In this document: positions 1-64,000 of the stretch, in pieces
Position numbering within the stretch: position 1 is the stretch's first letter
Layout: the number at the start of each line of letters is the position of its first letter
Assembly: GCA_002269645.1 (NCBI GenBank)
Contig: NIVC01001302.1
Location: forward strand, 1-64,000
Source: Macrostomum lignano
Taxonomy: Eukaryota
Length of the DNA: 64,000 nt
Reading direction: 5' to 3'
The notes under the pieces: model-generated
What the model saw: only the letters and a program-made list of their open reading frames with translations
Database searches by the model: none
Told to the model about the DNA's origin: nothing
Made by a program: the position numbers and the translations under genes

Positions 1-229
1 ATAATTCAGCCACTCGTGACATAATTCAGCCACTCGTGACATAATTCAGCCACTCGTGACATAATTCAGCCACTCGTGACATAACTCAGCCACTCGTGAC
101 ATAACAGCAGTGACCACTCGTGACATAACTCAGCCACTCGTGACATAATCAGCCACTCGTGACATAATTCAGCCATCGTGACATAATTCAGCCACTCGTG
201 ACATAATTCAGCCACTCGTGACATAATTC
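1..229. repeat. 20-bp minisatellite (ATAATTCAGCCACTCGTGAC)n, truncated by window start
   Basis: About 11 tandem copies read directly. Confidence 0.97.
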
Positions 230-1044
230 ATCGTGTCAACTCTGAAACCACATATACAATTCTAACCATTGTTAAGGTTCCTCTCTCTCCCATTCCTTTC
301 CTCTCCCTGCCACCGGCCATATCTCCAATCTCCTCCTTCGGGTCCTTCCCTTTATCCAAAAGACAAAAGTTAGATATTAGAGTTGAGCGCGTTCTCTGGA
401 GTTTTGAAACAGAATGCTTCAATCAATCGGCTATTTCTGGCACAACCTGCTTGCTAGGCTGGCAGCAATCTCTGGCAAAGAGAATGTCTTATCATTTGCC
501 AAGTTAAATTTAGCAAGTTCAGTTTCTGTGCCCTGCTCGCACTGTTTTAAGCGATTTTAATGTGGCTCAATTTTAGGACAAATTTAGCTAGAAAGCTTTT
601 CCATGGCCAAATCCTTGATAGTTGGCTATTATTTTTAGCGTTATTTTATTACTGCTAATCAGTTATAAATATTCTGTAGATCTATATTGGCCTTTTAATG
701 CCTTAGTTACTTTAGATTTAGAGTGCATCCATAGATTGGCTGTCGGCAATGTCACAACATTCGGACATTGGATGTCAATATATTTTTAATAGTCAGTTGC
801 GACACACCGCGGAGCTGAGGGGGTGGGGGTTGGCCTCGCTTTCCCGCGTGTCGTAGCCCGCTGCGTTTATCTGTGCTGCTTAGTCTAAAAATAGTTGCAC
901 AGCCGGCCCTGCAACCCAATTTTAGCTGCAGCCAGCCTCTGCTGTACTAAAATAGACGTATACTAAACAGCTCTGTGTGGGTAGATGGCTACTATAGCTG
1001 CAATCCTGTAGAGTGTACGTGCACTTGCTAAATCACGGCGTTGC

Positions 1045-1051
1045 TATATAA
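1045..1051 (+). promoter_or_regulatory. TATA box (TATATAA) upstream of orphan ORF
   Basis: CTATATAAGC about 47 nt upstream of ATG 1098. Confidence 0.5.
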
Positions 1052-1097
1052 GCAGCAGCTGTAGTCTTCTAGCTGGATAGTTGAAGGAAACCGAATC

Positions 1098-1709
1098 ATG
1101 GACCGGTATAGCGCTCTCCAGTCTGGCCGTCAGCTGCTGTGCCAGGTGGCTTACCTGTTCTACCTCAGCGACCCGTCGGATGCGGTGGCTGGCGAGGCCG
1201 TGCAGCACTGGATGACGGAGCTGCTGGCCAGACGGGATGCCGATGCTTCGCTGACCGCAATGCGCTTCTGCTCAGCTCAGACCGACGCACTCGGAGTCCG
1301 GTGTGTGCAAGAGATCGAACTGCTGGACGCTCAACGCGTTGATATCGACAATGACGACGACAATTGCACGCGCTGTCTGGACTCTGACAGCGACGAGAGC
1401 GAGGAACAATCCACGCTGACCCGCGTGACGGCTGACTCCACTCGCTGCTTTTTATGGTTCGTGTTCGAGTCGGACTCGCTCAGCTACAAGGTTGGCCTGC
1501 TGTTCTGCGGGGACTCCGGCCGCTGGGTGCAGTTCTCGATTGAGAAGGCAACGATCGCTGTTGGACACGCGTCCGGGACGCTAGTGGGCCCGGAGTCTGC
1601 AGCAGCAGGCGGTTCGACTGCACTGCCTGCTGAGCGAGCTGCGACAGTCGCTGTGGTTGGCAGCTCGAATCTTGAAACCAAAGTAGCTCTGCTTGCTGCA
1701 CGAGTGTAG
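1098..1709 (+). CDS. Intronless 203-aa hypothetical protein
   Basis: Non-repetitive GC-rich ORF in AT-rich flanks; TATA box upstream; acidic central stretch (DNDDDNCTRCLDSDSDESEE). No family recognised. Confidence 0.5.
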   Translation: MDRYSALQSGRQLLCQVAYLFYLSDPSDAVAGEAVQHWMTELLARRDADASLTAMRFCSAQTDALGVRCVQEIELLDAQRVDIDNDDDNCTRCLDSDSDESEEQSTLTRVTADSTRCFLWFVFESDSLSYKVGLLFCGDSGRWVQFSIEKATIAVGHASGTLVGPESAAAGGSTALPAERAATVAVVGSSNLETKVALLAARV

Positions 1710-2582
1710 TAAAGAGGCGTTACTGCATCAAATGTACTTTACAGTCACTGGCATCTGAAATCACCTTGGAATTATTTTACGTATTACATGTAACGCCTTA
1801 TTAGTTACTACCAGTGCTACCTGAGTATCGTTACCGGGAATCGTAATTACCTCCTACGTATACATAATGATTTATAATGTAATTTGAATGTGCCCTTAAT
1901 TTTTACGCGCTTTCATGCATTCAGCAACGATTTTTGATAGACTAACAATGGTACAATTGTTAAATATGATTGATTTTGTATTCCCGATTTGCAATGATTT
2001 ACCTCGTTCAAAATTTTTTACGTACAAATTTGTTTGCGTCTTTTTCTCCACGCATTGCGTCTATAATTAAACTATATGAAAGTATAAGTGGAACTTTCTT
2101 TAATTTTGTCCTGCATTGAAATAACAAAAAAAAACAGAAAAATACCGTTTGAAATTGAGCTCAAGAGCATTAATTCGTTCTGGAAACTTTTATTAGTTTC
2201 ACAGGTGAAATCACATGCACATTTAGGCTAAACAAAATGCGCTGTTTAACGATAGTTTGTGGAATTGCCACGGAAATTCCATGGAACTGCCTGCACCGAC
2301 ACCGAGTGACCTTCACACATGGCCAGCTGGCTGCAAGTATCTGTAAGAAGAAATGCTAAATTGAATTAAATGGATAAGAAGTTTCGGCCCCTTGCATTAA
2401 AAAATCGCAGCATCTCACTTTCTGGACGTCGGTTTGCTATACAGGATGCTGCTCGATATTTTTTTTAAAATTCATCTCCATGAATTTTTGTGTATCAACA
2501 TCGTACATTGCTTATTTGAAGCTTTGGAAGTTCGTTAGATATTTATTTTAGGTTCGTTCGAGCACCTTTGAAATGGCTCAAA

Positions 2583-2699
2583 CAGAGACAACTAAAACCC
2601 TCGGGGACGCGAAACGAGCCAATTCATGACAAAAAATCTGAGGGGCTCGCTTAAAAGTATTGTTCTATGGCTTTTTCAAGTCTTCTCTGCTATCAGGCA
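2583..2699 (+). repeat. Left terminal inverted repeat of P-like element
   Basis: Reverse complement of 4830-4945. Confidence 0.95.
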
Positions 2700-2781
2700 A
2701 ATTAAAATTGCTTTAGCTGCGGCCAGCAGTGAAGCTAAGCTGAACTATATCAAGAGAAGCATTTTTTATTCACTTGATGAA

Positions 2782-3546
2782 ATGCCAAGAAAGTGCAGCG
2801 TATTTCCGTGCTCGTCAAATTACAACTCTGAAGCCGTTCGAACACGGACATTTGCGTTTCCCAGAGATCCACAGGAGCGAGAGCGATGGAGAAAGGCGCT
2901 GCCAAATATTCTCCAGGTAAGAAACCAGATCATTTGCTGTCATTTCTGCTGCATAATTCCGCTTCAATTCTGCATGCCAGTCTCGTCCAAACAACTTGAA
3001 ACCCAAAATTTATTATTTTAGAGAGTGACTGACAATATGGGCGTGTGCGTAAAGCATTGGCCAAGCGATGCTCCAATGGTCAAGAAAAACTCTACCGAAA
3101 GGCCAATTAATCCTCCTTCTGTTTTTAATGGAGTTCCTAGCTCGTGTTTTGTTCAGAACCAAGGTACGTAACTTAAAGATTGCTCAACACTTAGCGTCTA
3201 TATCGATTTTGCCGCTCACAATTATCTTACTTTTATTTTTACTCTTATTTTAGACCAAGACCGACAGGCCGAAAAGCGCGGTGTTCTTTCTGACGCGAGG
3301 TGCAGCGACATCGATGAGATGGACGCTTTTCAGCTGCTTGATTTTTTGCCGGCATGGGAAAGTTTTCGAGCTGAGGTGAAAAATTCGGATGTCGTATCTC
3401 GATATGCACTGAACACAGCTATTCTGAACGAAGACGTTTACTTGTTTACGTTAGATAAAGATGGAGACCTGTCTGTTCGAATTTTTGTCTCACCCAACTT
3501 TCTGATTCGTGCATTCAAACTGCATACACCGATTTCAAAACCATAG
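2782..3546 (+). CDS. Spliced THAP-domain protein (189 aa), N-terminal part of P transposase
   Basis: Exons 2782-2916, 3022-3163, 3254-3546 with GT-AG introns join in frame: MPRKCSVFPC...FAFPRDPQERERWRKALPNILQ|RVTDNMGVCVKHW...PPSVF (C2CH THAP signature plus AVPTIF-like box). Confidence 0.8.
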
Positions 3547-4501
3547 TGAGATTCTGGAAAATTGTCAAGTGTAAAAATCCTGGTCTACACGCACGACTAC
3601 GGGATCCGGACAGGCGACCAGTCTATTCCGTTCAAGATGAAAGCATACAATTTCTTAGCGCGCTCGCGGATTCGTTTGATTCGACACATTGTGGAAAAGG
3701 CCGAGCTCGCCATCATTCATTGACGCCCGAGACCAAGTCAGCGCTAGTAAACTCACTGCGCGGAGCCTGTGAGATGTGTGAGTTTCTTTTGTCCGACCCA
3801 CGAATCAGCTACGTTCTGGCTGGCTGGCTGGCGTATATCGCCAAATGAGCGGCGGCAACTACTATGTATCTGTGGAGCAAGTGCTGCTCAGTGCTCGACT
3901 CCGACAAATGAAATTATTCGCATCCCTTGAATTAGCAGACTACAAGCACGATCGGAGCAAATGTTGCAATGAACAGCTGAATGAAATTGAACTGGCGACC
4001 ATTGATAATTGTGCTGCTAAATCAGAGGAGCTTTCCATTTCGGAGATGGCTTCGCTCTACTATATCGCAGGTAAGCTGGATATTAATTAAAATTTAATTC
4101 ACGAGGTTTTACACAATCTCATAAAAACAATTCAAACCGTGCTTTATTGGAAGTTGACAGGTTATACAGCGACTAAAGAAGGCATCAAAGGAACAGATTT
4201 GATATCAGAGACGAGCATTCCAGCCAGTGAATTCACTAAAGAGTTATCTCGCGGAAAGCTTTGTCATCCTCCACAATGGCTGTTAGACTTATCCTGTCTC
4301 TGCTACAGCAGTTTTATTCTGCACTCTCCTACGTGCGCAACTCGCGTGCAGAAGCTGTTTTATGTTATTAAGGACTTTTACTTTCCAACTAAGACACAGT
4401 TCAGCATGGACAGTGTGTCCCGTCGGCTAGCCAACGTTTTTTTTCAAAGGACTAGTAAGACGCTCGTCAAAACTCCCACCAATACCGACGACATCCCATG
4501 A
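3546..4501 (+). pseudogene. Disconnected C-terminal remnant of P transposase
   Basis: RFWKIVKCKNPG...RDP, LTPETKSAL...YVLAG, then frameshift to GVYRQMSGGNYYVSVEQV, LYYIAG|Y across intron 4071-4160. Out of frame with the THAP ORF; the SDPxE segment expected between YVLAG and GxYRQ is missing. Confidence 0.8.
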
Positions 4502-4829
4502 TAGAAAGCTTCGGAAGTTAGATGCTCAGTAGGTGAAGTTCCAGCGTTTCCTTTATGTACGAGCTACTGACTGTTTGTGTCGTCTTGTCCTTGGAGTTCC
4601 GTATTTGCTTCTATCTTCTTGCCGTTGGAGTTTCATCTTCGCTTTCATCCTTTATCTTCTTGCCGTTGGAGTTTCATCTTCGCTTTCATCTTTTATCTTC
4701 TTGCCGTTGGGTTTTTTGTTGATATGGCGGTTACTTTATTGTAAATACATTGTAATTATATCACTGGTTCCTATTCCTTAAATTAAATACTCGACATTGC
4801 CTCGCTTTACTATTTAATCTAACCGTTAA

Positions 4830-4945
4830 TGCCTGATAGCAGAGAAGACTTGAAAAAGCCATAGAACAATACTTTTAAGCGAGCCCCTCAGATTTTTTGC
4901 CATGAATTGGCTCGTTTCGCGTCCCGAGGGTTTTAGTTGTCCCTG
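4830..4945 (-). repeat. Right terminal inverted repeat of P-like element
   Basis: Reverse complement of 2583-2699. Confidence 0.95.
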
Positions 4946-5439
4946 GGCTCAAAATAACTTTTCACATGTGTATATAAATAACGTTAATGAGCCATGAAAG
5001 AACTGTTTAAAATATATTTTTAATCTTGGTATTAAAAAGCATATCAACTTTAATTAGTTAGGTGAAATGTATCATTCCAGTCCGCCTGAACATTAACGGA
5101 CTCGCAACAATTTAAAGTTTTCGGTGGTTTTCGATTTTATTGAATAGATTTAATTATTATTGTGAAACTAGCAAGGATTATGATTTCGAGATACATTTGA
5201 TGAGCAAGACGAGGGTGGTGGGTTTGGGTGTTGCCAAGCGCAAAGGAATCAAGTGGGATAGAATGCTCACATTACTAAATAAAATATCTAATTTCTATCG
5301 AATAATTTATGTCTTCTTTTTTGCACTTATTCCTATTCTTAGGGGCGTCGCCATGGATTCTATAGTGGGGGGGGGCAAAGCCAAGAATTCAACATGTACG
5401 TACATTATTTTCAAAATCGGTTTTGTCAGCGCTCATTTC

Positions 5440-5860
5440 AGCGCCGCAGGCACTCATTTTGGCGCTACAGGCACTCATTTTGGCGCTACAGGAACTCATT
5501 TTGGCGCCGCAGGCACTCATTTTGGCGCTACAGGCACTCATTTTGGCGCTACAGGCACTCATTTTGGCGCTATACAGGCACTCATTTTGGCGCTATACAG
5601 GCACTCATTTTGGCGCTACAGGCACTCATTTTGGCGCTATACAGGCACTCATTTCAGCGCCGCAGGCACTCATTTTGGCGCTACAGGCACTAATTTCAGC
5701 GCCGCAGGCACTCATTTTGGCGCTACAGGCACTCATTTTGGCGCTACAGGCACTCATTTTGGCGCTATACAGGCACTCATTTTGGCGCTACAGGCACTCA
5801 TTTTGGCGCTATACAGGCACTCATTTTGGCGCTACAGGCACTCATTTTGGCGCCGCAGGC
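5440..5860. repeat. 21-bp minisatellite (GGCACTCATTTTGGCGCTACA)n
   Basis: About 19 copies; source of overlapping ORFs 5140-6019. Confidence 0.95.
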
Positions 5861-6915
5861 GCTATATTTATTCACTCTGAATCAATTATTGATTTTCCAC
5901 AACGGGTCACAAGGTTGGCCTGCATAGGCCTTGCTAGGGGTCATGCTAGGGGTTGGGGGACAAAGCACTGTCTGAGTTCGGAATTCGTTTGCTTAATTTT
6001 CTGGTTTGAATATCCTTGATTAATCTGCAAAGTTAGTTATATTGATTCATTAATTCATTCAACCAATTAATTTAAAAAAAAATTATTAATTATTAAATTA
6101 ATTATTGAACAAAATTTACTATATTGGTAATGCAATTTACTTCCATAACTAGCTAATTTTAATTTCAACAGTCTGTTCTCGCCTGTACTTATTGCTCCTC
6201 TGTACCTTTTCATTATTATTAATATTATTTACGAGTGTATTATTGTTTTATCGTGACTATTGTTAATAACTATTTTTAGTAGCTTTTGCGACACGACAAA
6301 CATGCGTTTCTTACCTGCTCTCTAAGAAATTCGTCCTTCTATTTAAAAAAGTAATTAAAAGGGCGCATGCAAGCTATTCGGGTCACCTGTTTTGTGTATT
6401 CTTTTTGGCATGACAGAACTTTTCCTTGTGAATTACAAAAATGTGTCAATTCTACTACTGACCAGACGTTGTTAGTAGATTAAACGTATTTTAAGCTTCT
6501 TTAGAACAGTCTTTTTAGCTTTCATTTATAAGTACACTGAGTAAGTACTCTCGCTGAGACATCTATCCATTGTGCGACTTTCAGCGCACATCCGTTTTCA
6601 TTAGTGTGCGCTCACACATCTCCACTGACTGAATGGTTGGTACAGCTCAATCCAACAATTTGTTAAGAAGCAATTTTCAATTTGCCCCCAGGACATTTAA
6701 ATTTGACTCCTTTTCTATTTCACACCATTGTGTCCGTGCAAAATAACAATCTTGATTTGCTGTTTTTAAAAGGAGTTTTATGGCAAAGGTGCAATATAAT
6801 TAACTCTGTCAATTTCTAACTTTATGAGCTCAATGATTTTGTAAGTGTTCCAAAGATTTTAAATACTTGCTGTGTATGAGTTTGTTAGAAAGTCTTTGAG
6901 TTGGTCATAGTGTGT

Positions 6916-7810
6916 CTGAGTTGATCACACGGTGTCTGAGTTGGTCACACGGTGTCTGAGTTGATCACACGGTGTCTGAGTTGGTCACACGGTGTCTGAG
7001 TTGATCACACGGTGTCTGAGTTGATCACACGGTGTCTGAGTTGGTCACACGGTGTCTGAGTTGATCACACGGTGTCTGAGTTGGTCACACGGTGTCTGAG
7101 TTGATCACACGGTGTCTGAGTTGATCACACGGTGTCTGAGTTGGTCACACGGTGTCTGAGTTGATCACACGGTGTCTGAGTTGGTCACACGGTGTCTGAG
7201 TTGATCACACGGTGTCTGAGTTGGTCACACGGTGTCTGAGTTGATCACACGGTGTCTGAGTTGATCACACGGTGTCTGAGTTGGTCACACGGTGTCTGAG
7301 TTGATCACACGGTGTCTGAGTTGGTCACACGGTGTCTGAGTTGATCACACGGTGTCTGAGTTGATCACACGGTGTCTGAGTTGGTCACACGGTGTCTGAG
7401 TTGATCACACGGTGTCTGAGTTGGTCACACGGTGTCTGAGTTGATCACACGGTGTCTGAGTTGATCACACGGTGTCTGAGTTGGTCACACGGTGTCTGAG
7501 TTGATCACACGGTGTCTGAGTTGATCACACGGTGTCTGAGTTGGTCACACGGTGTCTGAGTTGATCACACGGTGTCTGAGTTGGTCATAGTGTGTCTGAG
7601 TTGGTCACACGGTGTCTGAGTTGGTCACACGGTGTCTGAGTTGATCACACGGTGTCTGAGTTGGTCATAGTGTGTCTGAGTTGGTCATAGTGTGTCTGAG
7701 TTGGTCACACGGTGTCTGAGTTGGTCACACGGTGTCTGAGTTGGTCATAGTGTGTCTGAGTTGGTCACACGGTGTCTGAGTTGGTTAAACTGTTTCTGAG
7801 TTGGTCACAT
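6916..7810. repeat. 20-bp minisatellite (GTCTGAGTTG[G/A]TCACACGGT)n
   Basis: About 44 near-identical copies. Confidence 0.97.
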
Positions 7811-8117
7811 TGTGTCGAGTAGAACTGGGTGAGATATCACTTCTATGACATGTATGTTTTTCCTATTCCGATAAAACATGTCTGTCAGCCATGTTTGAGC
7901 CAGTCTGTGCTCAAAGTCTATGAAATGGTCTGCGAGTTCGTACACTTACGCAGTGTCCCTAGCCAGGTGTATGGCTATTCAAGGTGCAAACCCAAGATAA
8001 AAAGCCTACACACCTACAAACTCCAGTCTGTTAAAATGGAGATCACTTTGACAGAAACTTTTTTTGCACAAAAGCTTCACTTCACCAGCTAGTAAAGTAC
8101 ATTTTAAATCTGTTGAA

Positions 8118-8320
8118 ATGAACCGCCATTCATTTTCGGACAAGAAATTTCTGTCGTGGTCTGAAGTGGAAGCTGGTAGAATGAGAGCCCGGCTGCAGTG
8201 GCGCAGAAGACCTCTTGGTGAAGTAGAACTGCCTGATTCTGTCCCGACTGAGCTGGAAGAGAGCGAAATGGCGGCGACTGCGGCTGCGTCCGTTTCTTCG
8301 TGTCTATCAATTCATTGTCA
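8118..8320 (+). other. Possible upstream exon of the 9518-13880 gene
   Basis: GC-rich open stretch MNRHSFSDKK... ending at a consensus donor GTAAGT (8321); I could not join it convincingly in frame to the next exon. Confidence 0.3.
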
Positions 8321-8454
8321 GTAAGTGAGTATAGTAGTACATGCAGCTTTTTTGCTATTGTTATGTGGCTGCTTCAGCTTTGAAGGAATTAGATTGTCTG
8401 CTTCAGCTGTTCGTGTGTTTGAATAGGTCAGATAGATTGAATTAGACAAATGGA

Positions 8455-9030
8455 TCTAGAAGTAGACAGATAGATCTAGGAGTAGACAGAAAGATCTAGA
8501 AGTACACAGATAAATCTAGAAGTAGACGGATAGATCTATTATAGAAGTGGACAGGTAGATCAGATCTAGAAGTGGACAGGTAGATCAGATCTAGGAGTAG
8601 ACAGAAAGATCTAGAAGTACACAGATAAATCTAGAAGTAGACGGATAGATCTATTATAGAAGTGGACAGGTAGATCAGATCTAGAAGTGGACAGGTAGAT
8701 CAGATCTAGAAGTGGACAGGTAGATCAGATCTAGAAGTGGACAGGTAGATCAGATCTAGAAGTGGACAGGTAGATCAGATCTAGAAGTGGACAGGTAGAT
8801 CAGATCTAGAAGTGGACAGGTAGATCAGATCTAGAAGTGGACAGGTAGATCAGATCTAGAAGTGGACAGGTAGATCAGATCTAGAAGTGGACAGGTAGAT
8901 CAGATCTAGAAGTGGACAGGTAGATCAGATCTAGAAGTGGACAGGTAGATCAGATCTAGAAGTGGACAGGTAGATCAGATCTAGAAGTGGACAGATAGAT
9001 CTAGAGGTAGATAAGTAGATCTAGAAGTAG
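8455..9030. repeat. 25-bp minisatellite (AGATCTAGAAGTGGACAGGTAGATC)n
   Basis: Tandem copies read directly. Confidence 0.95.
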
Positions 9031-9517
9031 ACTGACAACTGCCAGGAGTAGATAGATAAGTATACCCAATTAGGATGAGCAGTAGACAGAGCGGCGGAAT
9101 TAGACAATTCAATTCAATTGTCGGAATTAGAGAGCTCAAATTCCTCTGATTTGGCAAGCGCGCACCAAAAAATCCTGCGGGCCATCTACATGTAGCTACT
9201 CAAGTTGAATAGAAAGTCAGGTCAAATCTTATCATCGTCAAAACCCCCAGTCGGTCAGATGACTTGCTCAACTGCAGACAGCAATTAGGAGGCTTCGGTC
9301 AGTCTGCCGATGAGCTTGACTTAATTGTCCGTTGAATTGTCCAAATTAATCGTTAATTTAATTGCCAAAGAGTTATTTTTACATGCGGCAATAAAATCTG
9401 AGATAAGGAAGCCCAAATGGCTCTTTAAATAATGGATGAGTGCGAAGGCCCCCGGCTAGATAAGTGGCCAAAATTAGCTTGCTCAAAAATCGTCTTACGA
9501 GCGAGCCAAGCTGAACA

Positions 9518-12500
9518 ATGGAATCTGTTTGCGGCCTGACTGTGAGGCGGGTCACAAAGCCGCGGCAGAGACAGTCCGGAACCGCGGCGACTGCGGCCAG
9601 CCCGCCGACACCGCCAGCAACGCCGGCGGCTCCAGCGTACAGTCTACAAAGCATCCGCAAGGAGTTGAAGCGCTTCTTTCGCACCAGTGGGAAGCAGCAG
9701 CATCGGAGGATGCGGCTCTCAAAACTGACGAGTGATCTCAGCGGCTGGGAGCAGCACCAGCTGCCAGATATTCAACGGGGTGGAGGTCTGAGACTGGAGC
9801 CGACTGATGCAGTTCAAGTTGCGGCTGAACTAGCTGCCAAGGTGGAGGCTGGCGAAGTCAACAGAGAGAAGGTTATTGAGCAACGGTGAGGGATCACAGT
9901 GGGATTCGGGACTCGGTGAGGGATCACAGTGGGATTCGGGACTCGGTGAGGGATCACAGTGGGATTCGGGACTCGTTGAGGGATCACACTGGGATTCGGG
10001 GCTCGGTGAGGGATCACAGTGGGTTTTTGGGATTCGGTGAGGGGTCACAGTGGGATTCGGGACTCGGTGAGGGATCACAGTGGGATTCGGGACTCGTTGA
10101 GGGATCACAGTGGGATTCGGGACTCGTTGAGGGATCACAGTAGGTTTTTGGGACTCGGTGAGGGTCGCAGTGGGATTCGGGACTCGGTGAGGGATCACAG
10201 TGGGTTTTTGGGACTCGGTGAGGGATCACAGTGGGATTCGGGACTCGATGAGGGATCATAGTGGGATTCGGGACTCGATTCGGATCACAGTGGTTTTTGG
10301 GACTCGGTGAGGGGTCACAGTGGGATTCGGGACTCGGTGAGGGATCACAGTGGGTTTTTGGGACTCGGTGAGGGATCACAGTGGGATTCGGGACTCGGTG
10401 AGGGATCATAGTAGGATTCAGGACTCTGTGTGAGATGAAATTGGGATTTAGGATTCAGTATAAGAGATTAAATTAGATCCAGTACTAACGACAGACATAA
10501 TTAAGTCACGGTTACCTGGAGCGCGTGAATATACAGAATGGAGTGTCAAAATCACTAACCAAATTGGCTTCAGTTTGCAATACAATAAATGCTATAAAAT
10601 ACAGGTTACTGTTAGCTTCATTAGCATCATCAGGCCAGGCAAATCGCTACTAACAATGGGCTCCCAAGTCCAACTTCTTCAAACTGCAAACGCGTGTGCA
10701 AAAGTGCCGCCAATACCTGTGAATAGAATAGATGCTTGAGCAGCGTTGATGCTATAGCAAATATAATCATATTATAGAATATAATTGACAATGACGATAC
10801 ACTCTTCAGGAAGAAACTCATATTAGGCTATTGTTGTGCACTGCAAATATAGTTTAGAACCCTTCCCAGCGCAATGCTTAACTTCCTCTTACATGAATTT
10901 ATGCCTTCTACATCATACAGTGTATAAACATTGCATTCAGCTAGCTAACTCAAACACCAGAAATTCTGCAGTGACCATGCCTCTAGAAGCAGCTTGGTGC
11001 AGACTCGCCATCGGGTTCAATAACCATCATCAATTTTGCAGAGATGCTCAAGCGGCTGGGCGAATTTCTTCGGCAGAGGACCAGCCGATTGTGGGATACC
11101 GACTCGCACTGCATCAGTGAGGCTGCTCTGTAGAATATGAGACTGTTTATATTTATGAAAAGTTGTCCTGATTGACTGATCTGCTCTCACCTGTCTCAGT
11201 GTCTGACTGATCTGCACTCACCTGTCTGTGTGTCTGACTGATCTGCACTCACCTGTCTGTGTGTCTGACTGATCTGCTCTCATCTGACTCACCTGTGTCT
11301 GACTGATCTGCTCTCATATGACTCACCTGTGTCTGACTGATCTGCTCTCATCTGACTCACCTGTATCTGACTGATCTACTCTCATCTGCGTGTCTGACTG
11401 ATCTGCTCTCACCTGTCTGTGTGTCTGACTGATCTGCACTCACCTGTGTGTGTCTGACTGATCTGCTCTCACCTGTGTCTGACTGATCTGCACTCACCTG
11501 TCTGTGTGTCTGACTGATCTGCTCTCATATGACTCACCTGTGTCTGACTGATCTGCACTCACCTGTCTGTGTGTCTGACTGATCTGCTCTCATATGACTC
11601 ACCTGTGTCTGACTGATCTGCTCTCATCTGACTCACCTGTATCTGACTGATCTGCTCTCATATGACTCACCTGTGTCTGACTGATCTGCTCTCATCTGAC
11701 TCACCTGTATCTGACTGATCTACTCTCACCTGCGTGTCTGACTGATCTGCTCTCACCTGTCTGTGTGTCTGACTGATCTGCTCTCATATGACTCACCTGT
11801 GTCTGACTGATCTGCTCTCATCTGACTCACCTGTATCTGACTGATCTACTCTCACCTGCGTGTCTGACTGATCTGCTCTCACCTGTCTGTGTCTGACTGA
11901 TCTGCTCTCACCTGTCTGTGTGTCTGACTGATCTGCTCTCACCTGCGTGTCTGACTGATCTGCTCTCACCTGTCTGTGTCTGACTGATCTACTCTCACCT
12001 GTCTGTGTGTCTGACTGATCTGCTCTCACCTGTCTGTGTGTCTGACTGATCTGCTCTCATATGACTCACCTATATCTGACTGATCTACTCTCACCTGTCT
12101 GTGTGTCTGACTGATCTGCTCTCACCTGCGTGTCTGACTGATCTACTCTCACCTGTCTGTGTGTCTTTCAGATCTGCTCTCACCTGTCTGTCTGTGTGTC
12201 TGACTGATCTACTCTCCTGTCTGTGCGTCTTTCAGATCTGCTCTCACCTGTCTGTGCGTCTTTCAGATCTGCTCTCACCTGTCTGTGCGTCTTTCAGATC
12301 TGCTCTCACCTGTCTGTGCGTCTTTCAGATCTGCTCTCACCTGTCTGTCTGTGTGTCTGACTGATCTACTCTCACCTGTCTGTGTGTCTGACTGATCTAC
12401 TCTCATGTCTGTGTGTCTGACTGGTCTGCTCTCAACTGTGTGTCCGACCGTGAAGTCATCCTGAAACTGATCTTCCCCATTCCCTTACAGAACCTCGCCC

Positions 12501-13880
12501 GGTTCAATCAGTTTGACAACACCGGAAGTTCCAACTGACTCACCTAAAGAAGAGTCTCCATTGCTGTCTCATAGCCCTCAAGCAGCAACTACTTCCGTAA
12601 TCAGAGAACGCAGACGAGAAAGACGACTGTTTCAATCCGGAAGTCAGCAGCAACAGCAGCAGCAGCAGACAGCCAGGCACAGACGCAGACCAATGCCAAG
12701 TCAATCACTTGCTTCCCTGCAGCAGCAAATCCGTTCCCAACAGCAGCAACAGCAGCAGCAACAATATTTGGAGGTGAAGACCGCTCAATCGCAGATTTTG
12801 CCGAGAGAACAGCTGTTTGCTGTTTCCGCCGCGGTGTCTGTGTCACCTGCGGCTGGGAGAGCAGCGAATGCCGGAGGTAAATCAGGTGAGTGTTGATCCA
12901 GGGTCGGAGATCCAGTGCATATAGATCCAGGGTCGGAGATCCTGTGCATATAGATCCAGGGTCGGATATCCTGTGCATATAGATCCAGGGTCGGATATCC
13001 TGTGCATATAGATCCAGGGTCGGATATCCTGTGCATATAGATCCAGGGTCGGATATCCTCATGTGCATATAGATCCGGGTCGGAGATCCTGTGCATATAA
13101 ATCCAGGGTCGGAGATCCCGTGCATATACATGTAGATCCAGGGTCGGAGATTCCGTGCACGTACATCTAAGGTCGAAGATCCTGTGCATATAGATCCAGG
13201 GTCGGGTATCCTGTGCAATAGATCCAGGGTCGGGTATCCTGTGCAATAGATCCAGGGTCGGATATCCTGTGCATATAGATCCAGGGTCGGAGATCCTGTG
13301 CATATAAATCCAGGGTCGGAGCTCCCGTGCATATACATGTAGATCCAGGGTCGGAGATCCCGTGCACGTACATTCAGGGTCGGATATCCTGTGCATATAG
13401 ATCCAGGGTCGGAGATCATATGCATGCAGCTTAACCGATTCAACTCAACTCCGGTCAATCGCAACAGACGCGACGGTGGCAGCTCCTTCAGCGGCTGCAC
13501 CGAGCAACAGCGCCAGTCTCCAGCAGCTGCCACCACCCTCGCCGACGTCGCAGCAGCAGCCGCCGCCAAAGCCTCGATCGCGCTGCATCGGCAAACCGTT
13601 GAACACCTCAACAGCAGCGCCAAGCACAGCAGAGGTTCAGCATACAGGGCAGCAGACGGAGAGTCGATACAAGTTTCCAGACGCCCTGTTCGGTAGCGGG
13701 CTGGCCGCGGCGCCCACCGGCTACGGCAGCCGACTCACCGAGCTGGCCCTGCTCACCAGCGACACGGTGCGCTGGGAGAAGCTGCGGCAGAGTCGGCAGC
13801 AGCAGCAGCAGCAGTCAAGCGCTGGTGCCGCAGCTGCTGGCAGCAGAAACGGCCAGAAGCAGCAGAAACAGATTGCTTGA
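9518..13880 (+). CDS. Multi-exon hypothetical protein, Gln/Ala/Pro-rich
   Basis: Exons 9518-9885 (cg|GTGAGG), probable 11042-11116 (phase 2-2), 12491-12885 (ttacag|...g|GTGAGT) and a terminal exon ending 13880. First three join in frame; acceptor of last exon uncertain (13467 fits phase, 13429 does not). AATAAA at 13897-13902. Confidence 0.6.
9884..10420. repeat. 30-bp minisatellite (CGGTGAGGGATCACAGTGGGATTCGGGACT)n
   Basis: Starts exactly at the donor of exon 9518-9885. Confidence 0.95.
11175..12430. repeat. Variable-unit minisatellite (GTCTGACTGATCTGCTCTCACCTGT core)
   Basis: Tandem copies of about 25-33 bp in an intron. Confidence 0.95.
12895..13417. repeat. 29-bp minisatellite (GATCCAGGGTCGGATATCCTGTGCATATA)n
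   Basis: Fills intron after donor 12886; source of ORFs 12601-13623 and 12785-13396. Confidence 0.95.
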
Positions 13881-14533
13881 GAATATAATGCAGTACAATA
13901 AAATATGCATGATGAAGTGAGCCAGGTATTTTTATTGTCAATAATTATAGCCAAGTAATTTGAGGTACTGCAATACGCAAGTCTAACGACCCTCTCGACC
14001 GTATTCCAATATTTTTAGTCAAGCCAGCAAAAGCAAAGTCATTTGTTAGTGAGGCGTTAACTAAAAAAGAACACGTTTTATTTTACAATACTACTTATCG
14101 ATAGCAATAGGAAGATTATATAAGTAGTCAGTAAAGCAAAGCATTTACAAATTTCTACAAAGTCGAATGTAATTTTTCTTAAGACTGACAGCAGAAAAGG
14201 TAAGTAAGAGCTAAAATTTTAATAGCAAAATTACTAAATAAATAAGTACTCGATTTCATGGCCTAGAAGAGCTGCCAAGCCAGCATTGGCAGATATTACA
14301 ATATTACTAATAATCATAAACCAGCTACAAGTAGTATGATTTCAAGTGAAAAAACCATATCGAATGGTTTCGCAGCGAATGAGAAGTATAGATAGAAACT
14401 AAATTCAATACGACTGCACGTACAGTACTAGAAAGTTGAAATTCTAAATAAGCAACAGCCATCATTATCGTAAGAGATTGTGGGGGACAACCATTGTGCT
14501 GCTTCATAGAAACTAACAAAAGTTTTATCTGAG

Positions 14534-17500
14534 TCAAGCTTCCATGGCCGCTTGAATTCGGCGTTCAAGCTCCCTGACAATGTCGTCTTCGTGGGTGTAC
14601 ACCCCGGTGCGCAGCAGGGTGTCGCGCTCCTCTATGAGCCGGGCCGCGTGCTCGCTGCCCGACTTGCTGCCCGTGGGCTGCTCGGAGCCCAGCGGGGCGC
14701 CGTAGACCAGCGTGTCCAAGCCTTCCTTAGCCCGCTTCAGCTCGCCGCGCTCTTTGCGGACCAGGTCCTGCGGTTTGGGGGGGGGTTGAATGTCTGTCTG
14801 CCTGCCTGCCTGTGTCAACTGTGTCATGTATTTTATAAGCCTAATCACCAATCTGTCGATCCGCCAGTCCATCCAACTTAACCCTCAATATTTATGAACC
14901 TCTCCGCACTCACCTGTTCCTCAGCTGCCAGATAGCGCAGCCGCATGTGCTCCAGCTCCGTCTGCTGTCGCTGCAGAGCCGCAGACTGCGCGGCCTGCTC
15001 CCGCTGCCTGGATGCGGCCAGCTCTTTAAGGCAGCGGCCCAGCTGCTGCTTGTACTGCTGCTTGGCCCGCTGTGCCTGCTCCAGACGGCGCTCCAGCTCG
15101 CTTTTCTCCAGCTGGATTGGGCGAGCGGGTTGCGGACGAGAATTGGTTGCGGTTTGGACACGGGGGGGGGGCAGCGGATATCGGAATTTACACGAAAGAG
15201 TGAGCGGAAACTAGGGCAGCGATGGAGACCAGAAAAAGCTGAGAAAATCCAGGGCGGAGACTGATGCAGAGAGGAGCGGAAATCCAGGGCGGAGACTGAT
15301 GCAGAGAGGAGCGGAAATCCAGGGCGGAGACTGATGCAGAGAGGAGCGGAAATCCAGGGCGGAAACTGATGCAGAGAGGAGCGGAAATCCAGGGCGGAGA
15401 CTGATGCAGAGAGGAGCGGAAATCCAGGGCGGAGAATGATGCAGAGAGGAGCGGAAATCCAGGGCGGAAACTGATGCAGAGGGGCGGAAATGAAGACAGA
15501 CACAAAAGAGCGGAGAAGCCCGCAGAAGTTGGCCTCACCTGCAGATTAGTGACCGTGTGCAGCAGCTTCACCTCGGGCCGGTCGCACTCCGCGTCTCGCA
15601 TTCGCTTCAAAGCAGCTTCGGTCTCCTTCCAGCGACGCTCCCAGTCGTGGCTGGCCGACTTCGCGGCGGCGACCTGCTCTTCCAGCTGGCGGCAGCGGGC
15701 CCGCTCCAGCTCGATGCGCTGCTGACAGTCGGCCTGCATCCGGTTGGACGCGTCCTGCAGCTCCTTGAGTCGGGAGTCGTGCCGGCGCTGTAGGTCGTCT
15801 CGGCGTTGGAGCAGGTCGCGCTGACCGTTGGCGAGACGGCGCTCCTTCTCTTCCACGTCTGCGATTGCGGCCTGCAAGGTGTGGAGCGTGAGGTGGGTGC
15901 AGGGAGTGAGGCGGGTGCAGGGAGTGGGGTGGGTGCAGGGAGTGGGGTGGGTGCAGGGAGTGGGGTGGGTGCAGGGAGTGAGGCGGGTTCAGGGAGTGGG
16001 GTGGGTGCAGGGAGTGAGGCGGGTGCAGGGAGTGGGGTGGGTGCAGGAAGTGGGTGGGTGGAGGGAGTGGGGTGGGTTGCAGGGAGTGAGGCGGGTGCAG
16101 GGAGTGAGATGGGTGCAGGGAGTGAGGTGGGTTGATTATTTTATTCGAGACAGGGGCTGTGCACCGTGGTGCACTTTAAGCGACATTGTCACACAACCGG
16201 CGAGAGCCATTTCTGCCCATTCCGCCGACCCCTCTGAGCAGGCACACAAGCGCGCGGATACGGAGTGGGAGTGTACAGCGACCCTAATTTTATTTATCGT
16301 TATGGCATGTACACTTTACTGTGCCTTGGGGGGTTGGGCCTCAAGGGTGTCAATTGCACGAGCAGAGCCAAGCTATTCATGTATTTATTAATTCATTTTT
16401 TTTATTCATTTCACATATATATTGTTTATCATTATTTATTGAAATAAAGTTCAATAAAGTTCAATGAGTTCAACTGCACTGCTAAAACAGTTTTAAGACG
16501 CAATAGGGCAAACAGAGCAAAATATGGTCGACGGAGCGAAAATCCTGTTTTTTTTTATACAAAACGAAATATGTAGCTGGAAAGTAATCAACAACTTTAG
16601 TATGATTTTTGCAATTTCTTACGATTAATTTGACCATTTGGCAAGCTAATGACACTGATTTGAGGAGCTAGGAAGCTAATGACACTGATTTGAGGAGCTA
16701 GGAAGCTAATGACACTGATTTGAGGAGCTAGGAAGCTAATGACACTGATTTGAGGAGCTGGGAAGCTAATGACACTGATTTGAGGAGCTAGGAAGCTAAT
16801 GACCCTGATTTGAGAATCTGGGAAGCTAATGACACTGATTTGAGGAGCTGGGAAGCTAATGACCCGATTTGAGGAGCTGGGAAGCTAATGACACTGATTT
16901 GAGGAGCTAGGAAGCTAATGACCCTGATTTGAGAATCTGGGAAGCTAATGACACTGATTTGAGGAGCTGGGAAGCTAATGACCCGATTTGAGGAGCTGGG
17001 AAGCTAATGACCCGATTTGAGGAGCTGGGAAGCTAATGACCCGATTTGAGGAGCTGGGAAGCTAATGACACTGATTTGAGGAGCTAGGAAGCTAATGACC
17101 CTGATTTGAGAATCTGGGAAGCTAATGACACTGATTTGAGGAGCTGGGAAGCTAATGACCCGATTTGAGGAGCTGGGAAGCTAATGACACTGATTTGAGG
17201 AGCTAGGAAGCTAATGACCCTGATTTGAGAATCTGGGAAGCTAATGACACTGATTTGAGGAGCTGGGAAGCTAATGACCCGATTTGAGGAGCTGGGAAGC
17301 TAATGACCCGATTTGAGGAGCTGGGAAGCTAATGACACTGATTTGAGGAGCTGGGAAGCTAATGACCCGATTTGAGGAGCTGGGAAGCTAATGACCCGAT
17401 TTGAGGAGCTGGGAAGCTAATGACACTGATTTGAGGAGCTGGGAAGCTAATGACACTGATTTGAGGAGCTGGGAAGCTAATGACCCGATTTGAGGAGCTG

Positions 17501-20500
17501 GGAAGCTAATGACACTGATTTGAGGAGCTAGGAAGCTAATGACCCTGATTTGAGAATCTGGGAAGCTAATGACCTTAATTTGAGGACTAACTTTTGGGGT
17601 ATAAGGATTTGAGACAACAACCTAAAATTTGAACGCACCTGCAACTTCTCTGTAAGCTGCTCATACTCCGCTGATCGCTTTTTATGAGCCGCTTCTCGCT
17701 CTGCGTCGCGTCTGCGAAACTCCCTGGCGAAGGCCATCACCAGGGTCTGCTCGCGCCGCTTCAGACCGGCCTCGAATGCCTCTTTGGCTGCCTCCTTCCA
17801 CAACTCCAGCTCCATCGCTGCATGGTACATGTCTGCCTCCGACACTCCCGCAGGCGGATGCGGCTGCTCAGGTTGAGTCGGCCTCTTCCCGTCATCTCCG
17901 CCATCTTTAGCGTCCGGCTGTCGATCTTCGGCTTCTCCGTTTAGTTGGTGATTAAACCCCTTAGCTGCGGCCACGACAGGCTCCTCTTCGAACTCCTCTT
18001 CATCGTAATCGTAGGAGTCTGGAAGGAGATAAGATACTGCGCTTTGCACTTGATGAGGAAACTTGCACTTTATAACTAGCTTTCTATTGAGAACTGCTGC
18101 CTAGCACCCACCTCGCTCCCTGCGCCCACCTCACTCCCTGCGCCCACCTCACTCCCTGCGCCCACCTCACTCCCTGCGCCCACCTCACTCCCTGCGCCCA
18201 CCTCACTCCCTGCGCCCACCTCACTCCCTGCACCCACCTCACTCTTCACATCCACATCACCATAATCGAACACTTCACTTCCAGAACCCACTCCATCTAA
18301 GCATTACACGCAGCAAAGGAACTACGTAAATAAAAAATTACCAGCAAACTCGTTGCCATTTGCCATTGGCCTCGTTGATTTCTGCTTCTGATCAGACTGC
18401 TGTTGCTGCTGCTGCTGCTGGTCACTCTCGTCAGTGTACACAGCTAGGGTCAGTTCAGGACGCGTCTGGGAGTAACTAAAAGTGTTATTTTTGTTTAAAG
18501 GGTAAGGATTAACATTATTATAATTATAAGTAATCAGCGAATGACTGGAAACGTTTTGAAACCTAGATAGAATTCGCTAGGTTGGTGATCCCACCAACCT
18601 GATGGGGATCTGGCAGTTCGATGACCCCAATCTCTGGTCTGCAATACTCACCGGCTGTGCAAAAGCTGATATGGCTTCGCCACCGCGGCTGCTGGTGACT
18701 GAGCAGCTGACCGAACATCCAGCACCACGTAGCCAACCTGTTCCTTAGCCGTTGTCTGTTTATCAATCGCATACAGCAGCAACTTGATGCTGGCCCGCTG
18801 CAACCGGTGCTGGGCGAGGGCCTTCTTGTCCAGCTCCCAGGCCAGCTCTTGCCCGAATTCGGGATTCTCAATGTGCTCAATAGGGTCTGTTGCTAGCAAC
18901 TCGCCATCAAACTTTGCTTCCGCTTGCAAGCTGTGCGTGTCCCTATATGGGAATCGCTTGCCTGCACGAGTGAGAAAAAACAAGAACAGGTTATTTGTAC
19001 AGTAAAATTCTAGTCTGATAAAAGTGTTAGTAATAATAATAATAATGATAATAATAATTGATTACACATGCTATAAATAGATGCATAGTAGCTTTTAAAT
19101 GGGAGATCTAAAGGCTACATATGGCTGTTCAGTCCAAGGACTGGGGGTCAACACACATCCTTCAATTACCCCAGCTAATGCAGGTACCCATTTTAAAGTT
19201 GGGTGAACTGAAACAATGCAGAAATAACTACCTTATTCAAGGACACAAACTATTCCAAGTGGGTCAAAAATTGAATCCCCAACTTTTCAATTGTAAGATC
19301 AGCAATGTAATCCTTAAGCTACAACCTAAATTTATCTATTGGTTTGTGTACATGGACAAATAAAAACCTTCTAGATAGTATCTTTTAGATGAGATGATGC
19401 TAGGAAAGGATGCTAATCTAAACTGATAAAACAACTGATAAAGTAATTATAAAAAAGCAACTCTTACTTATTTTAAGGTCTATATGTTATTTGGTACTTG
19501 AATCAAATGTATTTATTGATAGAGGAGATATTTTTTTCCATTTTTTGAGTTAGAACTATTGACTCTTAGCCCAGGATGGAATTCTTGTATTTCTTAAGTC
19601 AAACGGAATTATGCGATTTTTTTATGGCACGCAAAATATTTTTTATTGGTCGCATTTTTTATTTTGGTACTTAGCACGTCGCAAAATAACGAAATAACGA
19701 AATAATGAGACAATAACGAAAAATGCATTCTAAGAAAATGTAGTGATTTGAATTTACGTCCAAATACGTATGTTAGAGAATGTTACGAGTTTCTACTTTT
19801 TATAGAATTTTTTCAAATTTTTACTTTTGTGCCTTATTTAGTTTTTACTTTTTATTCTTTTTTTCTTCGTGATCTTAGCTAGTAGGATTATCTTTTGCAA
19901 AATCCAATATCTCAAGCGCACTTTTGCATATATTAAGAATTAACAATTTTGTCTGAAATTCTGCAACGCATTTTTTCCGGATTTTTTTTACGCAAAATCG
20001 CATTTTTTTCTCGCAATCGCATAACGCGTTGTGATTTTTCTGCAAGAATTCCATCCAGGCTCTTAGCCCTAATAATATGTCAAATACAATGTAAAGCTAA
20101 TAACTATTTTCTATATAATTTGAAAGCTTTAGAAACCTTTACATCTTTGTATAGCCCCCCTTATGTTTTATAATATGTGGTCATTTTGTCTGCTGGCAAG
20201 ATTCAAGAAAATGACTTTTTGAAAATAAGAAGTAGTGTAACTATATATGTAATACTACTTTCTATATAATGAGATCATTTTTGTATATAAAATTTTGTTT
20301 AAAAGTAATATGATAAAAACTTATTATATAATATTAAAATTTACAATACTAAAAGAAATTTAACTATTTTCAAAAAAGCATATATTAATATCACTAATTA
20401 AAAACAAGTTTTTTATCTTATTACTATAATATACATTATTATTTAATAATACTAACATTACATTTATTATTTTATTATTATAAAATATTCATTTTTCTAC

Positions 20501-20809
20501 TATACAATCAAGAGAAATTTATATTTTTATATCTATTTTATGCACTACACTATGGAGAAAAACCTGAATATAACAATCCACTATAATAAAATTGTAAGTA
20601 TAGCTAAAACCATCAGGACCAAGAGTCTAATACAAACAAGCCATAAGATATAGACCTATTACTACATTATATGCCTGATCCTGATCCAGTGCAGTAGGCC
20701 ATATCGACTAGAGCAGATTTGATTACACATGAAATAAATGAATTAGTGAAAATTATATGATTGTTTTAAGAAGATACTGACCTGAAAGGAGCGACACAAC
20801 GACTAACAT
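14534..20809 (-). CDS. CEP120: Centrosomal protein CEP120 homolog (C2A + coiled coil only, about 556 aa)
   Basis: Exons (minus) 20809-20782, 18961-18652, 18475-18342, 18296-18243 (probable), 18018-17639, 15871-15539, 15111-14914, 14767-14534; all phases compatible. [13 protein letters not shown]...[18 protein letters not shown]...GYVVLDVR matches CEP120 C2A as I recall it; [18 protein letters not shown]...YKQQ and [18 protein letters not shown] match its coiled-coil tail. Confidence 0.93.
15245..15490. repeat. 35-bp minisatellite (AAATCCAGGGCGGAGACTGATGCAGAGAGGAGCGG)n
   Basis: About 7 copies in CEP120 intron 6. Confidence 0.93.
15890..16135. repeat. 18-bp G-rich minisatellite (GTGCAGGGAGTGAGGTGG)n
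   Basis: Abuts acceptor of CEP120 exon 6; reverse complement of array 18105-18243. Confidence 0.92.
16640..17575. repeat. 29/30-bp minisatellite (GGGAAGCTAATGACACTGATTTGAGGAGCT)n
   Basis: About 31 copies in CEP120 intron 5. Confidence 0.96.
18105..18243. repeat. 18-bp minisatellite (CCCACCTCACTCCCTGCG)n
   Basis: About 7 copies starting at the probable exon-4 donor of CEP120. Confidence 0.92.
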
Positions 20810-21434
20810 CGTAGACTAGGCCTATCTATGAAAAAGTATGGACTGGTCTTCGGATCGGAAGTATTTGTTTAGCTAATCAGATTCAAGCATTTCAAGGTTC
20901 AAAGCAATTAAGCAGTTTTCATGGCAAATGGTGACAATTGTCTAATACATTAAAAACGAATAGGATATTTATAGTAATTCTAGATATATTTAGAAGTTAG
21001 CTATAAAAGGTAACTAAAAAATTCTACTAGGCCTCAAGTCGACGATGACAATTGACAAGACTTTACAGTTGTGAGTGCACGAGCGACTAAAATAAAATAC
21101 AACGAAAAATTAAGTTAAAACAGCCAGTTGCTTGTGTTTTATTGTTCTGTACTGATGGAAGCAGTAATCTCTCATTAAAAAGATACGTTCCTTGTAAATT
21201 TTTTTCCTGTGTCTGTAGCTTTTCTTAATTTTAGGTAAAATAACATGTAACATTTATTAAAGTGATTAACTGTTCTAAGAAATATTTAAATTCAACCTGT
21301 CACGAGGCTTGATGCAATTTTTTTTCAATTAGGCCTAGTTTTGTAGAGGTTGGTCCTCGGTAGGTCGCTCACTTGTCTGTAACGTACATTATTTGGCTGC
21401 GACTCTAAATATTTCCTTGTTTGTGAAAAGAGCC
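20810..21434. promoter_or_regulatory. Divergent (bidirectional) promoter region CEP120 / glycogen phosphorylase
   Basis: Only 625 bp between the two start codons on opposite strands. Confidence 0.65.
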
Positions 21435-24400
21435 ATGTTTAACGATTCAGAATCAGCTTCTGATTCTGACATTGAGAAACGACGGGGTCTTAGTGTTCGT
21501 GGTATTGCTGAAGTGGCCAACGTTGTTAATATTAAAAAGACATTTAACAGACATCTCCATTTCACTTTAGTTAAGGATAGAAATGTTGCCACTCCTCGTG
21601 ACTATTATCTTTCATTGGCTCATACTGTTTGGGACCATTTGTGCAGCAGATGGATTAGAACCCACCAATTCTACTACCAGCAAGATCCAAAGGTAGGCCT
21701 AGGCTTTATTTGTTTTACAATATATCAGAACTTTTGAGCATTCTAGGCATATTTTTGATTGCATTACAATCAACAATAATGGTTAGAGTCTATTTAATTT
21801 ATTCTATCATCTATATATTAGGCTTACCTAGGCATAGCATAGGCCTAGCCAGGTCCTAGACATTTTGTCATTTGCCACTTTGTCATCTGACCAATTTGTC
21901 ATCTATTAGGCCTACCTAGGCCTAGTATTAGTCACTTTGGCATTTAACAATAAAGGCACTGAATGATCTTGTTAATTTTCTATATATTAAAAATGGTTTG
22001 TTGGTAGGCCATAGTCCAGATCATGCTAGGTGCATAGGCCTACCTAAACAAAAATCGAATAATCATAAATGCATGCCAAAAAATGGAGTGCATGCCCATT
22101 CTCAAAACTATACTAGTGTTGCAACAATAAATGACCTTTTTTAGGTTGTAACAATAAAAGACTTTTTATTTTAATTTAAAATTTTTTATATAGATAATTG
22201 GGTTTATTTTTCTGCTTTTTTGGCAATAATATTTATTATTGAAAATTGATACATGCAAAGATTTGTTTGAATGGTTTATAACAAGCTTAAAAAACCTAAA
22301 TAAAAATGTCTAAAATAATGTCTAAAATGTCTAAAAGAAATTAAGAAATTGAATGTCTAAAATGTCTAATAATGTCTAAAATAAAAATGAACTTTTTTTC
22401 TTCACAATAACTCTTCCATGTGATTTTGTAAAGTGCGCACTAGGTATGTGCACATACACTATTTTCTTTAAAGTGATGTATACCAACTGTGTATGCCTAC
22501 TTTTAGTATGTAGGCCAATGCATGCCTGAATTTTTGGGCCTATACTACGATCCAGAGTGGTTAGGAGATAGGTATCTATATGATCAATATAAGAAAAAAT
22601 GGTTCAACCAATTCTGTTTGAACTTGCACTATTCAATTACAATTTTTTCTATTATGGCACATATTATGGCTAATAAATTGCTAAATGCTAAAGGGATTTA
22701 ATATTTGAAAAACATGCTTTTTTGCAAAGGTTAAGCAGCTCTTTCAACTTATGCATTGTAAGAATGCTAGATAAAAACTGACTGAATTATGATTCCAAAA
22801 TAGATGGCATCATATTAGGCTGAATTGGATACTGAATTGAATTGTCACAGTGTTGAAAACATGGTGTGGAAGCATAGCACAATACTTGATTTATATATAT
22901 TGCGTAACCATATGGTTAACTTTAGTAGACTAATATTGACTTGCCTAAGAAATTGATTGTCATAACTGATTTATGTAACTTATTCTAACTGACTTAATGT
23001 GAGTGTTGAATTATAAGTGCTACAAATTCACTTACAACTTTTGTAGTATAATTTTTTATTGAAAACTTTTAATAAAGGACAAATTTAAAAGATCTAGATT
23101 ACTGCACTTGATAAAACAAGGATTATACTGCACTTGATAAACAAAGGATTACTGCACTTGATAAGCCAAGGTTATTGCACTTGATAAACCAGGGATTATT
23201 GCACTTGATAAGCTAAGGCTTACTATGCTTGATAAACCAAATATATTGCACTTGATAAACCAATGATTACTATGCTTGATAAACCAAGGATCATTGCGCT
23301 TGATAAATAAAAGATTACTGCACTTGATAAATCAAGGATCATTGTACTGGATAAACCAAGGATTACTGTGCTTGATTAACCAATGATTATTGCACTTGAT
23401 AAGCCAAGGATTACTGCACTTGATAAACAAAAGATTATTGCACTTATTGAACCAAGGATTATTGCACTTAATAGGCCAAGGATTACTGTGCTTGATAAAC
23501 CAAGGATTTTTGTATTAGCTTAAAAATGGATAAATTCACCAGCTAAGACATCAATTTTGCACTTGATGAGTAAAGGATTATTGCATTAGATTAGAATATG
23601 ATTATTGCATTAGCTCAAAAGTGGATTATTGCACTGGAATCAAAAAAAGATTAATGCATTAGCTGAGACAGATAATTGCATAACCTAAAAAAGCAATTAT
23701 TGCATTAGTGGAAAAATATTTGCATTAGCCACTTTCTGTCTAGTGGATTCTTGCTATCTGGGAGATGCTTGCTATTGTATCTGGGGGGTAGATATTTATT
23801 ATTGTATTTTGGGGGTGCTTATTATTAGGGGAATGCTTGCTCTTAAGGGGGAGAGGTTATTTGCTATTTGGGAAAAAGGGGTACTAGTTACATGTATTTA
23901 CATATATGGGATTGTTTCTATCCAAGGATGATTACTAGTGTATTTTGGGATTCTTGCTGTCTGCAGGATGCTTGCTATCTAGGTAGATACTTGCTGTCTA
24001 AGGGATGCTTACTATTTGATCTGGGAGATATTTGCTATCTTGATGGATACTTGCTATCTGGGGAGATGCTTGCTATCTGTGGTTGCTTACTCTTGGAAGG
24101 GGGTGCTTGCTATCTGGGGGGTGCTTGCTATCTTGGAGATGTTTTCTATTTAGGGAGAATGTCTATTATCTTTGTGAAAACTATATTTTGTTATTATTAA
24201 TTTTTGAAAAAAGATTCATAGCAAACACCTTTGTCTGTGACAATTTTACTTGAATAAGGTGATTTATAAAACTGAAGAAAGAATTGGTTCTAAAAAAGAA
24301 AATATTCTTTTTTAATTGTTTTCTATTAATATTCCTTGCTTCTTGCTTATTGCGCACGCCCAAAGGGAGTCACTAGATTGCTAGTTTAGAGAGCTATTAG

Positions 24401-27400
24401 CTAAACCAGGCCATGGCAAAGTTACTTTATAAAGTGATTGATAAATTTATAGGTTCCAAACAAAAATGCATAAATTTAAATTTGGTTTTTTGTTACTCAT
24501 ATTGAAGCATTATATGTTCAAAGTGAAGCTTTTATACTATGATAGTTATGGGGTTGTGAGCAAATTCCTATAGAGGTGATAAAATCTCTGATTCAATAAG
24601 TCTTTTTATAGTTGAGTATGATAGATCTGCAAGTTGGGTGATATTGTTATATAAAATCATGTTCAATTTGTGTTTATGTCACAATGTTTGCCAGCTATAA
24701 TAGTTGTTACATTATTATGTTACAATGTTGCATCTCTAAATCTCTAATAGATAACAAAATAGCAGATGACAAAGTGTCTATGAACTAAATATAGGTCCAT
24801 AGGGTTGAATATATGACTATAAAGCTTATTTTTATAATGAAATATTGCCTTATGCCTATTATAGCCAGTGGCTATATTTTAGGCAGCATTTGGAACAGAT
24901 CGGCTCCTAGCAGTGTGGGCACAATCTAGTATGCTAGTATAATCTAGTGTTAGAAAGAGGGACATTTAGTGCAATTTAGACCTTGGCCATAATAGGGAGA
25001 TCGGCAGGTGTTGCAAGTGATTTAAAAGTTATAATGAGACTCATTTTTGTGTGATTTTATTTATTATTTAATTTAGTTTTTATAAACATAAAAAAAATTT
25101 GATGCCTCAAAAATGTGATATTATCCCACCCCTAGACATGTGAAAATGACAACACATTATCATTTAATTATTTTTTTTTCAGATATAATCATAGGTATTA
25201 CTTCTAACTAATGTATTAGTTAAATAGAACAATTTAACAAAAGAAAAAGCAGAAAAACAGGTTATTAGTAGACCGTCACCAAATTAACAAAAATGATCAA
25301 ACTAAATGATAATGATTCCAAACAAAATAATTTTGAGATAAATTTTATATATGAAATGTTAAATGCAAATAGCATTAACAAAATAGCAATTTGGAACTGG
25401 AAAAGACAAAGAAATAACAGCCCAGGTAGGATTGCTCAGAGAACTCCAAGGGAAGCAAGGCCTGAACTGCGCATCTAGTGTGCTCCACCTCCTTGAAATT
25501 GGCAGTCTAGGCCAGGAAAACCAATGCAGAGCATTGTGATCACAAAGCAGCGACTTAATAACACCTAGCTAGCCGAGACTAGTGACATCTGCACCTTCGA
25601 CCAGCACCACTGCTGGCCTTCGGCTTGTGAGAACCCTTGCAAATGATAGTAGATTGCTCTCTTAATGCCATTTCATAGGCATCTCTATAGACTTTCCCGA
25701 AGTGACTCAGAGCACCAATGCAAGGTTAAATGCTTAGGCAACAGCAGCACAACTTCATTTTGTAAATCAGGCTCTTTCATGAGTCTCCGAATAGTGAGAA
25801 AATGTGATAGAGTAATGATAAGGACAGCTGTTGATGATCACTTCGACTTCGATTACCACAGTAGACAGCTGGTCTAGCACGAACAGTGAGTGATTCAGTG
25901 TCTTTCGAAACACAGGCCTCAAAAATTTAACTAAGCGCTTCCAAAAGCCATCCTTACCGAGGAGCTTTGGCAGGGATGAAGGACCATGATATGCCTCTGG
26001 AATTAAAGAAGTTTTGTATCTTATTGTTGGCATAGATTTCGAGTCCCGCCTTACTGTGCCAGTGAAGGTTAAAGCATTGTCACTAATTATTGAAGGGAAA
26101 CCTTTCCTGGCAACAAAGCAGTGGAGAGCATTGATAAACTGCAATTTTGTCATGTCAGAGAGTCTCTTCTAAATGTATGGCTTGAGTTGAGAAGCAGGTG
26201 GACAATAGGATGTATGCCTTCGATCCTTCTTGAGCAGTATGAGTATTATAATACAGTCCTGCTAGATTGAGGCCAACAGCTGTCTAGAAAGCACAGATGT
26301 CCGACAACCAAAAGCCAGGTTGAGGTGGAGCCACAGAAAACTTTCTTGCAGACTACGCAGAGCTTCAGTTCCTGCTTTACGCGTTGACAGCCCTTCAATA
26401 CCCAGTACCTTTCTCTGATCTAATGAAGAGTGTCTCCAATGCCACAATGGCAACTAGCTTCATTGCTAGCTTCGTGAGCCAGCTGTTTGAATTGAGTCAG
26501 GATGCGGCAATAGAATTAGATTGTTAGTCTCGAATTAAAATGTGGTGGACAGGCGACCCCTGCAGCGAAGGAGGCCCTTATTGTCCAAAAAGAAGTTCAA
26601 ATTCCGATTGACAGGTGTAGCTTTAGTTTGGTAAAATAAGTGTTGAATTTCTGGAGAATATTCAATTTCTTCATTGTTCATTGACTACTCAGAAACCAGA
26701 TGTTGATAGACTGTGGCTTAACTGATCTTCACAAAAATCAGCAATTAATGCTTTAAATGCCTATTGACCATGACCTACGTATCCCTGTTTAGTTTTTTTT
26801 CTATTATTCTATAAATTTAAAGAAAATAATCTCTAAAGAAAAGACATTTTATCAAAAATAAACAAACCTTCAGTAGTATTTAAACAAATCATGTTTACCT
26901 CTAAGAAGTTAATCTAAAATTGAATTTATTGCGGAGGTGACTACTGAGAGTAGCCGAATGCTTAGTGAAAATTATTTTTTGCTCTCCGAATTGGCAGAGA
27001 GTGTACTATCTATCGCTAGAGTTCTACATGGGCCGAACCCTGACCAACACAATGGCTAACCTGGGCCTCACCCAAGCTGTAGAGGAGGCGCTCTACCAAC
27101 TCGGCCTGGACTTGGAGGATATTGAAGAGATCGAAGACGATGCCGGCTTGGGGAATGGAGGCCTGGGCCGGTTGGCCGCCTGCTTTCTGGACTCCATGGC
27201 CACGCTGGGCCTGGCCGCCTATGGCTACGGCATTCGCTACGACTATGGCATCTTCCAGCAGAAGATTGCGGATGGATGGCAGGTTGGTTTTCCGCCATAC
27301 CTACAGATATGAGTCAATATGACAACGAAAAGTTATGGATATGGAGGTTTTGAGACACTTCCATCGGTGTCTCTAGCGACTTTGCCGACTCAAACGACGG

Positions 27401-30400
27401 CGACTTTTTGGCGCCCTGTTCCACGAAATCTCGTCGTTTTAGAGTCCTCTAGAGTCACTTCTTTCAGTTCTATTTTTTGTGTTACCTGCAACAAATCTGG
27501 GCGCGACGCTAGTGACTAAACCATTTTAGCAGGCGACTTCATAAGCTTCATAGGTTTTCAAGGTTGGGAAATTTCGAGCTTGTGAAGCGACCCCCTTAGG
27601 CCCCTAGGGACCTAGAGATTCTCTTTGCTGAACGTATTACTTCAAGTAGACTTTTAACAGCAAGATGCATGAATTTGGTTTACAGGTCGAGGAGCCAGAC
27701 GATTGGCTGAGATTCGGAAATCCGTGGGAGAAGGCCCGGCCGGAGTACCTGCTGCCGATTAGTTTCTATGGTCGCGTTGATGTCGGACCGGACGGCTCGA
27801 AGCGCTGGGTTGACGCACAGACTGTGCTGGCCATGCCGTATGATACGCCAGTGCCTGGGTGAGCTCTCGCCTTGTCAGTAGATGCAGGCCTTAGCCACCG
27901 ATATGTATCAAATAAATAGTAATTTACTGAGGCTCATAGTAGCCGATATGTATCGAATATATAGAAATTTAAATGCAGGTCATAGTAGCCGATATGTATC
28001 GAAAATATAGAAATGTAAATGCAGGTCATAGAAGCCGATATGTATCGATTAAATTGAAATGTAATTCCCTTTTAATCTGAACTTTATTGACCTTACGGTC
28101 TTGAATTTAATAAACTGCCACCCCTTATGCAGCTTTGGCAACAACAACTGCAACACGCTGCGTCTGTGGACCGCCAAAGCTCCCCAGAGCTTCAATTTGC
28201 ACTCGTTCAACTCCGGCGAGTACATCTCGGCCGTGTGCGACCGCAATCAGGCTGAGAATATCAGCAGAGTGCTCTATCCTAACGATAACTTCTTTGAGGG
28301 CAAAGAGCTGCGACTCAAGCAGGAGTACTTCCTGGTAGCGGCTACTCTGCAGGATATTATTCGAAGATTTCGCAATTCGAAATCCTACAATCATTGTTTC
28401 GATAATTTCGCCGACAAAGTAGCCATTCAGTTGAATGACACGCATCCCAGCTTAGCCATACCCGAGCTGATGCGAATCTTCATCGATCAGGAGAAGCTGG
28501 CCTGGGATGCGGCTTGGAGCATCTGCGTTGCCACGTTTGCCTATACGAATCACACCATACTGCCTGAGGCTCTGGAGCGCTGGCCTGTGCAGACTCTGGC
28601 CAAGTGCTTGCCAAGGTGAATTTTTTATTGATTTAGTTGGATTTTAAAATCTTGATGAACTGCGTGACCTCAACTTCATTGATGACCCAGAACTGCGTGA
28701 CCCATAATTCATTGAGGACTCAGAACTGTATGACCCAGAACTGCATGACTCAAAATTCATTGATGACTCAGAACTGCATGACCCAAAATTCATTGATGAC
28801 CCAGAACTGCAGGACCCATCATTCATTTTGATCCAGAACTGCATGACTCAAAATTCATTGATGACTCAGAACTGCATGACCCAAAATTCATTGATGACCC
28901 AGAGTTGTATGACCCAAACTTGATTAATGACTTAGAACTGCATGACCCAAAATTCATTGATGACCCAGAACTGCATCACCAAAAATTCATTGATGACCCA
29001 GAACTGCATGACCAAATTCATTGATGACCCAGAACTGCATGACCCAAATTTATGATGGCCCAAAACTGCTGATCCTTTAATGACTTTAGAACTGAAGAAC
29101 TGAGTGACTCGACTTTAGATGATCTAGATCATAATGGTCCGAATATTTTTGACATAATTAAATGATCTATTTATTTTTCTTTAAACGATTCTCATCATAC
29201 GCTTCAATACAACAATTAACATATTTCTTCCAGACACCTGGAGATAATTTACGACATCAATCAGCGCTTCCTGGCCTACGTATCCGAGCGGTATCCGGGC
29301 GACATGGATCGCATCAGGCGGATGAGCCTGGTTGAAGAGGACGGCTGCAAGCGCATCAACATGGCCTACCTGTGCGTGGTTGGCAGCCACGCTGTTAATG
29401 GAGTCGCCAGGTGAGATTTTTTACGGATCCTCAGTTGCTTGGCCAGCCTCCCAGATCCTCAGTTGCTGGGCCAGCCTCCCAGATTCTCAGTTGCTGGGCC
29501 AGCCTCCCAGATCCTCAGTTGCTGGGCCAGCCTTCCAGAGTGTCAGTTGCTTGGCCAGCCTCCCAGATCCCCAGTTGCTGGGCCAGCCTCCCAGATCCTC
29601 AGTTGCTGGGACAGCCTCCCAGATCCTCAGTTGCTGGGACAGCCTCCCAGATCCTCAGTTGCTGGGCCAGCCTCCCAGACCCTCAGTTGCTGGGCCAGCC
29701 TCCCAGACCCTCAGTTGCTGGGCCAGCCTCCCAGACCCTCAGTTGCTGGGCCAGCCTCCCAGATCCTCAGTTGCTGGGCCAGCCTTCCAGATCCTCAGTT
29801 GCTGGGCCAGCCTCCCAGATCCTCAGTTGCTGGGCCAGCCTCCCAGAGTGTCAGTTGCTGGGCCAGCCTCCCAGACCCTCAGTTGCTGGGCCAGCCTCCC
29901 AGATCCTCAGTTGCTGGGCCAGCCTCCCAGAGTGTCAGTTGCTGGGCCAGCCTCCCAGACCCTCAGTTGCTGGGCCAGCCTCCCAGATCCTCAGTTGCTG
30001 GGCCAGCCTCTCAGATCCTTAGTTGCTGGGCCAGCCTCCCAGATCCTGCAGTTGCTGGGCCAGCCTCCCAGATCCTCAGTTGCTGGGCCAGCCTCCCAGA
30101 CCCTCAGTTGCTGGGCCAGCCTCCCAGATCCTCAGTTGCTGGGCCAGCCTCCCAGAGTGTCGGTTGCTGGGCCAGCCTCCCAGACCCTCAGTTGCTGGGC
30201 CAGCCTCCCAGATCCTCAGTTGCTGGGCCAGCCTCTCAGATCCTTAGTTGCTGGGCCAGCCTCCCAGATCCTGTAGTTGCTGGGCCAGCCTCCCAGATCC
30301 TCAGTTTTTGACCGTCCTTGACTTTCCAGAATCCACTCCGACCTCATCAAGAAGCACGTTTTCAAGGACTTCTACGAGCTGTGGCCCGAGCGATTCCAGA

Positions 30401-33400
30401 ATAAAACCAACGGCATCACGCCTCGCCGCTGGCTGCTGCTGTGCAATCCCGGACTCAGCGACCTGCTCAGCGACAAGATCGGGCCGGCTTGGATCACCGA
30501 TCTGGACCAGCTCCGCCAGCTGACCGACTTTCAAGACAACGAGCACGTCCTGCGCGAGCTGGTCAAAGTGAAGTCCCAGGCTAAACGAAAATTTGCCGAT
30601 TTTGTAATGCGAGAATTCAAAGTGAAGATTGATCCTTCCAGTATGTTCGACATTCAGGTGAGACCGCCCACCTCCGAGCTCTTGAATTAGCGCATATTTT
30701 TCTCAAGGATGAAATCATTTCCATTTACAGAGTGACTTCACACCTGGTCATTATTAATTACAGAGTGACTTCACACCTGGTCATTGTCTAGTTGACTACA
30801 GAGTGACTTCACACCTTGTCATTATTAATTACAGAGTGACTTCACACCTGGTCATTGTCTAGTTGACTACAGAGTGACTTCACACCTTGTCATTATTAAT
30901 TACAGAGTGACTTCACACCTGGTCATTGTCTAGTTGACTACATAGTGACTTCACACCTTGTCATTATTAATTACAGAGTGACTTCACACCTTTTCATTAT
31001 TAATTACAGAGTGACTTCACACCTTGTCATTATTAATTACAGAGTGACTTCACACCTTTTCATTATTAATTACAGAGTGACTTCACACCTGGTCATTGTC
31101 TAGTTGACTACAGAGTGACTTCACACCTGGTCATTGTTTAATTACAGAGTGACTTCACACATGGTCATTGTTTAATTACAGAGTGACTTCACACCTTTTC
31201 ATTATTAATTACAGAGTGACTTCACACCTGGTCATTATTAATTACAGAGTGACTTCACACCTGGTCATTATTAATTACAGAGTGACTTCACACCTTTTCA
31301 TTATTAATTACAGAGTGACTTCACACCTGGTCATTATTAATTACAGAGTGACTTCACACCTTTTCATTATTAATTACAGAGTGAATTCACACCTTTTCAT
31401 TATTAATTACAGAGTGAATTCACACCTTTTCATTATTAATTACAGAGTGACTTCACACCTATTCATTATTAATTATAACTCCCCCAGGTAAAGCGCATTC
31501 ACGAGTACAAGCGGCAGCTGCTGAACTGTCTGCACGTGATCACCCTGTACAACCGCATCCGTGACAACCCCAAGTGCAAATTCGTGCCCAGAACGGTGAT
31601 GATCGGCGGCAAAGCTGCCCCGGGCTACCACATGGCCAAATTAATTATCAAACTAATCAACTCGGTGGCTAAAGTTATTAACAATGATCCCATTGTTGGC
31701 AATCGCCTGCGGGTGCTATTCTTAGAAAACTATCGAGTCAGCCTGGCCGAGAAAATCTTCCCAGCGGCGGACCTGTCCGAGCAGATCAGCACAGCCGGTA
31801 CGGAGGCGTCCGGCACCGGCAACATGAAGTTCATGCTCAATGGCGCCCTCACTATCGGCACAATGGACGGCGCCAATGTGGAAATGTGCGAAGAGATGGG
31901 CCGCGAGAATATGTTCGTGTTCGGCATGTCGGTTGAAGAAGTCGAAGCTTTGTCTCGCAGCGGCTACCGGCCTGCGGACCATTACGCTTCGAGCCCCGAG
32001 CTGCGCCGCTGTCTCGACATGATTCGCGACGGGGTGTTCTCGCCGCCCGACAATGCCGGCCTGTTTCGCGACGTCTTCGACAGTTTAGTGTATCACGACC
32101 GGTTCATGCTTCTGGCCGACTATAAGGATTATATTCGAGCTCAGGACCTCGCTGCTGAAACCTACTTGGTAAGGCTTGAACTACTTGATCTGATCTCTGG
32201 ATTTTTATTAGTATTCAGAATGATTTGTAGATTGGGAATATTGGGATAATTAGTAGATTATGAGATATTAGGATAATTTGTAGATTATGGAATATTGGGA
32301 TAATTTTTAGTTTATGGAATAATTTTGATTTTTATAGGTAGAGATGGGATAATTTGTAGATTATGGGATTTTAGGATGATTTGTAGATTATGGGATTTTA
32401 GGATGATTTGTAGTTTATGGGATATTGGGATAATTTGTAGTTTATGGGATAATGAGATAATTAGTAGATTATAGGATATTGGGATAATTTGTATATTATG
32501 GGATATTGGGCTAATATGTAGATTATTGGATATTGGGATAATTTGTAGAGTATGGGATATTGGGTTAATTTGTAGATTATGGGATATTGGGATAATTTGT
32601 AGTTTATGGGATATTGGGATAATTTGTAGATTATGGGATTTTAGGATGATTTGTAGATTATGGGATTTTAGGATGATTTGTAGATTATGGGATTTTAGGA
32701 TGATTTATAGATTATGGGGTATTGGGATAGTTTGTAGATAATGGGATATTGGGATACTTTGTAGATTATGGGATATTGGGATAATTTGTAGATTATTGGA
32801 TATTGGGATAATTTGTATATTATGGGATATTGGGCTAATATGTAGATGATTGGATATTGGGATAATTTGTAGATTGTGGTATATTGGGATAATTTGTAGA
32901 TTATGGGATTTTTTTGGATGATTTGTAGATTATGGGATTTTAGGATGATTTGTAGATTATGGGATTTTAGGATGATTTGTAGATTATGGGGTATTGGGAT
33001 AATTTGTATATTATGGGATATTGGGATAATTTGTATATTATGGGATATTGGGCTAATATGTAGATTATTGGATATTGGGATAATTTGTAGATTGTGGTAT
33101 ATTGGGATAATTTGTAGTTTATGGGATATTGGTATAATTTGTAGATTATGGGATATTGGGATAATTTGTAGTTTATGGGATATTGGGATAATTTGTATAT
33201 TATGGGATATTGGGCTAATATTTAGATTTTTGGATATTGGGATAATTTCTAGATTGTGGGATATTGGGATAATTTGTATACTGTGGGACATTAGGATAAT
33301 TTGTACGATTATGACATCTACAATTATATATAATCTATAATCTACGACAATCTACAATTGTAGATTAAGGGATATTTAAATAATTGTAAATTAAGGTATT

Positions 33401-33762
33401 TTGGAATAGTTTCTAGATTATGGGATTTTATGATGATTTGTAGATTATGGGAATTTTGGATAATTTGTGAATTATGGGATTTTGGGATAATTATCAGGTG
33501 AGGATATTAGGGGGCAATTTCCAGGCCAGGATATTGTGACATTATTCAACCTGCTGGCATCAACCCCCCCCCCCAGGACCAGGCAAAGTGGTCCCGCATG
33601 TGCCTGCTGAACATTGCCGCGGCTGGGAAATTCTCCTCTGACCGGACAATCAGCGAGTACGCCAAGGACATCTGGAACGTGGACCCGCACGGTATTAAGC
33701 TGCCAGCCCCCCACGAGTCGCCTCTAAGCCAGTTCGGCGCCTCTGCCGAAGAGACCAACTGA
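21435..33762 (+). CDS. PYG: Glycogen phosphorylase (856 aa)
   Basis: Exons 21435-21692, 26998-27282, 27686-27858, 28133-28615, 29234-29410, 30330-30657, 31488-32168, 33577-33762 join in frame. Motifs: RRGLSVRG (Ser14-type site), [72 protein letters not shown] (PLP lysine), KFSSDRTI. Confidence 0.98.
23090..23520. repeat. About 25-bp degenerate minisatellite (AAGGATTACTGCACTTGATAAACC)n
   Basis: Tandem degenerate copies in phosphorylase intron 1. Confidence 0.88.
23745..24150. repeat. Old degenerate minisatellite (GGGAGATGCTTGCTATCT core)
   Basis: Recurrent TGCTTGCTATCT motif. Confidence 0.7.
25420..26460 (-). mobile_element. Degenerate BEL/Pao LTR-retrotransposon integrase fragment
   Basis: Minus-strand translation with stops and shifts: [19 protein letters not shown]...CVVCKK (zinc-binding HHCC); [25 protein letters not shown]; WKRLVK...[19 protein letters not shown]; terminal AVQALLPLE. 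No LTRs seen; antisense in phosphorylase intron 1. Confidence 0.85.
27895..28050. repeat. Three copies of about 47-bp unit (AGCCGATATGTATCGAA...GCAGGTCATAG)
   Basis: In phosphorylase intron 3. Confidence 0.75.
28655..29075. repeat. About 33-bp minisatellite (GATGACCCAGAACTGCATGACCCAAAATTCATT)n
   Basis: Phosphorylase intron 4. Confidence 0.9.
29425..30305. repeat. 28-bp minisatellite (GTTGCTGGGCCAGCCTCCCAGATCCTCA)n
   Basis: Fills phosphorylase intron 5; about 31 copies. Confidence 0.96.
30725..31470. repeat. 33-bp minisatellite (TTACAGAGTGACTTCACACCTTTTCATTATTAA)n
   Basis: Fills phosphorylase intron 6. Confidence 0.96.
32215..33490. repeat. 27-bp minisatellite (TTTGTAGATTATGGGATATTGGGATAA)n
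   Basis: Fills phosphorylase intron 7. Confidence 0.94.
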
Positions 33763-34139
33763 CTCAAAGTTACTAAAGCTGCTCGAGACAAAATTTACTG
33801 CTTTAATTTTTGTAGCGCAAAATTCTCCAGAAAATCGCATCTAGAATCATATTTTATTATATATAGTGCATTTGTATAGTAGCCAACCTACAGAGTTTTG
33901 TTTTCAATTCATATTTACACATTTTTATATTCTTCCTATATTTCTTTGGACCAGTGAGCACTCAAGCTGTCTTGCATTTTAGTTTGCCATGATATAAACA
34001 AACAAATCGAAATATAAATTGTTTTTTTCTGCTAGCTGATTATATTTTGTTTCAAATTAACTTTTTATTGTTAGCTACTTTAAGTAGTTTATAGGTTGGC
34101 TCGTAGGAGGTTGTCCTGCGATTCACAACAATGATGGCC

Positions 34140-36297
34140 AGCCTCGAATCTCATTGAGAATCGCCCTCAATCTTATCAGCTAGTCTCGAATCTCATTGAG
34201 AATCGCCCTCGAATCTCATCAGTTAGTCTCGAATCTCATTGAGAATCGCCATCAATCTTATCAGCTAGTCTCGAATCTCATCGAGAATCGCCCTCAATCT
34301 TATCAGCTAGTCTCGGATCTCATTGAGAATCGCCCTCGAATCTCATCAGTTAGTCTCGAATCTCATTGAGAATCGCCCTCGAATCTCATCAGTTAGTCTC
34401 GAATCTCATTGAGAATCGCCATCAATCTTATCAGCTAGTCTCGAATCTCATCGAGAATCGCCCTCAATCTTATCAGCTAGTCTCGGATCTCATTGAGAAT
34501 CGCCCTCGAATCTCATCAGTTAGTCTCGAATCTCATTGAGAATCGCCCTCAATCTTATCAGCTAGTCTCGAATCTCATTGAGAATCGCCCTCGAATCTCA
34601 TCAGTTAGTCTCGAATCTCATTGAGAATCGCCCTCGAATCTCATCAGTTAGTCTCGAATCTCATTGAGAATCGCCCTCAATCTTATCAGTTAGTCTCGAA
34701 TCTCATTGAGAATAGCCCTCAATTTCAGCACTTAGTCTCGAATCTCATTGAGAATAGCCCTCAATATCAGCACTTAGTCTCGAATCTCATTGAGAATAGC
34801 CCTCAATCTTATCAGTTAGTCTCGAATCTCATTGAGAATCGCCCTCGAATCTCATTGAGAATCGACCTCAATCTTATCAGTTAGTCTCGAATCTCATTGA
34901 GAATAGCCCTCAATCTCATCAGTTAGTCTCGAATCTCATTGAGAATCGCCATCAATCTCATCAGTTGGTCTCGAATCCCATTGAGAATAGCCCTCAATCT
35001 TATCAGTTAGTCTCGAATCTCATTGAGAATAGCCCTCAATCTTATCAGTTAGTCTCGAATCTCATTGAGAATAGCCCTCAATCTTATCAGTTAGTCTCGA
35101 ATCCCATTGAGAATAGCCCTCAATCTTATCAGTTAGTCTCGAATCTCATTGAGAATAGCCCTCAATCTCATCAGTTAGTCTCGAATCTCATTGAGAATCG
35201 CCATCAATCTCATCAGTTGGTCTCGAATCCCATTGAGAATAGCCCTCAATCTTATCAGTTAGTCTCGAATCTCATTGAGAATAGCCCTCAATCTTATCAG
35301 TTAGTCTCGAATCTCATTGAGAATAGCCCTCAATCTCATCAGTTAGTCTCGAATCTCATTGAGAATAGCCCTCAATCTTATCAGTTAGTCTCGAATCCCA
35401 TTGAGAATAGCCCTCAATCTTATCAGTTAGTCTCGAATCTCATTGAGAATAGCCCTCAATCTTATCAGTTAGTCTCGAATCTCATTGAGAATAGCCCTCA
35501 ATCTTATCAGTTAGTCTCGAATCTCATTGAGAATAGCCCTCAATCTCATCAGTTAGTCTCGAATCTCATTGAGAATCGCCATCAATCTCATCAGTTGGTC
35601 TCGAATCCCATTGAGAATAGCCCTCAATCTTATCAGTTAGTCTCGAATCTCATTGAGAATAGCCCTCAATCTTATCAGTTAGTCTCGAATCTCATTGAGA
35701 ATAGCCCTCAATCTCATCAGTTAGTCTCGAATCTCATTGAGAATCGCCATCAATCTCATCAGTTGGTCTCGAATCCCATTGAGAATAGCCCTCAATCTTA
35801 TCAGTTAGTCTCGAATCTCATTGAGAATAGCCCTCAATCTTATCAGTTAGTCTCGAATCTCATTGAGAATAGCCCTCAATCTCATCAGTTAGTCTCGAAT
35901 CTCATTGAGAATAGCCCTCAATCTTATCAGTTAGTCTCGAATCCCATTGAGAATAGCCCTCAATCTTATCAGTTAGTCTCGAATCCCATTGAGAATAGCC
36001 CTCAATCTTATCAGTTAGTCTCGAATCCCATTGAGAATCGCCCTCAATCTTATCAGTTAGTCTCGAATCTCATTGAGAATAGCCCTCAATCTTATCAGTT
36101 AGTCTCGAATCCCATTGAGAATAGCCCTCAATCTTATCAGTTAGTCTCGAATCCCATTGAGAATAGCCATCAATCCCATTGAGAATCGCCATCAATCTCA
36201 TCAGTTAGTCTCGAATCCCATTGAGAATAGCCATCAATCCCATTGAGAATCGCCCTCAATCTCATCAGTTGGTCTCGAATCTCATTGAGAATAGCCC
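34140..36297. repeat. 42-bp minisatellite (GTCTCGAATCTCATTGAGAATAGCCCTCAATCTTATCAGTTA)n
   Basis: About 51 copies between phosphorylase and DHX33; source of the 405-aa ORF. Confidence 0.97.
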
Positions 36298-36411
36298 TAT
36301 TTCTTTAAGTTCAAAGTATTAAAGTCGAGTTTGTTACGGCCCCTTGAGAATCGCCCTCTCATGGCATTTCATGTCCATAATTTCTGTTCATGGCAGAAAG
36401 CTAACACAGCA

Positions 36412-39400
36412 ATGAGCAAAGGCGGCAAGCACAAGCCAAAGCACAAGCACCGTCACGGTCACGGTCACAAGCAACAGAAGAAGCAAGATCTGCGGCAGCA
36501 GCAACAGCATTCTGTACAAAATCAAAGCAAAGCAAAGCATCGCAAACAGCAAAAGATGTTATTAAGGAAGATGAAATGGCAGAAACAACATCATCAAACT
36601 CGTCCTGCTGCTGCTGACATGACCGCGGATACGAATCCATTAACTACTACTAGCGCTAGTAGTATTGCCGATAACAACCCTCTTCTAGAAGAGAGGCGCA
36701 GTTTGCCAATTTGGCAGCACAGGCGCGACCTGCTGGCCTGCATCCGGCAGCACAGGTGTTTAGTTTTGATATCGTCCACCGGATCTGGCAAGAGTACCCA
36801 GGTGCCGCAGTTTCTTTTAGAAGCAGCCTCGGGCAGTAAGCAGACCCGGGTAGCTATCACTCAGCCGAGGCGCATTGCCGCCATCAGTTTGGCTCAGCGA
36901 GTGGCACTGGAGGCCAACAATGGGCCGCTTGGTTCCTTTGTTGGCTACAAGGTTTGTTTGATGCACTGGTTGTGGTTGGTTTGCTAAGGTGATGTTTCCT
37001 GCTCTCCACTCTACCCATCCACTCTACCCCTGCTTCCCATCTACTCTACCCCTGCTTCCCATCCACTCTACCCCTGTTCAATTCCACTCCACCCCTGTTC
37101 CCATCCACTCTATCCCTACTTCCCATCCACTCTATCCCTACTTCCCATCCACTCTATCCCTACTTCCCATCCACTCTACCCCTGTTCCCTTCCACTCTAC
37201 CCCTGCTTCCCATCCACTCTACCCCTGTTCCCTTCCACTCTACCCCTACTTCCCTTCCACTCTACCCCTACTTCCCATCCACTACCCCTACTTCCCTTCC
37301 ACCCTACCCCTACTTCCCTTCCACTCTACCCCTACTTCCCTTCCACTCTACCCCTGCTTTCCATCCACTCTACCCCTGTTCAATTCCACTCTACCCCTGT
37401 TCAATTCCACTCTACCCCTTTTCCCATCCACTCTACCCCTGCTCATCCACTCTACCCCTGTTCAATTCCACTCTACCCCTTTTCCCATCCACTCTACCCC
37501 TGCTCATCCACTCTACCCCTTTTCCCTTCCACTCTACCCCTGCTGCCATCCACTCTACCCTGCTACCCTTCCACTCTACCCCTGTTCCCTTCCACTCTAC
37601 CCCTACTTCCCATCCACTCTACCCCTGCTTCCCATCCACTCTACCCCTTTTCCCTTCCACTCTACCCCTGCTGCCATCCACTCTACCCCTGCTGCCATCC
37701 ACTCTACCCTGCTACCCTTCCACTCTACCCCTACTTCCCATCCACTCTACCCCTGCTTCCCATCCACTCTACCCCTGTTCCCTTCCACTCTACCCCTACT
37801 TCCCATCCACTCTACCCCTGCTTCCCATCCACTCTACCCTGCTACCCTTCCACTCTACCCCTGTTCCCTTCCACTCTACCCCTACTTCCCATCCACTCTA
37901 CCCCTGCTTCCCATCCACTCTACCCCTGTTCCCTTCCACTCTACCCCTGCTTCCCTTCCACTCTACCCCTGCTTCCCTTCCACTCTACCCCTACTTCCCT
38001 TCCACTCTACCCCTGCTTCCCTTCCACTCTACCCCTGCTTCCCTTCCACTCTACCCCTTTTCCCATCCACTCTACCCTGCTGCCATCCACTCTACCCTGC
38101 TGCCATCCGCTCTACCCCATAAATTCAGGTCCGATTCGAAGAATGCGTTAAGCCCGGCACTGCTTTGACTTTCCTGACCGATGGCATGCTGCTGCGAGAG
38201 TCCCTGCTGGATCCGCAGCTGACTCGCTACACTCACATTGTACTGGACGAAGCTCACGAGAGGAGTCTGGCCACGGATTTACTGTTTGGCGTTGTGAAAT
38301 TGGCTATGCATAAGCGGCCAGAGCTTCGGGTGGTGGTAATGTCAGCCACCTTGGATCCTGAGCCATTCTGTAGGTTCTTTCCCGGTAGCAAGCTGGTGTA
38401 TCTTACTGGTGAGTGTCTGTCTGTCTGTTGTGGGTATTGAGGTATTCTGGTAGCTTTGTGAGTAGATATTGTAGTAGCTTTGTGAGTAGATATTGTATTA
38501 GATTTGTGAGTAGATATTGTAGTGGCTTTGTGAGTAGATATTGTAGTAGCTGTGTGAGTAGATATTGTAGTAGCTTTGTGAGTAGATATTGTGGTAGCCT
38601 TGTGAGTAGATATTGCAGTAGATTTGTGAGTAGATATTGTAGTAGCTGTGTGAGTAGATATTGTAGTGCCCGTGTGAGTAGATATTGTAGTAGCTTTGTG
38701 AGTAGGTATTGTAGTGGCTTGACTTTCGACACTCTGATAGCTTAATTAGTTGTTAGCTAATTTAGTTATTATCGGTAGCTCAATTGTTTTTAATTGGTAG
38801 ATAACATGGTCGATAAATTAGTAGATAGCATGGTAGCTCAAATGGTAGATATCTTGGTAGCACAATTGGTAGTTACGAAGGTAGCTCAATCGGTAGATAC
38901 AAAGGTAGTTCAATCGGTAGATACGAAGGTAGCTCAATCGGTAGATACGAAGGTAGCTCAATCGGTAGATACGAAGGTAGCTCAATCGGTAGATACGAAG
39001 GTAGCTCAATCGGTAGATACGAAGGTAGCTCAATCGGTAGATACGAAGGTAGCTCAATCGGTAGATACGAAGGTAGCTCAATCGGTAGATACGAAGGTAG
39101 CTCAATCGGTAGATACGAAGGTAGCTCAATCGGTAGATACGAAGGTAGCTCAATCGGTAGATACGAAGGTAGCTCAATCGGTAGATACGAAGGTAGCTCA
39201 ATCGGTAGATACGAAGGTAGCTCAATCGGTAGATACGAAGGTAGCTCAATCGGTAGATACAAAGGTAGCTCAATCGGTAGATACAAAGGTAGCTCAATCG
39301 GTAGATACGAAGGTAGCTCAATCGGTAGATACGAAGGTAGCTCAATCGGTAGATACGAAGGTAGCTCAATCGGTAGATACGAAGGTAGCTCAATCGGTAG

Positions 39401-42400
39401 ATACGAAGGTAGCTCAATCGGTAGATACGAAGGTAGCTCAATCGGTAGATACGAAGGTAGCTCAATCGGTAGATACGAAGGTAGCTCAATCGGTAGATAC
39501 GAAGGTAGCTCAATCGGTAGATACGAAGGTAGCTCAATCGGTAGATACGAAGGTAGCTCAATCGGTAGATACGAAGGTAGCTCAATCGGTAGATACGAAG
39601 GTAGCTCAATCGGTAGATACAAAGGTAGCTCAATCGGTAGATACAAAGGTAGCTCAATCGGTAGATACGAAGGTAGCTCAATCGGTAGATACGAAGGTAG
39701 CTCAATCGGTAGATACGAAGGTAGCTCAATCGGTAGATACGAAGGTAGCTCAATCGGTAGATACGAAGGTAGCTCAATCGGTAGATACGAAGGTAGCTCA
39801 ATCGGTAGATACGAAGGTAGCTCAATCGGTAGATACGAAGGTAGCTCAATCGGTAGATACGAAGGTAGCTCAATCGGTAGATACGAAGGTAGCTCAATCG
39901 GTAGATACGAAGGTAGCTCAATCGGTAGATACGAAGGTAGCTCAATCGGTAGATACGAAGGTAGCTCAATCGGTAGATACGAAGGTAGCTCAATCGGTAG
40001 ATACGAAGGTAGCTCAATCGGTAGATACGAAGGTAGCTCAATCGGTAGATACGAAGGTAGCTCAATCGGTAGATACGAAGGTAGCTCAATCGGTAGATAC
40101 GAAGGTAGCTCAATCGGTAGATACGAAGGTAGCTCAATCGGTAGATACGAAGGTAGCTCAATCGGTAGATACGAAGGTAGCTCAATCGGTAGATACGAAG
40201 GTAGCTCAATCGGTAGATACGAAGGTAGCTCAATCGGTAGATACGAAGGTAGCTCAATCGGTAGATACGAAGGTAGCTCAATCGGTAGATACGAAGGTAG
40301 CTCAATCGGTAGATACGAAGGTAGCTCAATCGGTAGATACGAAGGTAGCTCAATCGGTAGATACGAAGGTAGCTCAATCGGTAGATACGAAGGTAGCTCA
40401 ATCGGTAGATACGAAGGTAGCTCAATCGGTAGATACGAAGGTAGCTCAATCGGTAGATACGAAGGTAGCTCAATCGGTAGATACGAAGGTAGCTCAATCG
40501 GTAGATACGAAGGTAGCTCAATCGGTAGATACGAAGGTAGCTCAATCGGTAGATACAAAGGTAGCTCAATCGGTAGATACAAAGGTAGCTCAATCGGTAG
40601 ATACGAAGGTAGCTCAATCGGTAGATACGAAGGTAGCTCAATCGGTAGATACGAAGGTAGCTCAATCGGTAGATACGAAGGTAGCTCAATCGGTAGATAC
40701 GAAGGTAGCTCAATCGGTAGATACGAAGGTAGCTCAATCGGTAGATACGAAGGTAGCTCAATCGGTAGATACGAAGGTAGCTCAATCGGTAGATACGAAG
40801 GTAGCTCAATCGGTAGATACGAAGGTAGCTCAATCGGTAGATACGAAGGTAGCTCAATCGGTAGATACGAAGGTAGCTCAATCGGTAGATACGAAGGTAG
40901 CTCAATCGGTAGATACGAAGGTAGCTCAATCGGTAGATACAAAGGTAGCTCAATCGGTAGATACGAAGGTAGCTCAATCGGTAGATACGAAGGTAGCTCA
41001 ATCGGTAGATACGAAGGTAGCTCAATCGGTAGATACGAAGGTAGCTCAATCGGTAGATACGAAGGTAGCTCAATCGGTAGATACGAAGGTAGCTCAATCG
41101 GTAGATACGAAGGTAGCTCAATCGGTAGATACGAAGGTAGCTCAATCGGTAGATACGAAGGTAGCTCAATCGGTAGATACGAAGGTAGCTCAATCGGTAG
41201 ATACGAAGGTAGCTCAATCGGTAGATACGAAGGTAGCTCAATCGGTAGATACGAAGGTAGCTCAATCGGTAGATACGAAGGTAGCTCAATCGGTAGATAC
41301 GAAGGTAGCTCAATCGGTAGATACGAAGGTAGCTCAATCGGTAGATACAAAGGTAGCTCAATCGGTAGATACGAAGGTAGCTCAATCGGTAGATATAAAG
41401 GTAGCTCAATCGGTAGATACAAAGGTAGTCTCATATTTCGTTTCTTCCTTGTTTTACATTTTTCACGTGAGAGTCTTACTTAAAGATTTCTTGTTCCAAT
41501 GCCTCCCCCTTCCCAGGCCGCCAGTACCCCATCGAGCTGATGTCGGTGGACCGTCCAGTCTCCGACTATGTCTCTGCCGCCCTAGTGGCCGTCCTGCAGC
41601 TGCACCGCAGTCGGCCGCTGAAACCGACGCACGACATTCTCGTGTTCCTCACCGGCGAGGATGACATCGCCGAGTTGCGGCATCTGCTGCGCCAGGCCTC
41701 TCAGGAGCTCCGCGGCAACGGCGGCCTCCTGCCGCTGCCGCTGTACGCCGCCTTGCCAGCCAGCCTGCAGTTGAAAGCGCTGGCGCCGCTGGACCAGACA
41801 GAGGGACCCGCGCGGAAAGTGAGGGCTGCTGTTGATCAGTCTGCCTGTGCCTTCCTTCCTGTCTGTGCCTTCCTGTCTGTGCCTGCCTGTCTGTGCCTGC
41901 CTGTGCCTTCCTGTCTGTGCCTTCCTGTCTGTGCCTGCCTGTGCCTTCCTGTCTGTGCCTTCCTGTGCCTTCCTGTCTGTGCCTTCCTGCCTGTGCCTTC
42001 CTGCCTGTGCCTTCCTGTCTGTGCCTGTCTGTGCCTGCCTGTCTGTGCCTTCCTGTCTGTGCCTTCCTGTCTGTGCCTGCCTGTCTGTGCCTGCCTGTGC
42101 CTTCCTGTCTGTGCCTTCCTGTGCCTTCCTGTCTGTGCCTTCCTGTCTGTGCCTTCCTGTGCCTTCCTGTCTGTGCCTTCCTGCCTGTGCCTTCCTGTCT
42201 GTGCCTGTCTGTGCCTGCCTGTCTGTGCCTTCCTGTCTGTGCCTTCCTGTCTGTGCCTTCCTGTCTGTGCCTGCCTGTGCCTTCCTGTCTGTGCCTTCCT
42301 GTGCCTTCCTGTCTGTGCCTTCCTGCCTGTGCCTTCCTGCCTGTGCCTTCCTGCCTGTGCCTTCCTGTCTGTGCCTGTCTGTGCCTGCCTGTCTGTGCCT

Positions 42401-45400
42401 TCCTGTCTGTGCCTTCCTGTCTGGTATGTGCGTTTCTGTCTGTGCCTTCCTGTCTGTGCGTTTCTGTCTGTGCGTTTCTGTCTGTGCCTTCCTGTCTGTG
42501 CGTTTCTGTCTGTGCGTTTCTGTCTGTGCCTTCCTGTCTGTGCGTTTCTGTCTGTGCGTTTCTGTCTGTGCCTTCCTGTCTGTGCGTTTCTGTCTGTGCG
42601 TTTCTGTCTGTGCCTTCCTGTCTGTGCCTTCCTGTCTGTCTGTGTGCCTCTCCGCTCCTACCATTCCAGTATTAAGTTCCTCTCCCCCACCCGCCCCAGG
42701 TGATCCTAGCAACCAATCTGGCCGAGTCCTCCCTAACGATACCCGGAGTTCGCTGTGTAGTGGACTGCGGCCGCGCCAAGGTCCGCTCCGCCCCCACCTC
42801 GGCCGCGGGCTCCTGGATCGAGCGGCTGTCGGTGGAGCGCATCAGCCAGGCTCAGGCCTGGCAGCGGGCCGGCCGGGCAGCCCGTCAGGCCCCCGGCTGC
42901 TGCCACCGGCTGTACACCAACGCCGAGCTGCTGGAGCAGATGCCCGAACAGCCGGTGCCGGAGCTGCTCAGAGCCAGCCTGGGCACCGCACTGCTCAGCC
43001 TATTAGGCGTTGGAGCCAAGCAGCCGGCTGAGTTTCCTTTGTTAGATCCGCTGCCGCCAGCTGGCGTGTCTGCCGGTCTGGCCATGCTGAAACAGCTGGG
43101 CGCGGCCGAGCTGACTACTACTGTTAGTAGTAGCCTTAATAGTGGCTGGAGATTGACGCCAATTGGCAAGGATATGCTGGCGTTGCCGCTGGAGCCGCGA
43201 ATGGCCCGGGTGCTGCTGGAGGCGGCCAAGCCCCAGCTGAGCTGTCTGGCTGAGGTAACTAGCTAGCATGGATGGGGGGTCAGATTGCTGAGATTTGGGG
43301 TGGTGGGGGTCAGATTGCTGAGATTTGGGATGGGAGGGGTCAGATTGCTGAGATTTGGGATGGGAGGGGTCAGATTGCTGTGATTTGGGATGGGAGGGGT
43401 CAGATTGCTGAGATTTGGGATGGGAGGGGTCAGATTGCTGAGATTTGGGATGGGAGGGGTCAGATTGCTGAGATTTGGGGTGGGAGGGGTCAGATTGCTG
43501 AGATTTGGGGTGGGAGGGGTCAGATTGCTGAGATTGGGAGGGGTCAGATTGCTGAGACTTGGGATGGGAGGGGTCAGATTGCTGAGACTTGGGATGGGAG
43601 GGGTCAGATTGCTGAGATTTGGGGTGGGAGGGGTCAGATTGCTGAGACTTAGGGTGGGAGGGGTCAGATTGCTGAGATTTGGGGTGGGAGGGGTCAGATT
43701 GCTGAGACTTGGGATGGGAGGGGTCAGATTGCTGAGATTTGGGGTGGGAGGGGTCAGATTGCTGAGATTTGGGATGGGAGGGGTCAGATTGCTGAGACTT
43801 GGGGTGGGAGGGGTCAGATCGCTGAGACTTAGGGTGGGAGGGGTCAGATTGCTGAGATTTGGGGTGGGAGGGGTCAGATTGCTGAGACTTGGGGTGGGAG
43901 GGGTCAGATCGCTGAGACTTGGGATGGGAGGGGTCAGATTGCTGAGATTTGGGGTGGGAGGGGTCAGATTGCTGAGATTTGGGGTGGGAGGGGTCAGATT
44001 GCTGAGATTTGGGGTGGGAGGGGTCAGATTGCTGAGATTTGGGGTGGGAGGGGTCAGATTGCTGAGATTTGGGATGGGAGGGGTCAGATTGCTGAGATTT
44101 GGGATGGGAGGGGTCAGATTGCTGAGATTTGGGGTGGGAGGGGTCAGATTGCTGAGATTTGGGGTGGGAGGGGTCAGATTGCTGAGATTTGGGGTGGGAG
44201 GGGTCAGATTGCTGAGATTTGGGGTGGGAGGGGTCAGATTGCTGAGATTTGGGGTGGGAGGGGTCAGATTGCTGAGATTTGGGGTGGGAGGGGTCAGATT
44301 GCTGAGATTTGGGGTGGGAGGGGTCAGATTGCTGAGATTTGGGTGGGAGGGGTCAGATTGCTGAGATTTGGGGTGGGAGGGGTCAGATTGCTGAGATTTG
44401 GGGTGGGAGGGGTCAGATTGCTGAGATTTGGGGTGGGAGGGGTCAGATTGCTGAGATTTGGGGTGGGAGGGGTCAGATTGCTGAGATTTCTATGTTAGAT
44501 AAACGAATTCAGAGATATATTTCTATGTTAGATAAACGAATTCAGAGATATAAGATGCTGAGATAAATTTTGTGCACGAGGTTGCTGATACCTCAAAGAG
44601 TCAAATGATAATTATGTTGCACATTTCGGCCATGATTCTCAGTGACCATCATTCCAGTTGCCAACTGTTAATTGACCCCTCTCCCGCCAGGTAATCAAGA
44701 TCGTCTCCCTCCTATCGGTGGACCATCTGTTCTACGTGCCGCCGAATCGCCGGGAAGCCGCCCAGGCCGCCTGGCAGCCGTACGAATCTTCGCACGGCGA
44801 TCTGTTCTTCCTGCTGAACCTCTTCAACGCGTTCCAGGGCCTGACGGACCCGGCTGAGAAGGCGCGATGGTTGAAACGGCATTTTATCTCCCTGAGAGCC
44901 TTGACTACCTGTCTGCAGGTGTGGCTTAACAACTGTTCTACTAGCTAGGAAGGCGTGCCTCTCTGTTCTTGACTTTTGGGAGGAGAGTGACTCTCGGTGT
45001 GACTATGGAAGTATAGTGATTCTCAGGTGTGAGTTTGGAAGTAGAGTGACTCTCTGGTGTGAATTTAACAGTATAGTGACTCTCGGGTGTGACTTTAAGA
45101 GTAGAGTGACTCTCAGGTGTGACTTAGGAAGTAGAGTGACTCTCAGGTGTGACTTAGGGAGTAGAGTGACTCTCAGGTGTGACTTAGGGAGTAGAGTGAC
45201 TCTCAGGTGTGACTTAGGGAGTAGAGTGACTCTCAGGTGTGACTTAGGGAGTAGAGTGACTCTCCATATGACTTTTTGGGAGTAGAGCGACTTTCGGTGT
45301 GACTTTGAAAGTAGAATGGCTCTCAGATATGACTTTGGAAGAAGAGGGACTCTCGGGTGTGACTTTAGAAGTAGAGTGACTTTGGGGTGACTTTGGGAGT

Positions 45401-45986
45401 AAAGTGACTCTCTCGGTGTCTTTGGTGTAGGAGACTGGGTATGAATGTATGAGGAGTGATTCTAGTGTGCAAATTTAAGGTTACACAGAGATCTTTGATG
45501 TGACTTTTGGAGGAGGGGGTGACACTCCGGTATGACTTTCAGGTGTAACTTTGGTATATAGGAGAATGAAAGAGACTCTATGTTGATAACTGTGCCATAA
45601 TTAAGCTCAAATCGGTCTCTGTTTTCCCGCAGGTTCGCAAGCAGCTGCGCTCTCTGTGCCGCTCTCTCGGCCTGGAGATTCGATCCTGTCAGAACCGGCC
45701 CGAGCCCATTGTGGAAGCTTTCTTGGCCGGGTTTCGGCATTCAACGGCGGCCCTGCAGCGCAGTCACATCAGTGCTGGAGCTGGTTCTGGCTCAGCTTCT
45801 CGGGGCAAGGATCGCAGCTACCTGTGTCAGGACCTGCCGCAGCCGGCTTTCATTCATCCGGCATCCATTCTGTTTGCCAGCCACCCGCCAGCTGTGATGT
45901 TTCTGGAATGCGTGCACACGGCCAAGCCGTACATGCGTCACGTGACCGCTATTCGCGTCGAGCAGGTGCACAGAAGCAAGGTGTGA
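36412..45986 (+). CDS. DHX33: DEAH-box RNA helicase DHX33 homolog (about 752 aa)
   Basis: Exons 36412-36951, 38129-38408, 41517-41818, 42700-43254, 44691-44918, 45633-45986 join in frame. Motifs [57 protein letters not shown] and IVSLLSVD point to DHX33 rather than Prp2/16/22/43. AATAAA at 46389. Confidence 0.9.
36995..38118. repeat. C-rich minisatellite (CCACTCTACCCCTGCTTCCCAT core)
   Basis: Fills DHX33 intron 1. Confidence 0.95.
38440..38715. repeat. 24-bp minisatellite (TTTGTGAGTAGATATTGTAGTAGC)n
   Basis: 5' part of DHX33 intron 2. Confidence 0.93.
38855..41428. repeat. 24-bp homogeneous minisatellite (GTAGCTCAATCGGTAGATACGAAG)n
   Basis: About 107 copies in DHX33 intron 2; source of the 853-956 aa ORFs. 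Confidence 0.98.
41835..42650. repeat. Pyrimidine-rich composite repeat (CTGTCTGTGCCTTC)n
   Basis: Fills DHX33 intron 3. Confidence 0.94.
43272..44490. repeat. 30-bp G-rich minisatellite (GGGGTGGGAGGGGTCAGATTGCTGAGATTT)n
   Basis: About 40 copies in DHX33 intron 4. Confidence 0.97.
44985..45420. repeat. 30-bp minisatellite (AGTAGAGTGACTCTCAGGTGTGACTTAGGG)n
   Basis: DHX33 intron 5. Confidence 0.9.
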
Positions 45987-46681
45987 ACAGAGCTATAATG
46001 TGGTATATTGTTTGTCTAAAATCTGATTGCGTCACGACTGATATAAGCCTGATTATTTAGCAAAACTTCTACTTACTTGCCTACTGAATGAGTAGGCAAG
46101 TAAAGAATGTTACAACTATTTTCTTATTCAAATCACTAAAAAACAACTAAATACCTTACTACTAATACTACTGAATCGCAGGTAGCTCAGTTGCATTTCT
46201 TTGGTTGCATCGTGTTCCTTCGTTACTACTTAACCAACATGTCGGCCTTGTTAGTAGTATGCTTTGTAAATGTCATCTTCAATCTAATCTTATCAAAATT
46301 GATAATAAGAATCAAAACAGTTGACTTGATATTCTTTTTGCTCTTCCAAATCAAGTTTTGTGTGAAGCCATGAGCTGTGTAAATTTGCAATAAATCACTT
46401 GAAAATTAAGCAGTCTAAAGCATTATTTGGACAGAAACAATTGTTACATGTATTTTGTTCCGATAAATTAACACTTGCTTTCTCCTCAAGGTAAGGCTCA
46501 TTAGTTGAAAGATAAAGGTTGCAAAAATAGTTATAGAAAATCTGTATTTAGGACGGAGAATCTGGTCTTAAATTTTATTTCCTCTCTTCAAAATGGTTTG
46601 TATCAAGTAGTATGTGCTGCTTGGGAGGGTATAATTAAATTCTGCTGGTCTCCGAGGTTATTTGCATTGCTCAAGTCTATA

Positions 46682-47850
46682 TACCCCACTCTAGATGCCA
46701 ATGATGGCCACATCTATACCCCACTCTAGATGCCAATAATGGCCACATCTATACCCCTCTCTAGATGCCAATAATGGCCACATCTATACCCCACTCTAGA
46801 TGCCAATAATTGCCACATCTATACCCCTCTCTAGATGCCAATAATGGCCACATCTATACCCCTCTCTAGATGCCAATAATGGCCACATCTATACCCCACT
46901 CTAGATGCCAATAATTGCCACATCTATACCCCACTCTAGATTCCAATAATGGCCACATCTATACCCCACTCTAGATGCCAATAATGGCCACATCTATACC
47001 CCACTCTAGATGCCAATAATGGCCACATCTATACCCCACTCTAGATGCCAATAATGGCCACATCTATACCCCACTCTAGATGCCAATAATGGCCACATCT
47101 ATACCCCACTCTAGATGCCAATAATGGCCACATCTATACCCCACTCTAGATGCCAATAATGGCCGCATCTATACCCCACTCTAGATGCCAATAATGGCCA
47201 CATCTATACCCCACTCTAGATGCCAATAATGGCCACATCTATACCCCACTCTAGATGCCAATAATGGCCACATCTATACCCCACTCTAGATGCCAATGAT
47301 GGCCACATCTATACCCCACTCTAGATGCCAATAATGGCCACATCTATACCCCACTCTAGATGCCAATGATGGCCGCATCAATACCCCACTCTAGATGCCA
47401 ATAATGGCTGCATCTATACCCCACTCTAGATGCCAATGATTGCCACATCAATACCCCACTCTAGATGCCAATAATGGCCACATCTATACCCCACTCTAGA
47501 TGCCAATGATGGCCACATCTATACCCCACTCTAGATGCCAATAATGGCCACATCTATACCCCACTCTAGATGCCAATGATGGCCGCATCAATACCCCACT
47601 CTAGATGCCAATGATGGCCGCATCAATACCCCACTCTAGATGCCAATAATGGCTGCATCTATACCCCACTCTAGATGTCAATAATGGCCACATCTATACC
47701 CCACTCTAGATGCCAATGATGGCCGCATCAATACCCCACTCTAGATGCCAATAATGGCCACATCTATACCCCACTCTAGATGCCAATTATGGCCACATCT
47801 ATACCCCACTCTAGATGCCAATAATGGCCACATCTATACCCCACTCTAGA
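46682..47850. repeat. 35-bp minisatellite (CCACATCTATACCCCACTCTAGATGCCAATAATGG)n
   Basis: About 33 copies between the convergent DHX33 and Tau-like 3' ends. Confidence 0.97.
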
Positions 47851-47972
47851 TGCCAATAAAGGCCACATCTACTCGTACACCCATCACTGAAGATGTCAAT
47901 AAAGTTTTACAAATCTTGAAACGTCAGTCTGAAGAAGTGCATGCAAACTCGCACAAAGTCGCGGCTGGCCAT

Positions 47973-50763
47973 CTACTTTTGCTCGCTTCTTTCGTTGTCG
48001 AGCTGACGCGGCTTGGTCGCTGCGGGGCTGCTCTTTGCCTCGCCTCGGTACCGCTGGTCGTATTCTCGCTGCCGCTGCCGCATGGCTGCTCCCGCGGCCG
48101 CCGTCCGCTGCTGCTGTCTCGGCGATTCCGAACCGTTGGTTGGTGCTGGTTGCTGCTCCTGCTGCTGAGGCTTGTCCTTGATCGCGTCAGACTGTTGCGA
48201 GACCAGCCGGAGTCTGGGTCGGTTACTTTCAACCTCCAGCCATGGCAGGCGCTCGTGGTACACCTGCGGCGGTGTCCGGACATGTGCAGGAGAGCTTCTG
48301 GGAGCCTGGTCCCTACTGACTCGCCTGACATACCACTGGCTCACCTGACAAACCACTGTATCACCTGACATACCACTGGCTCACCTGACATACCACTGTA
48401 TCACCTGACATACCACTGGCTCACCTGACAAACCACTGTATCACCTGACATACCACTGGCTCACCTGACATACCACTGTATCACCTGACATGCCACTGGC
48501 TCACCTGACATACCACTGTATTACCTGACATACCACTGTATTACCTGACATGCCACTGGCTCACCTGACATACCACTGTATTACCTGACATGCCACTGGC
48601 TCACCTGACATACCACTGTATTACCTGACATGCCACTGGCTCACCTGACATACCACTGTATCACCTGACATACCACTGTATTACCTGACATGCCACTGGC
48701 TCACCTGACATACCACTGTATTACCTGACATGCCACTGGCTCACCTGACACCCATTGGCTCACCTGAGACCCAAGTGACTCGCCTGACCCAGTGGCTCAC
48801 CTGACATACCACTGTATTACCTGACATGCCACTGGCTCACCTGACATACCACTGTATCACCTGACATACCACTGTATTACCTGACATGCCACTGGCTCAC
48901 CTGACATACCACTGTATTACCTGACATACCACTGGCTCACCTGACATACCACTGTATTACCTGACATGCCACTGGCTCACCTGACACCCATTGGCTCACC
49001 TGAGACCCAAGTGACTCGCCTGACCCAGTGACTCGCCTGACATACCACTGTATTACCTGACATATCACTGGCTCACCTGACATCCCACTGGCTCACCTGT
49101 CAGAAAAATACACTCGTGAACGCTTTCAATGTGTCACGTCTTGTATGGTTGTGAGTATACTTAAGCCATAGGTGGCACCAGTGACCTACCACCTAACCAA
49201 ACTGAACTCATTAATATGATCTGCAATTACCTTAATCTCGTTCCGCTTCGGCTCGTAGTCTTTGTTCTCCATCGTGTTTAACCTCGGCGTGGCCTTCTCC
49301 GAGAAATTCACACGTTCTTTGAAGATCTAAAAGAAATTGTGTCATTTCTGTCAGAGTTTTGCTTTTCAAAATTTCCAGCCGCGTGGTATTTTAGCGTTAC
49401 TAAAAGTACTATATAGTAGATATATATACTATAAAATTATGTATGAATATGGCTATGTGAGCTTTTTATAAGCGATTAATGTGCAGATGCCAGCTGAATT
49501 GAAGTCGACCGCTGGGTATAAAAGGACGCGGTGAACTTCAAAACCACAATATCTTTGTAGTACTTTAGACGACCTCGCGGGCAACGAATATTCTGTTAGC
49601 GTGGCAATTCAAGCTACGATATGAGCTGGCAGGCGGCATATTGAGATATGAGCCTGTGGCCGGAAATTAAGGAGCATGCATTTGTCGTATCTCTTGTACT
49701 TTTACTCGGATTATGCTATGGAGAACGCACAGCGCTGCATGGGGTTTTGCCATAGACTAATTCGGTCTATTAAAATTTCTATTCCGATCCTAACCTACTT
49801 GTAAATGTACCTCCTCCCTACCCTACCCTGACTACCTACCATGCCCACCCTACCCTCCCTACATACGAGTACATGTACCATGCCCTACCCTACTTACCCT
49901 ACCTACCATACATTCCCTACCCTACCTACCTTCCCTACCTTATCTATTCCCTACCCTACCTACCATACCTTCCCTACCTACCCTGTCCTACCCTCCATAC
50001 CTACCCTGCCCTACCCTACCCTCCCTACCTACTACGCCCTACCCTAGCCTATTCTACTTTCCCCAACACTACCCTCCATACCCTACCCTACTCTCCCTAC
50101 CCTACCTTACTCTACCATCCCTACCCTTGCCTACTCCCCCAAACACTACCCTCCCTACTCTACCCTACTCTATCCTCCAAACACTACCTCCCTACCCTAA
50201 CCTCCCTACCCTAGTCTAACCCTACCCCACCCTAGTCTAACCCTATCCCTACCCTAGTCTTACCCTGTCCCTATACCCTTACCCTTACTTAAACCCTTGT
50301 AGTTTTAATCGACATTCAAAATAGAAAAATCAAATTGCGTGTTAAAAACGGAAAAATTCTTATCCGTTGTTTTACTAAATAATCGGGCGTGTTACAACCA
50401 GCGCCCTTTGTTTGCACTCGACTGAGCGATGTGATTCATATATATATTAATTATTCTCACCCTGACTTTAGACGTTTTTGGCCGGTAATTAATATTTTCT
50501 CGGGTATTGATTGCGGGCAGATTTGTCCACCGAAGTCTTTGGTGGTAAATGCACTGTGACAATTCGTGTGTAGCTCGTGTATGCAGTTTAGTACTTACAT
50601 GTATATAAATATCATGCTAACTGTTATGCCCTAACTGAGAACACGTAGGGATTGCTAATCTATTCTTCCGATTGTTGTGCTTCACTGAGGAAACTGAGAT
50701 TTCATTTTACTTATTGACTTAACAGATTAGCATTGTGCATGTAAATGTACGGGTCTGATGTAG

Positions 50764-50852
<89 letters not shown>

Positions 50853-50895
50853 TTCTGTCTGTCTTTCTGTCTGTCTGTCTGTCTGTCTGTCTTGG

Positions 50896-50952
<57 letters not shown>

Positions 50953-52574
50953 TAGTGTCTGTCTGTCTGTCTGTCTTAGTGTCTGTCTGTCTGTCTGTCT
51001 TAGTGTCTGTCTGTCAGTCAGTCTTAGTGTCTGTCTGCCTGTCTGTCTGTCTGTCTGTCTGTCTGTCTCAGAGGGGGCTTAACACTATTCTAACTGAATT
51101 AGAAGGTCACCTGAACCTGCGGACCCACACGTGCATGAAGTCTAAAGTGCAGCGCTAATCTTGTTCACTGCAAATTCAGCTAAGTGAGGAAGTCATAAAG
51201 AATAATTCTCTAATTAATTAATTAATAATGCACTTTTCTGTCGCCTCCGCTTGGTCTGTGCCGCAAATTCTCAAGCGACCCGATCCGCGAAGTCACGCTC
51301 CAGGTGAACCGCTGTTGGAACACCTGATGCAGATTAATAATTAGTGCTGGCTGTTAGTGAGAAAAAATATTTTGAATTGCAAATATAGTTCTGTGCCTTT
51401 AGTTAGCCATGCAAACTGTTAAACTTTCAGTTGAGCTTCAAACAGTTAACGCAACTACTGTTAATCTGAAGGACAGATTGTGTGTATTAAACAATTGAAA
51501 AACAACAAAGCTGTAAGACTGAACCTTCTTGGTTCCTCCGCCTGGTTGGTAGTCCTTGTTACTCATGGTTTCCACCTTTGGCTTGGCGTTCTTGGAAAAG
51601 TCCAACTTCTCTTTGAATATCTTTCGGTTACCGCCGCCTATTAATAATTTTGAGAGATGGTTTTTCTCTGAAATAGTCTGGAAAGTGCCTGGGTTAATAA
51701 ATCTTCTATCAGCGCACTTACTGGGCTTGTATTCCTGATTGAGCGTGTCGACCTTTGGTGGAATTTCCTTTCCTTGTTCAGCTTGCCCTGCGGTGTCGGG
51801 TGAAAAAGTTTAAAATTGTTATATACCACCTCACCCACCACCCCATTGACCTCACTCTTCACACCATTTATTTCACCCACCACCCCACTGATGTCACCCA
51901 CCACCCCACTGACTTCACCCACCACCCCATTGACTTTTACACCCACCAACCACTGACTTCACCCACCACCCCATTGACTTCTACATCCACCACCCACTGA
52001 CTTCACCCACCACCCCACTGACTTCACCCACCACCCCACTGACTTCACCCACCACCCCACTGACTTCACCCACCACCCCACTGACTTCACCCACCACCCC
52101 ATTGACTTCATCCACCACCCCACTGACTTCACCCACCACCCCATTGACTTCACTCTTCACACCATTTATTTCACCCACCAACCAACTGACTTCACCCACC
52201 ACCCCACTGACTTCACCCACCACCCCACAGACTTCACCCACCACCCCACTGGCTTCACTCACCACCCCACAGACTTCATCCACCACCCCACAGACTTCAC
52301 CCACCACCCCACTGGCTTCACTCACCACCCCACAGACTTCATCCACCACCCCACTGACTTCTACCCACCACCCCACTGACTTCATCCACCACCCCACTGA
52401 CTTCACCCACCACCCCACTGACTTCACCCACCACCCCACTGACTCACAGTCAGGCGGCAGCCCAATGCGTTTCCTCTGCCTGCTGACATCATTGGCGCCG
52501 CCTCCGCCGCCTCCGCCGCCTCCGCCACCTCCGCCGCCTCCGCCACCGTCGTTTCTCTGTTCAGTTGAGGCCAT
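47973..52574 (-). CDS. Tau/MAP2/MAP4-family microtubule-binding repeat protein (291 aa)
   Basis: Exons (minus) 52574-52448, 51787-51722, 51637-51525, 51323-51234, 50553-50461, 49326-49231, 48263-47973 join in frame. One canonical-like repeat ([21 protein letters not shown]) and four divergent ones (e.g. [21 protein letters not shown]). Start context GCCATGG. Confidence 0.8.
48330..49097. repeat. 20-bp minisatellite (CTCACCTGACATACCACTG[G/T])n
   Basis: Last intron of the Tau-like gene. Confidence 0.95.
49815..50290. repeat. Degenerate (CCTAC)n low-complexity repeat
   Basis: Tau-like intron 5. Confidence 0.88.
50765..51068. repeat. (GTCT)n microsatellite
   Basis: Tau-like intron 4. Confidence 0.96.
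51830..52447. repeat. 21-bp minisatellite (CACCCCACTGACTTCACCCAC)n
   Basis: Tau-like intron 1, starting at the donor. Confidence 0.94.
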
Positions 52575-53230
52575 GGCTCCCTACCAAAGCAGTGCAAACT
52601 TCTATTGAGTGCAGCTCTGATTGCAACACGATATTATTAGCTCTGCTAATGAGCTGTATGCAGCACAGAAACAGCTCGAAACTTATAATACCGCCCGAAT
52701 AGCGGTACTGGGCTTTTGTGCAGAGCAAGAAGAAAAAAAGCACCTGAGAACGGAGTGAAGACCAGTTTTTTTGAGATGAAGCACTATAGAGACATTATTT
52801 AAAAAGCCTGTGCTGGCCTTGTCTGTGTACAATTGTGCTTAGTGATGCTGCGTACACACTGGACTGCCTCTCTATCCGAGCAAGAGTAAAACTGATGCTC
52901 TATACTTGTGAGAAAGATTTTGAAACGGAGAAGGAGAGGCAGAGCGAGGCACCATGGCGACAGGTGCTCTTTCTTTTACCTTTCGAGTCTGTCTTACCTG
53001 CCTGTAGCCACTCTGCCTGTTGCAGTCTGTTAATAAAAGTGTGTGCGGTCCTTCAATGTTAAAAAGAAACAGAAGCCAACTCAATGCGCTGTTAAGTGGC
53101 TCGGAATTGTTGTAAATACATCATAAAAGTTATTAATTGAAGTTTACTATAGAATTTAATGCCGTAGTTGCTACTGGTAGATAACCGCGTCAGTAGTATG
53201 ATGGATTTTTAGCTTAAAGTAAGAAAGTTA

Positions 53231-54175
<945 letters not shown>

Positions 54176-54789
54176 ATGTATCTACACTGTCTGTCTATCT
54201 ATCTACATGTATCTACACTGTCTGTCTATCTATCTACATGTATCTACACTGTCTGTCTATCTATCTTCATGTATTACAAAATGCACTTTCTAAACCACTA
54301 TTGCACTTTAGTTAGAGCCATAAACGCACTCTAAACCATGGTCAGTATCAATCCTAACTGGTATTCTGCGAATTTCTTCACTAGATTTACTGTTTCGAGG
54401 GCCTACTCGCACAGGAGCTGACTGAACCGATAAGATTAATGGCAAGCATGTCAAGTGGAAGTTTCCGTGCTCCCATGACTAGCTTTATAATAAATGCTTT
54501 ATTAAGCTAAGGAATGCAATGGGGACTGGGCTGCATGCAGCACGATAGTGTGGAGTCTGCACTTTACTGTGAATATTACAAATTGTAAATTATTTAGTTA
54601 TCACCGTAGCTGCATATTTCGAACTCCAACACACGAATCTGTCAGTGTCAAGAGTCATACGACCCAGCCTCCTCTACACTGCCTCCCCTCTGTTTAAAAG
54701 TACATTGATTTAGATTTATGACCCACTAATGACCATGACAAGCACTGCTGTCTGCAGATCATCCACACCAGGTTGTAGGTCATAGAGAT

Positions 54790-55665
54790 CCATCTAAAAC
54801 CGGTCAAGGAGATCCATCTAAAACCCGCCATAGCGGTTGATAAAAAGCCGGTCATAAAGGCCGATCTAAGCCGGTCATAAAGGCCGATCTAAAACCGGTC
54901 ATAGAGGCCGATCTAAAACAGGTCATAGAGGCCGATCTAAAACCGGTCATAAAGGCCGACCTAAAACCGGTCATAGAGGCCGATCTAAAACCGGTCATAG
55001 AGGCCGATCTAAAACAGGTCATAGAGGCCGATCTAAAACAGGTCATAAAGGCCGATCTAAAACCGGTCATAAAGGCCGATCTAAAGCTGGTCATAGAGGC
55101 CGATCTAAAACCGGTCATAGAGGCCGATCTAAAACCGGTCATAGAGGCCGATCTAAAACCGGTCATAAAGGCCGATCTAAAACCGGTCATAAAGGCCGAC
55201 CTAAAACCGGTCATAGAGGCCGATCTAAAACCGGTCATAGAGGCCGATCTAAAACAGGTCATAGAGGCCGATCTAAAACAGGTCATAAAGGCCGATCTAA
55301 AACCGGTCATAAAGGCCGATCTAAAGCTGGTCATAGAGGCCGATCTAAAACCGGTCATAGAGGCCGATCTAAAACCGGTCATAGAGGCCGATCTAAAACC
55401 GGTCATAAAGGCCGATCTAAAACCGGTCATAAAGGCCGATCTAAAGCTGGTCATAGAGGCCGATCTAAAACCGGTCATAGAGGCCGATCTAAAACAGGTC
55501 ATAAAGGCCGATCTAAAACCGGTCATAGAGGCTGATCTAAAACAGGTCATAAAGGCCGATCTAAAACCGGTCATTGAGGCCGATCTAAAACAGGTCATAA
55601 AGGCGGATTTAAAACAGGTCATAAAGGCCGATCTAAAACCGGTCATAGGGGTCGATCTAAAACCG
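54790..55665. repeat. 24-bp minisatellite (CCGGTCATAGAGGCCGATCTAAAA)n
   Basis: About 36 copies. Confidence 0.96.
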
Positions 55666-56449
55666 TCATGCTAACGTAACGGAGTTCATTGCGGAGTCAT
55701 AGAGTTGGCGTGTTTTTAATGGGGCTCACTCTGCACTGCATTGAAAGAGCCAGAAAAGTGCATTGTTGCTTAAACACAGCCAGACATCGCGAACTGCTCA
55801 AAAATGAAGTCAACAGTGGAGCAGCCAGTCAAAACAGACTCATCTCACGGCTTATCCAAAATAGATTCCCTGTTGACATACTTTGTACGCTCGTAGGCAG
55901 ACAGAAACAGGTTGGCTAAAAGCTGCAATTAACGGTTAGGCTCAGGTGCAAAGCAGAGTCTGGGTCTGCCTTCTGCTTTCGCAGTTCAATATTTTTCAGA
56001 ACCTCCCAACCTCTGCAGACAGACATCTGGAATCAGACATTTCTTCATCAGTGTTTCTTCCTCGTCTCTTTCAGGTGCTATTATCCAAGAAAAAATTCTG
56101 ACTGCAGTCTGCTGCTGTCTGGGGTGTCAGGATTTGTCAGGGCTGACGTACCCGTAAAAGTACGTCTGGGACCCCCGCAGCCGGCTTATGGCTTATGGAG
56201 AGAGGAGGCAAGCATGGGAAGAGAAACAGGGCAGTCCCGTGCTGAGCCGAACTCGGCTGCATGAAGAGGCACTTCCGGCCCCGCAGCGAGTCCTTCTCCA
56301 TAGCGGCCTCAACTAAAGCCCCAGTGTATGCGCATGACATCAGATTTTCAATTTCTAGTGTCAAAGCAAAAGATGGGAATCAACTGCGCACTTTTACGGC
56401 GTAATTTATGCGTTTCGCGAATACAGTAAATGCTGGCAGAGAGTCAAAT

Positions 56450-57600
56450 AGAGAGAGAGAGAGAGAGTCAAATAGAGAGTCAGATAGAAAGAGAGAGAGA
56501 GTCAGATAGATAGAGAGAGAGAGTCAGATAGATAGAGAGAGAGTCAAATAGAGAGTCAGATAGATAGAGAGAAAGAGTCAGATAGAGAGAGACAGGTAGA
56601 GAGAGAGTCAGGTAGAGAGAGACAGGTAGAGAGAGAGAGATTCAGATAGAGAGAGTCAGGTAAAGAGAGACAGGTAGAGAGAGAGAGTCAGGTAGAGAGA
56701 GTCAGGTAGAGAGAGAGTCAGGTAGAGAGAGTCAGGTAGAGAGAGAGTCAGGTAGAGAGAGTCAGGTAGAGAGAGAGTCAGGTAGAGAGAGAGTCAGGTA
56801 GAGAGAGAGTCAGGTAGAGAGAGAGTCAGGTAGAGAGAGTCAGGTAGAGAGTGACAGGTAGAGAGAGAGTCAGGTAGAGAGAGACAGGTAGAGAGAGAGT
56901 CAGGTAGAGAGAATCAGGTAGAGAGAGAGTCAGGTAGAGAGAGTCAGGTAGAGAGAGAGTCAGGTAGAGAGAGACAGGTAGAGAGAGTCAGGTAGAGAGA
57001 GAGAGTCAGATAGGGAGAGACAGGTAGAGAGAGAGTCAGGTAGAGAGAGTCAGGTAGAGAGTGACAGGTAGAGAGAGTCAGGTAGAGAGAAAGAGTCAGA
57101 TAGGGAGAGACAGGTAGAGAGAGAGTCAGGTAGAGAGAGTCAGGTAGAGAGAGAGTCAGGTAGAGAGAGTCAGGTAGAGAGAGTCAGGTAGAGAGAAAGA
57201 GTCAGATAGGGAGAGACAGGTAGAGAGAGAGTCAGGTAGAGAGAGTCAGGTAGAGAGTGACAGGTAGAGAGAGAGTCAGGTAGAGAGAGACAGGTAGAGA
57301 GAGAGTGTCAGGTAGAGAGAGTCAGATAGAGAGAGACAGGTAGAGAGAGAGAGTCAGGTAGAGAGAGACAGGTAGAGAGAGTCAGGTAGAGAGAGACAGG
57401 TAGAGAGAGAGTCAGGTAGAGAGAGACAGGTAGAGAGAGAGAGTCAGGTAGAGAGAGTCAGGTAGAGAGAGAGTCAGGTAGAGAGAGACAGGTAGAGAGA
57501 GAGAGTCAGGTAGAGAGAGTCAGGTAGAGAGAGACAGGTAGAGAGAGAGAGTCAGGTAGAGAGAGTCAGGTAGAGAGAGAGGCAGGTAGAGAGAGGGTGA
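56450..57600. repeat. Purine-rich minisatellite (GAGAGAGTCAGGTA core)
   Basis: Variable (GA)n spacing between CAGGTA motifs. Confidence 0.95.
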
Positions 57601-58014
57601 GAGGAATTTCCGTACACAGAGATTTGCCTAAAAAGCTCATCGGACGAAAAATTGATGAAGGCAACGCCCAATGCTAATCCTCCTAAATCCTCGTCAGCCT
57701 AAACAATTTTTTTCCAGGGCAATTTTCTTGTAGCAACCAGACAGAAAATTATTTTGATAATCCAGCGGATGGGGTAACTCGATAAGCTATCAGACGATAC
57801 CTTTTCTGGCGAGTCTGCGCCTCGTGTCGAGGGAGGCTTGATCGAAATCTCTTTGCACTTAGCTGCCAGTCAATGGCGGCTCCCACAAGATGTCCGCTTC
57901 AAAGCGAGATGGCTTTTTAAGCCAAAATAAAACACGACCACGAGCCTTTCAAAATAAAGAGTTGTAGGAAGAGAGGGAGAAAGAGGAGATTAAGGGAGAA
58001 GCGAGAAACGATAG

Positions 58015-58585
58015 AGAGAGCGGTGAAGAAAGCGAAGGAGATAGCGGAGGAGAGAGCGGAGGAGATAGTGGAGGAGATAGTGGAGGAGAGAGCGGAGGAG
58101 ATAGCGGAGGAGAGGGCGGAGGAGAGAGCGGAGGAGATAGCGGAGGAGAGAGCGGAGGAGAGAGCGGAGGAGATAGCGGAGGAGAGAGCGGAGGAGATAG
58201 CGGAGGAGAGAGCGGAGGAGATAGCGGAGGAGAGAGCGGAGGAGATAGCGGAGGAGAGAGCGGAGGAGAGAGCGGAGGAGATAGCGGAGGAGAGAGCGGA
58301 GGAGATATTGGAGGAGATAGCGGAGGAGAGAGCGGAGGAGAGAGCGGAGGAGATAGCGGAGGAGAGAGCGGAGGAGATAGCGGAGGAGAGAGCGGAGGAG
58401 AGAGCGGAGGAGAGAGCGGAGGAGAGAGCGGAGGAGAGAGCGGAGGAGAGAGCGGAGGAGAGAGCGGAGGAGAAAGCAGAGGAGAGAGCGGAGGAGAGAG
58501 AGGGGAGGAGGGCGGAGGAGAGAGGGGAGAGTGTGGTGGAGAGAGCGGAGGAGAGAGAGAGGGGAGGAGGGCGGAGGAGAGAGGG
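58015..58585. repeat. 12-bp purine-rich repeat (AGCGGAGGAGA[G/T])n
   Basis: Source of ORFs 57949-58676. Confidence 0.93.
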
Positions 58586-59114
58586 GAGAATTCTCTCTTT
58601 CGCAAGGGGTTGTCAAGAGCTGGAACAGATAAATAAGCCAGCATTCCCATAATTCAGGACCGCCCAGCACAGCCACACTAGCAAATTGTTGCTTGAGTTT
58701 CTGTCAGCAGTAGAAGCAAGGCAAACTGTCTGTTGCAGACGATTTCAAACTTCAGACAGTCTGTTTAGCTGTCTCCAGCCGGCTTAAACAAGCAATAAAA
58801 GTGCATTAGCACTGCTTATCTTATTTTTTCGTCTGGCCCGGAGAGAGAGGCAGTGGGCAGATATGGGATCTGCTGGCGTCAGCTTTGTGCGCGCATGAAG
58901 GGGCGATTATAAACGCTGGACGTCTGCAGAGCCTGAAATTGAGACTAAATTGGTTCGCTTGCACCAAAACAAATTTTTTTCACTGCGCGCAGCTGCGATG
59001 CCGCGTCTGATGCGAACTGCAATTTGTCCGAATAAATAGCTGCAGAAAAGCGAGGCTTAGTGCGAAGCTTAGCAGAAATGTTGAGGCTGTAGATAGTGGT
59101 TGTTAAAGTTCGAG

Positions 59115-60590
59115 AGAAGAGTGGGTCTTAGAGAGGGTAGAGAGTGGGTGTTAGAGAGGGTAGAGAGTGGGTGTTAGATAGGGTAGAGAGTGGGTGTTAG
59201 ATAGGGTAGAGAGTGGGTGTTAGAGAGGGTAGAGAGTGGGTGTTAGATAGGGTAGAGAGTGGGTGTTAGAGAGGGTAGAGAGTGGGTGTTAGAGAGGGTA
59301 GAGAGTGGGTGTTAGATAGGGTAGAGAGTGGGTGTTAGATAGGGTAGAGAGTGGGTGTTAGATAGGGTAGAGAGTGGGTGTTAGAGAGGGTAGAGAGTGG
59401 GTGTTAGATAGGGTAGAGTGGGTGTTAGAGAGGGTAGAGAGTGGGTGTTAGAGAGGGTAGAGAGTGGGTGTTAGAGAGGGTAGAGAGTGGGTGTTAGAGA
59501 GGGTAGAGAGTGGGTGTTAGATAGGGTAGAGAGTGGGTGTTAGAGAGGGTAGAGAGTGGGTCTTAGAGAGGGTAGAGAGTGGGTGTTAGATAGGGTAGAG
59601 AGTGGGTGTTAGAGAGGGTAGAGAGTGGGTGTTAGATAGGGTAGAGAGTGGGTGTCAGAGAGGGTAGAGAGTGGATGTTAGAGAGGGTAGAGAGTGGGTG
59701 TTAGAGAGGGTAAAGAGTGGGTGTTAGATAGGGTAGAGAGTGGGTGTCAGGGAGGGTAGAGAGTGGGTCTTAGAGAGGGTAGAGAGTGGGTCTTAGAGAG
59801 GGTAGAGAGTGGGTGTTAGATAGGGTAGAGAGTGGGTGTTAGAGAGGGTAGAGAGTGGGTGTTAGATAGGGTAGAGAGTGGGTGTCAGGGAGGGTAGAGA
59901 GTGGATGTTAGAGAGGGTAAAGAGTGGGTGTTAGATAGGGTAGAGAGTGGGTGTCAGGGAGGGTAGAGAGTGGGTCTTAGAGAGGGTAGAGAGTGGGTCT
60001 TAGAGAGGGTAGAGAGTGGGTGTTTGAGGGGGTAGAGAGTGGGTGTTAGAGAGGGTAGAGAGTGGGTGTTAGAGAGGGTAGAGTGGGTGTTAGATAGGGT
60101 AGAGAGTGGGTGTCAGGGAGTGTAGAGAGTGGATGTTAGAGAGGGTAGAGAGTGGGTGTTAGAGAGGGTAAAGAGTGGATTTTAGAGAGGGTAGAGAGTG
60201 GGTGTTAGATAGGGTAGAGAGTAGGTGTTATAGAGGGTAGAGAGTGGGTCTTAGAGAGGGTAGAGAGTGGGTGTTAGATAGGGTAGAGAGTGGGTGTTAG
60301 AGAGGGTAGAGAGTGGGTGTTAGAGAGGGTAGAGAGTGGGTGTTAGAGAGGGTAGAGAGTGGGTGTTTGAGGGGGTAGAGAGTGGGTGTTAGATAGGGTA
60401 GAGAGTGGGTGTCAGGAAGGATAGAGAGTGGGTGTTAGAGAGGGTAAAGAGTGAGTGTTAGAGAGGGTAAAGAGTGGGTGTTACAGAGGATAGGGAGTAT
60501 GTGTTACAGAGGATAGAGAATAGGTGTTAGAGAGAATAGAGAGTGAATGTTAGAGAGGGTAGGGAGTGGCTGTTAGAGAGGGAAGAGAGC
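59115..60590. repeat. 24-bp G-rich minisatellite (AGAGAGGGTAGAGAGTGGGTGTT + A)n
   Basis: About 60 copies. Confidence 0.96.
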
Positions 60591-60974
60591 AGATATTACA
60601 TTCAAGCTTTCAAATGAAAAAGTACATTTACAAGGATAGCTAAATGTGTCATTTCTGCAAGTTCACGATTTTCGCTAGGCGAGACAAAAGCAGAAGTCAA
60701 GGTAGAGAGACCAACACGCTTCAAATTTTACAGAGCTGTGCCAATAAAACTGCTACAATGCAGTATGCAAATATTTCTATAAATGCCGAAGTCGAGCTTC
60801 TTTGAAGAAGTGTTGTTTGCAGCACTGAACAAGGGCACAGCACTTTTATGACAAGCATTTTACTCTTAGCCTGAATCGCTCGATTGTCAGTGGCCTTGGA
60901 CAGCCTGGTTTGGCGGAGCGTGAGGAGCTGGGCTGACGAGTGCAAATGAGTTCAAATATGCTGGCTTTGAGACC

Positions 60975-61250
<276 letters not shown>

Positions 61251-61964
61251 GCACGCCTGCCAATGGCAAATGCTGCGCCAGTGCAGACTTAAGCCAACAA
61301 AAGCAGCATTTTTGCAGAAAGTCCAGTTTCTCTCAATTAAGAGTCTCTCTTACTGAGACATTGCACTTTTTAGCGGCCGTTAGAACTATGCTGTTTTTGC
61401 GCGGAGACCCCCCAGCCCCTGCGCTCTCAGTCTTTCTGAGCTTGGACACTGTGAAATATTGCTGCGGACCAACTCAGCAGCATACAAGGCACTGCTCAGC
61501 AAAATTCGCTGCCAAATATGACTCAATTCTGTTCTGGCTCTCCGCTCCTCCGCTCCCTCTCTGCCTGCCTGGTCTGTCTAGACACTACAGACTGCATAAG
61601 CACTGCAGAGAGGGTCTGAATGGGGGTTGTCACGAGTGGCCCACCAATGCTCAAGCTTTATGGATATGCATGGATAGAGTTGATAAAATTGTTTCTATGC
61701 CAGACTGTTGGTGGATTGTCCACGCTTTTGCATGGCGATCAGTTGTTTGCACATTTGCTCAAAACACAGCACTGCTGGGGGAGAGAAGAGGCCGTGAAGG
61801 ATATTTGGAAGGGCATGTTCAGAAACTGTTTCCCTGCTGCGGTCATTGTGTTCTTGTTTAATTTTTCAAAGTTTTCTGTATATTTCAAAAGTTGCACTAA
61901 ATATCTATCAATGCTTCTTAGGCAGTTAAAGTCGTTCAGTAGTCACGTTTAAATCCAGACAACT

Positions 61965-62805
61965 GTCTACAGTTTACAGACTGTAGTCTATGGTTTACAG
62001 ATAACAGTCTACAGTGTACAGACTGTAGTCTATGGCTTACAGATAACAGTCTACAGTGTACAGACTGTAGTCTATGGTTTACAGATAACAGTCTACAGTG
62101 TACAGACTGTAGTCTATGGTTTACAGACTGTAGTCTATGGTTTACAGATAACAGTCTACAGTTTACAGACTGTAGTCTATGGCTTACAGATAACAGTCTA
62201 CAGTTTACAGACTGTGGTCTATGGCTTACAGATAACAGTCTACAGTTTACAGACTGTGGTCTATGGCTTACAGATAACAGTCTACAGTTTACAGACTGTA
62301 GTCTATGGCTTACAGATAACAGTCTACAGTTTACAGACTGTAGTCTATGGCTTACAGATAACAGTCTACAGTTTACAGACTGTAGTCTATGGCTTACAGA
62401 TAACAGTCTACAGTTTACAGACTGTGGTCTATGGCTTACAGATAACAGTCTACAGTTTACAGACTGTGGTCTATGGCTTACAGATAACAGTCTACAGTTT
62501 ACAGACTGTAGTCTATGGTTTACAGATAACAGTCTACAGTTTACAGACTGTAGTCTATGGCTTACAGATAACAGTCTACAGTTTACAGACTGTGGTCTAT
62601 GGCTTACAGATAACAGTCTACAGTTTACAGACTGTGGTCTATGGCTTACAGATAACAGTCTACAGTTTACAGACTGTGGTCTATGGCTTACAGATAACAG
62701 TCTACAGTTTACAGACTGTAGTCTATGGCTTACAGATAACAGTCTACAGTTTACAGACTGTGGTCTATGGTTTACAGATAACAGTCTACAGTTTACAGAC
62801 TATAA
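61965..62805. repeat. 42-bp minisatellite (ACAGACTGTAGTCTATGGCTTACAGATAACAGTCTACAGTTT)n
   Basis: About 20 copies. Confidence 0.96.
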
Positions 62806-63354
62806 TTTACAGTTTATAGATTACAGACTATAGTAGAAAATTTACAGACTAAAAACTACAGACTACAGTCTACAAACAACAAACTACAGTCCACAGACTA
62901 CACGTCACTACAGGCTAGGATTGCTTCATTTGTTACTAGTCTATATTTCGCATCCGAAGTGGCAGGTTTAAGTTGGCCGCACTTGCTAGGTCAGCCTTCT
63001 GATACAAATTGGTACCAGCTTGATAATAATTTTGCTTTTTTACTTATGCTTATTCTACAGTGTAGGGTGCAGACTTAACTTTAGCTAGCAGATAATATTG
63101 TGGTAAATATTGAAATGGCTCGACAGTCAGAAGCTTATCATCTGGACGCGATCTTTGTCACTAAAAATGCTCTTAAAGCCAGTCGCTTCGTCTCCGCTAG
63201 AGTGTAGGCTGCGGTATCGACCAGCGAAATGCCACGAGCCCTGCGTGCCAGCCATGCTTGCTAAATGCTGTTTCACTGCTGCACCGTTTAATAAATTGCT
63301 TCAAATATGCTGTCTATGCCGACATTTGCATTTGGATATGCTGCTGGCTCTGGG

Positions 63355-63950
<596 letters not shown>

Positions 63951-64000
63951 CCATTGTCTATTTGATGTCTGTTTCAGTGCTATTATTTGCCTGTCTGTAT

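Follow-up and report, generated by a model that had tools for sequence, protein, structure and literature searches.

A long projection domain is typical of the vertebrate proteins Tau, MAP2, and MAP4 but does not define the family. The introns of the family also have typical positions. A phase-1 intron interrupts PGGG at its first Gly codon, an exon of 113 nt ends after GGG-x-K-K, and the repeats are separated by phase-0 introns; the human exons are 82, 113, and 93 nt long. In C. elegans, alternative splicing of PTL-1 varies the number of repeats. Teleost MAPT has 5-7 repeats, and in these genes a repeat exon flanked by phase-0 introns has been duplicated (PMC4815063). The non-vertebrate MAPs form a separate clade (PMC4815063). 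Among flatworms, the planarian proteins Smed-MAPT-L1, -L2, and -L3 were described by Magley and Rouhana in 2019 (PMC6743461). It is already on record that flatworms can have more than one tau-like gene and that repeat exons with phase-0 borders can be duplicated.

The window analyzed here is a 64,000-nucleotide stretch of Macrostomum lignano DNA. As read from its sequence, the locus between 52574 and 47973 is a genuine gene of seven exons, intact throughout, that encodes a small protein of the tau/MAP2 type; it is an unusually diverged member of a known family. When the seven minus-strand exons are joined from the window sequence, every intron is GT-AG, all twelve splice dinucleotides are present, and the resulting coding sequence of 876 nt encodes 291 amino acids with zero internal stops. 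The ATG at 52574 has a good start context (G at -3 and G at +4), and the stop codon ends at 47973. M. lignano also carries a paralogue, BOX15_Mlig015027g2 (GenBank PAA69194.1, contig NIVC01001342.1), whose exons are referred to below as p1, p2, and so on. The features of the locus are as follows.

52575..52743, minus strand: 5' UTR part of exon 1; the UniProt models P0001 and P0003 start at 52743 and are contiguous to the ATG.
52448..52574, minus strand: coding part of exon 1, 127 nt; MASTEQRND, 17 Gly, 16 more amino acids, and the first base of a Trp codon.
51722..51787, minus strand: exon 2, 66 nt; core of repeat R1 after its opening Trp.
51525..51637, minus strand: exon 3, 113 nt; tail of R1 (GGNRK) and the 32-aa repeat R2; its counterpart is p4.
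51324..51350, minus strand: two candidate acceptors, 21 and 27 nt ahead of exon 4, that appear in models P0002 and P0003.
51234..51323, minus strand: exon 4 (e4), 90 nt, phase 0-0; R3, 30 aa, the sole KXGS-type repeat.
50461..50553, minus strand: exon 5 (e5), 93 nt, phase 0-0; R4, 31 aa, with neither KXGS nor PGGG.
49231..49326, minus strand: exon 6 (e6), 96 nt, phase 0-0; R5, 32 aa, with Thr at the KXGS Ser and without PGGG.
47973..48263, minus strand: exon 7, 291 nt including the TAG; a cap motif (18 aa), then a basic Q/R-rich tail.

The coordinates, the 90-, 93-, and 96-nt sizes, and the phase 0-0 borders originally predicted for e4, e5, and e6 are all exact. The repeats are carried by short symmetric exons as claimed, and the six peptide strings given with that claim are all present exactly. 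The coding sequence upstream of e4 amounts to 306 nt. Exon 1 ends in a phase-1 donor (ACT|gtgagt) whose position is conserved in p1, and its RIGLP(P/A)DW motif is also found there. Exon 2 likewise ends in phase 1, within the Ser codon of P-S-G-G. Human MAPT exon 11 is 82 nt and exon 12 is 113 nt, the latter being the length of exon 3 here. The likeness presumably extends to the borders of exon 3, which starts in phase 1 in the first codon after the Pro of P-G-G-G and ends after G-G-x-K-K. The donor of exon 3 (gttcag) is weak, and that of e4 (gtgcat) is both weak and non-consensus. The acceptors 21 and 27 nt upstream of e4 would insert (P)ALIINLHQ and are unlikely to be used, because the paralogue exon begins at the same GTGTTC. 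A branch-point-like CACTAAC, a tentative assignment, lies 29 nt upstream of the e4 acceptor at 51323.

Membership in the Tau/MAP family, as originally assigned, agrees with the profile of the tubulin-binding repeat (Pfam PF00418, gathering threshold 27 bits), against which the whole protein scores 74.9 bits (E 4.3e-21), much more than chance would give. R2 and R3 exceed this cut-off by themselves (31.5 and 36.0 bits, respectively), and single-repeat scans give nothing above the reporting level for R1, R4, and R5. The solved structure in the PDB that the protein matches best covers the repeat region of human tau (E 7e-21). The five repeat units are consecutive, are 27-32 aa each, and resemble one another with pairwise z-scores of up to 14.7. 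R5 matches an HMM built from R2 and R3 with an E of 8.5e-11. Against an HMM from R2, R3, and R5, R1 scores 20.4 bits and R4 14.6 bits, and 0 of 2000 shuffles reach either value. No further stretch scores for repeats in the six frames of the rest of the window. An exhaustive phmmer search, for which the query was the older model P0001 in place of the spliced 291-aa protein, returned 375 relatives. Those looked up by name include a sea-urchin MAP2-like protein, a Lingula tau, and the Opisthorchis 'Tau and MAP protein'. An alignment that mixed older models with window exons placed R2 over R3, and no profile was taken from it. The predicted protein has a pI of 10.19 and a GRAVY of -1.40 as computed from its sequence, and it is very basic, strongly hydrophilic, and probably disordered.

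The protein lacks a long N-terminal projection domain. Only 43 aa precede the Trp that opens the repeat region, and the paralogue has just 20 aa ahead of its first repeat. The near absence of a projection domain had been noted from the start and is upheld by a TAG in frame at 52583-52581, 9 nt upstream of the ATG, by the contiguous 5' UTR, and by the equally short paralogue. The same in-frame TAG, together with the contiguous 5' UTR in the older models, rules out an upstream coding exon. Among the relatives, 32 of 121 also begin their repeats within 60 aa, and a short N-terminus in tau-like proteins is already known. An AG at 52745-52744 directly precedes the 5' UTR and may be a cis- or trans-splice acceptor, or merely the place where the evidence begins. 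Trans-splicing affects 38.8% of M. lignano genes (PMC5730564).

Directly after the last repeat, the protein has the motif (F/Y)-x-E-x-L-P-W-L ... N-(K/R)-P-x-L. Its beginning had been described as a partial sixth repeat, 'R6', but 280 of 2000 shuffles reach the score of that segment. On sequence grounds, 'R6' is instead a conserved C-terminal cap motif of flatworm type (ERLPWL..NRPRL). The form E-x-LPWLKYN(K/A)PN(L/I) is present in 15 of the 134 relatives examined, with one further relative, from a fungus, having EKLPW only. The three full-motif relatives looked up by name are from Opisthorchis, Schistocephalus, and Dibothriocephalus. Exon 7 and p8 agree at 18 of their first 22 aa, with a pN of 0.10.

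The paralogue shares the overall plan of this gene. It has a short N-terminus with R-x-RIGLP-x-DW, a phase-1 first donor, repeat exons of 113, 90, 93, and 96 nt with identical boundaries, R4 and R5 counterparts without PGGG, and a 16-aa stretch of the cap. It differs in that amino acid identity between the copies is only ~50% and synonymous sites are saturated. One extra canonical repeat (KIKS/PGGG) and a long Q/E/K/R-rich C-terminal extension are found only in the paralogue, which also has Ser in its R2 and R5 counterparts and no poly-Gly tract. The two 90-nt exons e4 and p5 have the same borders and 16 of 30 aa identical (pN 0.32, pS 0.74). The two 93-nt exons e5 and p6 also share their borders, have 18 of 31 aa identical with a pN of 0.26 and saturated synonymous sites, and are flanked by introns whose identity is at the random level. 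The 96-nt e6 corresponds to the 96-nt p7, which reads KVRS and lacks PGGG. From copy to copy, pS is 0.58-1.02, pN is 0.10-0.36, and the flanking introns are ~25% identical; the pN/pS values average over both lineages and would also be compatible with this copy having lost its function recently. The saturation of synonymous sites alongside low nonsynonymous divergence (R4 is weakest, at 18/31) indicates that R4 and R5 are old and conserved and are not decaying.

R2 and R5 do resemble each other as claimed (16 of 32 aa identical, 71% at the nucleotide level), and the R-x-x-W start of R3, R4, and 'R6' is readable in the sequence itself. The exon-pair duplication drawn from these likenesses does not follow. 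The repeat types are in the order F-W-W-F-W, similarity at the DNA level is confined to R2 and R5, and the paralogue has a counterpart for each of R3, R4, and R5. Since these counterparts occupy the same positions in an ancient paralogue, the repeat array is older than the gene duplication.

The position of the KXGS motif reads KVDT in R1, KVET in R2, RIGS in R3, AINT in R4, and RLNT in R5. K/R-x-G-S is therefore found in R3 only, which bears out the original observation that most repeats lack KXGS. Four of the five repeats have Thr in place of the Ser. Among 554 repeats from relatives, 88% have Ser here and 0.7% have Thr. Because the paralogue keeps Ser in its R2 and R5 counterparts, the change to Thr in those two repeats is specific to this copy. 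The acidic or amide residue beside the Thr, at the position of a conserved Gly, could weaken the tubulin contact. The repeats end in PSGG (R1), PGGG (R2), PSGG (R3), PKTS (R4), and PKRN (R5), with xGG present in 90% of the same 554 repeats. The absence of PGGG from R4 and R5 is thus as originally described, but it is no recent divergence, since the paralogue shares it as a conserved ancestral state.

These motif losses could be taken as signs of a degenerating duplicate from which a repeat, the C-terminal extension, and most KXGS and PGGG motifs disappeared once the genes had duplicated, and which is on its way to becoming a pseudogene or no longer binds microtubules. At every position that can be compared, the PF00418 scores are below those of the paralogue (36.0 versus 46.2 bits for R3; below reporting versus 18.7 bits for R5), Thr at the Ser position is rare in the family, and no product is found in GenBank-derived protein sets. 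Against this, the frame, the seven exons, the splice dinucleotides, and the start context are intact, the older models contain transcript-derived UTRs, and the odd features of R4 and R5 are common to the paralogue and conserved. The frameshift in the deposited assembly sits in the paralogue, not in this copy; the 1-nt shortfall there, which concerns p4 and the start of p8, may be an error of the assembly. We regard degeneration as very unlikely. The same substitutions might instead mark a specialized MAP, possibly of the germline or sperm, whose Thr-type repeats are read by another kinase or by none, so that microtubule binding would escape MARK/PAR-1-type control; this would be the rewired phospho-control suggested originally. 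The replacement of K-x-G-S by x-(D/E/N)-T in four of five repeats and the restriction of the R2 and R5 Thr to this copy are in keeping with such an escape, and two of three planarian MAP2/Tau-like genes are enriched in the testis (PMC6743461). However, a Thr remains open to phosphorylation, relaxed constraint could explain the pattern just as well, and RNAi of the planarian genes gave no testis phenotype (PMC6743461); we consider this specialization unlikely.

The gene is not hidden, as had been supposed, since five UniProt models already map to it. All five are frameshifted or incomplete, and one is named 'Microtubule-associated protein'. Segment by segment, the M. lignano UniProt models match the window almost exactly, and they include its 5' and 3' UTRs; these older models were predicted, with many frameshifts, from paralogous or allelic loci of an assembly that is rich in errors. 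The exact product of the 291-aa gene model was not found in public (GenBank-derived) protein sets. Exact-sequence look-up of ten in-frame isoform products returned none in the collection, and the products of P0001, P0002, and P0003 had no exact match among the contigs of the collection. The identifier of the paralogue was not found in the supplement of the M. lignano germline/neoblast expression paper.

Cassette splicing of the repeat exons is plausible. R3, R4, and R5 each lie on a phase 0-0 exon. Leaving out any one of these exons therefore alters the number of repeats without shifting the frame, and all ten skip combinations tried keep open frames. The deposited PAA69194.1 equals p1+p2+p3+p4+p6 exactly, meaning that the 90-nt p5 is skipped and p6 is included. 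In P0001, e3 is joined directly to e6 at an exact junction and e4 is absent. P0002 and P0003 join e4 directly to e6, and across the five older models e5 is missing from all and e6 is present in all. The combinatorial splicing that was originally proposed has indirect support in the paralogue model that skips its 90-nt exon and in the omission of e4 and/or e5 from older models. It is possible, and we think somewhat doubtful, that the gene and protein are as described here, that splicing is constitutive with all seven exons included, and that the omissions in public models are annotation artefacts. The older models come frameshift-ridden from an error-rich assembly, so their exon omissions may indeed be artefacts; P0002 and P0003 differ in the acceptor by which the frame is rescued, a single paralogue isoform is deposited and is itself frameshifted, and all exons are under purifying selection. 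Constitutive splicing accounts less readily for the exact p4-to-p6 junction of the paralogue, which comes from a StringTie/TACO assembly of the RNA-seq data on which the M. lignano annotation was built (PMC5730564), for the exact e3/e6 junction of P0001, and for the non-consensus donors of the R3-type exon in both copies (GTGCAT here, GTACAC in the paralogue). The best cassette candidate is e4, given its weak donor in both copies, the skip in the paralogue model, and its absence from one older model.

Taken as a whole, the locus is probably best explained as a transcribed Tau/MAP2/MAP4 gene with five repeats that binds microtubules by homology, has an ancient paralogue, and carries R3 as a candidate cassette. 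The predicted protein consists of a 43-aa N-terminus (poly-Gly and RIGLPPDW), five repeats, the cap, and a short basic tail. By homology, it would lie along microtubule protofilaments and stabilize or bundle them, with one tubulin interface per repeat. M. lignano has two or more ancient paralogues with a common exon plan, including the conserved non-PGGG R4 and R5. From this copy, one canonical repeat and the long C-terminal extension would have disappeared. The change from G-S to (D/E/N)-T in R2 and R5 of this copy would have left R3 as its only canonical KXGS repeat. Regulated inclusion of e4 would then be analogous to that of MAPT exon 10. A more speculative and improbable extension is that R4 ('xNT...Y-x-P-K/S') and R5 may be a distinct subtype of tubulin-binding repeat, known to date only from the two Macrostomum paralogues and with its own lattice contact, with R3 as an optional cassette and splicing as a switch between a kinase-releasable and a Thr-type form. 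If true, the Thr-type form would be constitutively bound or regulated differently, and the form with R3 would be kinase-releasable.

The locus opens no new category of gene or mechanism. It does provide a clean, complete model of a flatworm tau-like gene where public sets hold frameshifted fragments and wrong names. Its tau-type repeats without both hallmark motifs have been kept for a very long time by purifying selection, which bears on which repeat residues microtubule binding truly needs. The pair of Ser-type and Thr-type paralogues would be a convenient natural experiment on KXGS-dependent regulation in M. lignano, which is transgenic-ready and RNAi-capable.

With vertebrate MAPT, MAP2, and MAP4, this gene shares the PF00418 repeats, the placement of one repeat per exon, and a symmetric 93-nt exon. 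In its one-repeat exons, the cut falls two codons after that of MAPT exon 10. Compared with vertebrate tau, the protein of 291 aa has no projection or proline-rich domain, has KXGS in one repeat, lacks PGGG in two, and has a Trp-containing inter-repeat and an LPWL cap. The tau-like proteins of planarians, flukes, and tapeworms likewise have three, four, or more repeats, with several paralogues in a genome, and the E-x-LPWL..N(K/R)P cap is shared with the 'Tau and MAP protein' genes of flukes and tapeworms. The fluke and tapeworm proteins that were read differ in that almost every repeat has K-x-(G/N)-S and PGGG. PTL-1 and teleost MAPT also differ from the M. lignano protein, having canonical KXGS/PGGG repeats and longer N-terminal regions.

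The gene in this region is a true, though derived, Tau/MAP2/MAP4 family member and belongs to the flatworm subgroup. When the minus strand of 47500-53000 was read and the segments named in the original prediction were joined, seven exons gave a stop-free coding sequence of 876 nt (291 aa), with GT at the start and AG at the end of every intron.

Exons of the window gene and the tubulin-binding repeats (R1-R5) that they carry
52574-52448, minus strand: exon 1 (e1)
51787-51722, minus strand: exon 2 (e2), most of R1
51637-51525, minus strand: exon 3 (e3), R2
51323-51234, minus strand: exon 4 (e4), R3, 90 nt, phase 0-0
50553-50461, minus strand: exon 5 (e5), R4, 93 nt, phase 0-0
49326-49231, minus strand: exon 6 (e6), R5, 96 nt, phase 0-0
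48263-47973, minus strand: exon 7 (e7), cap motif

The sizes and phases of e4, e5 and e6 are exactly as predicted, the phases because e1, e2 and e3 sum to 306 nt, and all the peptides quoted for R1 to R6 are found in the joined translation. An in-frame TAG 9 nt 5' of the ATG rules out a coding exon upstream of e1. Only 43 aa precede the Trp that opens the repeat region, in agreement with the claim of almost no projection domain. The protein is basic and strongly hydrophilic (pI 10.2, GRAVY -1.40), as expected for a disordered lattice-binding MAP. A (GGC/GGA/GGT) run at 52496-52548 encodes 17 Gly in the window, against 8 in the UniProt models of this gene, and is absent from the paralogue described below; probably the trinucleotide repeat varies in length, or the older assembly collapsed it.

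Against the Pfam profile PF00418 ('Tau and MAP protein, tubulin-binding repeat'; cut-off 27 bits), the whole protein scores 74.9 bits (E 4.3e-21), and its top solved-structure matches are human tau repeat regions (E 7e-21). The proposed divergent MAP is therefore borne out as to family, and microtubule binding would be expected from this homology. When each repeat is scanned by itself, R2 (31.5 bits) and R3 (36.0 bits) exceed the cut-off; R1, R4 and R5 fall below it. A six-frame scan of the whole window (2286 open fragments) with an HMM of R2 and R3 alone finds R5 in e6 (E 8.5e-11), followed by R4 in e5 (E 0.11, improving to 0.02 once R5 joins the HMM). Against the R2+R3+R5 HMM, R4 scores 14.6 bits and R1 20.4 bits, values reached by 0/2000 shuffles, and the six-frame scan found no further tau-like repeats elsewhere in the 64 kb window. 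The partial sixth repeat, R6, is rejected as a repeat, its score being equalled by 280/2000 shuffles. What opens R6 is instead a conserved cap, which reads [15 protein letters not shown] in the window; in 15/134 relatives x-E-x-LPWLKYN(K/A)PN(L/I) closes the repeat array. One further relative of the 134, a fungal protein, has EKLPW only, and the three full-cap relatives looked up by name are all flukes or tapeworms.

An exhaustive HMMER search with P0001, an older UniProt model of the window gene, gave 375 relatives. Among them is PAA69194.1 (BOX15_Mlig015027g2), a 124-aa M. lignano protein whose locus lies on Mlig_3_7 contig NIVC01001342.1 (L002). The paralogue has the same gene plan, with all introns GT-AG and exon boundaries as in the window.

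Exons of the paralogue (a slash marks an exon boundary)
p1, 61 nt: same RIGLP-x-D/W phase-1 donor; counterpart of e1
p2, 77 nt: R1; counterpart of e2 (in part)
p3, 79 nt: extra canonical repeat (KIKS/PGGG motifs); no window counterpart
p4, 112 nt, L002:5735-5846: R2 counterpart; e3
p5, 90 nt: R3 counterpart; e4
p6, 93 nt: R4 counterpart; e5
p7, 96 nt: R5 counterpart; e6
p8, long: [18 protein letters not shown]..., then a long extension; counterpart of e7

Between the two genes, synonymous differences are saturated (pS 0.58-1.02) and nonsynonymous differences low (pN 0.10-0.36), with a dN/dS of about 0.09 over 495 nt. Flanking intron sequence, 60 nt to each side of the exons, shows random identity (14-23/60). 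In e5 and p6, 18/31 residues are identical and every synonymous site has changed. R4 is therefore a genuine coding exon that selection has maintained since an ancient duplication. Both copies share the R4 peculiarities (A-(I/L)-N-T-R-E-N-I-x-Y, no PGGG), and both lack PGGG in the R5 region (EPKRNEIK in the window, EPRRPGIR in the paralogue); these states are ancestral. The paralogue retains Ser in its R2 (KIGS) and R5 (KVRS) counterparts and scores 32.9 (partial repeat), 46.2 and 18.7 bits against PF00418 at the R2, R3 and R5 positions, versus 31.5, 36.0 and below reporting for the window, so that the window gene is the more derived copy. Compared with the paralogue, the window gene is without the p3 repeat and the long Q/E/K/R-rich C-terminal extension. 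Because p4 is one base short of the 113 nt of e3, PAA69194.1 runs out of frame and stops at 124 aa. The frame changes again within p8 (L002:8998-9130), where a conserved RERQREF..AAT..NER motif is in frame +2. These changes are either Mlig_3_7 assembly indel errors or real lesions.

The predicted likeness of R2 to R5 was confirmed, as they are the closest repeat pair (16/32 aa, z 14.7, 71% nt), followed by R3-R4 (z 9.0) and R4-R5 (z 8.1). Simple exon-pair duplication, which had been suggested from such likeness, does not agree with the F-W-W-F-W order of repeat types or with an array that is older than the paralogue split. The T-M signature common to R2 and R5 could be old intragenic conversion or parallel change.

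The gene had been called hidden, but five UniProt models map there and one is already named 'Microtubule-associated protein'. A word-indexed protein search gave these five entries (P0001-P0005), all from Macrostomum lignano, which in tblastn are near-identical to the window by segment, with many frameshifts and differing exon content. P0001 has e1, e2, e3, e6 and e7, P0002 and P0003 join e4 directly to e6, and P0004 and P0005 pass from e2 to e6; e5 is missing from all five. P0001 and P0003 open with translated 5'UTR that matches the window without a break from 52743, the base that follows an AG, and P0005 extends into the 3'UTR; the gene is therefore transcribed and known to annotators. The exact products of ten possible in-frame isoforms were absent among about 15 billion proteins, and the correct product is not in existing protein sets. 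The UniRef names of P0001 (A0A1I8IZ88, 'Methylcytosine dioxygenase TET') and P0003 (A0A1I8JRC6, 'Microtubule-binding protein TANGLED') are evidently mis-transferred. At 52743-52745, two independent older models begin exactly after an AG preceded by ccgttctcag; either spliced-leader trans-splicing may use this acceptor, or a 5'UTR intron may end there. Trans-splicing occurs in 38.8% of M. lignano genes (PMC5730564).

PAA69194.1 is the exact translation of p1+p2+p3+p4+p6, using the predicted exon boundaries, with the R4-type exon in and the 90-nt R3-type exon out. StringTie and TACO assemblies of RNA-seq, together with a de novo transcriptome, underlie the Mlig_3_7 annotation (PMC5730564), so the p4-p6 junction comes from reads. 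In both genes the donor of the R3-type exon departs from the consensus (GTGCAT in the window, GTACAC in the paralogue), and P0001 has an exact e3/e6 junction without e4 and e5. Taken together, these observations make in-frame skipping of window repeat exons plausible, above all of e4. Acceptors 21 and 27 nt upstream of e4, used in P0002 and P0003 and adding ALIINLHQ, find no support in the paralogue, where the exon starts at the same GTGTTC.

The motifs were surveyed in 554 repeats from 134 relatives, anchored on N-x-x-(H/Y)-x-P. At the KXGS Ser position, 88% of repeats have Ser and 0.7% have Thr; the residue before it is Gly in 75%, and Pro is followed by x-G-G in 90%. As predicted, the window repeats are mostly non-KXGS: Thr replaces Ser in 4/5, thus a rare state for the family, and R3 in e4 is the only KXGS repeat. 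The rewired phospho-control proposed on this basis is a hypothesis. Non-PGGG repeats are a known minority, examples being a MAP2-like protein of a nemertean and some short unnamed proteins whose inter-repeats are of the Trp type. The short N-terminus is not unusual; among 121 relatives, repeats start within 60 residues in 32, and 37 are at most 300 aa, though some models may be partial. PF00418-type repeat proteins were also matched by HMMER in the chytrids Irineochytrium and Dinochytrium, in Bifiguratus and in the ichthyosporean Creolimax (P0011, P0044, P0036 and P0033), so the family of repeats extends beyond animals.

In the tau-like gene, each of the four introns above 650 nt contains a minisatellite or microsatellite, as do the 3'UTR flank and the region upstream. 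This agrees with a reported 15% of simple and tandem repeats in M. lignano.

Repeat tracts and neighbouring genes
47000-47871, 48315-49099, 49813-50273, 50764-51068, 51831-52444, 53233-54290: repeat tracts (units of 35, 20, 5 to 14, 4 and 21 bp; about 1 kb of (GATA)n)
28101-32249, plus strand: glycogen phosphorylase exons (PF00343, 244 and 314 bits); one intron carries a proline-rich minisatellite at about 29.3-30.3 kb
36331-43266, plus strand: helicase gene, DEAH-type by eye, Helicase_C at 42700-43266, convergent with the tau-like gene; an intronic tandem array of about 2.9 kb (38.8-41.7 kb), open in several frames, gives spurious ORFs of about 850-960 aa

Overall, the gene is a well-defined additional member of a known family; the observation of the gene is confirmed and its interpretation partly supported. 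The rare feature is its Thr-type repeats, and the useful evolutionary finding is the conservation of non-PGGG repeats over a long time.

In human MAPT, exons 10, 11 and 12 measure 93, 82 and 113 nt; the junction of exons 11 and 12 interrupts the first Gly codon of PGGG in phase 1, and PGGGNKK closes exon 12. Window e3 matches MAPT exon 12 in its 113 nt, its phase-1 start (P-S/GG) and its end (GGGTKK/), and the paralogue p2/p3 boundary (PGGGS/RKIF) is at the position of the exon 10/11 boundary. For e4 to e6, which carry one repeat each, the boundaries are of the exon 12/13 type and fall two codons after the position seen in MAPT exon 10. This likeness may serve as a lead. More than one tau-like paralogue in a flatworm genome has been reported before: Schmidtea has three, two of them testis-enriched and without an RNAi phenotype (PMC6743461). 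Non-vertebrate MAPs are known to group in a separate clade, and in teleosts repeat exons flanked by phase-0 introns have been duplicated (PMC4815063).
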